Source of the DNA: Squalus acanthias
Lineage: Eukaryota
DNA length: 64,000 bases
Direction of reading: 5' to 3'
Assembly: GCA_030390025.1 (NCBI GenBank)
Contig: CM059432.1
Span: forward strand, 96,660,001-96,724,000
In this document: positions 1 to 64,000 of the stretch, in pieces
How positions within the stretch are numbered: position 1 is the stretch's first letter
Layout: every line of letters begins with the position of its first letter
Translations under genes and position numbers: made by a program
Notes under the pieces: model-generated
The model's database searches: none
What the model was told of the DNA's origin: nothing
What the model saw: the letters and a program-made list of their open reading frames with translations, nothing else

Positions 1-1443
1 TTGAGCCCACCAGGAAGATGAACATGGCTCAATGATACCGTCAGCTAGAAGGCGAGAGATCTCTGCCTCGATAAAGGATAGGTCATCTTGGCTGAAACGT
101 CGTGATTTAGTGGCTATGGGCTTACATCGGGGGGAAAGATTAGCAAACAAGGAGGGCTCGTCGAGCGAAGCCGCCGAAAGTTCACAAAATGGTACTTTGG
201 AAATAGTAAGCTCTGGCTTTGATCCTTCAAACTCGAAAGTGAGTTTTTTGTGTTGTTTCTGTAAATCCTGTCCCAGGAGCACATCACTGCATAGGTTTTT
301 GAGCACCCCGAACCGCGTAGAGAAATAAGTGCGGCCATTGAGAATAAGGTCGACAAGACAAAAGCCGGAAGAGTTAGTGGTCAGTGTCGTCAGAGCCATT
401 GCAATTTCCCTGTCTGAGGGGTAAATACGTAGTTTTAACTTACTGACAGCCTGCTCACTGATGAAGCTGTCAGAGCTGCATGAGTCGATTAATGCACTCA
501 AAGTGTGTCCATTTACTGAAACCTTCGTGGCTGCATGGGACAGGCTTTGGGGAAAAACAGCTGTGATGGGTGGAGGGGCAGTTTTATCCTTGACAGCTGT
601 AACATTAGTAGTGGCTCTTGGGGGAGGAGCAGTTTTATAGATGACAGCTGTAACCCTAGATGAGGCTCTTGACTGACATACTTTCGAGAAGTGACCTTTC
701 TTACTGCAATGATTGCAGATTGCATTACGAGCAGGACAACATTTCCTATAATGAAATGCACCTCCACAGAAGAAACACTTCCTTTTAGATTGCCAAGATG
801 CCGCTAGGGTAGGGTCGTCATCAGCTAGGATAGAGTCGTCATCAGTGAAGGCTTCCGCCTGAGGCTTATCGGAGTAGTCACTAAAAGTGATAGCAGCAGT
901 CCGTGCACGTGGTAAAAGATAGGCATCTGCATTTTTTTTTGCCAAGTCCACAGAATATGCCTGGTCATAGGCAGCTTGTAACTCGAGGGTTTTATTCTGC
1001 AGCAGACGCTGGCGTATGAAGGGAGACGCAATTCCATTAATAAAAGAATCACGAATTAACTCCTCCTGGTACTGCTCAGCTGAGACAGCCTTGAGATTAC
1101 AATCTTTGCTGAGCCTGCGAAGCTTTTGAAGGAATTCGTCAAGTGATACCCCGGGTTGTTGTTGAGCTATGGCCAGTAGATGCCGAGCAACAATTTCATT
1201 TGGAGCCTTAACATATAGTTGCTGTAGTATTCGGATAGCAGAGTCATAGTTTACACATTCTTTGATATAGTCAAACACATAAGGGGATACATAATTGGCA
1301 AGTATCTCTAACTTATCAGGAACATTCTCACCACGTGCCCTGAGGTAGTTGCTGAAGGTACGATACCAGTGTTTCCATACCTTAGCAGTTGTAGGTGAAT
1401 TTGGGTCCAGGTCAAGACGGGTGGGTCGGAGTAGTTTCTCCAT
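1..1443 (-). CDS. Ty3/Gypsy gag-protease-RT polyprotein, 5' part; ORF runs off the window start
   Basis: Read codon by codon from ATG at 1443: 481 codons, no stop. MEKLLRPTRLDLDPNS start, zinc knuckle CNHCSKKGHFSKVC, protease ALIDSCSSDSFIS, RT N-terminus DGIIEPCSSSWWAQ at the window edge. Absent from the ORF track, probably because no stop lies in the window. Confidence 0.9.
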   Translation of the reverse strand, partial: MEKLLRPTRLDLDPNSPTTAKVWKHWYRTFSNYLRARGENVPDKLEILANYVSPYVFDYIKECVNYDSAIRILQQLYVKAPNEIVARHLLAIAQQQPGVSLDEFLQKLRRLSKDCNLKAVSAEQYQEELIRDSFINGIASPFIRQRLLQNKTLELQAAYDQAYSVDLAKKNADAYLLPRARTAAITFSDYSDKPQAEAFTDDDSILADDDPTLAASWQSKRKCFFCGGAFHYRKCCPARNAICNHCSKKGHFSKVCQSRASSRVTAVIYKTAPPPRATTNVTAVKDKTAPPPITAVFPQSLSHAATKVSVNGHTLSALIDSCSSDSFISEQAVSKLKLRIYPSDREIAMALTTLTTNSSGFCLVDLILNGRTYFSTRFGVLKNLCSDVLLGQDLQKQHKKLTFEFEGSKPELTISKVPFCELSAASLDEPSLFANLSPRCKPIATKSRRFSQDDLSFIEAEISRLLADGIIEPCSSSWWAQ

Positions 1444-1486
1444 GATGGATTGATTACTATATCTGGTTCCCTTCTACCGTTTGAGT

Positions 1487-1706
1487 TGTAACCGTCTGCT
1501 CCCAAAACTACTCAGAGCGTGGAGCAGGTCCAGTTGGTCTAAGCGTTAAACAAAGCTTTAATCAACTGTTTTCCAACATGGAGATCTAGTTGTGTCCTTT
1601 ATTAGTTCCTGTTGAGGAATGTCCTAAGCAAGCTGGGCCCATGCCCGAGTATTTATACTCTCCCTGGACAGCGCCACCAGCAGGCCGCCCAGTATTACTT
1701 CATACA
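1487..1706 (-). mobile_element. Candidate 5' LTR of the Gypsy element
   Basis: Minus strand starts TGTA (1706) and ends TACA (1487). Contains TATAAATA (~1650-1657) and AATAAA (~1598-1603), just upstream of the gag ATG. The partner LTR is outside the window, so boundaries are tentative. Confidence 0.5.
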
Positions 1707-2308
1707 AGATTCATGTCAGGAAGGGACTGGTGGAGCGCTATTTAAAGGCGACCGCTTCCTGCCTTTTTTTGTCGGCGACATTTTTGCACCATGCATTCTG
1801 AGAGAGAGACTTCTGGAGAGATTCAACGCTGTGTGAAGGAGTTTTGGGTACTGAGCAGCACTTCGCAGGTTCATTTTGATTTGACCTTCCTTGCATCGAT
1901 TTAGAAGAAACTATGGGGGCTGCACTCTGAGCTCTTTCCCTGGGCGCCTCCATTGTTCGTTCCAGCAGATTTGATGTACAGGTCTCTCCAGGCCGAGATT
2001 CAAGGCTGCAATGAGCAGGATGTGGATGGAGAGCAAGATCAACCCTCCCCTTTAAGAACTGGCCGGGGCCATTGTGTCTGTGTTCCATTGCTGACTGACA
2101 TCACATGAGCTTCGCCAGCGCTCTGAGGTAGCGCCTCGGTGTTAGCGCCTTAAGAGAGGTGTGTAGCGCCTGATTTAGCGCTCCAATCACCTCCAGGGGC
2201 GATAGGAGCCAAGTTTGCAGTCGGAGGCGATAATTAGCGCCAGGCGCTAAACTTTGTGCCCGGCCGATAATTGCGCCCCAAACGGGGCAATACCGAATTT
2301 CTCCCCCC
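1707..2308 (-). mobile_element. End of a non-autonomous Harbinger-type element, host of the Gypsy insertion
   Basis: Ends CCGAATTTCTCCCCC, like the other Harbinger TIRs here. Has GC-rich GCGC subterminal repeats and an MEAPRERA Myb-like start remnant. Confidence 0.5.
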
Positions 2309-3342
2309 AAGTCTTTTAATGTTCATTTAACTGCGCAGTACTCCATTGACTATTTTGTACATGTATGTTATCAAATAAAACATCTATTATATATGTAATT
2401 TGATGTGTGGTATGCATATTTCATTGAAAACTCATTATAAGTACCTGTTACTCCTATACACGGGGTTCTGATTAAATATTTTCAACGTTAAATTTGTCAG
2501 GCTATAATAGCTGCTCTTTCATAGTAGTTATATATTACCCAGTGATTGCACAACTCTGCCATTGAGTTTCCACAAATCGCTCAAATTGCTTTATCATTTT
2601 TATTATTTCATCTGCCAACTTTTTTCTCAGTAACTGAAATTTAAATATCCAAAATAAGGGATTAAAGAAAATTAACAATAAACATATTTCACAATAAAAT
2701 TATTACATTCATCCGTTGAATCAACTTTTGCTTGAATGGCATTTTATTGCAACACAATAAGCCATGGGAGAGTAGTAATTAGATTCAACTGTTCATAGAA
2801 GCTTCTGACATCTCTGACTTTGGGGCCTATTTGAAAGGCCATTGGAGGTGTGAACAGAGTGACCTCCAAGAATGGAATCATGAAACACTGATCAAGTTCA
2901 TACAGCAGTAAAAAACCATATATGTGCATCCACCCTTCCAAATAATCAAAAACTATACTCAAAGCTAGCAATCAAAGAGAAATGTAATCAGCCTGCAGTA
3001 CAAAAAAATGATTATCTAAAACTTGTAGGTGGATGCACCAGGGCAGGTAAAGTTCAAATGGTTAAGTCACTGCTATGCAATTCAAATTCAATTATGTGGT
3101 TTTGATTTTGCATACTGCCAGACTTAGCCTTCGGGTGAATATGTTACCGTTACAGTGACCTGACAAATAAAGATTAAATGAGCCCAAGAGTTTTCAAGAT
3201 CTCTTAAAGCATTTCTTTCTTTTGCTGTAGATATCAATGATCCTCGTTTGTCCACTTTGTTTACTGATAATTTAAACATTTACACAACTGTGATTTTAAA
3301 AGCAATGATGTAAATGAGAACAACCTATTAGAGATAGAGCAC

Positions 3343-3511
3343 AGACTGATTCCCTGATCAGGTCCTCCAAGTAAAGAGCGGCACTTGCTGGGAGCACTGG
3401 CCGGAAAATTGTAGGCCCGCAGTGCCTCATTTCTATTCATTCATTTAAATGGATGGAATACACCCTGAGAATGATGCACTTTTCTGGGAGCACCCGATCA
3501 GGAAATCAGTC
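3343..3511. mobile_element. Small MITE
   Basis: Inverted termini GACTGATTCCCTGATC ... GATCAGGAAATCAGTC. Confidence 0.45.
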
Positions 3512-3723
3512 CTCATACATTCTTTCTACAGTGAAATCTGTCTATCAGAGTATAAATTTGGAGTGAATTCAGGTACTCCTTAAGGAAAAAGAAGCCGAGA
3601 GTTTCTGCTCAGATGAAATCACTGAGTTGCCATTCATGACACAGGAAATTTCCCAGTCTCATTGCTGATACGCAAGACTGTCAGCGAGGTCTGCAGGAAG
3701 ATAGAGAGCTCCCCGGTTCAGTG

Positions 3724-4190
3724 AAAGAAAAAGAAAGACTTGCATTTATATAGCGCCTTTCATGACCACTGGACATCTCAAAGCGCTTTACAGCCAATTA
3801 AGTACTTTTTGGAGTGTAGTCACTGTTGTAATGTGGGAAACGCGGCAGCCAATTTGCGCACAGCAAGCTCCCACAAACAGCAATGTGATAATGACCAGAT
3901 AATCTGTTTTAGTGATGTGGATTGAGGGATAAATATTGGCCAGGACTCCGGGGATAACTCCCCTTCTCTTCTTTGAAATAGTGCCTTGGGATCTTTTACG
4001 TCCACCTGAGAGAGCAGACGGGGCCTCGGTTTAACGTCTCATCCGAAAGACGGCACCTCTGAAGTGCAGCATTCCCTCAGTACTGCACTGGAGTGTCAGC
4101 CTAGATTTATGTGCTCAAGTCCCTGAAGTGGGACTTGAACCCACAACCTTCTGACTCAGAAGCGAGTGTGAGCCACAGCCACTAAGCCAT
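3724..4190 (-). mobile_element. tRNA-headed Deu-domain SINE (SacSINE1/AmnSINE1-like)
   Basis: Reverse complement has B box GGTTCAAGTCC, the Deu-like core (TTTCGGATGAGACGTTAAACCGAGG) and tail GCGCTATATAAATGCAAGTCTTTC. Matches copies at 5626 and 17265. Confidence 0.85.
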
Positions 4191-4722
4191 GGTGAGGAGG
4201 TAGTGGACATGCTTCTCCATGAAGTTAGGCAGAGGAGGGCCGCACTGTTTAAGATAGAATGAGATGTAGACCCCAAAGGAGAGCAGCACAGCAGCAATGT
4301 CAGGTGGTGACCAGGGGAGTGAACATGAATACAATCAGACCACACAAGGCAACAAATTTAATCATGTTGCCAGGGAAATCAAGGTAAAAGGAGTTTGCAG
4401 CACCTTGGAAGAATGCACTGTACAAAGCACATCTCTCACTTAGTCATCTTCCCTCCTCAATCTGTGCTAATTCACTCACTTTAACATAGAGTGAGGGGAG
4501 GCGACTGTAACGGGCAGACATGTTTATACAGTGCTCTCTTGCAAGGTGCAGCTGACTCCTCCGAATGACTAGGGCTTCGTCCACGGAGAGAAAGAGGTTG
4601 GGGGGTGATTCAACACCTGTGGCATTTCTTGTCCAGTTATTGGTGGTTGCAGTATTACTTGAAAAAAGAATGCAAAAAGTTAGAATTACTTTTGGGTACT
4701 TTTGAGACACTGCAAAATCTAA

Positions 4723-5596
4723 GGGGAGAATATTAACCTAAAAAAGCAGTGGGTTGGGGTTGTGTGGGAAGCTCCCAGGAGGCGGGTTGTCTATTTATAT
4801 AATATTATAATGAGGCCGGAAGCCTCCGCTTTAACCTCCACTTTGAATTTAACTTTCAAAAGTGCTGGTCGGGTTTTGCAGGCCTCGTGAAACCTGCCAA
4901 TTAAAGTAAGGCAAGGACTACTGGATCCAGGAGGTAAGTGTCCTTTACACTTACCTCCTGAATCCAGCATCCCTGCCAAACCCAACCCCCACGATCGGAT
5001 AGCACCCCACGAGGCCTCCTATTCCCCCCACCCCCAGGCCTCCAATTCCCCCAGGATCCTCTGGCCCCCGATCGTTGCTTATCACCCCCACTCCTCTGGC
5101 CCCCGATCTGCTCCTCCCCGGTCCCCCGGTCCCCGATCCTCATGCGCCCCCCCCTCCCCCGCCACCCGCTCCTCTGGCTCCCAATCCTCACTCGACTCCT
5201 CCTGTACCTCCGTGCTGGTCCCGGCCCCCGATCCATCTCCGAGCCCCTTCCCATTCTGGTCCCAGCCCCTGATCCTTCTCTGACACCCCCAGCCACACCG
5301 TGCTGATCCCGGCCCCTGATGTTCTGCAACCCCCTCAAGCTCCAACGGCCCACCCCGTGCTCCTTCGGCTGACCCTGGCCCCCACTCAATCCCTCCCTCT
5401 GTGCTCTCTGCGGCCTAGTGCCGCAGGCCTACCTCTCAATCTGGCTGGCTGCGGGTGGGAAACAGAGGTTACCCATGCAAATCAAGCCCTGCCATTAAAT
5501 TCGCAGGGCCTGCGAGAAACCCGTTATCCTGGGTTTCCCGACCACTTCAGAGTGCCCCCTCGCTCCCAACCTGCCTTCCCTTTTAAAGTTCAACCC
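4723..5596. mobile_element. Non-autonomous Harbinger-type MITE
   Basis: Termini GGGGAGAATATTAAC / TTAAAGTTCAACCC with TAA on both sides. C-rich core. Homologous, in reverse orientation, to 18701-20056. Confidence 0.75.
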
Positions 5597-5625
5597 TAAG
5601 TATCAGCAAGCAGCCAATAATGATG

Positions 5626-6076
5626 AAAGAAAAAAAAGACTTGCATTTATATAGCACCTTTCACAACCTCCAAACGTCCCAAAGCGCTTTACAGCCAATG
5701 AAGTACTTTTGAAGTGGAGTCACTGTTGTAATGTAGGAAACGCGGCAGCTAATTGCGCACAGCAAGCTCCCACAAATAGCAATGTGATAATGACCGGATA
5801 ATTTGTTTTATTTGTTATGTTGATTGCGGAATAAATATTGGCAGGACACCGGGGATAACTTCCCTCCACTTCTTCAAAATAGTGCTCTGGGATCTTTTAT
5901 GTCCACCTGAGAGAGCAGACAGGGCCTCGGTTTAATGTCTCATTCAAAAGACGGCTCCTCCGACAGTGCAGCGCTCCCTCAGCATGCATTGGAGTGTCAG
6001 CCTAGATTTTCTCAAGTGGGACTTGAACCCACAACCTTCTGACTCAAAGTGCTACCCACTGAGCCATGGCTGACAC
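5626..6076 (-). mobile_element. Deu-domain SINE copy
   Basis: Near full-length match to 3724-4190 including A/B boxes and tail. Confidence 0.85.
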
Positions 6077-6794
6077 TCAGTGATGTGATGACTTATGCAT
6101 GCACCATGGGAGGCTTTTTACTGGATGATTACATATAAGTCGGTGAGGAAAGGAACACTTCCAGGTAAAAAGGGCAGTCTGACCCCTACTATTTTTCAAG
6201 GATTCACTGGTCTCATTTTCACCATTAAGTCTACTTTTCCACACATCAGTGGCGAAGCAGAGTCAATGCCCCGTACTGACATGGCAAGAATGCCTTCACA
6301 TGGTACTACTTTCTCTTACAATAGCAGGACATGTGTGTCCTCCTGCCAGCCCCCTCAGCTACCTGCACATATGACAGAAAGATGTTAGGACCCGTCCTAC
6401 ATTAATCCTGCTCCAAGAAACAAAAATACAGGAGTATTCCCAATGGCAAACCTATTATGCCTTTTTTAGAAAGGTGAGAGAAGTTCGAGCTCCACAGCAG
6501 AACACACAAAGGTAAATGCTAAAGCAATTGCACAGAGTTAAAAAAAATAAGCAAAACTGATCGAGGATAAGGGAGATAATTATAACAGAGTGATTATTTG
6601 CAACGTATTTTTGACTATCTGCACATGCGCGCCCGTTTTGTACTGTGCATGCGCACGCGATCCGGTCGCACATGCGCAGTATCAAATGGTGCAGTGGCTG
6701 CGGCCTGCACTGCCACACTTTCCTCAGCTCCGTGCAGAGAAGGTCAATGGATCCGTTGGTGGCCGGGAGGGAGGCAGGAGAGCGGATCGGAACG

Positions 6795-6975
6795 AGAGGG
6801 AGGGAGGATCGGAGGGGGAGGGAGGGAGGATCAGAGGGGGAGGGAGGGAGGATCAGAGGGGGAGGGAGAGAGGATCGGAGGGGGAGGGAGAGGGGATCGG
6901 AGGGGGAGGGACAGAGGATCGGAAGGGGAGGGACAGAGGATCGAAGGGGGACGGAGGATCGAAGGGGGACGGAGG
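6795..6975 (+). repeat. G-rich ~21-bp minisatellite inside a transposon remnant
   Basis: About 8 copies of GAGGGGGAGGGAG(G/A)GAGGATC. Confidence 0.8.
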
Positions 6976-7399
6976 ACCTTAGAGAGAGGTGAGAAGATCA
7001 GGAACTCAGGTTGGGGAGGGAGAAGGTCAGGAGATCGGGGGGAAGGTCATGAAGTCGGGGAGAGAATGTCAGGAACTCGTTGGGGGAGCACGGTGAGAAC
7101 AGTGGGGGAGCTGTGGGGGAAGAACGTGATCCAGGTCTAAAGGGGGGGTGGGATGAGAGCAAGAACGTGATCCAGATAGGAAGATAGGCCTGGATCACGT
7201 TCTTCCACCCCCACCCCCTTTACACCTGTACCAGTTCTCCCTCTCCTCTCACCACCAGACCAGTGGTTCAAGAAGGTAGCTCACTACCATCCTCAAGGGC
7301 AACTAGCGATGGGCAATAAATAAATAATTTTTTTTTAAATGAGAGCCTATTTTGTGTTGATCCTACAACATGCATAACATTACATTCATGTGTTATTTG

Positions 7400-7660
7400 C
7401 CAGACTCAAGCATTCCAATGTTCTCCTGGCCAGCCTCTTATATTCCACCCTCAATGAACTTGAGCTCATCCAAAATTCTGCTGCACATATCCTAAAATGC
7501 AGCAAGTCCTATTCACCCATCACCGCTGTGCAGCTGTCTGGAGGTCCCGCGCAGCCTGTCAAAAAAAAAATTAGGGGGAACATTGTCCACCAACACCTGT
7601 ATTTAAAATTCTTATCCTCATGTTAAAGTCCCTCCATGGCCTCACCTCTTCCTATCTGAA
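7400..7660 (+). mobile_element. Degenerate L2 LINE ORF2 C-terminal fragment interrupted by a short hAT-like end
   Basis: Translation RLKHSNVLLASL..LELIQNSAAHIL resembles the L2 RLDYCNxLL..LQLIQNxAAR motif. TTAGGGGGAACATTG (~7571-7585) resembles a hAT TIR. Confidence 0.6.
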
Positions 7661-7897
7661 CTCGGCAGTGTGAGTGCTCCTAACCCAGGATGGTGAGTCC
7701 TGTCTGTTCTCTGAAAGCAGTAGTGTAATGGATCAAATTACACATTGCAAGGATCATGATTACTCAGGCAGGCAGGATCTAATTACACATTCCAGACAAA
7801 CTGCTGGGTGTCTCTTGTCCTCCAAGGAGACCAATCAGAAATCTGGTCTTGTCCTCCAAGGGGACCAATCAGAACTTTGGTATTACAAATAGTTACA

Positions 7898-8382
7898 GCC
7901 TAATTTTAACCCCCAAAAACGGGTGGGTTTGGGTCAGGTGGGAAGTAAAAACGTTAAAATTTTCAAACACGACCCCGCCCCACCTACTTCTGGTTTTAAC
8001 GGAGGCGGGATGAGGACTGGGTGACCAATCTGCCCTCAGGAGACAGGTCAGTTGTTAAAACCTTTTAAGGAGGCTGTGTGCCTCCATTTTAACAAGGTTT
8101 CTATTTTTAACTACTATTAACCGGGTTTTCCTGGCCTCTGGAAACCCAGCAGGTAAAAGGAGGAGAGTAGGGCTGGATTCATAAGGTAAGTGCCTTTACT
8201 GCACTGCTTGTGGGCCAGGATGAGCAGGAGTGTTTCCTTCAGTTCCAACAAGCAAACCTGTAAACCCCCCTCACCTACACAATCTCCCTGCGACCACCCC
8301 CACAATCTTCCACAAACCCCCCGCGATGACCGACCCGCCAAACCATGCTCTACCCAGCCCCCCCAACCCCGATGATCTCTAC
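7898..8382. mobile_element. Truncated Harbinger-type MITE
   Basis: Starts ...TAATTTTAACCCCC and shares GGTAAGTGCCTTTACTGCACTGCTTGTGGGCCAGGA with 22670-22710 and 34870-34910 (reverse). Confidence 0.65.
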
Positions 8383-8594
8383 TCAGGAAGAATATATTGG
8401 CCTTGGAGGGGGTGCAGTGCAGATTTGCCAGAATGATACCGGGGCTAAAAGGGTTAAATTATAAAGACAGATTGCATAAACATAAACATAGAACATTAAG
8501 GGATAATCTAATTGAAGTGTTTAAGATGATTAAAGGATTTGATAGGGTAGATAGAGAAAAACTATTTCCTCTGGTGGCCGAGTCCAAAACAAGG
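8383..8594 (+). mobile_element. CR1 LINE 3' fragment
   Basis: Encodes ALEGVQCRFARMIPGLKGLNY..LIEVFKMIKGFDRVDREKLFPL, typical CR1 ORF2 C-terminus. Confidence 0.85.
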
Positions 8595-9324
8595 TCTCAA
8601 ACATCATCTCAAGGAGGGAATCGACCACCTCATAATGCTGGACTTGTGGAAAATAATTTTTTTTAAATTTAATCTCTAGACTGCCATTTCAATGCCTCTG
8701 TAGTGCCTCTTTAGGACCAGGCTGGCCAACTCCCTTATTAAAATTGCCAGGATTTGGCAAGGAGTTGATGTGCTCAGCCATAAGTCTCACCCAACCACAC
8801 CTCCACCTCCAGGAACCACTGAATTTCAGGCTCCTTTTATCACTGTGGATGACAAGCTTGAAGATATCCCCATATGGCTCAGCAACCAATTAACCTACCT
8901 TTTACGGGGAAGTTTGCTACAATAGTTACAAAGACTAAATTCATGCATGCAACACTTATGTAGTCCAAGAAGATGCTGAAATTTATCAACTCAGTTCTAG
9001 TTACAAATGAGTTACAAAATACTTCCACAATAGACACACTCCTTATGAGTACTCTGACCACTTCCAATGTCTAGATAAACATAATCTCAAGACTTGTTCC
9101 TAAATTGAGTCACACAACACTTTTTCGGACTACATGGGATTTTTCTACAAAATGACAAAACTTTAAGTGCAGTATTCCAGAGACTGTGGGAGAAAAACCC
9201 TCTGCTCAAGCAAGAAAATTATGAATATAATAAAACTATACTTGAATTCTAGAGATACCCAGGGGTAGCAATTGGCCATCGCTGCACCCATCTTCCAGAC
9301 AGAAAATGGTGCAAAAATTAACAT

Positions 9325-9792
9325 TTTGGGGTTATGCCCCCTCGTTTTGGACTCGCCCACCAGAGGAAATAGTTTCTCTCTATCTACCCCATCAAATCCT
9401 TTAATCATCTTAAACACTTCAATTAGATTATCCCTTAATGTTCTATATTAAGGGAATATAAGCCTAGTTTATGCCATCTGTCTTTATAATTTAACCCTTT
9501 TAGCCCTGGTATCATTCTGGCAAATCTGCACTGCACCCCCTCCAAGGCCAATATATTCTTCCTGAGGTGTGGTACTCATAACTGAACGCAGTACTCTAGA
9601 TGCTGTCTAACCAGAGCTTTATAAAAAACCCTTTTTATTCCAGACCTCTTGAGATTAAGTACAACATTCCATTAGCTTTTTTCATTATTTTTTGTACCTG
9701 TTTACTAGTTTTTAGTGATTTCTGTTCTTGGACCCCTAAATCTCTTTGCTCCTCCACAGTTCCTAGTTTCTCACCATTTAGAAAATACTCTA
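9325..9792 (-). mobile_element. CR1 LINE fragment
   Basis: Reverse strand gives LEYCVQ.. and the same ALEGVQ..KLFPL block as 8383-8594. Confidence 0.85.
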
Positions 9793-12700
9793 ATGTACAC
9801 CCCACTGATGCTCACAATGAAGAAAAAAACTTCTCTGATATTGCTGTGAATGAGGGCTGTAGAGTCAAGAGCCAAACCTGTCAGTTGCTGCGCCTCCTTG
9901 GAGACCTCAGAGCCTGCATGTAGGTGTGATGTTCCTCAAGCATCCTTCTTTTCAGGCTAGTACCCATGAGTTCTGGATCCCACAATTCCAAAGCCACTGG
10001 CAGATTCTCCTCAGCCAACGCTGGGAAGGTGGCACATTCTCACTCACTCCTCCAGCTCTTTTATACTCTATGGATACAAATTCCAACCAGGTTAAAATAT
10101 CTAAGGTGGTGCATGGGATTGAGAAAGCAAGTGATGCATAGGGTGAGATGGAAGGGTTTGTGACCAAATAACTCAGTCCACAATCTAGATCAAAGGACTT
10201 ATGGGTGAGCTTGAGCATAACTTTCACATTCTTTACCTCATCATCATCATTCTTTTTCTCCTTAGCATCATCATCAAAGTTAATTTCCCTTATTTTGTGC
10301 TCCTCCTGTTACTTATCATCACCAGCATCTTCTTTACCTTCTTCCTCAATGTCTACTCCCCCCTATTGCTATGATGGATCTGCAGGAAAGGGAGGTACAA
10401 GGTAAAAAAAAGTTGAGCATAAACCCTTTGGGATTAGTGAGACAGAGAAGAGTATGGAAGTTTGTGGCTGTGTGCTGCCCCATAGGGATGCCAGTTGTGC
10501 ACCTAATAACCTGGCACCATTATGCCATCTTTAAGGCCAGCTAAGTACCTCATTGACATTGGAAGCAAATTTGAAGTAAAGCAGGTTAATGCAAATACAA
10601 TGTTTCACCTCTGGCGGTGTTCGATTTCAAATTCCTTTTATGTTTATGATAGAGAACCATCAATGTGTGTTTATTGAGTATCTCTTAATGACGTGAGTGC
10701 CATTGTGACCCTGTTAAGTTACTCTGGGGTAGAACATTCTCTTTGGGGGAAGTGAAGAATTAATAATGCCTCCTACCTTGCTGTCAAGTGGTCATAAAGG
10801 AAAGAAGAGCCAGGTTGTCAGAAATGTAATCAATAACCATGAAGTGTGTAACTTACACTGACACAGATCAATAACAAGAGGTTAAAGTTCTTATCATTCT
10901 ACTCTCTGCAAACTGTCACATTGCAATTCAGCAACATTAAGTGAATAGCATTGCAATACTAATCTATGGGACAATGTCTCAATTAGAATACACAGTATTG
11001 GTATTCACCAGCAACAAAGTTCTGAATATCTAACATTCCTATTAAGGAAAACCTCAGCAACATCAAGTGATTGAGGTTGAATTTCTATGGTGGGATGGCA
11101 GGGGAGGGGGTCTCCTCATCATCAGCTGCAACAGAAGATCATCAGAATCCCTGAAGAAACAGTGGATGATCAGCAGAACCCTCGAAAATTCAACTCCATT
11201 GTGTACTTTGTAAATTCCTAATAAAGGGGGAGAGAACAGACAAGTTAACATCAGTTGTGGAGCCATCATCAAAATGACCATTCTCTCCAGAGATGTTGAT
11301 TGATCTGCTAAATGTTTCTAGCATTTTCTGTTCAGATTTCCAGCATTTGCCGTATTTTACTTTTTTACCCAATAGATTTGCACATTTTGCAGAAACACAC
11401 AATTTTATTGGTCAGCACACACTTGTTAATAATATTGTTTTAATTATTTATTAAGTCCAAAATCCTCATATTGGTTCAATATACTTGTGTGAGAAATTGT
11501 GGTTTATCTCTTTGCAAGAGATTAGCAATATATATTTTCTGTGTATTTATTTGTTCCCAGTATGTTAGTGGACACAATCCAAAATACTATGGCCTAGAAA
11601 TTCTTGTGAAGGCACAATATTGGTCGCTTGGTAGCACTCCTGACCTCGCTCCATTTCCCAGGATTAGGGTATTCAAATTTTTTTTCCACCTTTTCTGAAG
11701 ACGCTCTCCTACACAAATTAGGTCACTTATGGCAGTGAGTGCATGCAGGTGGGGGAATCTTTACGGCAACTTGTCACAACATGAGTTGGTCTGTGGTCCC
11801 AGTCAAATATTTTTGTAAAAAGCGCCAAAACTTGCCCATTTTCAAATATGGCAGTTTCCCTAATGCAATTGGGCACCCTGTGATTGATAAGGGAAACTGT
11901 CTATTTAAAATATAACTATTCCCCTTGCAGGCCATAGCAACGCTAGATGTGAGTGACATACTGACATGCCTAGCAGCCAGTGTCACCAGGATGCAAATGG
12001 CCAAGAATATGTTGTATAATGTATTCATATCATTTGCTTCTCATTTTATTACTCCTGCTCATATTTAGATGGTCATATTATGGCTGGCGAAACAACTTCC
12101 TACTTAATTTTCCTCTCTGCCCATTCAGGTTATGCTCGTTTGCAGGCATAACCAGGCAGGAAATTCAGGGCTAGTTTATATTACACTTCCACTGAACTTT
12201 TAAATGTACTGAAATGGACTTCCACTGAACTTTTAAATGAACGAATATCAACCTATATTTTTTTCCTTTAAATATTTCCCCTCTCTAATATTTTTTCCAC
12301 CTTTTCTGAAGACGCTCTCCTACACAAAAAGTCCTTCAGTCACCCAACAGTACCTTGCCCAAGTGGCCAATCTTCAAGTTGAGCCTAGACAGTGAATATT
12401 GACAAGCTAGATCCTGCACTCCTCTGATACTTACACATGCATACTTCCCAACAGGCGCTGTCAGGCAATGATTAGGAGCAGAAACATTGGCTGATTTTCC
12501 CCCCTGCCTGTAGCGGAGGCCAATTGTGCTTCTTCTGCCATCCCAGGTGTGATCAATTAATGCAACACAGATTGAGGATTGAATCTTCCTGATGTACATG
12601 GTTCGATTCCACACTGGGCAGTGCACTCTACTTACTGAGCCATTGGATGAGTTCAAATGAGTTTTATCATCTTACTGAAAATCTTACATAAGACAAAAAT

Positions 12701-13989
12701 TCCATGGCTCACTGCTATCTGTAAGCCAGCTAAAACCAGCATTATTAAAATCATAATGATGTGCTCAATAACTGGCCTCATCTTGAATGTATCTGATTTG
12801 GGCTCCCTATACTTTTATCTTGCAAGATGTTTTGAAAGATGACATTCCCTCTTTAAGAAACTACTCATCTCACACAGGGAAATTATATTATGCTTTTTAA
12901 TTCATTTACAAAGGCGAATATGATATAATGTCCATGGATTTTTTTATAAATCATTTGTTGCCAGACATCTTAAGGAAACATTAGTCATGCAATATGGTTC
13001 TAAATGATAACAGTTTTTAAGAATGCTTATTCCAGTGGTACTAATTTTTTATGCTTGCAATGTAATTAAATTCAAAAGAGAAAGACATGAAATTATACAA
13101 TATTTATTGCATTGGTTTTACCATATTGGACATCCACAAAAAGTTACTAATGAAAAGGAGCAATTTTGATCTTTAAGGAATATTACAGCTATGTCTGCAG
13201 TGCAATCTCTGTGTATTACCACTAGATGCCCTTCCTGCTCCATTACACTAAAGTATATGTTGATTATTTATTTTTTACAGACACATACAAATGACTAAAT
13301 CATGTTCTAAAAACAGTCCACACTGTCGCTTAGGAACAATCTGAATTGCACAGAAGTACATTTTTCAGCATTTGACTATAAATTTCCATTAGAATATACC
13401 TGTACTGTGAAATGGCAACTGGCAATCTAAACTACTGATGGAGAAAAATAAAAGATTTTTAGCTACAGTGTGTTGTCTTACAGAAAGTACTAAGACTCCT
13501 GCTTTGTGTGGGGTCCCCCATTTCCCCCCACTCAAGTTTAAATTGCTTTCTCCTTGTTTCTAAGGATAACCTGTGACTTCACAAAATTAGGGAGTGGTCA
13601 TGCACCTGTATTTGCCATATGTCCTTCTTCCCTGGACTAATAGAAATCAGATGAACATTCATCCAAAATCTACCTTGCAGTTACAGCTCCAGCTTCAAAT
13701 CATATTACCTGATCCAATCACTGCTACGTAAGTTGGGACATTTGTTTTGGAATACGCAAGATGACAATGCAGACGTTCAGAATTACATTTTAGAGCTGAA
13801 ATTGCTCAGCTGTCGCCATGTACCCCTATTATAACTTTGGCAGGAGTTCAGTGGAACAGATATAGCTGGGACCCAAAATAGCCTATACCAGCCTGTGGCA
13901 AGATCTGGACAACATCCTGGCTTGAGCTGACAAATGGCAGGTAACATTTGTGCCACAGAAGTGGCAGGCAATGACCATCTCCAACAAGA

Positions 13990-14439
13990 CTAGAGAATTT
14001 TAGCTATGAGGAAAGATTGGATAGGCTGAGGTTGTTTTCTTTGGAACAGAGGAGGCTGAGGGAAGACTTAATTGGGGTGTATAAAATTATGACGGGCCTA
14101 GATAGAGTGAATAGGAACGACCTATTTCCATTAGCAGAAAGGTCAATAACCAGGGTCACAGATTTAAAGTAATTGGTACAAAGATTAGAGGGGAGTTGAG
14201 GAGAACTTTTTTCACCCAGAGGGTGGTGGGGGTCTGGAACTCACTGCCTGAAAGGGTGGTAGAGGCAGAAACCCTCATCACATTTAAAAGGTACTTGGAT
14301 ATGCACTTGAATTCCCCTAACCTCAAGGGCTATGGATCAAGAGCTGGGATGTGGGATTAGGCTGGATAGCTCTTTTTCGGCCGGCAAAGACACGATGGGT
14401 CGAATGGCCAACTTCTGTGCTGTAGATTTCTATGATTCT
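13990..14439 (+). mobile_element. CR1 LINE 3' end
   Basis: FSYEERLDRLRLFSLEQRRLR.., FFTQRVVGVWNSL, TTCTATGATTCTA tail. Same subfamily as 60600-61240. Confidence 0.85.
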
Positions 14440-14754
14440 AAGATAAGGCCCGACCACCTATCTCTGATCTTCAACAGCACCACCATCCCCGGGTTCCCTG
14501 TCGTTAACATCCTAGGGGGTCACCATTGACCAGAAACTTAACTGCATCAGCCACATCAATTCTATGGCTACAAGAGCAGGGCAGAGACTGGATACTCTGC
14601 AACAAGTGGCTCATCTCCTAATCCCGCAAAGCCTCTCCACCATTTAGAAGGCTCAATTTATCACATGGGTGCAACCACAAGAATATACAAGAAGTTTGAC
14701 ACCATTCAGGATGAAGCAATCTGCTTGATCAGTGCTATTGACACTGAACTCAAT

Positions 14755-15476
14755 GGGCCAGAAATTCGGCTCTCCGGCTTCCCGCGGGTGCAAGAATCGC
14801 GCGCGTACTTACATACCGCGCCTGCCGTTGTGCTTCGGGCCCGCGTGGAATTCGGGTCCTGGGCCTCCTGCAGCTGCCGGCGCGCAGTGCTTGCGTATCC
14901 CAGGGGCGCAGTTAGTTTGAAGCGTCCCCTGGGATCACGTGGGCCATGGAGAGCCAATCGGAGCAGGGAATCCTCATTCATAGATTTTGACAGGAAGACC
15001 TGCCAAATCTATGAATAGAGATCGGCCCCAAAACCTCACTAAAACTTCAAATAAATTAAAAAAAAACATCACATTTTTAAAATAAATATAAATTACATAA
15101 ATTAACTACATTAAACAAAAATTTACATTTTTGAAAAAATTAATTGCACTTTTTAACAGTGCTAAAAATAAACTTACCTTTCTTTAAAGTATGTAAAAAA
15201 GATAAACCTGTTGAAAAAATGTTTAAATTGTACTTAATTCACCACTTGCGCCTCCTTTATCCCCGCGCAGCTTCTCCGTACTTACCCTCATGGAGAAACC
15301 TGAAAAAAAAAATGAAGTTCGCCGCGTGCGCGCTGCCTCTCCGGCGCACGCGTTCAACCTCTGAACCCCTTCCTTCAGGGGAACGGAAGTTCCGGTTTCC
15401 AGTGCATGCGCGAAACCAGCACTTTCGTTGGGTCTACGGGTGAGTACCCACCCGTGGAGACCCGAATTTCTGGCCC
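14755..15476. mobile_element. Harbinger-type MITE
   Basis: TIRs GGGCCAGAAATTCGG / CCGAATTTCTGGCCC, AT-rich core, subterminal palindromes. Flanks AAT/ATT. Confidence 0.85.
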
Positions 15477-16358
15477 ATTATCCACCCCTCCACCACCAGT
15501 GTTCTGTAGCTCCAGAATGTACTGCAGCAACTCAACAAGCTTATTTTGACAATATCTCCCAGCCTTGTACCTCTACCACCGAGAAGGACAAAAGCAGCAG
15601 TATTATAGGAACACCATTCCCTCTAATCTCGCCTCCAAATCACTGGCCTGGACATATACCACCGCCGTTCCTTCATCAGCACTGGGTTAAGATCCTGGTT
15701 GAGTTAACCCATTATGGAAACACCATCAGCACAATGACTACAGCAGTTCAAGGAGAAGGCTCATCACAACCTTCTTAGGACAGCTAGTGATGGACAATAA
15801 CTGGGGCCTCGCCAGCATCGACCACATCCAATACGTATGGCTGGAATTTCTGCAGGGTTTTCCAGTGGTTGATTGATGAAATAACTGGAGATATATATGC
15901 ATTTTCTCCAGGGGTTCTGTTGATCTTCTGCCAAAGTTATAGTAGGAGATCAGGATAATCCTGCAGAAATTCAGGGCCAGAGTATTTTTCTATTATGTCA
16001 GGAATATCAACCAGTCCTCTCCCTCTGGCTCTTAGTTGCTTGAAAAGTTTTCAAACAGTTTCTTGGCTTCTTTGTCGGTTTCCGACCGCCGATTGCCTGA
16101 TTCAAACAATTAAAAAAAACTGCAACTGTTTTGAAATTTGAAATAAAAGCAGAAATCTCTGTAAATACACAACAGGTCCATCAGTATCTGAAAAGAGGAA
16201 AGTTTAACTTCTTGGGTGTTTACCTTTATTCAGAAATGGAAACTGGAAGATATTCTAGCAAGGAAACCATTATTTATTGATGAGCAAAACAATTCAACCC
16301 CAGAAAAGGGGGAAAGGTTTCCACTGTGCTTTAGGCATAGCAAACCAATAAACAGATT

Positions 16359-16535
16359 GGCCCTGAAAATTCCCAAGGGTTCTCCTGGTGTCCCACCATA
16401 ACTTCGGTGAGAGATCGGCAGAACTCCTGGAGAAATGGCACAAACAGCTGTTTTCAGCCATTTACTTTGTTTCTCGGAGTGGGGGGGGGGGGGGGGGAAG
16501 TGGTTCCTGCTGAACCTATATGGAATTTCAGGGCC
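16359..16535. mobile_element. 177-bp MITE
   Basis: GGCCCTGAAAATTCC / GGAATTTCAGGGCC with ATT TSD. A related copy lies at 15839-15978. Confidence 0.7.
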
Positions 16536-17264
16536 ATTCTTTGTAAATGTGTTTATAATTTTGTAACAGAGGAAATCTCCTCCCAGAATTCTGGTGCTAA
16601 TATAGCTGACTGTGTCAATTACTACCTTGTGTCTCACCATAATAATTAGGCTATTGCTGAAGTGAAATATAGAAATCAGAAGAGACACTGACCATTACTA
16701 TGCAATCTTTTACTTTCATTTTCAGCTGTTATTCATATGCAGACTCCACAGTCAATGCCTGTGCAATCGTTTTCAGCCCTGATTAGCTTTGTCTCTGAGG
16801 AGCATGTAGTTCCATTTCCCTGAAAGACACCAAGAGTGATAATGCTGATTGCAATGATTTTTCTAGCTTTGATGCAAGACCTGATATTGAAAATGTTCCC
16901 ATTAAAACTCACTCAGGTACTTGAATCTTACACGCTTTACAGTGCAATAATGGAAATGTTCTTTATTCTCCCCAGCAGCACATAATTAAACCATCAACTG
17001 CGTGGGTTACTGATGGCTTACTGAATTGATCTTTGCCTTCTGCTAAGCATAATCCTGAAATACATTGGTCTCTGGCGTTATGTACATTTTAAGTATATTA
17101 TCGCTATTTAAAAATGTCACAGAGAATCTGCATTAATTAGTGAAAAAATAAGTTTAAAATTCTGGAGATAAGCAAAACAAGGAAACTAATATTAAAACTG
17201 CTACTTAAAAAGGTAAGTTAAAAAGGAATTCGAAGGAATCTTACTTAACTGCGACAAGGGTAAG

Positions 17265-17734
17265 TGTCAGCTGTGGCTCAGTGGGTATCACTCTCGCTCT
17301 GAGTCAGAAGGTTGTGGGTTCAAGTCCCACTCCAGAGACTTAAGTACAAAAATCTAGGCCGACACTCCAGTGCAGTGCTGAGGGAGTGCTGCACTGTCAG
17401 AGTTACTGTCTTTCGGCTGAGATGTTATACCAAGGCCCCGCCTGCTCTTTCAGGTGGGCGTAAAAGATCCCGTAGCACTATTTCGAAGAAGAGCAGGGGC
17501 GTTATCCCTGGTGTCTTGGCCAATATCCCTCAATCAACATAACAAAAACAGATTATCTGGTCATTATCACATTGCTGTTTGTGGGAGCTTGCTGTGCACA
17601 AATTGGCTGCCGTGTTTTTTACATTAAAACAGTGACTCCACTCCAAAAGTACTTCATTGGCTGTAAGGTGCTTTGGCATGTCCAGTGATCGTAAAACACG
17701 CTATATAAATGCAAGTCTTTCTTTTTTTCTTTTC
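17265..17734 (+). mobile_element. Deu-domain SINE copy
   Basis: A box TGGCTCAGTGG, B box GGTTCAAGTCC, Deu core, tail GCTATATAAATGCAAGTCTTTCTTTT. Confidence 0.88.
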
Positions 17735-18059
17735 TTACGTTTAGCATAGAATTACTATTGTGAAACTGAATAACAAAAGGGTAAAACGAACACAGTATCA
17801 AAGTGAAATGAACAGATAAGGCCGGATTTATTTTTATATGCTGTTCCATGGTATACTTGTACAGCAGAAGCCAATCCCAAAATCAGATTATACCAAAGTA
17901 AAATTCAAATCCACTGTGCTTTACTTTGCAATCACATGAAGCCCGCATCATCCACAATGTGCATCCCATTTGGTGTCAGACCATTGAACTTGGGTAGTTC
18001 CAAACGTAAAATGGTAAATATTTTTGCAGTATATGGATTCACTTGCTAATACTGTCTAT

Positions 18060-18462
18060 CATAGAATCATAGAATGATACAGCATAGAAGGAGTCCATTT
18101 GGCCCATTGTGCCAGTGCCGGCTCTTTGAAAGAGCTATCCAATTAGTCCCACTCCCTGCTCTTTCCCCATAGCCCTGAAATTGTTTCCTTTTCAAGTATT
18201 TATCCAATTCCCTTTTGAAAGTTATTATTGAATGTGCTTCCACCACCCTTTCAAGCAGTGCATTCCAGATCATAACAACTCGCTGTGTATTTTTTTTTCC
18301 TCGTCTGTGTCTTCTGGTTACCGACCCTTCTGCCACTGGAAACAGTTTCTCCTTATTTACTCTATCAAAACCCTTTAAAATTTTGAACACCTCTATCAAA
18401 TCTCTTTTTCTCTGCTCTAAGAAGAACAACCCCAGTTTCTCTAGTCTCTCCACATAGCTGAG
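18060..18462 (-). mobile_element. CR1 LINE 3' end
   Basis: LSYVERLEKLGLFFLEQR..LIEVFKILKGFDRV. (ATTCTATG)2 tail on the minus strand. Confidence 0.85.
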
Positions 18463-18700
18463 GTCCCACATCCCAACATGTTGCTGACGTCCAGTGTTAT
18501 ATTACTAACCAGGCTGACGATAATTTCTACATTATCATTCACTGAACAAGTGACCTGCATGAACTGGGTCTTTCTTGTCTGTAACAAAAAGCAAAACGAT
18601 CTGCATTCAACAAAGTTAAAATTAAGGAAAGTTTCTTTGACAAGGCCTGAGATTTCCATGTTTTAAAAATACATCCTTCTTCATTTGTTACAAACACAGA

Positions 18701-20056
18701 GGGCTGAATTTAATAGGGAAGGTGTGTTGGGGGCGGCGAGGGGGTGGCGGGGGGGTGTGTGTGGGGGGCTCCCAGGCAGTCGGGGAACCCGGGAGAATGG
18801 GTTTCCCACAGGACCTGTCGAATTTAACGGCAGGGTTTGATTTGCATGGGAAGCCTCTATTCCCCACCCGCAGCCAACCAGATTGAGAGGCTGGCCGGAA
18901 CCGGGCGGGCAGGCCGCACAGAGGAGGGAGGGATCGCGCAGGGACCGGGGGGTAGCCGGAGGAAGGAGGGATCGCACAGGGGCCGGGGGGCAGCTGGAGG
19001 AGGGAGGGATCGCGCAGGGGCCGGGGGACAGCCGGAGGAGGGAGGGATCGCACAGGGGCTGGGGGGCAGCCGGAGGAGGGAGGGATCGCACAGGGGCCGG
19101 GGGGCAGCCGGAGGAGGGAGGGATCGCACAGGGGCCGGGGGGCAGCCGGAGGAGGGAGGGATCGCGCAGGGGCCAGGGGGACAGCCGGAGGAGGGAGGGA
19201 TCGCACAGGGGCCAGGGGGGCAGCCGGAGGAGCAGGACGTGGGCCACGACCAGCGGGGGGGACTAAGGATCGGGGGGGGGGTGATGTGAAGAGGATCGGG
19301 GGCCGGGTGGCAGCTGGCAAAGGATCGGGGTGGGCTGGGGGTGAGGGGGGGGGCTGCGAGGACATTCGGGGACTGGGAGGAGCACGGGCGGGGTTGCAAA
19401 GAGGATTGGGGGTCGGGAGCAGCACGGAGGGGAGGGGGTGCCGGACGAGCGGCGGGAGGGGCATTGTGGGGGGGGATCGTAGGCCTGGGGGCTGGGAATT
19501 GTAGGCCTGGTGGGGTGGGGGAGGCCTCGTGAGGGGATTTGAGGCCTGGGGGGTATCGTACGCCTGGCACGGGGTTGACGGGAGGCCTTGTGGGGGTATC
19601 GGAAGCCTGGGTGGGGAGATCGTAGGATGGGGAGGGGGGATTGGAGGCCTGCGGGGGGTGAAATCGGAGGCCTGGGGGCATCAGAGGCCTCACGGGGGAG
19701 GTCTCTGATCGCGAGAGTTCGGTTAGGTAGGCACCCTGGATCCAGGCACTTACCTGCTGGATCCAGCAGTCCTCGCCTTGCATTAGCTGGCGGGTTTGAC
19801 GAGGCGTGCAAAACTCAACCAGTTGCAGTTAAAGACAAAATGTAGGTTAAAGCAGAGGCTTCCAAACTCATTATAATATTTAAATAGTCAGCCCGCCTCC
19901 TGGCAGCAGATTGGCTGCCCGCCCCCATCCGGCCCCATGCCCACCTCTGTTAAAACCGGAAGTGGGCAGGTTGGAGGGGGGTTCAGGTCGGGATTCCGAT
20001 TTTTAACACTTTAACTACCCCCATGCCCCATCCATTTTTAGGTTAAAATTCTCCCC
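18701..20056. mobile_element. Harbinger-type MITE with internal ~39-bp tandem array
   Basis: GGGCTGAATTTAA / TTAAAATTCTCCCC with AGA TSD. About 8 copies of CAGCCGGAGGAGGGAGGGATCGC(A/G)CAGGGGCCGGGGGG at ~18925-19230. Confidence 0.8.
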
Positions 20057-20319
20057 AGATTGTTTGAATATATCAAATCAGAATCCATAAGAATGATCTG
20101 ATACAGTTTCTAAGAATATATATCTATGAGAAAACTACTTGATGGTTGACTATGCTTAATACTGCTAAAAAAAATTGCCATTACATTTTAACACCTATGA
20201 ATTAGTGTTTTAGTTAGCTATTTATTGAAGAACACATTGAGGGATTGAACTAAATTGTTTTGAGCTCGCATTTATTAATAATATTTTTACAAAATAGTGG
20301 TGCAGTAAACAATAGAATT

Positions 20320-22980
20320 ATTCAACACTCCTGCCCCCATAATAACAGGGAGGCGGGAAGTGTGCGGGTTGGGGGTGGCGGGAGGTTTAACGGCTGGGAA
20401 ACCCGAAAGTACCGAACCTAACGACAGGCCCTGATTAAAAAAAAATTCCCTTTCCCGGTTGCAGCCAGCCACCTATCTTCAGCAGGGGAGCAGTCACCGG
20501 GAGAGGGTCAGAGAGATCGCGGGGGGAGTCAGACAGATAGCGGGGGGGGTGAGAGTCAGATAGATTGCGGGGGGGGTGAGTCGGATAGATCGCGGGGCGG
20601 GGGAGTCGGACAGATTGCGGTGGGGGGGAGAGTCGGATAGATCGCGGGGGGTGGGGAGAGTCGGACAGATCGCGCGGGGGGGGAGTTGGATAGATTGCGG
20701 GGGGGGGGGGAGTCGGACAGATCGCGGGGGGGGGGAGAGTCGGATAGATCGCGGGGGGGGAGTTGGATAGATTGCAGGGGGGGGGGGAGTCGGATAGATC
20801 GCGGGGGGGGGAGTCGGATAGATCGCGGGGGGGAGTCGGATAGATCGCGGGGGGGGGGGAGAGTCGGATAGATCGCGGGGGGGGGGAGAGTTGGATAGAT
20901 TGCGGGGGGGGGAGAGTTGGATAGATCGCGGGGGGGAGTCGGATAGATCGCGGGGGGGAGAGTTGGATAGATCGCGGGGGGGGGAGTCGGATAGATCGTG
21001 GGGGGGAGAGTCGGATAGATCGCGGGGGGGGAGTCGGATAGATCGCGGGGAGGAGTCGGATAGATCGCGGGGGGTGGGAGTCGGATAGATTGCGGGGGGG
21101 GGGGAAGAGTCGGACAGATCGCGGGGGGGGGAGTCGGATAGATCGCGGGGGGGGAGAGTCGGATAGATCGCGGGGAGGGGAGTCGGATAGATCGCGGGGG
21201 GGAGAGTCGGATAGATCGCGGGGGGGGAGAGTCGGATAGATCGCGGGGGGGGAGAGTCGGATAGATCGCGGGGGGGGGAGTCGGATAGATCGCGGGGGGG
21301 GAGCGTCGGATAGATCGCGGGGGGGGAGTCGGATAGATCGCGGGGGGGGGGAGTCGGATAGATCGCGGGGGGGGAGTCGGATAGATTGCGGGGGGGGGAG
21401 AGTCGGACAGATCGCGGGGGGGAGTCGGATAGATCGCGGGGGGGGAGAGTCGGATAGATCGCGGGGGGGGGAGTCGGATAGATCGCGGGGGGGGAGAGTC
21501 GGATAGATCGCGGGGGGGGAGTCGGATAGATCGCGGGGGGGGAGTCGGATAGATCGCGGGGGGGGAGAGTCGGACAGATCGCGGGGGGAGAGTCGGATAG
21601 ATCGCGGGGGGGGAGAGTCGGATAGATCGTGGGGGGGGAGTCGGATAGATCGTGGGGGGGGGAGAGTCGGATAGATCGCGGGGGGGGGAGTCGGATAGAT
21701 CGCGGGGGGGGAGTCGGATAGATCGCGGGGGGTGGGAGTCGGATAGATTGCGGGGGGGGGGGAGAGTCGGACAGATCGCGGGGGGGAGTCGGATAGATCG
21801 CGGGGGGGGAGAGTCGGATAGATCGCGGGGGGGGGAGTCGGACAGATCGCGGGGGGGAGAGTCGGATAGATTGCGGGGGGGGAGTCGGATAGATTGCGGG
21901 GGGGGGAGTCGGATAGATTGCGGGGGGGGGTGAGTTGGATAGATCGCGGGGGGGGGAGTCGGACAGATCGCGGGGGGTGGGAGTCGGACAGATTGCGGGG
22001 GGGGGGAGAGTCGGACAGATCGCGGGGGGGGGAGTCGGACAGATCGCGGGGGGGAGAGTCGGATAGATTGCGGGGGGGGGAGTCGGATAGATCGCGGGGG
22101 GGGAGTCGGATAGATTGCGGGGGGGGTGAGTTGGATAGATCGCGGGGGGGGAGTCGGACAGATCGCGGGGGGTGGGAGTCGGACAGATCGCGGGGGGGAG
22201 AGTCGGATAGATTGCGGGGGGGGGAGTCGGATAGATCGCGGGGGGGGAGTCGGATAGATTGCGGGGGGGGTGAGTTGGATAGATCGCGGGGGGGGAGTCG
22301 GATAGATCGCGGGGGGGGGAGTCGGATAGATTGCGGGGGGGGTGAGTTGGATAGATCGCGGGGGTGGGAGTCGGACAGATTGCGGGGGGGGTGGAGTCGG
22401 ATAGATTGCGGGGGGGGGGAGTCGGATAGATCGCGGGGGGGGGGGAGTCGGACAGATTGCAGGGGGGAGTCGGACAGATTGCGGGGGGGGAGTCGGACAG
22501 ATTGCGGGGGGTGGGGTGGATTCGGATAGATCGCGGGGGGAGGAGAGTCGGACAGATTGCGGGGGGGGGGAGAGTCGGACAGATTGCGGGCGGGGGGGTG
22601 GGTGTTCGGGGAGTCGGATCGCTCGCAGGGTTTTACAGGTTAGTTTGTTGGTCCGGTGGTGAAACACTCTTGCTCCTCCTGGCCCACAAGCAGTGCTGTA
22701 AAGGCACCTTATGGATCCGGCCCTTCACGCCTTCCTTCAGCTGCCGGGTTTCCCGAAGTCCAGGAAACCCGGTCTGCAGGTGTTAAAAATAAAATTTACA
22801 TTAAAATGGAGACTTGCGGCCTTCTTAAAATATTATACGGTCCGTCCCTGCGTCCTGACAGCGGTTGGTCGCCCGCCCCCCAACCTGTCTCCATTTAAAC
22901 CCGAAGTGGGCGGGTTGGGGTCAGGTTGCCAATTTTAAAATTTTAACCACCCACCCGCCCTAGGGGTTAAAATTACCCCC
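20320..22980. mobile_element. Harbinger-type MITE expanded by a minisatellite
   Basis: Right end GGGGTTAAAATTACCCCC and the shared CTCCTCCTGGCCCACAAGCAGTGCTGTAAAGGCAC motif. Left boundary approximate. Confidence 0.65.
20505..22620 (+). repeat. ~2.1-kb G-rich minisatellite, unit (GA)GAGTCGGA(T/C)AGAT(C/T)GC followed by a G run (mostly 6-12)
   Basis: Directly visible; roughly 80 units of 24-29 bp with variable G-run length. Confidence 0.97.
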
Positions 22981-23643
22981 ACTGTGTCGCCGAGTTCAAC
23001 ACAAAATGCAGTCCAGTAAGTCGGTTGTAAATTCAAATTGTCATATGTTTTCTCAACTAATTGTGTTTTTGTGCCTTATGCAATGTGCCTAAACTAGGCC
23101 AATTTAAAATATAAAAAAAAACCACATTTTCAAATAACTCAATGAGATATCCTATGTGGTATCTTTCTGAAATCATGTTTTCTGGTTTCATTTAATTGAT
23201 CAACACTGAAGTAGTGCTGCATTCAAATATTTTGCACTGAGAATAATTAGGCCAAGACAGAGACATACAATATTGATAAATCATTAGGACTTCAAAGACA
23301 GATTTGTAAAAAGATTTGATTATATACTACTAGATCATTTGTAAACTGGTCTTCTGCTTTGCATCTAGTGTCACCAATCAGAAAAGGCTAATAACCCAGT
23401 TACTGGGCTGTAGTTACTCAAGTGTTTGGGCAATAGTGGGCTTAAAGTCAATGATACCAGCAAGTAACACAATGACACTCATTATCTAATCTAAAAATAT
23501 TTCCCCTTCTGGTATCAAACAAGAGATTTTAATATGTAAATGAGTACTTCGGAGAAATTGCTTACTGTCATTTTGGTTGCCTGGTAGCAGTGTCTAATAG
23601 AAAATCTAGATATCTAGGGCAAGTGCGCTTTTTAAAACATATT

Positions 23644-24383
23644 GGGCAGGAGCTTCCGCTAGGTTTTGCTGGTTTTTCAGCGCAATTCGCCTGAAATTGA
23701 TCAAGCCAGCACAAAAGATCACAAAATTTTAAGCGCAAATTACATCCAGCGCAACTCGAGTTTCGGCAATCTTTTGCGCTAGTTTAAAAAACATCTCGCT
23801 AGAAGCCGGCCCTGCCCACAACACTGGCCACGCCCTCAGATCGAATGAATCACCATGGCGAGTTTCTGCTAATTGCGCCCGTTTGTGGGCCTTCGAGGAG
23901 GCTCTGAGAATTAAGCTTTTTTTTAGGCGCAAGAACACTAATAGGCATGTTTTAAAAGCTTGTAAATGTTTTTTTTTGATTTACTAAGAAACTGACTACT
24001 ATACACCAATGAAACTAGTAAGTGATTCTGTATAGTTTTTTAAAGTCATTTTTTTCAGGCTACTCACAGGTGGTGGACAAGAGACTCTGATTAATGATGC
24101 TTATTTTTTTGTGATAAACCCATTTTCAGCTGTATTAATAAAACTGCAGGTTAGCACTCTTAAATATAGCAAGTAATATTTTGTAATGCAAAAATATATA
24201 TTTTTTAATTGCTTTCCAAAACACTGCCTGATTGCGCTGGTTCATGGTAGATTTTGCGTTCGGCAATATGCAAATGAAGTTGAGTGGAAACTTGAGACAA
24301 AAAATACTTCTGAAAACTAGCACAATTTTGGGCGCAATTTGCACCTGGATCACCGATTGCGCCTAAAGCGGAAACTCCTGGCC
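23644..24383. mobile_element. Harbinger-type MITE
   Basis: TIRs GGGCAGGAGCTTCCGCT / AGCGGAAACTCCTGGCC with ATT TSD. Confidence 0.8.
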
Positions 24384-24814
24384 ATTGTTTTGCTTTGCTT
24401 TTTTTTCTTGAATAAGTGACAGTGTGGCTGGAGTGTTAATAAGACGATGTCCTGACTTTGTTGAAATAAAAGTAGAAAGGCTACCAAGATATTAAGCTCC
24501 GACTTGTTTCCACTACGGCAACCAGAGTGCAAAAGTGATAGGTTACTTTTACTATTGACCTCTTTTATTTTATACTTTATCACAAATGCTGGCAAAGAGT
24601 TGGAAGTCTGTCAGTGCTGCATTTTGACAGCTTCCATCAGATGGAAAATTAACAAAAAACTCATACTTTGAAGAAAAGCTGCAGAATGCTTTATAAAATT
24701 TAGGGTATGTTCCTGCATCATCGAAGAATTCATGCGAACTTGATTAGACAGTGGCAAATTGTTGCATTGCTAATGACCTTAAGGTATAAATGGAAAGAGT
24801 GTCACAAAATTAAT

Positions 24815-25450
24815 GGGAGAGAGATTAGTTTTGACCCCTTTTGGGCGCGAAATGGCCAATGGGCTCTCTGACCACGCCAAAAGCTGGAGGCACAAGATTC
24901 CTCCGAAATTGGACCTCGGGCCCACCAACATAATTCCAGCGAATTCAGCGAACACCAGTCTGGTATCCTGATACCAGGAATAGGGTGAGTGCAGGCCAGC
25001 AGCAGCCTGCCGTAGTGCTATGGAGTCAGGTGGAGCAGTCCTGCTCCTCCTCCCTCCGCATCAATGTAAATTAAAAATCAAAAACTTACCGTTTTGATGG
25101 TGGCCTCTAACGGTCGGCATGTAGACTTGGTAATCCTGATGGCTCCACATTAAAACTGCGGGTCGCTGCTGGCAACCGCTCGCCTCCTCCCGATTGCTTC
25201 CCGTCCACTTTCCCACGCTTAGCTTAGGCCATGGGCTTGGTGTCTAAGCTGGCCGATCTTGCTTTCCTTCCCCCAATGACCATCGAGCTGCCTCCGGAGT
25301 TACAACCGGCACCCACAGCTCGCCGGTATTATACTAATGAGGCCAGCAGACCACTTTGCCCTGGTCCTGGTCCTGCTGCATTAGGGGCGTGCAATGTGTA
25401 CTACACCGGGAGCGCGCTCCGATTCAGGCACCATCCAATTTACAGGCCCC
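24815..25450. mobile_element. Degenerate non-autonomous DNA transposon
   Basis: GC-rich island ending CCAATTTACAGGCCCC, with the TCCTGCTCCTCC..AAACTTACC motif seen in other MITEs. Confidence 0.45.
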
Positions 25451-26164
25451 ACTATTTTGGATTTCTGCAAGCAAGGCTGCCAGTTAAGTTTTTTTTTAAA
25501 TTTTGAAAAAAATATGATTTTACCTTTAATTTGGAACAAAATATTATGCAGTGTCGTCAGAATGTGACATGAAATAGGAATAATAAAGTTTAACTATATA
25601 TAGAGTATTGCCGAGTTCTACACAAATAGCTTATGGAATATTACTATTTACATAAGTATTCATGTATTTATATGCATTTTCCAATGACTTTAAGGGGGAA
25701 AATCTGTTGCATTCTCCATAAAATCATCTGCCATGCTGTCAGAATTTTTTCCTGCAAGCATGAAAATAAGGATTCAACTGGTACAATTGACAAATTCAAG
25801 TATAACTGCTGGTAAGCAACTTGACCTGCAGCAGTGATTTTTTTTTGCACTCCATACAAGTGATAAACAAATGAAAATGATATAAACATGTTATGCTTTG
25901 GGTTTTTCAAGCACCATTATTTTTGGATTCAAACCGCTGGGTCGGCCGTTTTCATAAAGGGATTGCAGCCCTTGCAATCCGAAATCCGTGTCTTTCACAT
26001 TTTTCCTTACTGAGATAAAGCAACCCAGGTCCAAGAAATGATCCTGATTATAATGACGTACCAATTGAAATTTACAAAGAATTTCCACTATGACTTCAGT
26101 CTATCAAAAGGCAGAACTTAGGAAATATACAGATAATATAAAGATATTAAGCAGATACTATATT

Positions 26165-26965
26165 TGTTTTAGTAGGAAGAATAGGAAAACACAATATTAT
26201 TTAAATGGTGAGAAACTATTAAATGTTGGTGTTCCGAGAGATTTAGGTGTCCTCGTGCAGGAAACGCAGAGAGTTAGCATGCAGGTACAGCAAGCAATTA
26301 GGAAGGCAAATGGCATGTTGGTCTTTATTGCAAGGGGGTTGGAGTACAAGAGTAAGGAAGTCTTGATACAATTGTACAGGGCTTTGGTGAGATCACACCT
26401 GGAGTACTGTGCACAGTTTTGGTCTCCTTATTTCAGGAAGGATATACTTGCCTTAGAGGTGGTGCAACAAAGGTTCACTAGATAGATTCCTGGGATGAGA
26501 GGGTTGTCCTATGAGGAGAGATTGAGTAGATTGGGCCTATACACTCTGGAGTTTAGAAGAATGAGAGGTGATCTCATTAAAACATATAAGGTTCTCAGGG
26601 GGATTGACAGGACAGATGCTGAGAGGTTGTTTCCCCTGGCTGGAGTGTCTAGAACTAGGGGGCATAGTCTCAGGATAAGGGGTCGGCCATTTAAGACTGA
26701 GATGAGGAGGAATTTCTTCATTCAGTAGGGTTGTGAATCTCTGGAATTCTCTGCCCCAGAGGGCTGTGGATGCTCAGTCATTGAGTATATTCAAGGCTGA
26801 GATAGATAGATTTTTGGACTCTAGGGGAATCAAGGGATATGGGGATTGGGCGGGAAAGTAGAGTTGAGGTCGAAGATCAGCCATGATCTTATTGAATGAT
26901 GGAGCAGGCTCGAGGAGCAGTATGGCCTACTCCTGCTCCTAAGTCTTATGTTCTTATGTTCTTAT
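26165..26965 (+). mobile_element. CR1 LINE 3' ~800 bp
   Basis: RDLGVLV..KANGMLVFIARGLEYKSKEV..LEYCAQFWSPY, then GLSYEERLSRLGL. In-frame stop at 26483. (TTCTTATG)n tail. Confidence 0.92.
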
Positions 26966-26967
26966 AT

Positions 26968-27297
26968 TAAGAAAGCAGTTGCATTTATATAGTGCCATTC
27001 AGGTGTTCAGATATCTCAAAATGCTTTATTGACAATGAATTGCATTTGAAGTACAGTCACTGTTGTTATGTAGGCAAAAACAGCCCAATCAGAGATAATA
27101 ACCAGATAAATAATTGTTTGGCATTGTCTGAGGCATAAATGTTGGTTAGGACACTGGAGGAATCCTTGCTTTTCTTTCAATAGTGCCATGAAATCTTTTA
27201 CATCCACCTGAACAGGCAGATGGGGCCTTGGTTCAATGTCTCATCAGAAAGACAATACCTGAGACAATTCTCTCAGTACTGTACTGAAGTGTTAGCC
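26968..27297 (-). mobile_element. Degenerate Deu-SINE
   Basis: TTGCATTTATATAGTGCC tail and ACATCCACCTGAACAGGCAGATGGGGCC core. Confidence 0.7.
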
Positions 27298-27935
27298 TGA
27301 CCAGAAACTTAACTGGACCAGCCACATAAATACTGTGGCAACAACAGCAGGTCAGAGGCTAGGTATTGTGCGGTGAGTTTCTCACCTCCTGACTCCCCAA
27401 AGCCTTTACACCATCTACAAGGCACAAGTCAGGAGTGTGATGGAATACTCTCCACTTGCAGCTCCAACAACGCTCAAGAAGCTTGACACCATCCAAGACA
27501 AAGCAGCCCGCTTGATTGGCACCCCATCCACCACCTTAAACATTCACTCCCTCCACCACTGACGTACCGTGGCTGCAGTGTGTACCATCTACAAGATGCA
27601 CTGCAGCAACTTGCCAAGGCTTCTTCGGCAGCACCTCCCAAACCGGCGATCTCTACCACCTAGAAGGACAAGGGCAGCAGGCGCATGGGAACACCACCAC
27701 CTCCAAGTTCCCCTCCAAGTCACACACCATCCTGACATGGAAGTATATCGCTGTTCCTTCATCGTCGCTGGGTCAAAATCCTGGAACTCCCTCCCTAGCA
27801 GCACTGTGGAGTACCTTCACCACACAGACTGCAGCGGTTCAAGAAGGTGGCTCACCACCACCTTCTCGAGGGCAACTAGGGATGGGCAATAAATGCTGGC
27901 CTTGCCAGCGATGCCCAGATCCCATGAACAAATAT
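27298..27935 (+). mobile_element. CR1/L2-group LINE 3' end
   Basis: DQKLNWTSHINTVA..IYKAQVRSVMEYSP..KKLDTIQDKAARLIG, ending GGGCAATAAATGCTGGCC tail. Tail-only fragments also at ~7260-7320 and ~43962-44025. Confidence 0.8.
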
Positions 27936-29216
27936 TTAAAAAATGTACTCAAGTCCTGAAGTGAGGTGAGACGGTTAATACTGACAAAATGCAACAAGCA
28001 GCAATTTAAAATAAATACACATCTAAAATTCCCACTTAAAAATCCAGTGGATATCTTAGGAACTGAAATATAATTTCCGTGTGTCAATGGCACAGACACA
28101 CACTGGGTACAGAGAGCTGCAAAACTGGCTTTGTGCAGGATTTGCATTTTGAATGCACTGCCTCAGGTATTTTGCTACTTGTGTGTTGGGGGCACTGGAG
28201 ACTTGTGCTGCTCCATGGTTCAAATTCTTAAGTTCCTTTAATTTTATGGATTTAAGGGTATGTCATTGCTTCCATGGGAATTCTGATGTACTGCATCTCT
28301 GACACAATGCCAGCACTCTGTTTCTTTAGAAATTTGAGTTAAGCACTCCAGAAGTACTCTTAAAGCTGTACTACCTGACTTTTTGCTGTGATTTGTGAGA
28401 GCTTGTTTGGGGGCTTTGTTGCTTACTTTGAATTACATTTTTATTGTCTCACACTTTGTTTGTATTGGATCTTTATCTTGTTATCTTATTTGACTTGAAT
28501 CTACCATTCCGGATAGTTTACCTGATATATAGGAAATAGCACCCTGTGGATAGCATTGGAATTCCTTTGGGAATTCCCCTTATCCTTAGGGAGATAAAGG
28601 ATGAGGAGTTTACAGCCAGGAGCAGAGACAGATGCATCACCTGTATGCCACTCTCCAGTGGGGACCCACTAAGTCCAGCGCCAGTTCTTCGAGACATGTC
28701 CAACACTTCAGATCTGCTGTGGCCTTTCCAGTTTTTAAAAGCTCCCTGTCATTGTGGATTTCCGTTGGCTGCTACAGGAGATGCTGACCATTTCCTGAGG
28801 CCTTCCATAGCTATGTAATTAACCACAGTACTTCCTAAAACAAAAGTGCATGAACATGCAGCATGCCAGTTGGGTATTGGGGGAGTTTTTAATGATCCGA
28901 ACAATTATCAGTGAAAGGTTTCCTTGAAAGGTGAAAGCTGTGTCATGAATCAACATAGGTTGCCTTGCGCTCATGTTAGACAGAGCTAAGGGCTGTGTAA
29001 AGATAAGAAAGCATCCATGTGAGTAAGCAAATGGTTGCGGGGAAGGTCTGTGTGTGCTGCAGGCATGTGATTTCAGAACTCTTATTTAGAGATAAATACC
29101 AGTCTCAAACTTTGTCAGGGCTTGAATTTCTTCCTCATCTGGAAGGATGACCTCTCATTGCCAAACCTGCATTCACCTGCTTGACCACCTCTTCCCAGAC
29201 AACCCTGATCATATGT

Positions 29217-29725
29217 ATGAATAGAGATCGGCCCCAAAACCACACTAAAACTTCAAATACATTTAAAAGAAACCATCACATTTTTAAAATAACTATAAAT
29301 TACATAAATTAACTACTTTAATCAATAATTTAAATTTTTGAAAAAATTAATTAAACTTTTTAACGGTGCTAAAAACAAACTTACCTTTCTTTAAAGTATG
29401 TAAAAAAGATAAACCTGTTGAAAAAATGATTATATTGTAATTAATTAACCACTTACCTTGTTAAAAACAGGCCTTGCGCCTCCTTTTTAAATGTGCAGCT
29501 TCTCCATACTTACCCTCACGGAGAAAGCTGAAAAAAAAACGAAGTTCGCTGCGTGCGCGCTGCCTCTCCCACACATGCGTTCGACTTCTGAACCCCTTCC
29601 TTCAGGGGAATGGAAGTTCCGCTTTACCGCGCATGCGCAGTGCATGCGTGAAACCGGCACTTCAGGTGGCCTTACGGGTGAGTACACAGCGCGTACTCAC
29701 CCGACAACAGCCGAATTTCTGGCCC
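29217..29725. mobile_element. Truncated copy of the 14755-15476 MITE
   Basis: Colinear from ATGAATAGAGATCGGCCCC to CCGAATTTCTGGCCC. Confidence 0.85.
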
Positions 29726-30079
29726 AATAGCTTACTGAGGAGGGTAGCCTTCACACCCAGATTTTGTAGGCACAAAGTGCATGTAGATGTGAGATTTTTG
29801 ATAAGATCATAAAGTCATAAGTTCTGTCTTTATTTTTATATAATCCTCATATTATTATTTATAGTTAAATAGTAAAACTGGCAATTTGGAAAGCAGGGTA
29901 GAGTTTGTTGGGGCATTGGAGTTTCCCTGCAGTAGAAGTTGAGGAGGCAGAAGGTGCAAAACTGAATCACAACAGAACCACAAAGTGACAAATTTACATT
30001 GGCAGTTTCCTTAATAAATGTGGATGTAGGAATTTATAATGGAAAAATTGGACACAAAAGTATGACAAAATATGACAAA

Positions 30080-30417
30080 CAGAAGTAAGATGTTGTAGAC
30101 AGGAAGTGCACACAGATGTAAGCTTTTTAATAAAATATAGATTTAAGATAAGATGTAAGAGAGTAGGACAGAGAGCAGGAGATTTTTTTTGCACAGAGGA
30201 ACATGAGGCCGTCATAAGTACTACCAGCGTTAATGACTGAAGCAGAGACCATGTCAACCTTTAAGAACAGATTACATCGGTGGTCGAAGGAAAGAAGGAT
30301 AAAGGGATATAGGAACATGGCAGGCACACGGGATTAGGACTACTACTCATACAGAGGACCCATACCAACATGGACTGGTTGGACTGAATGGCGTGTTTCT
30401 GTATTGTAATTTCTATG
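30080..30417 (+). mobile_element. Old CR1 3' remnant
   Basis: TTTTTTGCACAGAGG..GAAGCAGAGACCATGTCAACCTTTAAG and a TTTCTATG tail. Confidence 0.55.
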
Positions 30418-31006
30418 TCATATACTTAGGAAATAATACAGCACAAATTTCATAAATTGTGACACACAGCAGAGGCAGAAAAAAGTTTCCTATTTGCTAC
30501 TGTGCTGTTTATGAAATAAATTGTAGAATTACGAAGTGTATTTTCAGCGCACATCCAGCAGCAAGTTCTCAGAGTAGATGAAGACTGTCAAAGTGAATCA
30601 GTGGTGTACAAAGTACACAGCACAAGAGTCAATTTAAAAAGAGCCACAATCCCTCACACAAGTACCAGAGGAGAAATCCTAATGAGGACAAAAGAAGAGT
30701 TGCTACAATACTCCACCTTGCAGAATATGACCTGACACTACTTCTGTCGCCAGTGGTTCTGGTGCTACATTTGTTAAATAGATCTATATTCTATTACTTC
30801 AGATATTAGATTGCTATTCATGTTACACATTGTATAATATGCATTGCAACAATAAACACACAAGTACTTTTGTGCATATGTAAATGTGGTCCATGATCAA
30901 TGTTTCTGTTCAAAATTCTTGCAAATTCTTATTATTGTGCTATCTCCTTCTGTTGGTGCACAGTCTAATGCAAATTAAGCAATATTTTATTTTTGTATGT
31001 CCATAG

Positions 31007-31147
31007 ATGATTCTTCCACTTCAAAGTCCTCAAGGTCAGAAAAACAACAAGCCCTTACGATCTCCGAAGAGGAAGAGGTGTCTACCCATCAATGAAGAAC
31101 CTGATGTGCCTGAAGAAGATCAAATAAATGCAACAAAGTTTATGTGA
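31007..31147 (+). CDS. Candidate terminal exon of an unidentified host gene
   Basis: Pyrimidine-rich acceptor TTTTATTTTTGTATGTCCATAG. Phase 0 gives MILPLQSPQGQKNNKPLRSPKRKRCLPINEEPDVPEEDQINATKFM*; phase 1 gives DSSTSKSSRSEKQQALTISEEEEVSTHQ*. Followed by ~1.3 kb of AT-rich, apparently repeat-free sequence. No homology recognised. Confidence 0.3.
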   Translation: MILPLQSPQGQKNNKPLRSPKRKRCLPINEEPDVPEEDQINATKFM

Positions 31148-32513
31148 GGAGTCTCCGTAGCGCACACAGTTAAAAGGCAGAAACAATCCCTTATGATGAG
31201 GTATCTTCCACAGTGACAACACAAAAGGGACACATTGACCAGAGTGCACAGGTGCTGGCAGTTCATCAATTCTACCATGGTCTCAGACCATTCTGGAGGG
31301 ACAACTTAGCTCCGCAGGTTAAAAGTTAAATACTGATGCAATTTTGTTTCTGGAAAGATAAATACAGTGCATAATATTTTACAATATCCTGAAATCTGAT
31401 TGTCACAACATGGCATCTCTATGATCAAAGTGAGACACGCACTTGGGAGAATCCACCAGTAGTTTTCCTTACCACTTTTCAGAACTACAAAAAAAGCAGC
31501 TGGAAGTCAACTTGAAGGGAATTTTGAAATCATCTAATGATAGTGTGGCTAATCCTGAAGATGTCTCCACTTAGGATTCCTCCCAAAGCATCTCAAATAG
31601 TAATGTAGGTAATCTGTATAAATACTAAATCCACACAGTGTAATCAATCTGACATTTAGAATACACATTGTTTATCTACCTAAAAATTGATGCTAATGCT
31701 TTTACATTATGCAGTTCACTTTGATATTGCAGAGCTCTATATAGTTGCATCTTAGTACTTTAAAATAATGCTAGTTTGTATTCAGCTATAACTTGTTGCT
31801 ATGCATATCTGTTTTACAGTTACTCATTAAGGAGGTTGTAATACAATTTCCTTTTACTTCCAATACGTTAGAATCCAAATATATTTAATTTACCATAAAA
31901 ATAGGTTGTATTGTTTGAAAAAAAGTGTTAATAATTTTTTTGCCCTGCATTTCCTTTGGCTGACCATGGTAGTTTTTCCTTCACATTTCCTCTAAAGTTT
32001 GTGCTTGAGCCTCAACTTGGCAGCAGGGCTTGAGACTGATTTAGAGATTCTGGAATCCTCAGTGCTCTCTCTCCTGAACCCTGTCTTCATTACATATTAA
32101 TGCAGTAGTAGCTATAAATTTTTAAAAGCACATTTTGCAGATGCTCTTTACACAACATAATAGCATTAACATGGTTTATAATGTAAAAAATTTAAGCACT
32201 CAGCAATATATGCAAGAGTCTTTGGTTTGTCATCAGGAGCGCTTATAGTGGGAATGAGTTTCATAATGCAATATATTATGAATATATTATATTCCTGAGA
32301 ACAAATCATCTGCCTTTCGATTTATAGATAGTGAAGTTTTAAAATGTATTATGAATAGGACTGAATTTCACACGAAATGGCTTTAGTTGAAATGGAAGAT
32401 TCAGCCAAATCCTGATTTGATTGGATCATAAACTTAATAACTGTCTCTATTTTGGTATTTCAAGACTAGGTGCAAAATCTTTCTCAGCTCAAAGTCAATA
32501 ATCCAGACTCATT

Positions 32514-35196
32514 GGCCCTGATATCAACTCAGAGATGCCTTGGGAGCGGGGCAGGGAGGGGTTGGGGGGGGCAGTGGAGGGGGAGTAGGATTTGGCATGG
32601 GAAGCCTGGAAGTAAGTTCAGCGCGTCTGTCTGTGGCATTTTAACGCAGCCACCTCATTATCATTTTACTTCAGTGTTTGGCGTTGATAGCACGGTAGCA
32701 GGCATGAGGAGGACCTCCATGACTGGAACTCAATTCCAGTATCTAAAGGGCTAATCCGAAGATGGCATTTGGAGGAGTTGAGAGGTTTGGCACAGAGACA
32801 GCAATTTCGCAATAGACTCAGGACGCTGAAAGACTGCACCCCGCTTTAATGACGCCTCACTCGATGTACTGCTGGGGCAGTGAGGAGCCAGAGAGAGATA
32901 CTATTCCCCAGCAATGGGAGGAAGAAACCTGCTGCTGCCACAAAGAAGGCGTGGCTGGAGCTGGCCCAGCAGCTCAGCAGCAGGAACATTGTGCCATGCT
33001 CCAGGATTCAGTGCAGGAAGCGCTTTACTGGCCTAACCAGGTCAGGAAAGATGAGTACAGTTGCACATTCACCTACATCCTGCTGTGCATATCACACCAC
33101 CCCCTCATTCTGCCTTGTCAAGCCTACTCCATCACATCACTTCTCACACCCATATACCCATCATTCTCTTTTTATGCACTTCCTCACATCCCCATGTATC
33201 CATCCACCACTGCCACTCACCCTCATCTTTATATAATTTTGTACCTCTCACTGATAACCAGCCTCACCAAATGCACACCATCCATCGGCTGAACACATGC
33301 CATTACAGCCACTCATAGGTCTGTTCTTTCCCCCATTGCAGAAGAGAGCACAGAACATCAGGGAGAGGGCGAGAACCAGAGGTGTGCTTCCACAGATTCA
33401 CAGCTGAAAAGTGCAGAGGAGGAAGCGCTGGAGATCAGTGGTGCCTCAGCGTCCCTGACTGTCAGAGATGGGGAGACGGGGACCTTCCAGCTACCTGGCG
33501 ACACAATTAAATATAGCACCCATATGTCAATCAACACTCAGTCATGTTGACTTTATTTCAACAGCGAATTAAATATGATCATCTTCATAATGATCAGTTT
33601 CAACATACGTACCTTGCCAGTACTAATTCATACCTTGTCTTTGCGCTAGAGCCTTCACGTGAGTAGCAGGAGTCGCTGGACCTTGCGGACGACGATTCCT
33701 CAGAGGAGTTGATTCCTTCTGAGGGTGCACTGTCACAGGACTCAAGCTTACCATGCACCTGTTCAGATATTCGCACTTCGGTGGGTCCAGTTAGAGAGAT
33801 AGTTGGGTTTTCACCTGGTGACTCACACTTCACAAGCGACCAAGAGCAGATGGTGGTGGCACGGACAACTGTGGAGAGTCCGCATCAGAGGGTGCAGCCT
33901 GCTCCAAGCTCTGCTTAGCTGGACACAGATGCTATACCCTGGGGGCCATCGATGCAAAGGATAATCATTGAGCAGCAGCAAGATAGGATGACAAATACCT
34001 TAGCTTTGTCCTTACAGCGCCGCATTGATCTGTACTGAAGTACTCTCCAGCTGAGTGGTAGCAGTGAAGTGCGGCTGGCCCATGAGAGGGATGATGGTGA
34101 AAGGGGACATGGAAGTGGGACCTCAACTCAAAGTGCTTCCACTTTTCACCTGTTGCCCCCCCCCCCCCATTCAGTCAGTACCCCACATGCTGCCTCGTCT
34201 CCTGATGGTTGAGTCCATCCCTGCACAGGTGCTATGGAGCAGTCTTTGGCGAGGCCCTCATGGGCTCCACAACCCTGAGATTGCCGGCCAAGAGCATGTC
34301 AGCAATCAAAGCAGGAATCTGAGCAGACTGCCCCTACCTCTGCTGAAGCCACAGGGGTTGCACCATGTTGGAGTTGTAGGAAAAGGCAGAGTAAAGCTTT
34401 GTAGTTGCACAAGGCTATGCACGTGGGGGTATGAGAACATGTTTATTTGTTAAGTTTCTGTTTTTTAGTAGAATCACATAAATGTTATTCTTTTGCATCA
34501 TTTGCCTGTCTTGTCCATTCTTGGTTGCTGGTGGCAAGTCGCCGTTTAACTTGTTTGATGAGGGATGGGAAGACATGAATTGACAGGGGGCAATGGGAGG
34601 ATGTGCAAGGGGTGGTTGGTTGTTTACAGGACTGCTTTGTGTCAGTGGCATTACGGGGAGCAGGAAGAGTGGCCATTGCAGGCTTGGCTCCAAGTCAGAC
34701 GGGAAGCACTCTGGAGAGGATTGCAGGAGCAGGTAAGGAACCTGCTGCTGCGTTGGTGGTGGGTCCGATCCCCGACCCCGAGGGTGGTCTTTGGATGGGC
34801 AGCATCTGATGGGGGGTGCGTGATGTCAGGGAAACAGGTAAGCTTAGAGGGCCAGGGGGAAGCACTTCTGCTCCTCCTGACCCACAAGCGGTGCTGTAAG
34901 GGCACTTACCTTTTCCCTGAAGCTGTCCTCACTTCCCTTGAGCTGCTGGGTTTCCGGAGGCCTGGGAAACCCAGCCGGCCACAGTTAAACCTGTAAAACA
35001 GGTTAAATGTGAGGCTCCCAGCCTCATTATAATATTTAGAAGTTCAACCCACTTCCTGGGAGCGGGTAGGCTGCCCGCCCCATGTCCGGCCTCCAGTAAA
35101 TGGAAGTGGATGGGTTGGGGTCGGGGTTGAGATTTAAAACATTTTTACGCCTCACCCGACCCCAACCCACCTGTTTTGGGGGTTAAAATTACCTCC
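32514..35196 (+). mobile_element. Myb/SANT-only Harbinger derivative with a decayed 3-exon Myb gene (~32800-34400)
   Basis: APRFNDASLDVLLGAVRSQREILFP..KKAWLELAQQLSSRNIVPCSRIQCRKRF (Myb/SANT-like, Harbinger ORF1 type). Exon 2 follows TTGCAG at 33341. No transposase. MITE-like right end; termini match poorly. Confidence 0.75.
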
Positions 35197-36223
35197 AAGG
35201 ATAACAAATTAATATAAACTATGGCCGGAATTTTCACATTGCAGTGCGTGCGGGTTTGGGGGTGGATCAGCAGTTAAAAGCGCTGAAATTGACAGCGCGT
35301 CTGGACCCCGTCGTCATCCCGCCAACTGCCGCATTTAACTGGGGCGCGTTTCAAAGTGCGCCACGGACCTGCTCGGTAATGTCTCACCATTCACTCCAAG
35401 TGACAAGGCCACTTCCCAGGTAGCAGGAAAAAATGGACAAGAAGGGAAAGTAGTGCAAAGAAATAAATTTAGGTGCGTCATAAATAAAACTGAAACTTAA
35501 CACTAACGTTTTGGCAAACATGTGCATACACTTGTGCATCAACGGTTGAGTCTTTTTTCTTTTCTGAGTGCTTCTATGAGGTGCAACCCCTGTGGTTTCA
35601 GCAGAGGTAGAGGCAGGCTGCTCACTTCCCTGCTGTGACTGCTTCGACACTTTTGGTGGATGTCCTCTGGGTTTTAGAGCCTGTGAGTGTCCCGCCAAAG
35701 ACTGCTTCTCTTGCAACTGTGCAGGGGCAGACTCGGCCATCGGGATCCGAGGCAGCATGTGGGGCTCTGACTGATGGGGAGGTAATGAGAAAGAAGTGGG
35801 AGCGCTTTGAGCAGAGACCCCACTTCCATGTCCCCTCTCACCATCATCCCGCTCACGGGCCACCCGTACATCTCTGCTAGCAAGGAGCTGGAGAGCACTT
35901 TGCTGCACATCAGTGGGGCGATGAATGCCCAAGTCTACGTTGCTATCCCTTCTAAAGATGAGGTCAATAAGAGTCTGCAATCTTTGTTCACAGCAAGCAA
36001 GTTCTCGTTCGACTGGCGCATTAGCTGCTCCTTGCAGGTGGCTATCCTTTCTATGGAAGAGCACATCGTCACCATCGCTTGCGATATGGTGCTGCTCATG
36101 TTGGAGATGGACTCCTCCATTCTCTGTACAATTGCGCACATTGTGGCTGGAAAAGCTGCCAGAGCCTCGCGCATTTGTTGCTGCTCCTCCAAGATCAACC
36201 TCTTTGTCGATGACCCCCAATTA

Positions 36224-37570
36224 TGTAGGGGGTGGTGGTTTGTGTCAGCTTCACCTCTGACTTCTGAGCGGTTCGAATCGCTCCCACTCCCTTGGTTCTA
36301 GACCTTGGACTTATTTGGGGGTTGTGACAAAAAGTGCAGCAGCCAACTGGTTTTGATGCAAGAACTTTGATCTTTATTCAAGAAAGTAAAACACAACACA
36401 AACACTCTTAACACTCTAAAAGTGGGGAACACTTCGGTACAAACGAGGGAAATAACATTAGAAGAATACTTCACCCCTCCCAATCCCACTTCACTAGCTA
36501 AGTTGGACTCTGGAGAACCAGGGATAATGCTCACCAAACGAATCCTTGACAGTTGAGATGGTTCGCGGTTTCGGGGTTCGCTGGATTGGATTTATCGGGT
36601 GAGTACCCACTTTTCTTTGGTTAGAGGTAGGGTTTAGAGTCCTTTTAAGTAAAAAGTTTTGTAAGGCCCTTGTTGCCGCGAGGTGTCCGATGGTCACTGA
36701 GGCGGTCGCTCTGGTCTCTTCTTGCGTGTCGGCCTGCTTCTGGAGCTGCTGGCCTTCTTTGTTGAACTTCTTTCTGTTGCACCCTTGCCTTGTTGAACTG
36801 TCTTCTTCAGAGCTGTGGAACTGCCTTCTGCCGGACTGCTTGCTGAACTCCCTGCTGCTTGCTGTAACTGTGTAACTGCTCCACCCTTGAACTTGTAGGG
36901 AACTTGTTGTAACTGCTGAACTGTGTACCTGTACTGGAGAACTCGAACTTGAACTGTTGAGAACGGGTCTTTAATTATAGCCATTGAAGCTTCCTTATCT
37001 GCATGCCAAATCAAATCCCGGTCATTGTAAGATTTTGGAGGGCTCGTTAACAGTAACTGGTTTGTAAATGTGTGAAGTGGTTCTGGGATGGCCCCCATCC
37101 TGTCGATTTGCCACTTAATCGGAGTTTGATCGTTCTTATGTTTTGGGTTTTCTTGGCTGGGCCTATGATTTCTATGGAGTAGGCCGATGTAATTTGTTTT
37201 ATGCATGTCTTAATGGGCTCTGTAGCTTGGGGTGGAGACCGTTTTCCTCGGGTTTATTGTTAGGATGCTAATGTCTGATAGGGGCCGATTTACACTCCCA
37301 GCGAGATCATGCGGTTCCCCACAGTTCCCATTAGCTCCAATACCCAAACGGCTTTTACAGAGGTTGAACCCACCTTCCTTCACAGCCTTTTCTCCCTGAC
37401 AAGCCCAGACATGTTTTAAAAATACCTAATCTTGGTTTTTGCTCAAAATGTCCTTCGGTTAGGCCCAATGCACTTCACCACCCTGTAATAGCTAGAAAAG
37501 AGTCCAAAGTCTTTTTCCTTAGGGTTTGTCTTCGAGTTTTGGGGAATCTGTGAATTTTGAGAATCTTACA
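36224..37570 (-). repeat. 3' LTR (~1347 bp)
   Basis: TGTAAGATTCTCAAAATTC ... CCCCCTACA on minus; AATAAA near 36374-36379. Confidence 0.88.
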
Positions 37571-38347
37571 GTCCCCCCTCTGATACTTTACTAGCTAGAG
37601 TATCATACTGGGTGAGCAAAATTCTTGATCCTCGAGAGCCAACCTTCCCCTGTAGTTTACCTATCTAAGACCCAAAACATACATTTCCCTTTAGGTGTAG
37701 TGTTCAGATGCAGACACAGTTAAGAATTCAGTTACATTCGTATCCAAGCACAGAGGGGGTCCAACACCCCTGCACCACTTGGAAAAATATAGTACATACA
37801 TAGTAATAATAATAATATACGATCACAAAAACTTTATTCATTTTAATAAAAACAATTAAGGCTCGCCCTAAACCTGGCCATAGGCTTTATTGTCTCTGGC
37901 TTGACAGGTGATCGAGTCTCGAAAAATTTAAACTTACTTAAGTAAAAATAATTCACTAAAACTAAAACTACCAAAACCGTAAAACACACCTAAATACATT
38001 AAACTCTGTACATACGCCGCCTGTCTCCAGACGGCCAGGCTAATTCCTGTATGGCCTCTGCCTTGGGCAGCTTCTGAGCAGCCTGTACGCCTGAGCATAA
38101 GGTGGCCTGTACCGCAGGACCCGGAGAGTCCTTCTTAAAACAACTGAGGTTTTCCCTGAATCCCTGACAATCCGGGGAGTGTCCCCTCCTGTGCTACAGC
38201 ACACCACCCCCTTTGGTGTGGCTGCTGAGTCCCTGTCCTGTCCTGTGGGTTCCTCGCAGTCTGAGGCTGCAGGCTGGGGATCCCTCTCTTAGAATGACCC
38301 CTGACTTTGGGTATTCTCTTTCGGTTTGCAGCCCTTGCTGGGCTGAA

Positions 38348-39184
38348 CTATTGAAACTCTGGTGACCACGGTAGTTTTGGCTGTGGTGTGCGAGGAGACC
38401 TTCTCAGGACTCCGGCTACCGGGGGTGCATCCGAGTCCCACATAATTGGTGGGGTGGCCCCTCCTGTGACACAGCACACTGCCCCTACCGGTGCGGTCTG
38501 TGAGTCTGCCACAGCTGCTGGCTGAGGATCTCTACCTTTAGGGCGGTTCACCCTTGCTGGCCATTCCCCTTTCTCGGGTTTGTACAGTTTACACTGGTCA
38601 ATCTCCCACTTGTGGGTTCTCTGGAGTTCTAACAGCAGTTTTTTCTGATGCTGGCTCCCAAGGTTACTGGCTGCTTGCCAGTGAATCTGTTTTAATATCT
38701 CGTCCGCTGCCCTGAATGGACCTTCTAGGGACTCCCCATTCTCTCTCTTTACCAGGACGGCCTTAAGGACGGGATCCTGGGCTTGGACCTGCTTTAAGTC
38801 CGGGGGCAAAGCTACCCCCTGTGTGCCTCCCTTGTCCCGGATTGCTGACTGCCAGACCTGCTTTATAGGGATCCCAGAACTTTCCTTCCCTGGCCCCCTG
38901 CTTGGCTGACTTGTCGGCCTTTTGGTTACCCTCCCACGTAGGTATGGAGGGATCCTAAATCTATGTCCAAAGGTTTGGACAATGCCCCAGCCTGCTCATT
39001 CCCTGTGAACCCCATTAGGCTAAATGGGACCTGGTTAGACCTGGGTGAATTGGTCGGGTCTTCCGAATGGACCACCGGTGCTGGAAGCTCCGGTGTCCAC
39101 CAAATATCTCACCTGCACCGTCTCCATCCCCATCTTACCATCGTATTCCGGGGAACACAGGTAGACAGGCTGCGCTGGTTCTAG
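38348..39184 (-). pseudogene. pol remnant: protease N-half fused to RNase H C-terminus and pre-integrase linker
   Basis: VRYLVDTGASST (DTG at ~39089-39097), frameshift, ..GFTGNEQ.., then WEGNQKADKSAKQGA (~38890-38935), then DLKQVQAQDPVL. No RT or integrase core visible. Confidence 0.8.
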
Positions 39185-40981
39185 TCATAAGTCTGCGTTG
39201 AGTGGGGCAAATGGGGTTAGAGCACCAGTGGCGGTGGCTACTTTCCCTGGGCCGTTTACTAGAGCTCGGATCGCAGCCACGACCGAGTCTAACGTGGGGG
39301 AAGAGGTCGGTGCTTCGGTGCTTGGGGCAGGAGCTGGGGAGTTCTTCCCTATGTTATCCTTCCACGGATTCCTACAGTCTTTTCTCCAATGCCCACTCTT
39401 CCCGCACCCGAAGCAGTTACGCTTCGTGTCGAAAGGGTTACCCCCTTCCTGGTGCCACTCTTTCTTTTTACTAGGCCTTAATTCTGGTACCTTTCCCTTA
39501 GGTGGGTGCTCCTCTGTCCCTCTACTGTTCCGGTAAGCCAGGGTCAGTTGTCTGACCACTGTCTCCTCGGTGACCCGGGGGTCTTTAGGGTCAAACCACA
39601 GCTCAGCCTTGGCCCTGATCCATGGCAAGCTGTTTGCCACTAGGCTTCGGAGCCAGTGGGCCAGCTCATCCTGATTCAGGTGAGCCCGGTCGAGAACTCC
39701 ATTACAGGCACTCCTGTACACAGGCCACAGTCGGTCTGGCTGGGTTGTCTTCTCCACCCGGGAGAAGGGACTGCCATCATTCATTCCCATGGCCTCCAGG
39801 ACTCCCTCCTGGATAGCGGCGTATCCATCCTGCCCTCTTTTACTCTCTGCGGAGAGGGACTGGTAGATTTTGCTATCCAGGGAGAACAGGAGCATTTTTG
39901 CCATCTCGGCATCATCGCAGTCGTTGATGCCCGCTGCCTGTTCCACTTCCATGAAGTGGACCGAGGGGTCCCCTTCTTGAGTGAGCTTACTCAGGTGGCT
40001 TACCATAGCCCTAAGCTGTTGAGTGCCGTGGGGAGCCACGAATTGGCTTTCAAGGGGTCCTTGACTCCCACCACCTCTGGGCGGGCCAAACCTTTGCTGC
40101 CGGACCGGGCACATCGGCCCTGGCTCCGACCTTTCCTGCATTGGTTCGCCCACCCCTCCCTGCTGCCAAACCGAGTTAAAACCCGGCGCCACAGGTGGTG
40201 GTGGTGTGCACTCTCTGCCGGCTTCACAAATCGTCCATCCCTCCTGCTGCCAAACCGGGTCGTTCCCCGGTGCCACAGGTGGCGTCAGAACAGTTTCCCC
40301 TTGCACTTCCAGGTCTACCCGGGCCGCACCCAGGCTTAGTAGGCATACCATGCCTTTCGCCCTGGACAGAGCAAGGTTCAAACTCTCAATTTGTTTCTGG
40401 CAGGGGCTGTGATCTCCTGCCTCATACACCCTAGTGCCCGCTATCTTGTAAGCTGCCTGGACGTCTCTCAACCTCTCCTCCTGCTCTCTTACTTGTTTGG
40501 CCAGGCGGGCGTTCTCTTCCTGCAACACCAGTTCACTGGTTTTTGCTTCGGTGACCTGACACTGAAAATATTCCTGCCTGTTTCTATGTGTTTCCACTAA
40601 CTGCATCTTTTCCTGATTTCGGGTGGTTAATTCTGCTAATAATGCCTCCCCTGCTAGAGCTCTTGCGTGAGACATTTGAGCTGATTCCCGCAGCTCTGCT
40701 TTAAGTGCCTCAACACGTTTGTCTAAAAGCTGGATCTGTCGCAGGGAGCATACCAACCAGATGGCTTTTTCCACAGATTTCTTGTGGTCCTTGCTCTCAG
40801 TCCACTTGGCTGCAGTGTCCATTGGACGCTCAGCGCGCAACAGACTGAGTACCCACTTCTTAGTTATATTCACTTTCCTGAACACATAAGAGGAAATCCT
40901 CGCTTCCATCTTAGTTCTCTCCTCAAAAACAGTGTCCACTGCATCACATCCCTTTTGCCAAGCTCCTGCCATGGTTGCCAT
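39185..40981 (-). CDS. gag: Gag, ~598 aa from the ATG at 40981
   Basis: Intact ORF (track: 620 aa from an upstream start inside the LTR). N-terminal coiled-coil-like region, capsid-like middle, CCHC knuckle CFGCGKSGHWRKDC. Confidence 0.9.
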   Translation of the reverse strand: MATMAGAWQKGCDAVDTVFEERTKMEARISSYVFRKVNITKKWVLSLLRAERPMDTAAKWTESKDHKKSVEKAIWLVCSLRQIQLLDKRVEALKAELRESAQMSHARALAGEALLAELTTRNQEKMQLVETHRNRQEYFQCQVTEAKTSELVLQEENARLAKQVREQEERLRDVQAAYKIAGTRVYEAGDHSPCQKQIESLNLALSRAKGMVCLLSLGAARVDLEVQGETVLTPPVAPGNDPVWQQEGWTICEAGRECTPPPPVAPGFNSVWQQGGVGEPMQERSEPGPMCPVRQQRFGPPRGGGSQGPLESQFVAPHGTQQLRAMVSHLSKLTQEGDPSVHFMEVEQAAGINDCDDAEMAKMLLFSLDSKIYQSLSAESKRGQDGYAAIQEGVLEAMGMNDGSPFSRVEKTTQPDRLWPVYRSACNGVLDRAHLNQDELAHWLRSLVANSLPWIRAKAELWFDPKDPRVTEETVVRQLTLAYRNSRGTEEHPPKGKVPELRPSKKKEWHQEGGNPFDTKRNCFGCGKSGHWRKDCRNPWKDNIGKNSPAPAPSTEAPTSSPTLDSVVAAIRALVNGPGKVATATGALTPFAPLNADL

Positions 40982-40983
40982 TA

Positions 40984-42472
40984 TGTACGGGGTGGTGTTT
41001 TGTGTCAGCTTCACCTCTGACTTCTGAGCAGTTCGAATCGCTCCCACTCCCTTGGTTCTAGACCTTGGACCTATTTGGGGGTTGTGACAAAAAGTGCAGC
41101 AGACAACTGGTTTTGATGCAAGAACTTTAATCTTTATTCAAGAAAGTAAAACACAACACAAACACTCTTAACACTCTAAAAGTGGGGAACACTTTGGTAC
41201 AAGCGAGGGAAATAACATTTGGAGAATACTTCACCCCTCCCAATCCCACTTTACTAGCTAAGTTGAACTCTGGAGAACCAGGGATAATACTCACCAGAAT
41301 CCTTGACAGTTAGGTTAGTTCGCGGTTTTGGGGTTCACTCTGTATGTCGTTTGGTGTCTGGCGTACCCCATACGCGATAGAGGACTTCAACTGCGTATCT
41401 AGTCAGTCTTCGTGAATCCGCTGATGCGGTAGGGTGCGTATTGGATCTATCAGGTGAGTACCCACTTTTCTTTAGTTTAGAAGTAGGGTTTAGAGTTTTT
41501 TAAGGAAAATCTTACCCAGGGGTAAGTCAGGAGTAGATTGTAGAGTGGAAACTTTGCGGTTCTTCGGTTTTCTTCGAGTTGGTTTTCTTTGGTCGCGGTG
41601 GCCCAAATATTGATACTTGGTGTTTGGTTGGTTGTTTCGTGAGGGCCTTATTGCCGCGAGGTGTCCGGTGGTCACTGAGGCGGTCGTTCTGGTTTTCTTC
41701 TCGTGTCAGCCTACTTTGTTGGATGGTCTGGCCTTCGAGCTGTCGACCTCCTGGCTGGACACGGAACGCTGAACGGTGTTGGTTTAGAACTGTGTTGCGG
41801 AGAATGCCTCCGTTGATGTCTTCTTGTTCTTCCTTCCTCTTCTTCTTTTTCAGGTTGAGAACGGGCCTTCAATTATACCCATTGAAGCTCCCTTATTTGC
41901 GCGCCAAATCAGGTCTCGGTCATTGTAAGATTTTGGAGGGCTCGTCAACAGTAACTGGTTTGTAAATGTGTGAAGTGGTTTCGGGATAGCTCCATCCTGT
42001 CAATCTGTTGTTTAATTGTAGTTGAATTATCCTCATGTTTTGGGGTTTCTTGACTGGGTCTAGGATTTCTATAGAGTAAGCTGAAGTTATCTGTTTTATG
42101 CATGTCTGTAATGGGTTCTGTAAATTTGGGTGGAGACTGTTTTTCCTCAGGTATATTGTTGGGATGTTAATGTCTGCTAGGGGCTGATTTAATTCCCAGC
42201 GAGGTCATGCGGTTCCCCAGACAGTTCCCATTAACTCCAATATCCAAACTGTCTTTACAGAGGTTGAGCCCACCTTCCTTTACAACCTTTTCTCCCTTAC
42301 AAGTCCAGACATGTCTTTTAAAATACCAAATCTTGGTTTTTGCACTAAAATGTCCTTTGGTTAAGCCCAATGCATTTCACCACCTGTAATAGTTAGAAAA
42401 AGAGTCCAAAGCCTTTTTCCTCAGGGTTTGTCTTCAAGTTTTGGGGGATCTGTGAATTTTGAGAATCTTGCA
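40984..42472 (-). repeat. 5' LTR (~1489 bp)
   Basis: TGCAAGATTCTCAAAATTC ... CCCCGTACA on minus; homologous to 36224-37570. Confidence 0.88.
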
Positions 42473-44527
42473 AGGTTCAGCATCTGCATCCAGCTGAGCA
42501 GAGCTTGGAGCGTCCCGTGCTTCCAACCAGGACTCTCCACTGCTGTCCCTGTATCCACCATCTGCTCTTGCTCACTTGTGATGTGAGACACCAGGTGACA
42601 ACACTACTCTATGTCTCACAGGACCCACCGACGTGCTGGTGCTGGGTGCTCATGGGTCTGGTGACGGTGCACCCTCAGAGAATGGAGCTTCCTCTGAGGA
42701 GTCGTCTTCCTCCTCCGGCTAGACAATGGAGTGGCGGGGCGGGGGGGGGTCACTTGATGGACCTGTAGGAGCGTACCGACATGAATTAGACCTCTTATGA
42801 TAAGAATATGTAATTTTGCACATGATGATATTTCACTGGCTGCTGACATCAGTCACCATGAGTGACTGTCGTATGCCATGTTGGATATTTAATTCTGTCA
42901 CCAGGTTGCTGGGAGATCCCCCTCTCTCCATCTCCCACCGCCAGCAGCTCAGTCACTCCACTTATTTCGAGAGCATCCTCCTCTGCTGGTGTCAAATTTG
43001 TATATATTGAAGGGCCACCTCCGGTTCTTTCTCTTTCTCTCCTGTTCTGCGCTCTCTTCTCCTGCAAGGAGGGAAAGAAGAGAACTTTGAGTGAGAGTGA
43101 TGGAATGAGTGTAAGGGATGTACGGGCTACATCTGTAGAGGGTGACTATGAGGGAGTGGAGTGACATTGCCAAATGGCCTCCTTCTGTGGTGTTACTTGC
43201 TATGATTGCATTAGGCTTAGGGTGAGTGTCAGTGGTGGTTAGTCAGATGGAGATGTGAGTAGATGCACAGACAGTGAGGGGTGGGTGCACCTGCAAGGTA
43301 GGTCGGTGTGAGGAGTGACATGCAGGAGTAGGCTTGGGAAGGCAGAGTGATGGGGTTGGGGTGACACGCACAACAGGCTGTAGTTGAGTGTGGCATTGTA
43401 CTCACCTTTCCTCACCTCTTGAGATCATTAAATCTCTTGTGGCATTGAATCCAGGAGCGGCTGACAACACCCCTGCTGCTCACTTCTTGTACGATCTCCA
43501 GCCATGCCCTCTTGATTTCACTGGCTGCTCTCTTCCTGCTGCTACCAGGGAATAGGAACTCCCTCCGTGCTCTGACTCCCAGGACCAGGACTTCCAGAGA
43601 GACATCTGAGAACGTGGGCGCAGCCTTTTGTCACTGTGACTCCATCCTTGCTTGCACCCACACAAAACTCTTTGATATATAACATTAGCCACCTCTCCCA
43701 ACCACCTGTACGCCTCCTCGAACAACCTTCAACTGGGATGTGTGCAAGGCTCCTTTAAATATCTGAGTTGAAAGCGAGTCATCGGTGACATCATCAGACC
43801 GCTCCATTTAATTGGCGGGGAAACCTGCATGACTGTTTCAATTGTTCCAATTCAGTTAAACGCGCAGTGCAGAATGTGCTGTTGAAAATTTTGGGATGGC
43901 GACCCGCTACGCTGCCCGTACGCACCCGCCCCAACTCTAAGGTGAAAATTCAAGCCTATATGTTTAGGGGTGGGCAATAAATGCTGGCCTTGTAAACAAC
44001 GTGCGCATCCTGTGAACGAATAAAAACAAATGTTTTTACAGTCAAAATCCATTGGGCCGTATTTTCTGCTCGGAGGCTTCCCGCGGACGGAAGCCCCCGA
44101 CCAGCAAAAAAGATCCGCACCGACCTTAATGCTCTGGGCCCACGTATATTTCCGCTTTCTGGATGAGGACTCCTGGGCAGCGTATGACGTCACGCCGCCC
44201 AAGAGCGCAGCGTGCGCGGAGCCTAGGGCTTCGATCGTAAGGGAGACCCGCCCACAAGAGCTGTCAAAATTTATATTTGCATAGGCGACGCCCCAGATTT
44301 GTTTTAACTCTTCAGAGGCCATCAACACTGAAAGTAGCTGTGAATCTCAATGGTAAGTTCTTTCTTTATAGTTTTTTTTAAAACTTTTGTAAATTTTTAG
44401 AAACTTTTAAAGACTTTTACATGGATTTGAAGAATCTTAAATAGTTTTAAAGAGATTTCAAGCAATTTAAAGAGTTTTAAAAGCCCTGAAAACATTTTCA
44501 TTAATTTTAATTAATCAGCAAAGTGAA

Positions 44528-46206
44528 ATGGAAGGACCAAGCACAATTCACATGATTAAGAGAGCTCAGAATTTCACTGACGGTGACATCAGCACACTCC
44601 TCAATGAGGTTGTGGCGAAGTGCCCTGTGGATCATTGGGAATGAGAAGTCCAGGGCGCCGCGCAAAGGACAGATGACAGCTTGGACATAAGTTGCCCAGG
44701 CTGTCAGCGCGAACTCCACCATTCCACGGACAGCGGAACAAAACCGCAAAAAATTTAATGATTTGATGCGATCTGCCAAGGTTTGTACAGTTATTAGAAA
44801 TGTCAACTGTAGCATTTGTTTAAATTTAACTGAACTATTTTTAAAAATGTCATATATGCATGGATGTTCTAAAGTGACTTCATTATCCAGGCATCTGAGC
44901 TTTTCATGAAATTTTATGGCTTTGGGGTTAGCTCCGGGTCATCCATTGTCCTCTTATCTTTACTCCACAGCTTTGAGTTCTGAAATTTCAAATAGTGAAA
45001 AAAAACCTGTCTCCAAAGCAACTTGTGGTCCTGTCTCAAAGGCAGGTGGGTGGTCTCTGCAGAAAAAACTGCAGTTTCATGACGTTTCATATTTTCTGTT
45101 TTCATTTTAGAGTAAAATTGTTAACAACGCCAGAGAACATGCATTGACAGGCGGTGATGTTGTCACGCTAAGGGAGTTATCGGAGCAAGAGGAAAGGGTC
45201 GCGCACTTGCTTGGAATCAGTAGTGGCTGTTCAGTGCCTGCTGCCCAATCAGACATTGGGGTAAGGAAAGGTGAGTTGGTTTGCCCAGCTATATGTTTAA
45301 AACTGTTTGATGTGTGTTGAATATCAGCTTCTGTGATGTGGCAGATCGTGCTTCACCTTCATAAGTGTTTACTGTTTCCTTCCCACAGGTGGACAGCTTC
45401 CTTCTCACACACGGGATGAACTGTGCGTTGAGTCTGCGGCTGCAGAGGACATTGGGGAAGGGGTTACAGATGCAGTGGGAGCAGTAAGTGAGGTGGTGGA
45501 GGAGGAGGATGAATTTATGCTGTGTCAGCTAGTGGGAGGGGAGGGTATGGACCCTGGGTGGCTGTACAACACCTCTCCATCTCCTGACCCCTCTGGCTCT
45601 GTACCAGGCACAGATGACTGTTGTTCCACAGCCAGACACCAACCTGATACTGCAGAGCAGGTGGGAGAAGCAGCAAGACGTTCAATGCAATGGAATGACA
45701 TAGAAGCTCAGGTGCAACAGATTGAAGGGTTGAGGCAAGAGATGTGTACTCTTCATAGGAAGAAAGTTGACTCTCTTGCCTCTATCAGACAGGCAATTAA
45801 TGATGTTACTATGGCACTTGGTCATATAAACGAGTCTCTCGTTCAACTCTTGCAGTTGCTTAAAACAGTTTCTGCTGCCATTACTTTGACTCCCGCAGAA
45901 CCGCCCTTGCCTGCTCCCAGCGCAGACACAGTGCAGGCCCACGAGACAGCAGCTCCACCAATTCTGATGCAAGCAAACGTTGCCTTTCAGCAGCAGCAGC
46001 AGCAACCCTGTCACGAGGCAATTGCTGTAGGTCAAGAGATGGCACACAGGGGCCTTTCAATTGGCAGCAGAGGGCTCCGGTCACGGGGAAGGGAAAGTGC
46101 AGGAGACAGTAGGTTGTCACCTTTTGCACAATCCACCTCCTTTGACCCTCAGGCACAGATGCGAGGGGGCAAATCGTTCAATTCTTTAATGTTTCGTTTT
46201 ATTTAA
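44528..46206 (+). pseudogene. Harbinger Myb/SANT (ORF1) gene, 3 exons: 44528-44780, 45111-45270, 45389-46206
   Basis: KRAQNFTDGDISTLLNEV..VAQAVSANSTIPRTAEQNRKKFNDL. GT-AG introns join exons 2 and 3 in frame with the 243-aa ORF. Exon 1 has one frameshift and one TAA. Confidence 0.85.
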
Positions 46207-46642
46207 ATGTTAAATGCTGTCATTGCTTTTTTTATTGAATATATATTTGTGACTGAAAGTGTATGTAACAGTTTTGTTTAAAAAGTACAGCTTCTAGTCA
46301 CTTTGAAAAAAATTTCAACTTTTTTATTTGCAAAGAATTCAACATTACAACTGTTTGAAAATTAGAAAATAGCTAGTTTCCATCTTGAATGTCTTTATTG
46401 CACTAAGAAACCAAAAAAGTCACTTTAAACTGTTTACAAATTTTATTCAAAAAAATGATCTTTGCAAATATTTGCAAAATAGAAACTAGCTAGGTAACAT
46501 TTAAAAGTTAAAACTAGGAACATCAAAACTGAACCTCAAAAGTCTTTGATGCTGCAATAAAAGTTCACTGTTTCACTTTAAAATGTGTCTGTTCCTTTCT
46601 TTGCCTTGCTGGGGGAGGGGGAGGTACAAGGCGTCACTATCA

Positions 46643-47776
46643 TCACCTCGTGAAGGTGTTGGCTACTAGCAGTTCCCGAGCAGCCTTGCTTTCGGCAGCA
46701 CTTGGCTCCTCCGTGTCAGGCCTGGCCTCAGGTGCATTATCATCGTCCATGTCCTCCATTTCAGCAGGGAGCTCCTCTGCAGTGTTAAGGGTCAGTCCTT
46801 CCCGCAGGGCAAAGTTATGCAAAGCACAACAGGTCACCACAATCCTTGACATTTTAAGAGGAGAATACTGCAAGGTCCCCCCCCCGACCTGTCCAGGCAC
46901 CGGATGCGTGATTTCAGAACCCTGATTGTCCTCTCCACCACTTGCCGTGTGGACACGTGTGCCTGGTTGTATCTCTCCTGAGCCTCATTATTGGTCTTGC
47001 GGTAGGGAATCATCAGCCATGGCCTTAGCAGGTAGCCCTTGTCGCCCAATAGCCATGCGGATCCTGGAGGCAATGTGCTGAGGGTGCCATATAGGTCCGA
47101 GGACAAAGGAGTCATGAGCACTTCCCCGGTGATCTGCATTCACGTTTAGGATCCTGAGTTGCGCATCACAGACTATCATGACATTCAATGAATGAAACCC
47201 CTTCCTGTTGATGTATGCCACAGGTGCATCCAGTGGTGCCTTCAATGCAACATGGGTTCCATCGACAGACCCAATCACTTTGGGGAATCCAGCAATGCTA
47301 TAAAATGCAAGGGCCCGCTCCTTTTGATGCTGAGTGGACAAGTCAAAGTCTATGAACTCTTAAGCCCTACGGAAAATGGCATCTGTGACCTGGTGAATGC
47401 AGGCCAACGCAGCACTCTGGGAGATGTTCGAAATGCCTGCCCGAAATGACTCACTTGCAAAGAAGTTCAATGCTGTGGTTACCTTCATGTTCACTGACAA
47501 GGCAGTGCGGGTCTTCGAGCGTGTTTGAAGGTCGTCCTTTAACATGTCACATAGTCGGCCGATTGCCTCTTTACTGAAGTGCAGCCTCCTCCCACACAAC
47601 TCCTCCGACAGCATCTCAAATGACAGCCTCCCCCTGTACACGCTCTGGGGTGGGTAGTAGTTCCTCCTGATCAGGAGACGGTGATGGTTCCTCAGTCTTC
47701 TTTGTTGTTCCCTGGCTTTTTTGATTCTATGATCCACAATCGCACCGAGGATCAGGGCAACATCATCAAAGGGCAT
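46643..47776 (-). pseudogene. HARBI1-type Harbinger transposase, frameshifted
   Basis: [35 protein letters not shown] and [14 protein letters not shown] spread over four ORF fragments. Confidence 0.92.
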
Positions 47777-49063
47777 GTTTCTCCCTCACAGGCTTCTTCT
47801 AAACAGATGAAGTACTTGCAAGGAAAAAATGGAAAGAGTTCTAAAAGTAATTTTAATAAAGTGAGTGGCTAGAAATTCACGTCGGGCTATGGTGGGAAAC
47901 GTGCAGTATCGGATTGGGCACACGTCATACCCGCCTGATGAATATCACGGCTCGAGATGATTTTCTAAGAACTTTTACATTTTCACAAAATCATACATAC
48001 AATTTTTAAAGGGCATAGAAAAGTTAACATATAACTAATTCATACATTCTGGCATAATTATTTAAAACATTAGTAAATGTTAAATAATTCATTTTTAAAC
48101 AGTCATTTTCACATTTAAAAAATGAAATCTAATTCAATAGAATGCTTACCTTGCACACAGCGAGAGTTGCTCTTTAAATTAACTACACTCCTCAAAACAA
48201 GATCCAAAACCAATAAAGTATTTAACAAATTAAAGATGTTAAAACTTACCTCAGGCTTTCTGCAAAGAACTTTGCTCACTTTCACAGTTAAAAATATTCC
48301 GTTTCCAAGCCCCCTGCTGAAAAAGGTCTTCTTCCTGCAGCTCCTTCTGGTAGAATGCAGGCTGTACACCTGCTTTTACTATTCGTAGCTGTTTCGGACG
48401 TACCTGAACTCAAGCAGTTGAGAAATCATCGGAAATATGAGCCGGTAGGGCTACCTTGCCTGCGCATGCGGTTGATCTGTCAAGAAGATTCTTGACAGAT
48501 CGGAAATACCGGTTTTCAGTGCATGCGCTTTGCATGTCTGAAACCGGCATTTCCGATGTCCCTACGGGTGTGTACACAACCTGTACACACCCGTAGGCAT
48601 CGGAAAATATGGCCCAATGAAACCTTAATGTATCAAATTCTGAAGCATAACCTCAATTGGCAGGTTACTGCTCAAAGGTGCAGGTCTGAATATGAAATTA
48701 AACATTCAATAATTTTTGAACATAAATCTAATAGCCCATTTGGTCTTCTTCCAAAGATTTCCTTTTAGATCAAAGAATTACTTTTTTCAAGTTATTTATA
48801 TTCATTAAATCTCTCCTGGCTGCTGTAATGAAGTTTTTCTGACTAAAATGTTTAAATCTCCCAGTATGTTTGTAAAGCTACAAGGCAGAGAAAATGAAGG
48901 CACTCCATGCATAAAGTCATTAATAACAAATACTTTTCTGTTAAATGGTAAGTGAGGAAAATGTCCAATCTAGTTATGCTTTGAGAAATCAGTTTTATTT
49001 TCATAAATTCAAGATACACTTTATTTGTCTAATGCACGGCTCCTTTCTTAAACTGGTTACTTA

Positions 49064-49869
49064 GGGGGCGATTTTGTGAATGGGGGCGCGTTGGAGGCGG
49101 GACTGCTGCTTGTCGGGTCGATGTCCCGCATCCATCGATTTGTGGCCAACCCACGCTATTTTCCCTTGATTGACCTTGTTAAGCCCGCCCAGTGGGCTTA
49201 GCAGGCCAATTAAGGGAAAGCCGGTTGCAGAGCACGTCAACGTATGACGTTTCATCTGTCAAAAATTTTTGGCAGATGAATTGTCATCGTTTGACAGCTC
49301 TGTGAAGCTGTCAAACAGTGACATTCTCTGCAGTTTGATGAGGTCTTGAATACAAGACCCCATCAAACTTCTTTCTTTAACAGAATTGAGATGGTTGTTG
49401 TATCTGTGAATGCAACGGCCATCTGTCATTCCCAACGCGGAGGTCTGAGACTCTTCGCATACAAACCGACTGAAGCCTGCAGGAAGAAACAAAGGTAAGT
49501 ACACTTTTAAAAACACTTTGCACTTAACTCAGATACTCACCTCTACACTCTTGTACCCATCACTTACCTTCACACCACACTTTTGCACCCCCGCAGACCC
49601 AGTACTCGCCTTACCTCGCTGCCGTGTTTTGGAGCCTTCGGGAAGCCCGCACGTGAGGGCAAAAACGGGATAATCCTATGTTCTGCCTATTAACTACCTG
49701 TTAACTACTTCCAAGGAGATGGGACCCGGCGCGGGACGGCTACCTGCCTCCTGGGAAGATGGCATGGAGGCGGGTTGGGGGCGGGTTGGGCACCCGCCCC
49801 CAAATTCTGCCATTTTCCCGGCAGTCCTGCCTCCATACCCACCTCCCCAGGGCTGGCAAAATCGCTCCT
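49064..49869. mobile_element. Harbinger-type MITE
   Basis: GGGGGCGATTTTG / CAAAATCGCTCCT with TTA TSD. Shares GTTAAGCCCGCCCAG with the element starting at 63237. Confidence 0.7.
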
Positions 49870-50190
49870 TTAGTACCTGACTGTTAACTGTACAATATTG
49901 AACTTGTTCTGGTTTATGTGTTGCCACTATAACTGACAGCAAATGTTCCTCTCTTTGAATTGAATGTATTCTTTTATTGCTACTTATGTTGTTCATGTAA
50001 ACTGGCTTAATAGCCCTTGATGTACATATAAATAGTTTATCCTGTTTAGTGCGGTTGATTCTCAGAATATTTGTGTCAAGAAGGGAGACAAAGGGCATAT
50101 GCTATATAGTGTCAGCTTAGCTCCGTTGATAGCACTTTTGCCTTTCAGTCAGCAGGTTCAAACCCCATTCTAAAGACTTGAGAACATATT

Positions 50191-53100
50191 GGCCCATAAA
50201 TTCTGATCCCTACGGGTGTGTACGAGCTGTGTACACACCCGTGGGGACCTTGCAAATGCCGGTTTCAGGCATGCGAAGCGCATGCGCTGAAAACCGGCAT
50301 TTCCGATCTGTCAAGAATCCTCTTGACAGATCGCACGCCTGCCCTGGAGAAGGGCCTCTGCAGGTGGAGAGTTTCGCTTTCTGCAGAACCTTCGCCCGCT
50401 GAAAACCCTTAAAAATCTTACGCCTGGTGAAAGCAGGCGTAAGGCCTGCTTTTATCAGCATAAGAGTTTAAAAAAAGTTAAAAAAAAATAAAAATTTTCA
50501 CTCATTTAAAAATACTTTTAAAAACAGTAAGTTTATTTTTAGCCCCATAAAAAACTTTAATTTATTTTCCCAAAAATTACATTTTTGTTTAAAATATTTA
50601 ATTTAATGTAATTTTAACTAATTTTAAAAACGTGATTTAAAAAAAAAAATTATTTAATGTTTTGATGTGTTTTTGGAGTGATCTCCATTGCCCAACAGGG
50701 AAGAGAGAGGGCAAGGAGGTTTTCTGATGTGGAACTGGAGGCCTTGGTCCTGGGAGTTCACAGACGACGTGAGGTCCTCTACCCGCAGTGGGGCAGGAAG
50801 CCTTCCAGGCAGCACACCAGAAGGCAGTGGGAGTAACTAGCACAAGCTGTCAGTGCCACGAGTGATGGCCCCAGGATGTGGATCCAGTGCCGCAAGAAGT
50901 TTAATAACTACACACAAGTGGTCAAGGTGAATGAAAGCATTTTCAAAAGCCATATCCCACCAACTACACCACTAGCCTCACTTACAAATAGCTGATGGTA
51001 TAAACATGCACATCTTGCTTTCTCCCCCTCCCCTCACCACAACCTGACCCTTGTGCCTTTCTCCTTTCAGATACCCAAGAAGTGCCACCAGCCCAGCCAG
51101 TCCTCAATGTTATGGAGGAGGAGAGTGAAGGAGAAGAAGAGGCACTGTCACTCGATCTGACACTCCCAGGCACCAGCTCAGAAAATGGCACTGTGCGAAC
51201 TTTGAGGGTAGTATAGAGGCGGGATCCACACGTGGTGAGTCACCGGGCATGAGTGGATTGCAGCCAGGCAGGGGGAAAGGGTAGCTCGGGTGCCAGCTCC
51301 CTGAAGGGCGAGCTTGCGCACGAGTTCTGCTGCAAGGACTCAGATGATGACTTCGATGGGGCAGGCCTTCAGAAGAAGGGTGATGGGCATGCACACCGAA
51401 ATGCTTGGTGCAATGGCAAGCCTGCCAGAGAGCCTCTTGTCAGTGTCAAGGAGCATGGAGGAGTTCAGCTCCAACATTGCACAGGGTTTTGCGCGGAGCT
51501 TGGAGCCCACGATTTTCAGGATGGAAGTGATGGGCAACTCCATGAGAGAGCTTGTGGACCCAACCATGATTCTGGGTGTGATGAGCTTCTATTTCAGCAT
51601 AAGTGGAAGCAACCCAATGTCTCAGTGCTGCAGTGGAAGCTCAGACCGCTCTCCAGCAATCTCAGCTTGCTGCCACGCAAAATCAGACTGCTGCTATCAT
51701 GGGTGGGTTTATGAGTGTGGAAAGGGGCTTGCAGGGTTTCACACCAGTCCAGCAATCTGTGCTCCAACAGATGGCTAGGAATGCTGAGGCACCACCTTGG
51801 GGGAGTGGCAGTGGCTCCGTGAGGCAAGAAACTGCTGTCCTCTCTCAGGATGACAGCATTCCTACTCCCACCACTGCTACTCGGTCAGTTCCCATGCTGT
51901 TACCTGTCAGCCAGCCAGCCCAGACTGCTGCCGCCCATGCCAAGGTGGTGCAGTCTACAGCCAGGCCTTCTTGGCCCGGAGCTGCTTGAGGTCATCCTGC
52001 AAGGCCATCTGCAGTCTCACCCACAGAACGTCAGCAGCCTTTCACCAGCCATGCTGCAGCCACTGGGATAGCACTTCATAGGAGCACTAGAGAGGGCAAA
52101 GGAACATGAAAGACAGACACTAAGGAAATGCACAAGAGTGATTAGTTGATGTTGTGTAGTATTGGAATTGATAAATTTTTGAATTATGTTTGGAATGTTT
52201 GTTTTGTGGTGACTCTCATTTCAGCTTTGTACCCAAGAAGATGCTGTGATGTTCCGTGACAGATGGATGGTAAGGTGGGGAAGTGGTGAGCAACGAGGAT
52301 CTGGGGTTTCATTCAGGGAAACCGGAGTCTGATGAGGCGCTCATGGACAGCCCATTCCTCCTCCTCCTCCTCCTCCTCCTTCTGGGGTGGTCCCCGAACC
52401 CATGGTGGCAAGGGTTGTGCCCTCATGATGGCCAAGTTGTGGAGGATGCGGCAGACCACCACCAAATGGGATTGGAAGGCTCCTCCCGAGTGGTCAAGGC
52501 AGCAGAACCATTGCTTCAAAACCCCGATGGTCTGGTTGATGAGGTTCCTCGTGGTAGCATGGCTCTCATTATATGAGTGCTGGCCATGAGTGGTGGGCTT
52601 GCGGAGAGGAGACATCTGTCAGGTGTAGAGCGGATAGCCCTTGTCTCTGAGCAGCCACCCTTGGATTTGACATGGTGGCTGGAAGATTGCTGGCACACCA
52701 TACTGGCGCAGGATGAAGGCATCATGACTGCTGCCAGGATACCGGGCATTCACCATCATGATGTTCTGGGCGTGGTCGCACACCAACTGTACATTAAGTG
52801 AGTGGTAGTCTTTGTGGTTGCAGTACATCTTAGGATTGATATGCTGTGCCAACAAAGCCACGTATGTGCAGTCGATGGCACCCTGCACCATGGGTAAGCC
52901 CAAAATCCTGGCAAAGCCACATGCGTGCTCCTATTTTTCTCTGTTCAGAGAGAAGACAATGATGTCCCTTCTCTTGGAATATAGAGCCTCTGTGACCTCT
53001 CGGATGCAGCAATGGACAGCGAACTGGGAGATGTTAGCTATGTCCCCTGCTGCAGACTGGAAGGATCCGGTGGCGAAAAAATTGAGTGTAACGGTGACCT

Positions 53101-53869
53101 TGAGGGCCACTGGCAGCGCCGCCATTGCCCTGCTCTGAGGCTGCAGGCCTGGTTCCAACAGGTGGCAGAGTTCTGTGACCACTTCCTTGGTGAAGCAGAT
53201 CCTCGAAATACACTGCTCCTGGCTTAAGTTCAGGTAGGAGAAGCGTTCCCTGAAGACCCTAGGTGGGTAAGGCCTCCTGCTGAGAGCCCTCCTGCCCCAT
53301 CTCCTCCTCCCTCTACAAGCAGCTTGTCCTCTTCTTGGCTGCCTCTGCTGCATCTCCCTGTCGTACTTGAGCACGAAGGAGACTGCAAGTAGAGCTCCCA
53401 TGATTGGGAGCAAGTGGAGTGAGCAGAACACTTTAAATCAGAAGCAAGGCATTCTCCACTTGCAGCAACACTCCCTGTCACCTCACCAATTTTAAATAAC
53501 TGTAGAAAGCTACAAACAGTTGCACAAACTTACACAGAGCTAGTGCAAATCAAAAAGCAAGTCAGCTGCAAGTTGTTGCTGAACCCTTTAAATAGCGCTG
53601 GTGGAGGGTTGGGTGTCCTTCCTGCTGCTGAATGCATGTTCATCTGGTCGTGATTTGGAGAGGGCGTTGAATGGAGCAGCGACTTTGAAAATGGCAGGTC
53701 GTGCATCAAATCAAATCAGCGTGCACACTGCCTCATTACCATTTCTCCAGTAAGCATGAAATGGTGGTCGCTGTGGGACCCACCGGAAGAGGGCGGAAGC
53801 AAGGCAGCCGCTATTTTTTCTTGGAAACCGGCCTTATCAGCCGGCACTAAGGTGTCGAATTTCATGGAC
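50191..53869. mobile_element. Decayed, possibly chimeric Harbinger element with Myb (+, ~50700-52110) and transposase (-)
   Basis: Left end GGCCCATAAATTC with hairpin array. Myb remnant RARRFSDVELEAL..WIQCRKKFN. Right end GAATTTCATGGAC. Confidence 0.8.
52313..53402 (-). pseudogene. HARBI1-type transposase, frameshifted
   Basis: RPYPPRVFRERFSYL, LNFFATGSFQ, GAIDCTYV, PGSSHDAFIL, WLLRDKGYPL, HATTRNLINQTIGVLK (the conserved E is absent). Confidence 0.9.
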
Positions 53870-54121
53870 TAAATTGACTAAATCATGGTTGAGATGGATA
53901 TTAAGGCCCAGAAATTCGTGAACGCCACAAAATCTGCTGGTGCCACCGCGGGCGTATGTTAACAAACGCCAAAAATGGTGACGCTGGCAGGACCGAAAAA
54001 TTGGCGCTGGGGACTAAGTAACATTAGCCCAGTGCTAAACTCACTGTGCAACACTGTCCTGGTGGCGTTCGACCTGGCAGGAGGTCCCAATGTAGTGTGG
54101 CTGTAGCGTCATTGCAGCTAG

Positions 54122-55915
54122 AACAACCCCAGCTGGGCATGAGGTTGAAAAGGCCATCCGACAACTGAAGAACAACAAGGCCACAGGAGCAGATGGAATC
54201 CCCGCCGAGGTGCTAAAACATGGCGGAGAAGCACGATTGGCGCGAATACATGAACTCATTTCTCTTATTTGGAAGGAGGAGAGCATGCCAGGGGACCTCA
54301 GAGACGCTGTAATCGTCTTCAAGAAAGGTGACAAGTTCGATTGCGGTAATTACAGAGGAGTCTCCCTGCTGTCTGCCACAGGGAAAGTCACCGCAAGAAT
54401 CCTCCTCAATTGCCTTCTCCCAGTGGCTGAAGAGCTCCTCCCAGAGTTGCAATGTTGATTCCACCCACTAAGGGGCACAATGGACATGATCTTCACCGCG
54501 CGTCAACTACAAGAGAAATGCAGGGAACAGTACCAACCGCTGTACATGACCTTCTTTGACCTCACAAAGGCCTTCGACACCGTCAACCGTGAGGGATTAT
54601 GGAGTGTCCTCCTCAAATTCGGCTGCCCTCAAAAGTTTGTCACCATCCTCTGCCTGCTTCACGACGACATGCAAGCCGTGATCCTGACCAACGGATCCAC
54701 CACAGACCCAATTCACGTAAGGACCGGGGTCAAGCAAGGCTGTGTCATCGCACCAATGCTCTTCTCGATCTTCCTGGCTGCAATGCTCCATCTCACCCTC
54801 AGTAAGCTCTCCACTGGAGTGGAGCTAATCTACAGAACAAACGGAAACTGTTCAACCTCCACCGCCTCCAGTCCAGATCCAAGGTCGTCTCATCCTCTGT
54901 CATCGAATTACAGTATGCAGACGACGCTTGCATCTGCGCACACTCTGAGGCCGAATTCCAAACCATCGTCAACACCTTCACAGAAGCGTACGAGAGCATG
55001 GGCCTTACAATAAACATCTGTAAGACAAAGGTCCTCTACCAACCTGCCCCCGCCACACAGTACTGCTCCCTGATTATCAAAATCCATGACAAGGCCTTGG
55101 ACAACGTGGACCACTTTCCATACCTCAGGAGCCTACTGTCAACAAAGGCAGACGTTGATGACGAAGTCCAACACCGCCTTCATTGTGCCAGTGTAGCCTT
55201 CGGTCGCCTGAGGAAGAGAGTGTTTGAAGACCAGGACCTCAAATCCAGCACCAAGCTCATGGTCTACAGAGCAGTAGTGATACCCGCCCTCCTGTATGCT
55301 TCAGAGACATGGACCATGTACAGCAGGCACCTCAAAGCACTGGAGAGGTACCACCGATGCTGCCTCCGCAAGATCCTGCAAAGCCATTGGCAGGATAGGC
55401 GCACCAACGTCAGTGTTCTCGCTCAGGCCAACATCCCCAGCATCGAAGCTTTGACCACGTTCGATCAGCTCCGATGGACGGGCCACATCGTCCGCATGCC
55501 CGATACGAGACTCCCAAAACAAGCGCTCTACTCAGAGCTCTGACACGGCAAGAGAGCCCTGGGTGGGCAGAGGAAACGCTTCAAGGACACCCTCAAAGCC
55601 TCCTTGAAAAAATGCAACATCCCTACCGACACCTGGGAATCCCTAGCCCAAGACCGCACAAAGTGAAGGAGAAGCATTAGGGAAGGCACCGAACACCTCG
55701 AGTCTCTTCACCGGGAGCAAGCGGAAGCCAAGCGCAAACAGCGGAAGGAGCGCACGTCAACCCAAGCACCCCACCCACCCGTCCTTCAACCACTGTCTGC
55801 CCCACCTGTGACAGAGACTGTAGGTCCCGCATTGGACTCATCAGTCACCTGAAAACTAATTTTTAGTGTGGAAGCAATTCATCCCCGGTTCCGAGGGACT
55901 GCCTAAGAAGAAGAA
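54122..55915 (+). mobile_element. 5'-truncated RTE-clade LINE (RT pseudogene)
   Basis: NKATGADGIPAE, GNYRGVSLLS, FFDLTKAFDTV, GVKQGCVIAP, QYADD (~54911-54925), DHFPYL; (AAG)n tail; one stop and a frameshift. Confidence 0.92.
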
Positions 55916-57267
55916 AAACAGCCTGCTCTGAAAGCTAGGCTGTCATTTCAGAAAGCAGTGTCATTCTCTTAAAGGAGAACTGCCTTCTGAAATGAAAAAA
56001 AATCATGTAAAAATCGGCAGTTTTTAGCCCGTACAGCTCAACTGCCTTCTGATGAAAAATTCATTGAAAGAATTCCCAAATGGGAGTCTTTCGCTCTTAA
56101 AGCTGAATTGCCTTCTGCACCTAAAGAAATGAGAAAAATGTTTCAGCACTAACACAAATGGCTCAACAAGCCAGGGAAGGGGTACCCAGGGTCTCACACA
56201 CAGCACTCCAGCTTTGTGCAGGGGGTCAACACTGCAAGAGAGGTCCAGATTACCGAGGCCGTCATTGCCAGCACAACCTGACTTCAGTGCCCAAAGAAGC
56301 TTCATGACCTCAGTGGTCAAGGTCAGTGAATGCATCTTCAAAAGCCATCTCCTACCAACTGCACCACTAGCCTCACATACTCCCGCGCCCCCCCCCCCGC
56401 CCCAATCACTCACAAACCAACAATCTGTCGTAAACACGAGGCACACCTCCCATTCCTAGCTTCACCTCACCTCCTTGGAGGAGATGCTGCAGGCCATTCT
56501 TGGCAGGAGCATGACTGAGCCCTTGACCAGCGGTGGGGCTGAAAGGATACAAGATTCTGGTATCCTCATACGTTGGCCTCCTTCTCACATGCACAACTTG
56601 CTTTCCCTCCCTCCCCTCACCATAACTCCACTCTTGTGCCTTTCTCATTTCACACACCCAAGAATTGCAGCCTGCCCAGCCAGTGGTTGACCAAGAAGAG
56701 GGAGAGGAGAATGAAGGAGAAGAAGAACAAGAAACATTGTCACGCAATTTCACACTCCCAGCCACCAGCTCCTCAAGGTCTACCAGCAAGACCATTTGCA
56801 GTGTCCCCTATTGAAAGTCAGCAGCCTTCCACCAGCCATGCTGTAGCCACTGGGGTAGCACTGCGTAACATCAGTAGGATAGGCAAAGGCACACACAAGA
56901 CAGTCACTAAGGGAATGCATAAGAGTGTTGAGTTGATTTCTTGATGTCATATTGGATGGATAGATATATAAAGTTGTATTGGAAAGTTTGCTTTGTGATG
57001 GCTTTTATTTCAGCATTATGGCCAAGAGGATGCTGTGATGGTCAGTAACAGAGGGAAGGTAAGGTGTTGGGCAAATGTTGAAAGGGGAATTGGGGTTGTG
57101 GTCATTGGTACCGCAGGCGGATGATTCCATCCGGATATCCCGGCCAGAAAGGGGCTGTCTGGGTTGCATTCTTCCTTCTGTTTCCTCCTCTTCTGCATCT
57201 TCCTCTTCTGCATCTTCCTCTTCTGCGTCTTCCTCTTCTATGTCTTCATCTTCCCTCTGCGTGCGGA

Positions 57268-57392
57268 TGCTGTAAATCTGAAATAAAAGCAGAAAATGCT
57301 GGAAATACTCAGCAGGTCAGGCAGCATCTCGACCTGAGACGTGAACTCTGTTTCTCTCTCCACAGATGCTGAGTATTTCCAGCATTTTCTGT
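57268..57392. repeat. Short self-inverted repeat, possibly a Penelope-like terminal remnant
   Basis: CAGAAAATGCTGGAAATACTCAGCA ... TGCTGAGTATTTCCAGCATTTTCTG, a 25-bp perfect inverted pair. Degenerate relatives at ~11230-11360 and ~16125-16215. Confidence 0.55.
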
Positions 57393-57794
57393 CTTCTCAG
57401 GAGCCTTCCTTTGCCATCTGAGGCCTTGCAAGCATCCAGTTGCACTCCCTGCACACTTAAGTTTTTTTTAACATGCATTGCACCAAGCCACTACTTCAAT
57501 AAAATGTAAAAAATTTAGTCCAAAAGCTTAAATGCAAACTTACCTGAAAGATGTGTGTATCCCCTTTAGAGGTGCTGACAGTGTCTCTGTCAGTCTGCTG
57601 CATGCTCCCTTTTCAGAGCGAGCTTAGGACCCAGTGCTGAATTCAGCGCTAAGGTTGAAGTTCGCAGAGGTGACATTAAATTGGCGTTGCACGCACTAGA
57701 GAAGGGCGCTAGAGTGGCAGCACAAACGGGTGGCTGTAAGTAGTCCAATTTCTGGGCCTAAAAATCCTATAGCACTGTTTGAAAATCTACTCTT

Positions 57795-58358
57795 GGGAGT
57801 GTGCTGTAGTGTCGTAGCTGCCATCTTTTGGATGAGATATTAAACTGAAGCCCATCTGCCCTCTCAGGTGGATGTAAAAGGTCCTACACCACCATCCAAA
57901 AAAGAGCAGTGGAGTTCTCCAAGTGTGCTGGCCAATATTTATCCCTGAATCCACATCAATAAAACAGATTAACTGGTCATTTATTTCATTTCTGTTTGTG
58001 GAAATTGTTGGGTGTGCAAATTGATTACTGCATTTGCAACATTACAGCAGTGACTACCTTCAAAAGTACTTTATTGGTTGTGAAGCACATAGGGACATCC
58101 TGAGATTGTCAAAGGTGCTATATAAATGCACAGTATTGTATTTTTTCTTGGTGTCCTGCACAACCTTTTTTCTTTTCATTTAGAACATTACAAACAAACT
58201 GGCTATTCATCTCTGTTGTTTGTTGGATCTTGCTTTGTGCAAAATGGCTGCTGCTACATAACAAAAGTTACTTCAAAGTAATTTATTGCATGTTTATTTA
58301 TTGAGATGTTTTTCAGAGACATGATAAGGTTTTATATAAATGCAATTCTTTCTTTCTT
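57795..58358 (+). mobile_element. Degenerate Deu-SINE body followed by a second partial 3' copy
   Basis: GGATGAGATATTAAAC..CCCTCTCAGGTGGATGTAAAAG and GCTATATAAATGCA tail; a second tail at ~58333-58358. Confidence 0.7.
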
Positions 58359-58773
58359 TAAGTACATAGATAGATAATGGTGATTCTGATAATTAAGAAC
58401 ATGAATGCACTCAGTGCAAAAATGCTTCCTGGACAAAAGAAATGCAAAGGCAATTGTGGTAAGATTTGAATTTGAACATTTGTATTAGTTTGACAGTACA
58501 AAAAAATATTTTTTTTGCACTACAATAATGTTACTAATACACGTCTATCCAAACACATTGTCCCTGTCAAAAAAGATTGTTAGTCACAGAAGTGCTCAGA
58601 ATTGTAAACAACCATAGAAAAAGAAATATTGAAATCAAAAGTACTTCAAAAAAAGGTTAAATACAGCACAATGTAAAATGCAAATCAATAGTAGAGGATA
58701 GCAGACCACTTCAAAAATATCTTTCAAGGTTTAAAAAGTTGATAGTCAAACTGTTTAATCTCCAGAGCAAGGA

Positions 58774-60386
58774 TGTAAGGGGTGACACGCCTGTGGCTCT
58801 GTGCTTAGCCTGGGTGCTAGTGCGAGGTTAGGCCTTGTTACCTGTTCTGGTCTCCAGCCAGCCTGGTAACACTAGACACCTGTGAGTGGTTCGACCCACT
58901 CGCCCTTACGGTTCTGACACTGGACTTAGGTGCGAGAGCAATAATGCAGAGAAAACTCAGGTAGACCCGGTTGAATAGTGCGAAATGGAAAATCTTTATT
59001 GCATATTATTCAAGATTATGAAATACATGTCATAAGCACAGATTAATGACAGTACAATCTTACACGCAGTTATGTAGCTAATTTTAGGGAAACGAGGAGC
59101 GCACGACACATCGTAAAAGGGGGCACACATTACAATTATCCTTAAAACTTAAATCCTCCCCTATCAATACCTGTTCTAAACTAGATTTGTAGGATCGAGA
59201 CTCATGCTCACCACTCGTGATAACTCGGAGAATTTCGAAACTCTGCTCGGATGTTTTTACCGCAGCACCTGACCACCCACGTGTTGATCAGGGGTCTCTG
59301 TACCCCACTTGTTTACTCGTTTCTGCTCCGGCTAGCAGGCTGGACCGTCTGCTGTCATGAAGATCTGTGTTGTCCTCGGAGTTCCGACACGACTCAAAAA
59401 ATAGTCTTCCTGTGCCCTCGCACCGATGCGATAAAACTCGAAGAATGGTCTTCCTGGGCAAGGAAAGTGTTTATTCGACCTACAGGCGCGGTCGGGGCTT
59501 ACTGACCATGGCGATACGTATGGTCGTCTTCTTCTCTTCTCATCTCATCTCATCTCATCTCGGGCCTTCGGTTCCAACACCGTTTACCGACTTCTCGGGA
59601 TGGTGTGCCCGTTTCAAGGCTTCACAGCCCAGTTCTTCACAGATCTTCGCGGCAAGCCACGAGGTTGATCCTGGAGGATCAGAAAGTTCAATAGTCTTCT
59701 AGCAAGTCGAGCAGCAAGAGTCAGGATCCAAGAGTCAAGAGGCAAGAGCAAGAGACAGATGGACGGTTGTACCTTACAGTTATAGTGCTGTAATTCCTCT
59801 TTTCCCGCCCAATCTTAATGTCTTTGTTTTGTCAAGGTTTTGGCGCTTAAACTTCTTGTATAGGGTGATCTCCGTTTAATGGGTTTCGGTGATACTTGTA
59901 ACTGCCTGAGTACCCGTTAATACTTCTCCCATTGTGGAACCGGTCAGTATTCTCCCTGGAGGGCTTTTGGGGCTTCCAAATGTTTTCTGTAACTACCCGC
60001 AAATGGCTCTCTCATCGTAGAGTCGTGGGGATTTTGCATATTAATGTCTTTGGATGGGTTCTTGATCGCTCGGTACAATAGCCCTTATTCGCACCTGGGA
60101 GACCGATTCCAGTATTTATGTGTAAAATGCAAACCCATTATGTCTTGTGAAATATCTCAAATGTGCTGAGTCTTGTCCGATCTCGTACAAATGTTTATTG
60201 GAACGCCATCTTGTCTGCTTATTGAAAAGTCTAGAACATTCTGCCACGAGGCGTGGCGGCCATTTTACAGGCTGCTTGTGTCCACTTTGAAAACCTGACA
60301 GCATTCTGCTGAAATAAAGCTGTTTGTATGAAACTATGTGTCTCCTCCTTATTATATAAAATCGCGATAATTTTGCGAATTCTACA
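58774..60386 (-). mobile_element. Solo LTR, 1613 bp
   Basis: TGTAAG..TCTACA termini with AGGA TSD on both sides; AATAAA on minus near 58995-59000; no long ORF. Confidence 0.8.
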
Positions 60387-60599
60387 AGGAACACAACACT
60401 TTGACAACTGAGTCTGCTGCTGAAACTTCTAAATGATTATAAATAATGTCTGATGTCTCTTTTCCTCATAAATAAATAATATCAATAAAGCAATGCCCAC
60501 AAATTCTCTGTATAATGCATTTCGACAATAGTTCGTAAATGTGCGCAAATTATCAGGTTTAAATATTTGCTATGCTTCATATAAATAAGTTACTCGTTC

Positions 60600-61240
60600 T
60601 ATGGTTAAGAAGGCATATGGGATACTTTCCTTTATTAGCTGAGGCATAAAATATAAGAGCAGGGAGGTTATGCTTGAACTGTATAAAACACTAGTGAGGC
60701 CACAGCTAGAGTACTGCGTACAGTTCTGGTCATCACATTACAGGAAGGAGGAGATTGCATTAGAGAGGATACAGAGGAGATTTACAAGGATGTTGCATTT
60801 TAGCTATGAGGAAAGATTGGATAGGTTGGGGTTATTTTCTTTGGAAAAGAGGAAACTGAGGGGAGACTTAATTGAGGTGTATAAAATTATGAGGGACCTA
60901 GATAGAGTGGATAGGAAGGACCTATTTCCTTTGCAGAGAGATCAATAACCAGGGGGCATAGATTTAAAGTAATTGGTAGAAGGATTAGAGGGAAGTTGAG
61001 GAGAACATTTTCACCCAGAGGGTGGTAGGGGTCTGGAACTCACTCCCTGAAAAGGTGGTAGAGGCAGAAACACTCATCACATTTAAAAAGTACTTAGATA
61101 TGCACATGAAGTGCTGTAACTTACAAGGCTACGGACCAAGAGCTGGAAAGTGGGTTAGGCTGGATAGCTCTTTTTCGGTCGGCACAGACACGATGGGCTG
61201 AATGGTCTCCTTCTGTGCCGTAAATTTCTATGATTCTATG
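60600..61240 (+). mobile_element. CR1 LINE 3' end
   Basis: LELYKTLVRPQLEYCVQFWS..YEERLDRLGLFSLEKRKLRGDL; TTCTATGATTCTATG tail. Confidence 0.9.
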
Positions 61241-63236
61241 TGCTCTGGAGTAATGTAATCATTAAAAAGATCTGCAGTTTATACAAAGTCTACATTCCAA
61301 TTTGGAGCCTTTCCTACAAATCCAAATCTAATTATTCACTCAAATGGCAAATCAGGCATCTGCACAGAGAGAAAAAAATGAAAGAATGACAGAGATAATA
61401 AGGGGAGACATACTGCCACCTGATAGACACAAGATTCAAGGTTCACAGTATTGACTGCTTCACAGCAGCATGAGGATCATAAATCTCTGGTAGAATCCTC
61501 CACAGAGTCATTTCTGGCAGTGCCATACAAGTGGAAGGGTCTACCAACATTGACCAAGGACCACATCAACCACCATTGATCAATATTGGCCATTCAACAT
61601 CCTACCTATTACACCCAGGGCACACTGAAGTAGACCAATTGTACGCGTCACATGAAAGAGCAAAATATTCATGCTACTGTTCAGTTATGTCAAAGTGCAA
61701 TTTACTGTGACAGCCACAGTGCATAATATCGAGCAATTTGGCTGACTACAACAACAAAACAACTTCTATTTATATAGCGCCTTTAACATAGTAAAACATC
61801 CCAAGGCACGTCACAGTAGCGTTCTAAAACAAAATTTGACAGTAAACCTTAATAGAACAGCTTTAATATCCACAAAATGGGGAGAAATGAGCAGGACTCC
61901 TCCTCATAGCTCCCTCCTCCTCATAGCCATTCAGTGCTCCCTTGAGCCTTCTAACAGTCTCTGGGGATTGTGGGCTAGCACCAGGATTTGCTAAGGCCGG
62001 TGAGCCATCAAATATATAATTAGATGTCATGGAAGAACCATCAAGTGATGGGCCCTCCCAAAGCGCTACATAGAGTATTCTGTAAAATAAATTGATAAGA
62101 ACACAGTGATAAATATTTATTTTATATATATATATATGACATCCTCGGAATGTGGAAGGTGTAGCATGCCTGAATACGGTTTGGTTTAACATTGTTTAAT
62201 ACAGGTCAGAGCATTCTCTGATGATGAGAATGCATCCCTTGTGAGGAGTTGGTTGCAGAGAAGGTTAGTGTTCCTGCCATGCCATATCATAGCACCCAAG
62301 AGAGCTAAATTCAGCAGACATTAACCTTGACATTTGCAATGAGGACCTCCTGACCACAGAAATGACATTGTCCTGCTCTGCCATGTCTTCCTGCAGATTG
62401 GATCAGCTCCCTTGGGATGATGGTGCCTCTCCAACCCAAAGATAGCAACCCACCTTGCTATACCTTCTGTGACCATTACCTCCATTGCTCTTTCTGAAAT
62501 GGAAGCAGTCCTTCATTATCCCTGGACCCTTGCTGCTCCTCTGACATGTTCATAAATTCAACCAAAACCAATTGCAAAATTATTTAATTTAGTGGCACAT
62601 GACATACAGATGCATCTTAAAGGAGCAGCACCTGTTTTATACTCAAACACTAGGGCATAGAAATTTGTCTCGGAGGTTCGGGGGGGGGGGGGTGCAAAAC
62701 GGGCTGCAATGGAACTAAATATCAGGCGCTGCGCATAACAGGCGTCCGATCTGATATTGCCTGTTGTGCGCCACAGCCTGAGATGAATTTCTAGCCCTAG
62801 ATATCCTGTCCCCTTGGCCTTTATGTTCCCAGTGCATGGCCAATCAGTGCTGGAAATACTGCATAGTTACTTAAATAAAGGGACCTAGAAAAATACTGGG
62901 AAGTTTCCGCTACATACCCATGGGGGCTAATTTTGACTTTGTGCGATAGTGTAAAACTGGAGATAGTGAATCGGCAGTCCGTTTTACATCAATCCCGCTT
63001 TTTATTTTTAATGGCTTCACAAAAATGTCAAAATTACTCCCAAGGTGCTGCTGCACGGCAAGCAGAAAATCTGCAAGAAATATATTATGCAGAGAACTAA
63101 TGCTTTCAACTGCAGTCTCTAGGAGATGAATGACTGGGCCCAATGTAGTGAGGCCACTGTAGAGGTGATGTTAATGACCACGTATAGATATCCAACATAA
63201 ATGTATTTTGTACTGTGCATTGTAGTTAGACATGTT

Positions 63237-64000
63237 GGCCGCGATTTCCCCTACCTGGGCGGGTCCGTGGCAGGCGAGTTCGGTGGCGGGTCGCGGCCTC
63301 GCTGCTGGCTCCATCCCGGCCTCCGAAATGACTTTCCTCTGATTGGGCTTGTTAAGCCCGCCCAGCGCGTTACCCAGCCAATAGAAGGAAGCGGGTCTGA
63401 TGACGTCATTTGATGACGCGTCATCAGCCAGTTTCCTTAAAGGGACCATGCACAAATTTACTTTGACATTTGTGCTGCCAGTGTTCTACAGCATTGAGGT
63501 GCTGCAAACACTGACAAGCACTGCACAGAGGTGCACGGCTGCACCCCGGCTCTTCCATGACTCCCTCCATATGCTTATGGAGGGAGTCACAGCACACAGG
63601 GAGGTTCTCTTCCCGTCCAATGGGCGGAAGACACTTCCCCAGGAGACTAACGCAGCCCGGTTGCACATTGCACAGGAGGGCACCAGCAGGGATGTGGTCA
63701 GGAGGACCTGGTGCAGTGGCACAAACCTTTCAGTGATCTCAGTAGATCATGAAATGTTACTGCAAAGCCACACTCAACCTCATCCTGTTGTGCCTCTCAT
63801 CACATCCCCATCACTCTGCCTTCCCTACCCTAATCCTGCACATCCTTACTCACACCAACTTACCTTGCACCTCCACCCATCCCTCCCTATCTACATTATC
63901 ACTTCCCCATCTCACTAGCCACTGCTCACACTCACCCTCATCCTAGTGCAATCATACCAACAAACAACACACAAGGGTAGGCACTTGTGTGTTTTAGCCA
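63237..64000 (+). mobile_element. Harbinger element 5' part with Myb exon 1, runs off the window
   Basis: GGCCGCGATTTCCCC start; APRLFHDSLHMLMEGVTAHREVLFPSNGRK is homologous to the 32830-33050 Myb exon. Confidence 0.75.

Follow-up and report, generated by a model that had tools for sequence, protein, structure and literature searches.

How would a retrovirus-like element make Pol when its gag gene closes with a stop codon and the protease follows in the same reading frame? The minus strand of the 64-kb stretch of Squalus acanthias DNA analysed here (the window) carries such a junction whole, with gag, a TGA, the bases CTAG and the start of a protease in succession. A reading of the sequence alone had proposed that the element family makes Gag-Pol by reading through the UGA. 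The conserved stop position, the TGA-CT context and the in-frame protease support this proposal, and we consider it probable (roughly 0.8) that this family of retrovirus-like LTR elements uses type II (UGA-CUA) programmed readthrough.

The stop codon, its context and the downstream frame

The last two gag codons, GAC TTA (39193-39188), are followed by TGA CTAG, and past the TGA the Gag frame translates as LEPAQPVYLC...VRYLVDTGASST. The sequence-only reading had described this gag ending and a frame open to the protease motif, both of which are confirmed here and assigned to the minus strand; its estimate of about 28 codons to the active site was slightly short, as the Asp codon of the protease DTG motif (39097-39095) lies 29 codons from the stop. 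The open frame after the TGA runs for 49 codons in the window copy. Type II signals combine UGA followed by CUA or CGG with downstream coding sequence in the same frame; TGA CTA G at 39187-39181 has this context, and the protease DTG motif is in frame 0. A pol gene in another frame, which had been named as an outcome that would count against the proposal, was not what we found, since the protease motif sits in the Gag frame. On both strands of the window, TGACTAG accounts for 4 of 2337 TGA triplets (0.17%) and TGACTA for 25 of the 2337.

With such a signal, most ribosomes would stop at the UGA and release Gag, but in a few per cent of cases a near-cognate amino acid would be placed at the UGA and translation would proceed into protease, RT, RNase H and integrase. 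The CUAG context and a predicted stem-loop would favour readthrough, and the leaky stop would set a high ratio of Gag to Gag-Pol. According to the accessible parts of the published sources, readthrough in animal viruses is typically 2-15% (PMC13517186), UGACUAG alone supports at least about 1.3% readthrough in human genes, and extended 3′ stems stimulate readthrough up to 10-fold (Firth et al. 2011, PMC3159437).

The stop might also be bypassed by other recoding, either by insertion of selenocysteine, for which UGA is the codon, or by a frameshift pair. We regard this as extremely improbable: a motif scan of 39340-39080 found no slippery heptamer, the protease is in frame 0 and the CUA context fits near-cognate readthrough.

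The element that carries the junction

The junction belongs to a 6.2-kb LTR element (42472-36224, minus strand; Table 1), whose LTRs are 88.5% identical over 1161 aligned nt; a target-site duplication was not found at the element. Its Gag has a predicted long N-terminal coiled coil (helix at aa 68-184, pLDDT about 64-84), a capsid-like helical domain and one CCHC knuckle (aa 522-537), with a 9-residue gap in the capsid region relative to its homologs. The Gag model is weak overall (mean pLDDT 56), and Foldseek returned nothing for it at E 0.001 or better; the weak rows below that level were capsid domains of PEG10, Ty1, MLV and Arc. A PDB profile search with Gag matched chiefly zinc knuckles.

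Table 1. Features of the element and its gag-pol junction (positions are those of the window; numbers with a plus sign count from the U of the stop codon)
Feature	Position	Strand	Basis and remarks
5′ LTR (TG...CA), about 1.49 kb	42472-40984	minus	LTR comparison
gag, 598 aa	40981-39188	minus	ORF
Primer-binding-site-like stretch	40980-40963	minus	sequence; starts with TGG, 3 nt past the LTR, overlaps the gag start
TGA stop closing gag	39187-39185	minus	sequence; position kept in homologs
CTAG 3′ context	39184-39181	minus	sequence; CTG variant in a minority of relatives
N-terminal part of protease, Gag frame	39184-39077	minus	frame breaks just past the motif
5′ arm of predicted extended stem-loop	39175-39149 (+13 to +39)	minus	folding; overlaps 39154-39178, which has no listed variant
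Apical hairpin of the larger predicted structure	39099-39068	minus	spans the DTG codons and the frameshift of the window copy
Remaining protease-like sequence, other frame	39076-38929	minus	LMGFTG motif
3′ arm of predicted extended stem-loop	39014-38984 (+174 to about +204)	minus	folding; within protease coding sequence
RNase H remnant, retrovirus-type C-terminal end (GNQKADKSAKQGAREGKFW)	38954-38865	minus	likeness by eye
Integrase remnant, domain start and end, core deleted	38869-38351	minus	ESM Atlas lead Integrase_H2C2, score 0.91
Polypurine tract	37581-37572	minus	sequence
3′ LTR (TG...CA), about 1.35 kb	37570-36224	minus	LTR comparison

The pol region survives in pieces. The protease piece in the Gag frame gave a weak match to Pfam gag-asp_proteas (E 0.2) and no useful match in the PDB, and LMGFTG in the piece that follows in another frame is presumably a flap-like protease motif. 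The RNase H remnant, about 30 residues long, resembles lokiretrovirus RNase H ends by eye, with no Pfam match and no significant PDB match; the window copy lacks RT and the remainder of RNase H. The integrase remnant is decayed and gave no Pfam match, including to the chromodomain that marks the integrase C-terminus of Tj1/Tosmo chromoviruses, and a homolog search found none in 118 candidates, which is a weak negative. Between this remnant and the 3′ LTR lie only about 780 nt, with a longest open piece of 82 codons and no env; an env might possibly have been lost in this deleted copy. With its protease frameshifted, RT missing and integrase core deleted, the window copy cannot make Pol. Because it is dead for Pol, readthrough in this copy would lengthen Gag by just 50 residues, one for the stop position and 49 from the open codons.

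Beyond the homologs described below, a Gag profile found no relative among viral contigs or prokaryote genomes, a distant-family profile found none among metagenome contigs, and the post-stop pattern had no match in metagenome and viral contigs. A viral match (L001) to a degenerate pattern of the lokiretrovirus junction was rejected, since it lies off frame in a long unrelated ORF and is due to chance.

Inheritance of the stop among relatives

Three Gag homologs that represent clusters (P0001, P0002 and P0003) are 47, 41 and 39% identical to the window Gag, and their termini fall in its final alignment columns. When cluster members are included, all seven Gags having an intact C-terminus end 20-21 residues past a G[KQ][VI]A motif, the distance in the window Gag being 20; an eighth homolog (P0152), truncated mid-protein, was left out of this count. 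Such protein homologs reveal the position of the stop and not the codon used. The named homologs come from skate (41%), catshark and horn shark, with a distant one in Xenopus, and the element family is likely one of sharks and rays.

At the nucleotide level, alignment on 39040-39330 recovered 858 contigs at a likeness threshold of at least 80%, from 4 of the 21 listed runs (239, 458, 11 and 150 contigs), representing four organisms and four studies. Among the best 40 of 81 rows, which cover the four organisms, no substitution occurs at TGA-CT (39187-39183), and the changes nearest downstream of the stop (39182 and 39179) are synonymous. The change at 39182 (CTA to CTG) makes up 29, 2.8, 6 and 12% of depth in the four runs. 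The codon before the stop is TTA in the window and varies among relatives. Five unvaried bases are unremarkable by themselves (P 0.38). A further 25 nt (39154-39178) show no variant among the same best 40 of 81 rows, for which P is 0.006 if the stretch had been named in advance and 0.25 if it is taken as the longest gap anywhere.

Loose contig ends cluster at 39187-39188 in all four runs and also near 39151-39155. Since they gather at 39187-39188, diverged Gag ends appear to lose their likeness to the window copy exactly at the stop. Overlapping unitigs inflate the depth peak at 39150-39189, and its height does not give a copy number. Many contigs of relatives differ from the window copy at the break in its protease frame, so this lesion does not seem to be family-wide.

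Judged from these alignments, the TGA that closes gag at 39187-39185 is inherited and not private to the window copy. The sequence-only reading had held that a sense codon in relatives would undo its proposal; none was seen, the homologous Gags ending in register and TGA-CT being unvaried among the best 40 of 81 rows. If gag and pol instead formed one ORF that a private nonsense mutation had interrupted in this copy, the age and damage of the window copy (LTRs 88.5% identical) and the annotation of 10 of 24 lokiretrovirus consensus elements as one gag-pol ORF (PMC7947760, supplement) would be readily understood. However, 7 of 7 intact homologous C-termini are in register, the TGA is unchanged in four organisms (best 40 of 81 rows), and a search for a longer protein spanning the junction, with the stop as X, found none in 259 candidates, itself a weak negative. 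The private-mutation reading is already largely refuted and has very little probability left.

The same variants bear on the possibility that, as in foamy viruses, Pol has a spliced RNA or a start codon to itself and the TGA serves as an ordinary terminator. By the general splice-site consensus, acceptor-like bases stand just ahead of the stop, where a branch-point-like CTAAC (39220-39216) and a pyrimidine-rich run lead to CAG (39195-39193), and CTAG itself ends in AG; in-frame ATGs at 39133 and 39127 also lie upstream of DTG. In the accessible literature, moreover, the RNase H of lokiretroviruses groups with that of foamy viruses. However, a separately expressed pol would need neither a frame shared with gag nor a kept TGA-CTA, and the CTG variant, which reaches 29% of depth, leaves CTAG without its AG. 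An own start codon is also at odds with four lokiretroviruses (Loki-Ofa, Cne, Pyo and Sau) in which no in-frame ATG was seen by eye between stop and active site and for which the authors start pol at a downstream TTG (PMC7947760, supplement). We consider separate expression of pol unlikely.

Alternatively, the window copy might belong to a Gag-only, non-autonomous subfamily in which UGA-CUAG is a relic of an ancestor that read through the stop and is no longer relevant. Its nearly whole gag beside a ruined pol is what such a subfamily would leave, Gag-only relatives of lokiretroviruses are on record (zebrafish Bik-1, in the accessible literature), and no Pol homolog was found among 259 junction-spanning and 118 integrase candidates, again a weak negative. 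Relatives nevertheless keep the post-stop sequence closely, and many differ from the window copy at the protease frame break. The Gag-only explanation, which itself concedes readthrough in the ancestor, seems to us quite improbable for the present family.

Predicted RNA structure behind the stop

Type II signals have a conserved extended 3′ stem-loop that begins about 9-16 nt from the stop. In the element, folding of the sequence past the stop predicts an extended stem-loop of about 190 nt that starts at +13, counted from the U of the stop, with arms separated by about 135 nt and the 3′ arm in protease coding sequence. The segment 39178-38985 folds at −86.6 kcal/mol (z = −4.13), and 0 of 200 shuffles did as well. 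For structure, the 200-nt segment starting at 39185 ranks second of 107 such segments within the element, which is structure-rich throughout (z below −3 in 12 of the 107, the best of them inside gag).

Pairing of the arms was compared with pairing elsewhere. Among 12,785 segments of the 64 kb, the best partner of the 5′ arm is the predicted 3′ arm, and shuffled downstream regions matched the arm pairing in 2 of 500 cases, with arm ends that had been picked after the fold was known. The best 25-nt arm does no more than tie a gag segment among 3060, and when the arm is confined to the invariant stretch its rank is 236 of 3060. Three of the 12 listed downstream variants keep their pair, two break inner-stem pairs and seven are unpaired; the three include both listed variants of the basal stem, which retain pairing as G-U. 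These variant data cover 39040-39330, and the 3′ arm lies outside this stretch.

A possible stem about 85-115 nt downstream of the stop had been pointed out in the sequence-only reading. It is indeed predicted, starting about 90 nt past the stop with most pairs at a probability of 0.8-1.0, but only as the tip of the larger stem-loop from +13, which is the likely stimulator. The 3′ arm of this apical hairpin crosses the point where the protease frame breaks in the window copy. Its z of −3.3 refers to a stretch chosen after the fact, and 5 of 336 segments of 46 nt in the element fold as well. The check that had been suggested, folding the 150 nt after the stop, covers too short a span to show this: 161 nt gave only z = −1.7, whereas a longer stretch exposed the long-range stem. 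Two further candidates were dropped, a short hairpin from +13 to +33 (probability 0.03) and a helix to the VQVRY codons (probability 0), both missing from the predicted pair lists.

Comparison with known readthrough systems

Taken with its predicted stem-loop, the junction of the element probably works like a type II readthrough signal, a mechanism known from alphaviruses and from the fission-yeast element Tj1. The alphavirus nsP3-nsP4 junction (Sindbis virus and ONNV; type II of Beier and Grimm) has the same UGA-CUA context in the accessible parts of PMC3159437 and PMC13517186. ONNV reads GAG UUA UGA CUA GAC where the element reads GAC UUA UGA CUA GAA, and the UGA CUA of Sindbis virus is followed by a stem-loop at +16 of 177 nt (PMC13517186, Table 1), as against +13 and about 190 nt predicted for the element; in both cases the spacer is short and the loop long. 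The alphavirus signal lies in the replicase of an RNA virus, whereas that of the element lies at the gag-pol junction of an LTR retroelement and its stem-loop is predicted.

The precedents named in the sequence-only reading included UGACUAG readthrough in OPRL1, which holds, and passed over UGA-CUA/CUG gag-pol junctions already described in fission-yeast Tj1/Tosmo. At the gag-pol boundary of the Ty3/gypsy elements Tj1, Tcry1 and Tosmo1-3, too, an in-frame TGA precedes CTA or CTG, and transposition of Tj1 requires the stop (PMC4600332; bioRxiv 2022.12.06.519325; accessible parts). These fungal chromoviruses have a conserved GAA before the stop, giving a GAA-TGA-CT octamer, whereas the element has a variable codon there (TTA in the window) and lacks the octamer. 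Unlike Tj1/Tosmo, the element also has a vertebrate host and a pol remnant of retrovirus type in its look.

The mammalian readthrough genes OPRL1 and MDH1 share the identical heptamer UGACUAG, in the accessible reports, but serve cellular C-terminal extensions and not the control of a polyprotein ratio. AQP4 is presumably a further mammalian gene of the UGA-CUAG kind.

Among retroviruses, gag-pol readthrough is used by gamma- and epsilonretroviruses (MoMLV, WDSV); they and the UGA cases SSSV, ZFERV, RMEV and XtERV-S have, as the element does, a lone in-frame stop after the nucleocapsid knuckle and ahead of the DTG motif. In the accessible sources, however, contexts of the MoMLV, WDSV, SSSV, ZFERV and RMEV type are UAGGGA (with a pseudoknot), UAGGAU, UAGGGC, UGAAGA, UGACGA and UGAAGU, none of them UGACUA. 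An in-frame TGA at gag-pol is also reported there for XtERV-S, SSSV, ZFERV and RMEV, in the last three in other contexts. The gammaretrovirus (type III) signal combines UAG-G with an H-type pseudoknot at +12, and the stop of the element is UGA-C. The foamy-like ERVs of fish (FLERVs) have a Gag that lacks a Cys-His box, and their pol occupies a separate frame and starts independently (PMC5210030, PMC8278194; accessible parts), in contrast to the CCHC knuckle and Gag-frame protease of the element.

Lokiretroviruses and a possible wider distribution of the signal

Because the RNase H end looked lokiretrovirus-like, we examined the supplement of the lokiretrovirus study (Wang and Han 2021, PMC7947760), and statements on this group refer to the accessible parts of that paper. 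Lokiretroviruses are defined by an RT sister to that of retroviruses and by a tether with an added retrovirus-type RNase H. They have a coiled coil ahead of the capsid, as the element does; in some members it is SMC-like, and the predicted helix of the window Gag is like it in layout. By eye, the RNase H end and the integrase start are also similar. Unlike lokiretroviruses, the element has a CCHC knuckle in Gag, and the capsid motif of its Gag homologs was not found in the lokiretrovirus data set; nor have lokiretroviruses been reported in cartilaginous fish. Lokiretroviruses also have an env related to paramyxovirus and pneumovirus fusion proteins, of which the element has none. With RT missing from this copy, the element is a candidate relative, tied to lokiretroviruses by motif likeness only.

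Of the 24 lokiretrovirus elements, gag and pol are annotated as one ORF in 10, and pol is annotated separately in 14. With frames counted by eye, an in-frame TGA-CTA precedes the protease side in 7 of the 14 separately annotated pol genes (7 of all 24 consensus elements), as TGA CTAG in Ofa, Cne, Pyo and Sau and as TGA CTAA in Bsp, Dcl and Lro. Annotated Gag ends at this TGA in six of the seven, Cne being without an annotated gag. Five share with the element a V-Y-hydrophobic motif soon after the stop, and in five of the seven a hairpin starting at about +13 to +23 was seen by eye. Among the junctions assessed by eye, no other stop context was seen; the remaining separate-pol elements include Aro, Lch and Ape, whose sequences start at pol or slightly ahead of it, and Bpe, Lca and Rca, which were left out. 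In the published annotation pol starts further downstream, at TTG, CTG or ATG, and a term search of the accessible main text found no mention of readthrough, stop codon or frameshift.

In the literature searched (subscription papers and Repbase/Dfam notes aside), UGA-CUA gag-pol readthrough in vertebrate retrovirus-like elements was absent, and we found no paper within the same scope that notes the in-frame TGA-CTA of the published fish lokiretroviruses. The accessible part of a 2026 review gives no UGA-CUA context among retroviruses and mentions neither lokiretroviruses nor sharks. We tentatively raise the possibility, which we hold to be somewhat doubtful, that UGA-CUA with a 3′ stem-loop is an unrecognised and widespread Gag-Pol strategy across the lokiretrovirus radiation, the sister of all retroviruses, and that the element represents a cartilaginous-fish branch that converged on a long-range stem of the Sindbis type.

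The way in which a retrovirus sets its ratio of Gag to Pol is characteristic of its genus, the means being UAG readthrough, frameshifting or a spliced pol. If the family does read through its UGA, a vertebrate retrovirus-like lineage would employ a signal of alphaviruses and cellular genes, natural UGA-CUAG cassettes with long stems from cartilaginous fish would enlarge the small set of readthrough signals that have been studied, and the pol starts annotated for seven published lokiretroviruses would probably lie too far downstream. How Gag-Pol was ancestrally expressed near the retrovirus root would also become testable. If the wider strategy proved true as well, readthrough would be a candidate for an early means of expression at the root of the retroviruses, repeatedly switching with single-ORF expression.

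Some further details of the lokiretrovirus data set may be recorded. The supplement row 'Chondrichthyes 3 0' is taken here to mean three genomes screened and none positive. By eye, 13 of the 17 places with TGACTAG in the supplement are not in-frame gag-pol junctions and were set aside, including that of Loki-Lch, where the motif is off frame. The Bsp consensus has a later frame break, and at the corresponding position Tfu has Leu-Ser preceded by an ambiguous residue.

TGA-CTA junctions in lokiretroviruses

Outside the window, seven of the published lokiretrovirus consensus sequences carry an in-frame TGA-CTA upstream of the annotated pol (PMC7947760 Dataset S1, Wang and Han 2021); these are Ofa, Cne, Pyo, Sau, Bsp, Dcl and Lro. 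In the parts of that paper and supplement consulted, these junctions have apparently received no prior comment. By eye, a candidate hairpin starts at +13 to +23 in 5/7 of them (PMC7947760 supplement).

Gag start, related Gags and RNA folding

The gag ATG coincides with the primer-binding-site-like stretch just past the 5' LTR (see table), and the element therefore has no leader. Comparison with homologs indicated that MAT is also the N-terminal start of three homologous Gags. The stretch may resemble the 3' end of tRNA-Arg.

Several near-intact Gags of this family (P0002, P0153 and P0154) are present in a skate genome as RefSeq XP entries annotated as expressed uncharacterised genes, which hints at recent activity or transcription.

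The strongest-folding 200-nt window of the element (39995-39796, minus strand; z = −5.75, 20 shuffles) falls within the capsid coding region of gag and is possibly a packaging or dimerisation signal.

Insertion site and surrounding repeats

No target-site duplication was found at the flanks of the element (36224 and 42472), and TAAT follows each of the two LTRs. Because both flanks align with an inverted copy at 33056-34522 within the window (65–72%), the LTR element seems to be nested in another repeat, which we assume is likely a Harbinger-type element. The broken ORF in the table is presumably a PIF/Harbinger-like transposase and the facing ORF its Myb-like partner.

Features in and around the element
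Feature	Position	Strand	Remark
Broken transposase-like ORF	46643-47785	−	GSVDGTHV motif; within region 45337-47785
ORF facing it	45337-46206	+	
gag ATG and primer-binding-site-like stretch	40984-40963	−	3 nt past 5' LTR
G-rich tandem array	20489-22323		unit 23-28 nt
G-rich tandem array	18883-19224		unit 38 nt
G-rich tandem array	6748-6989		unit 22 nt

The element itself carries a 53-nt duplication (81%) inside gag (40146-40282) and a 75-nt duplication (73%) spanning the end of the integrase remnant (38158-38506).
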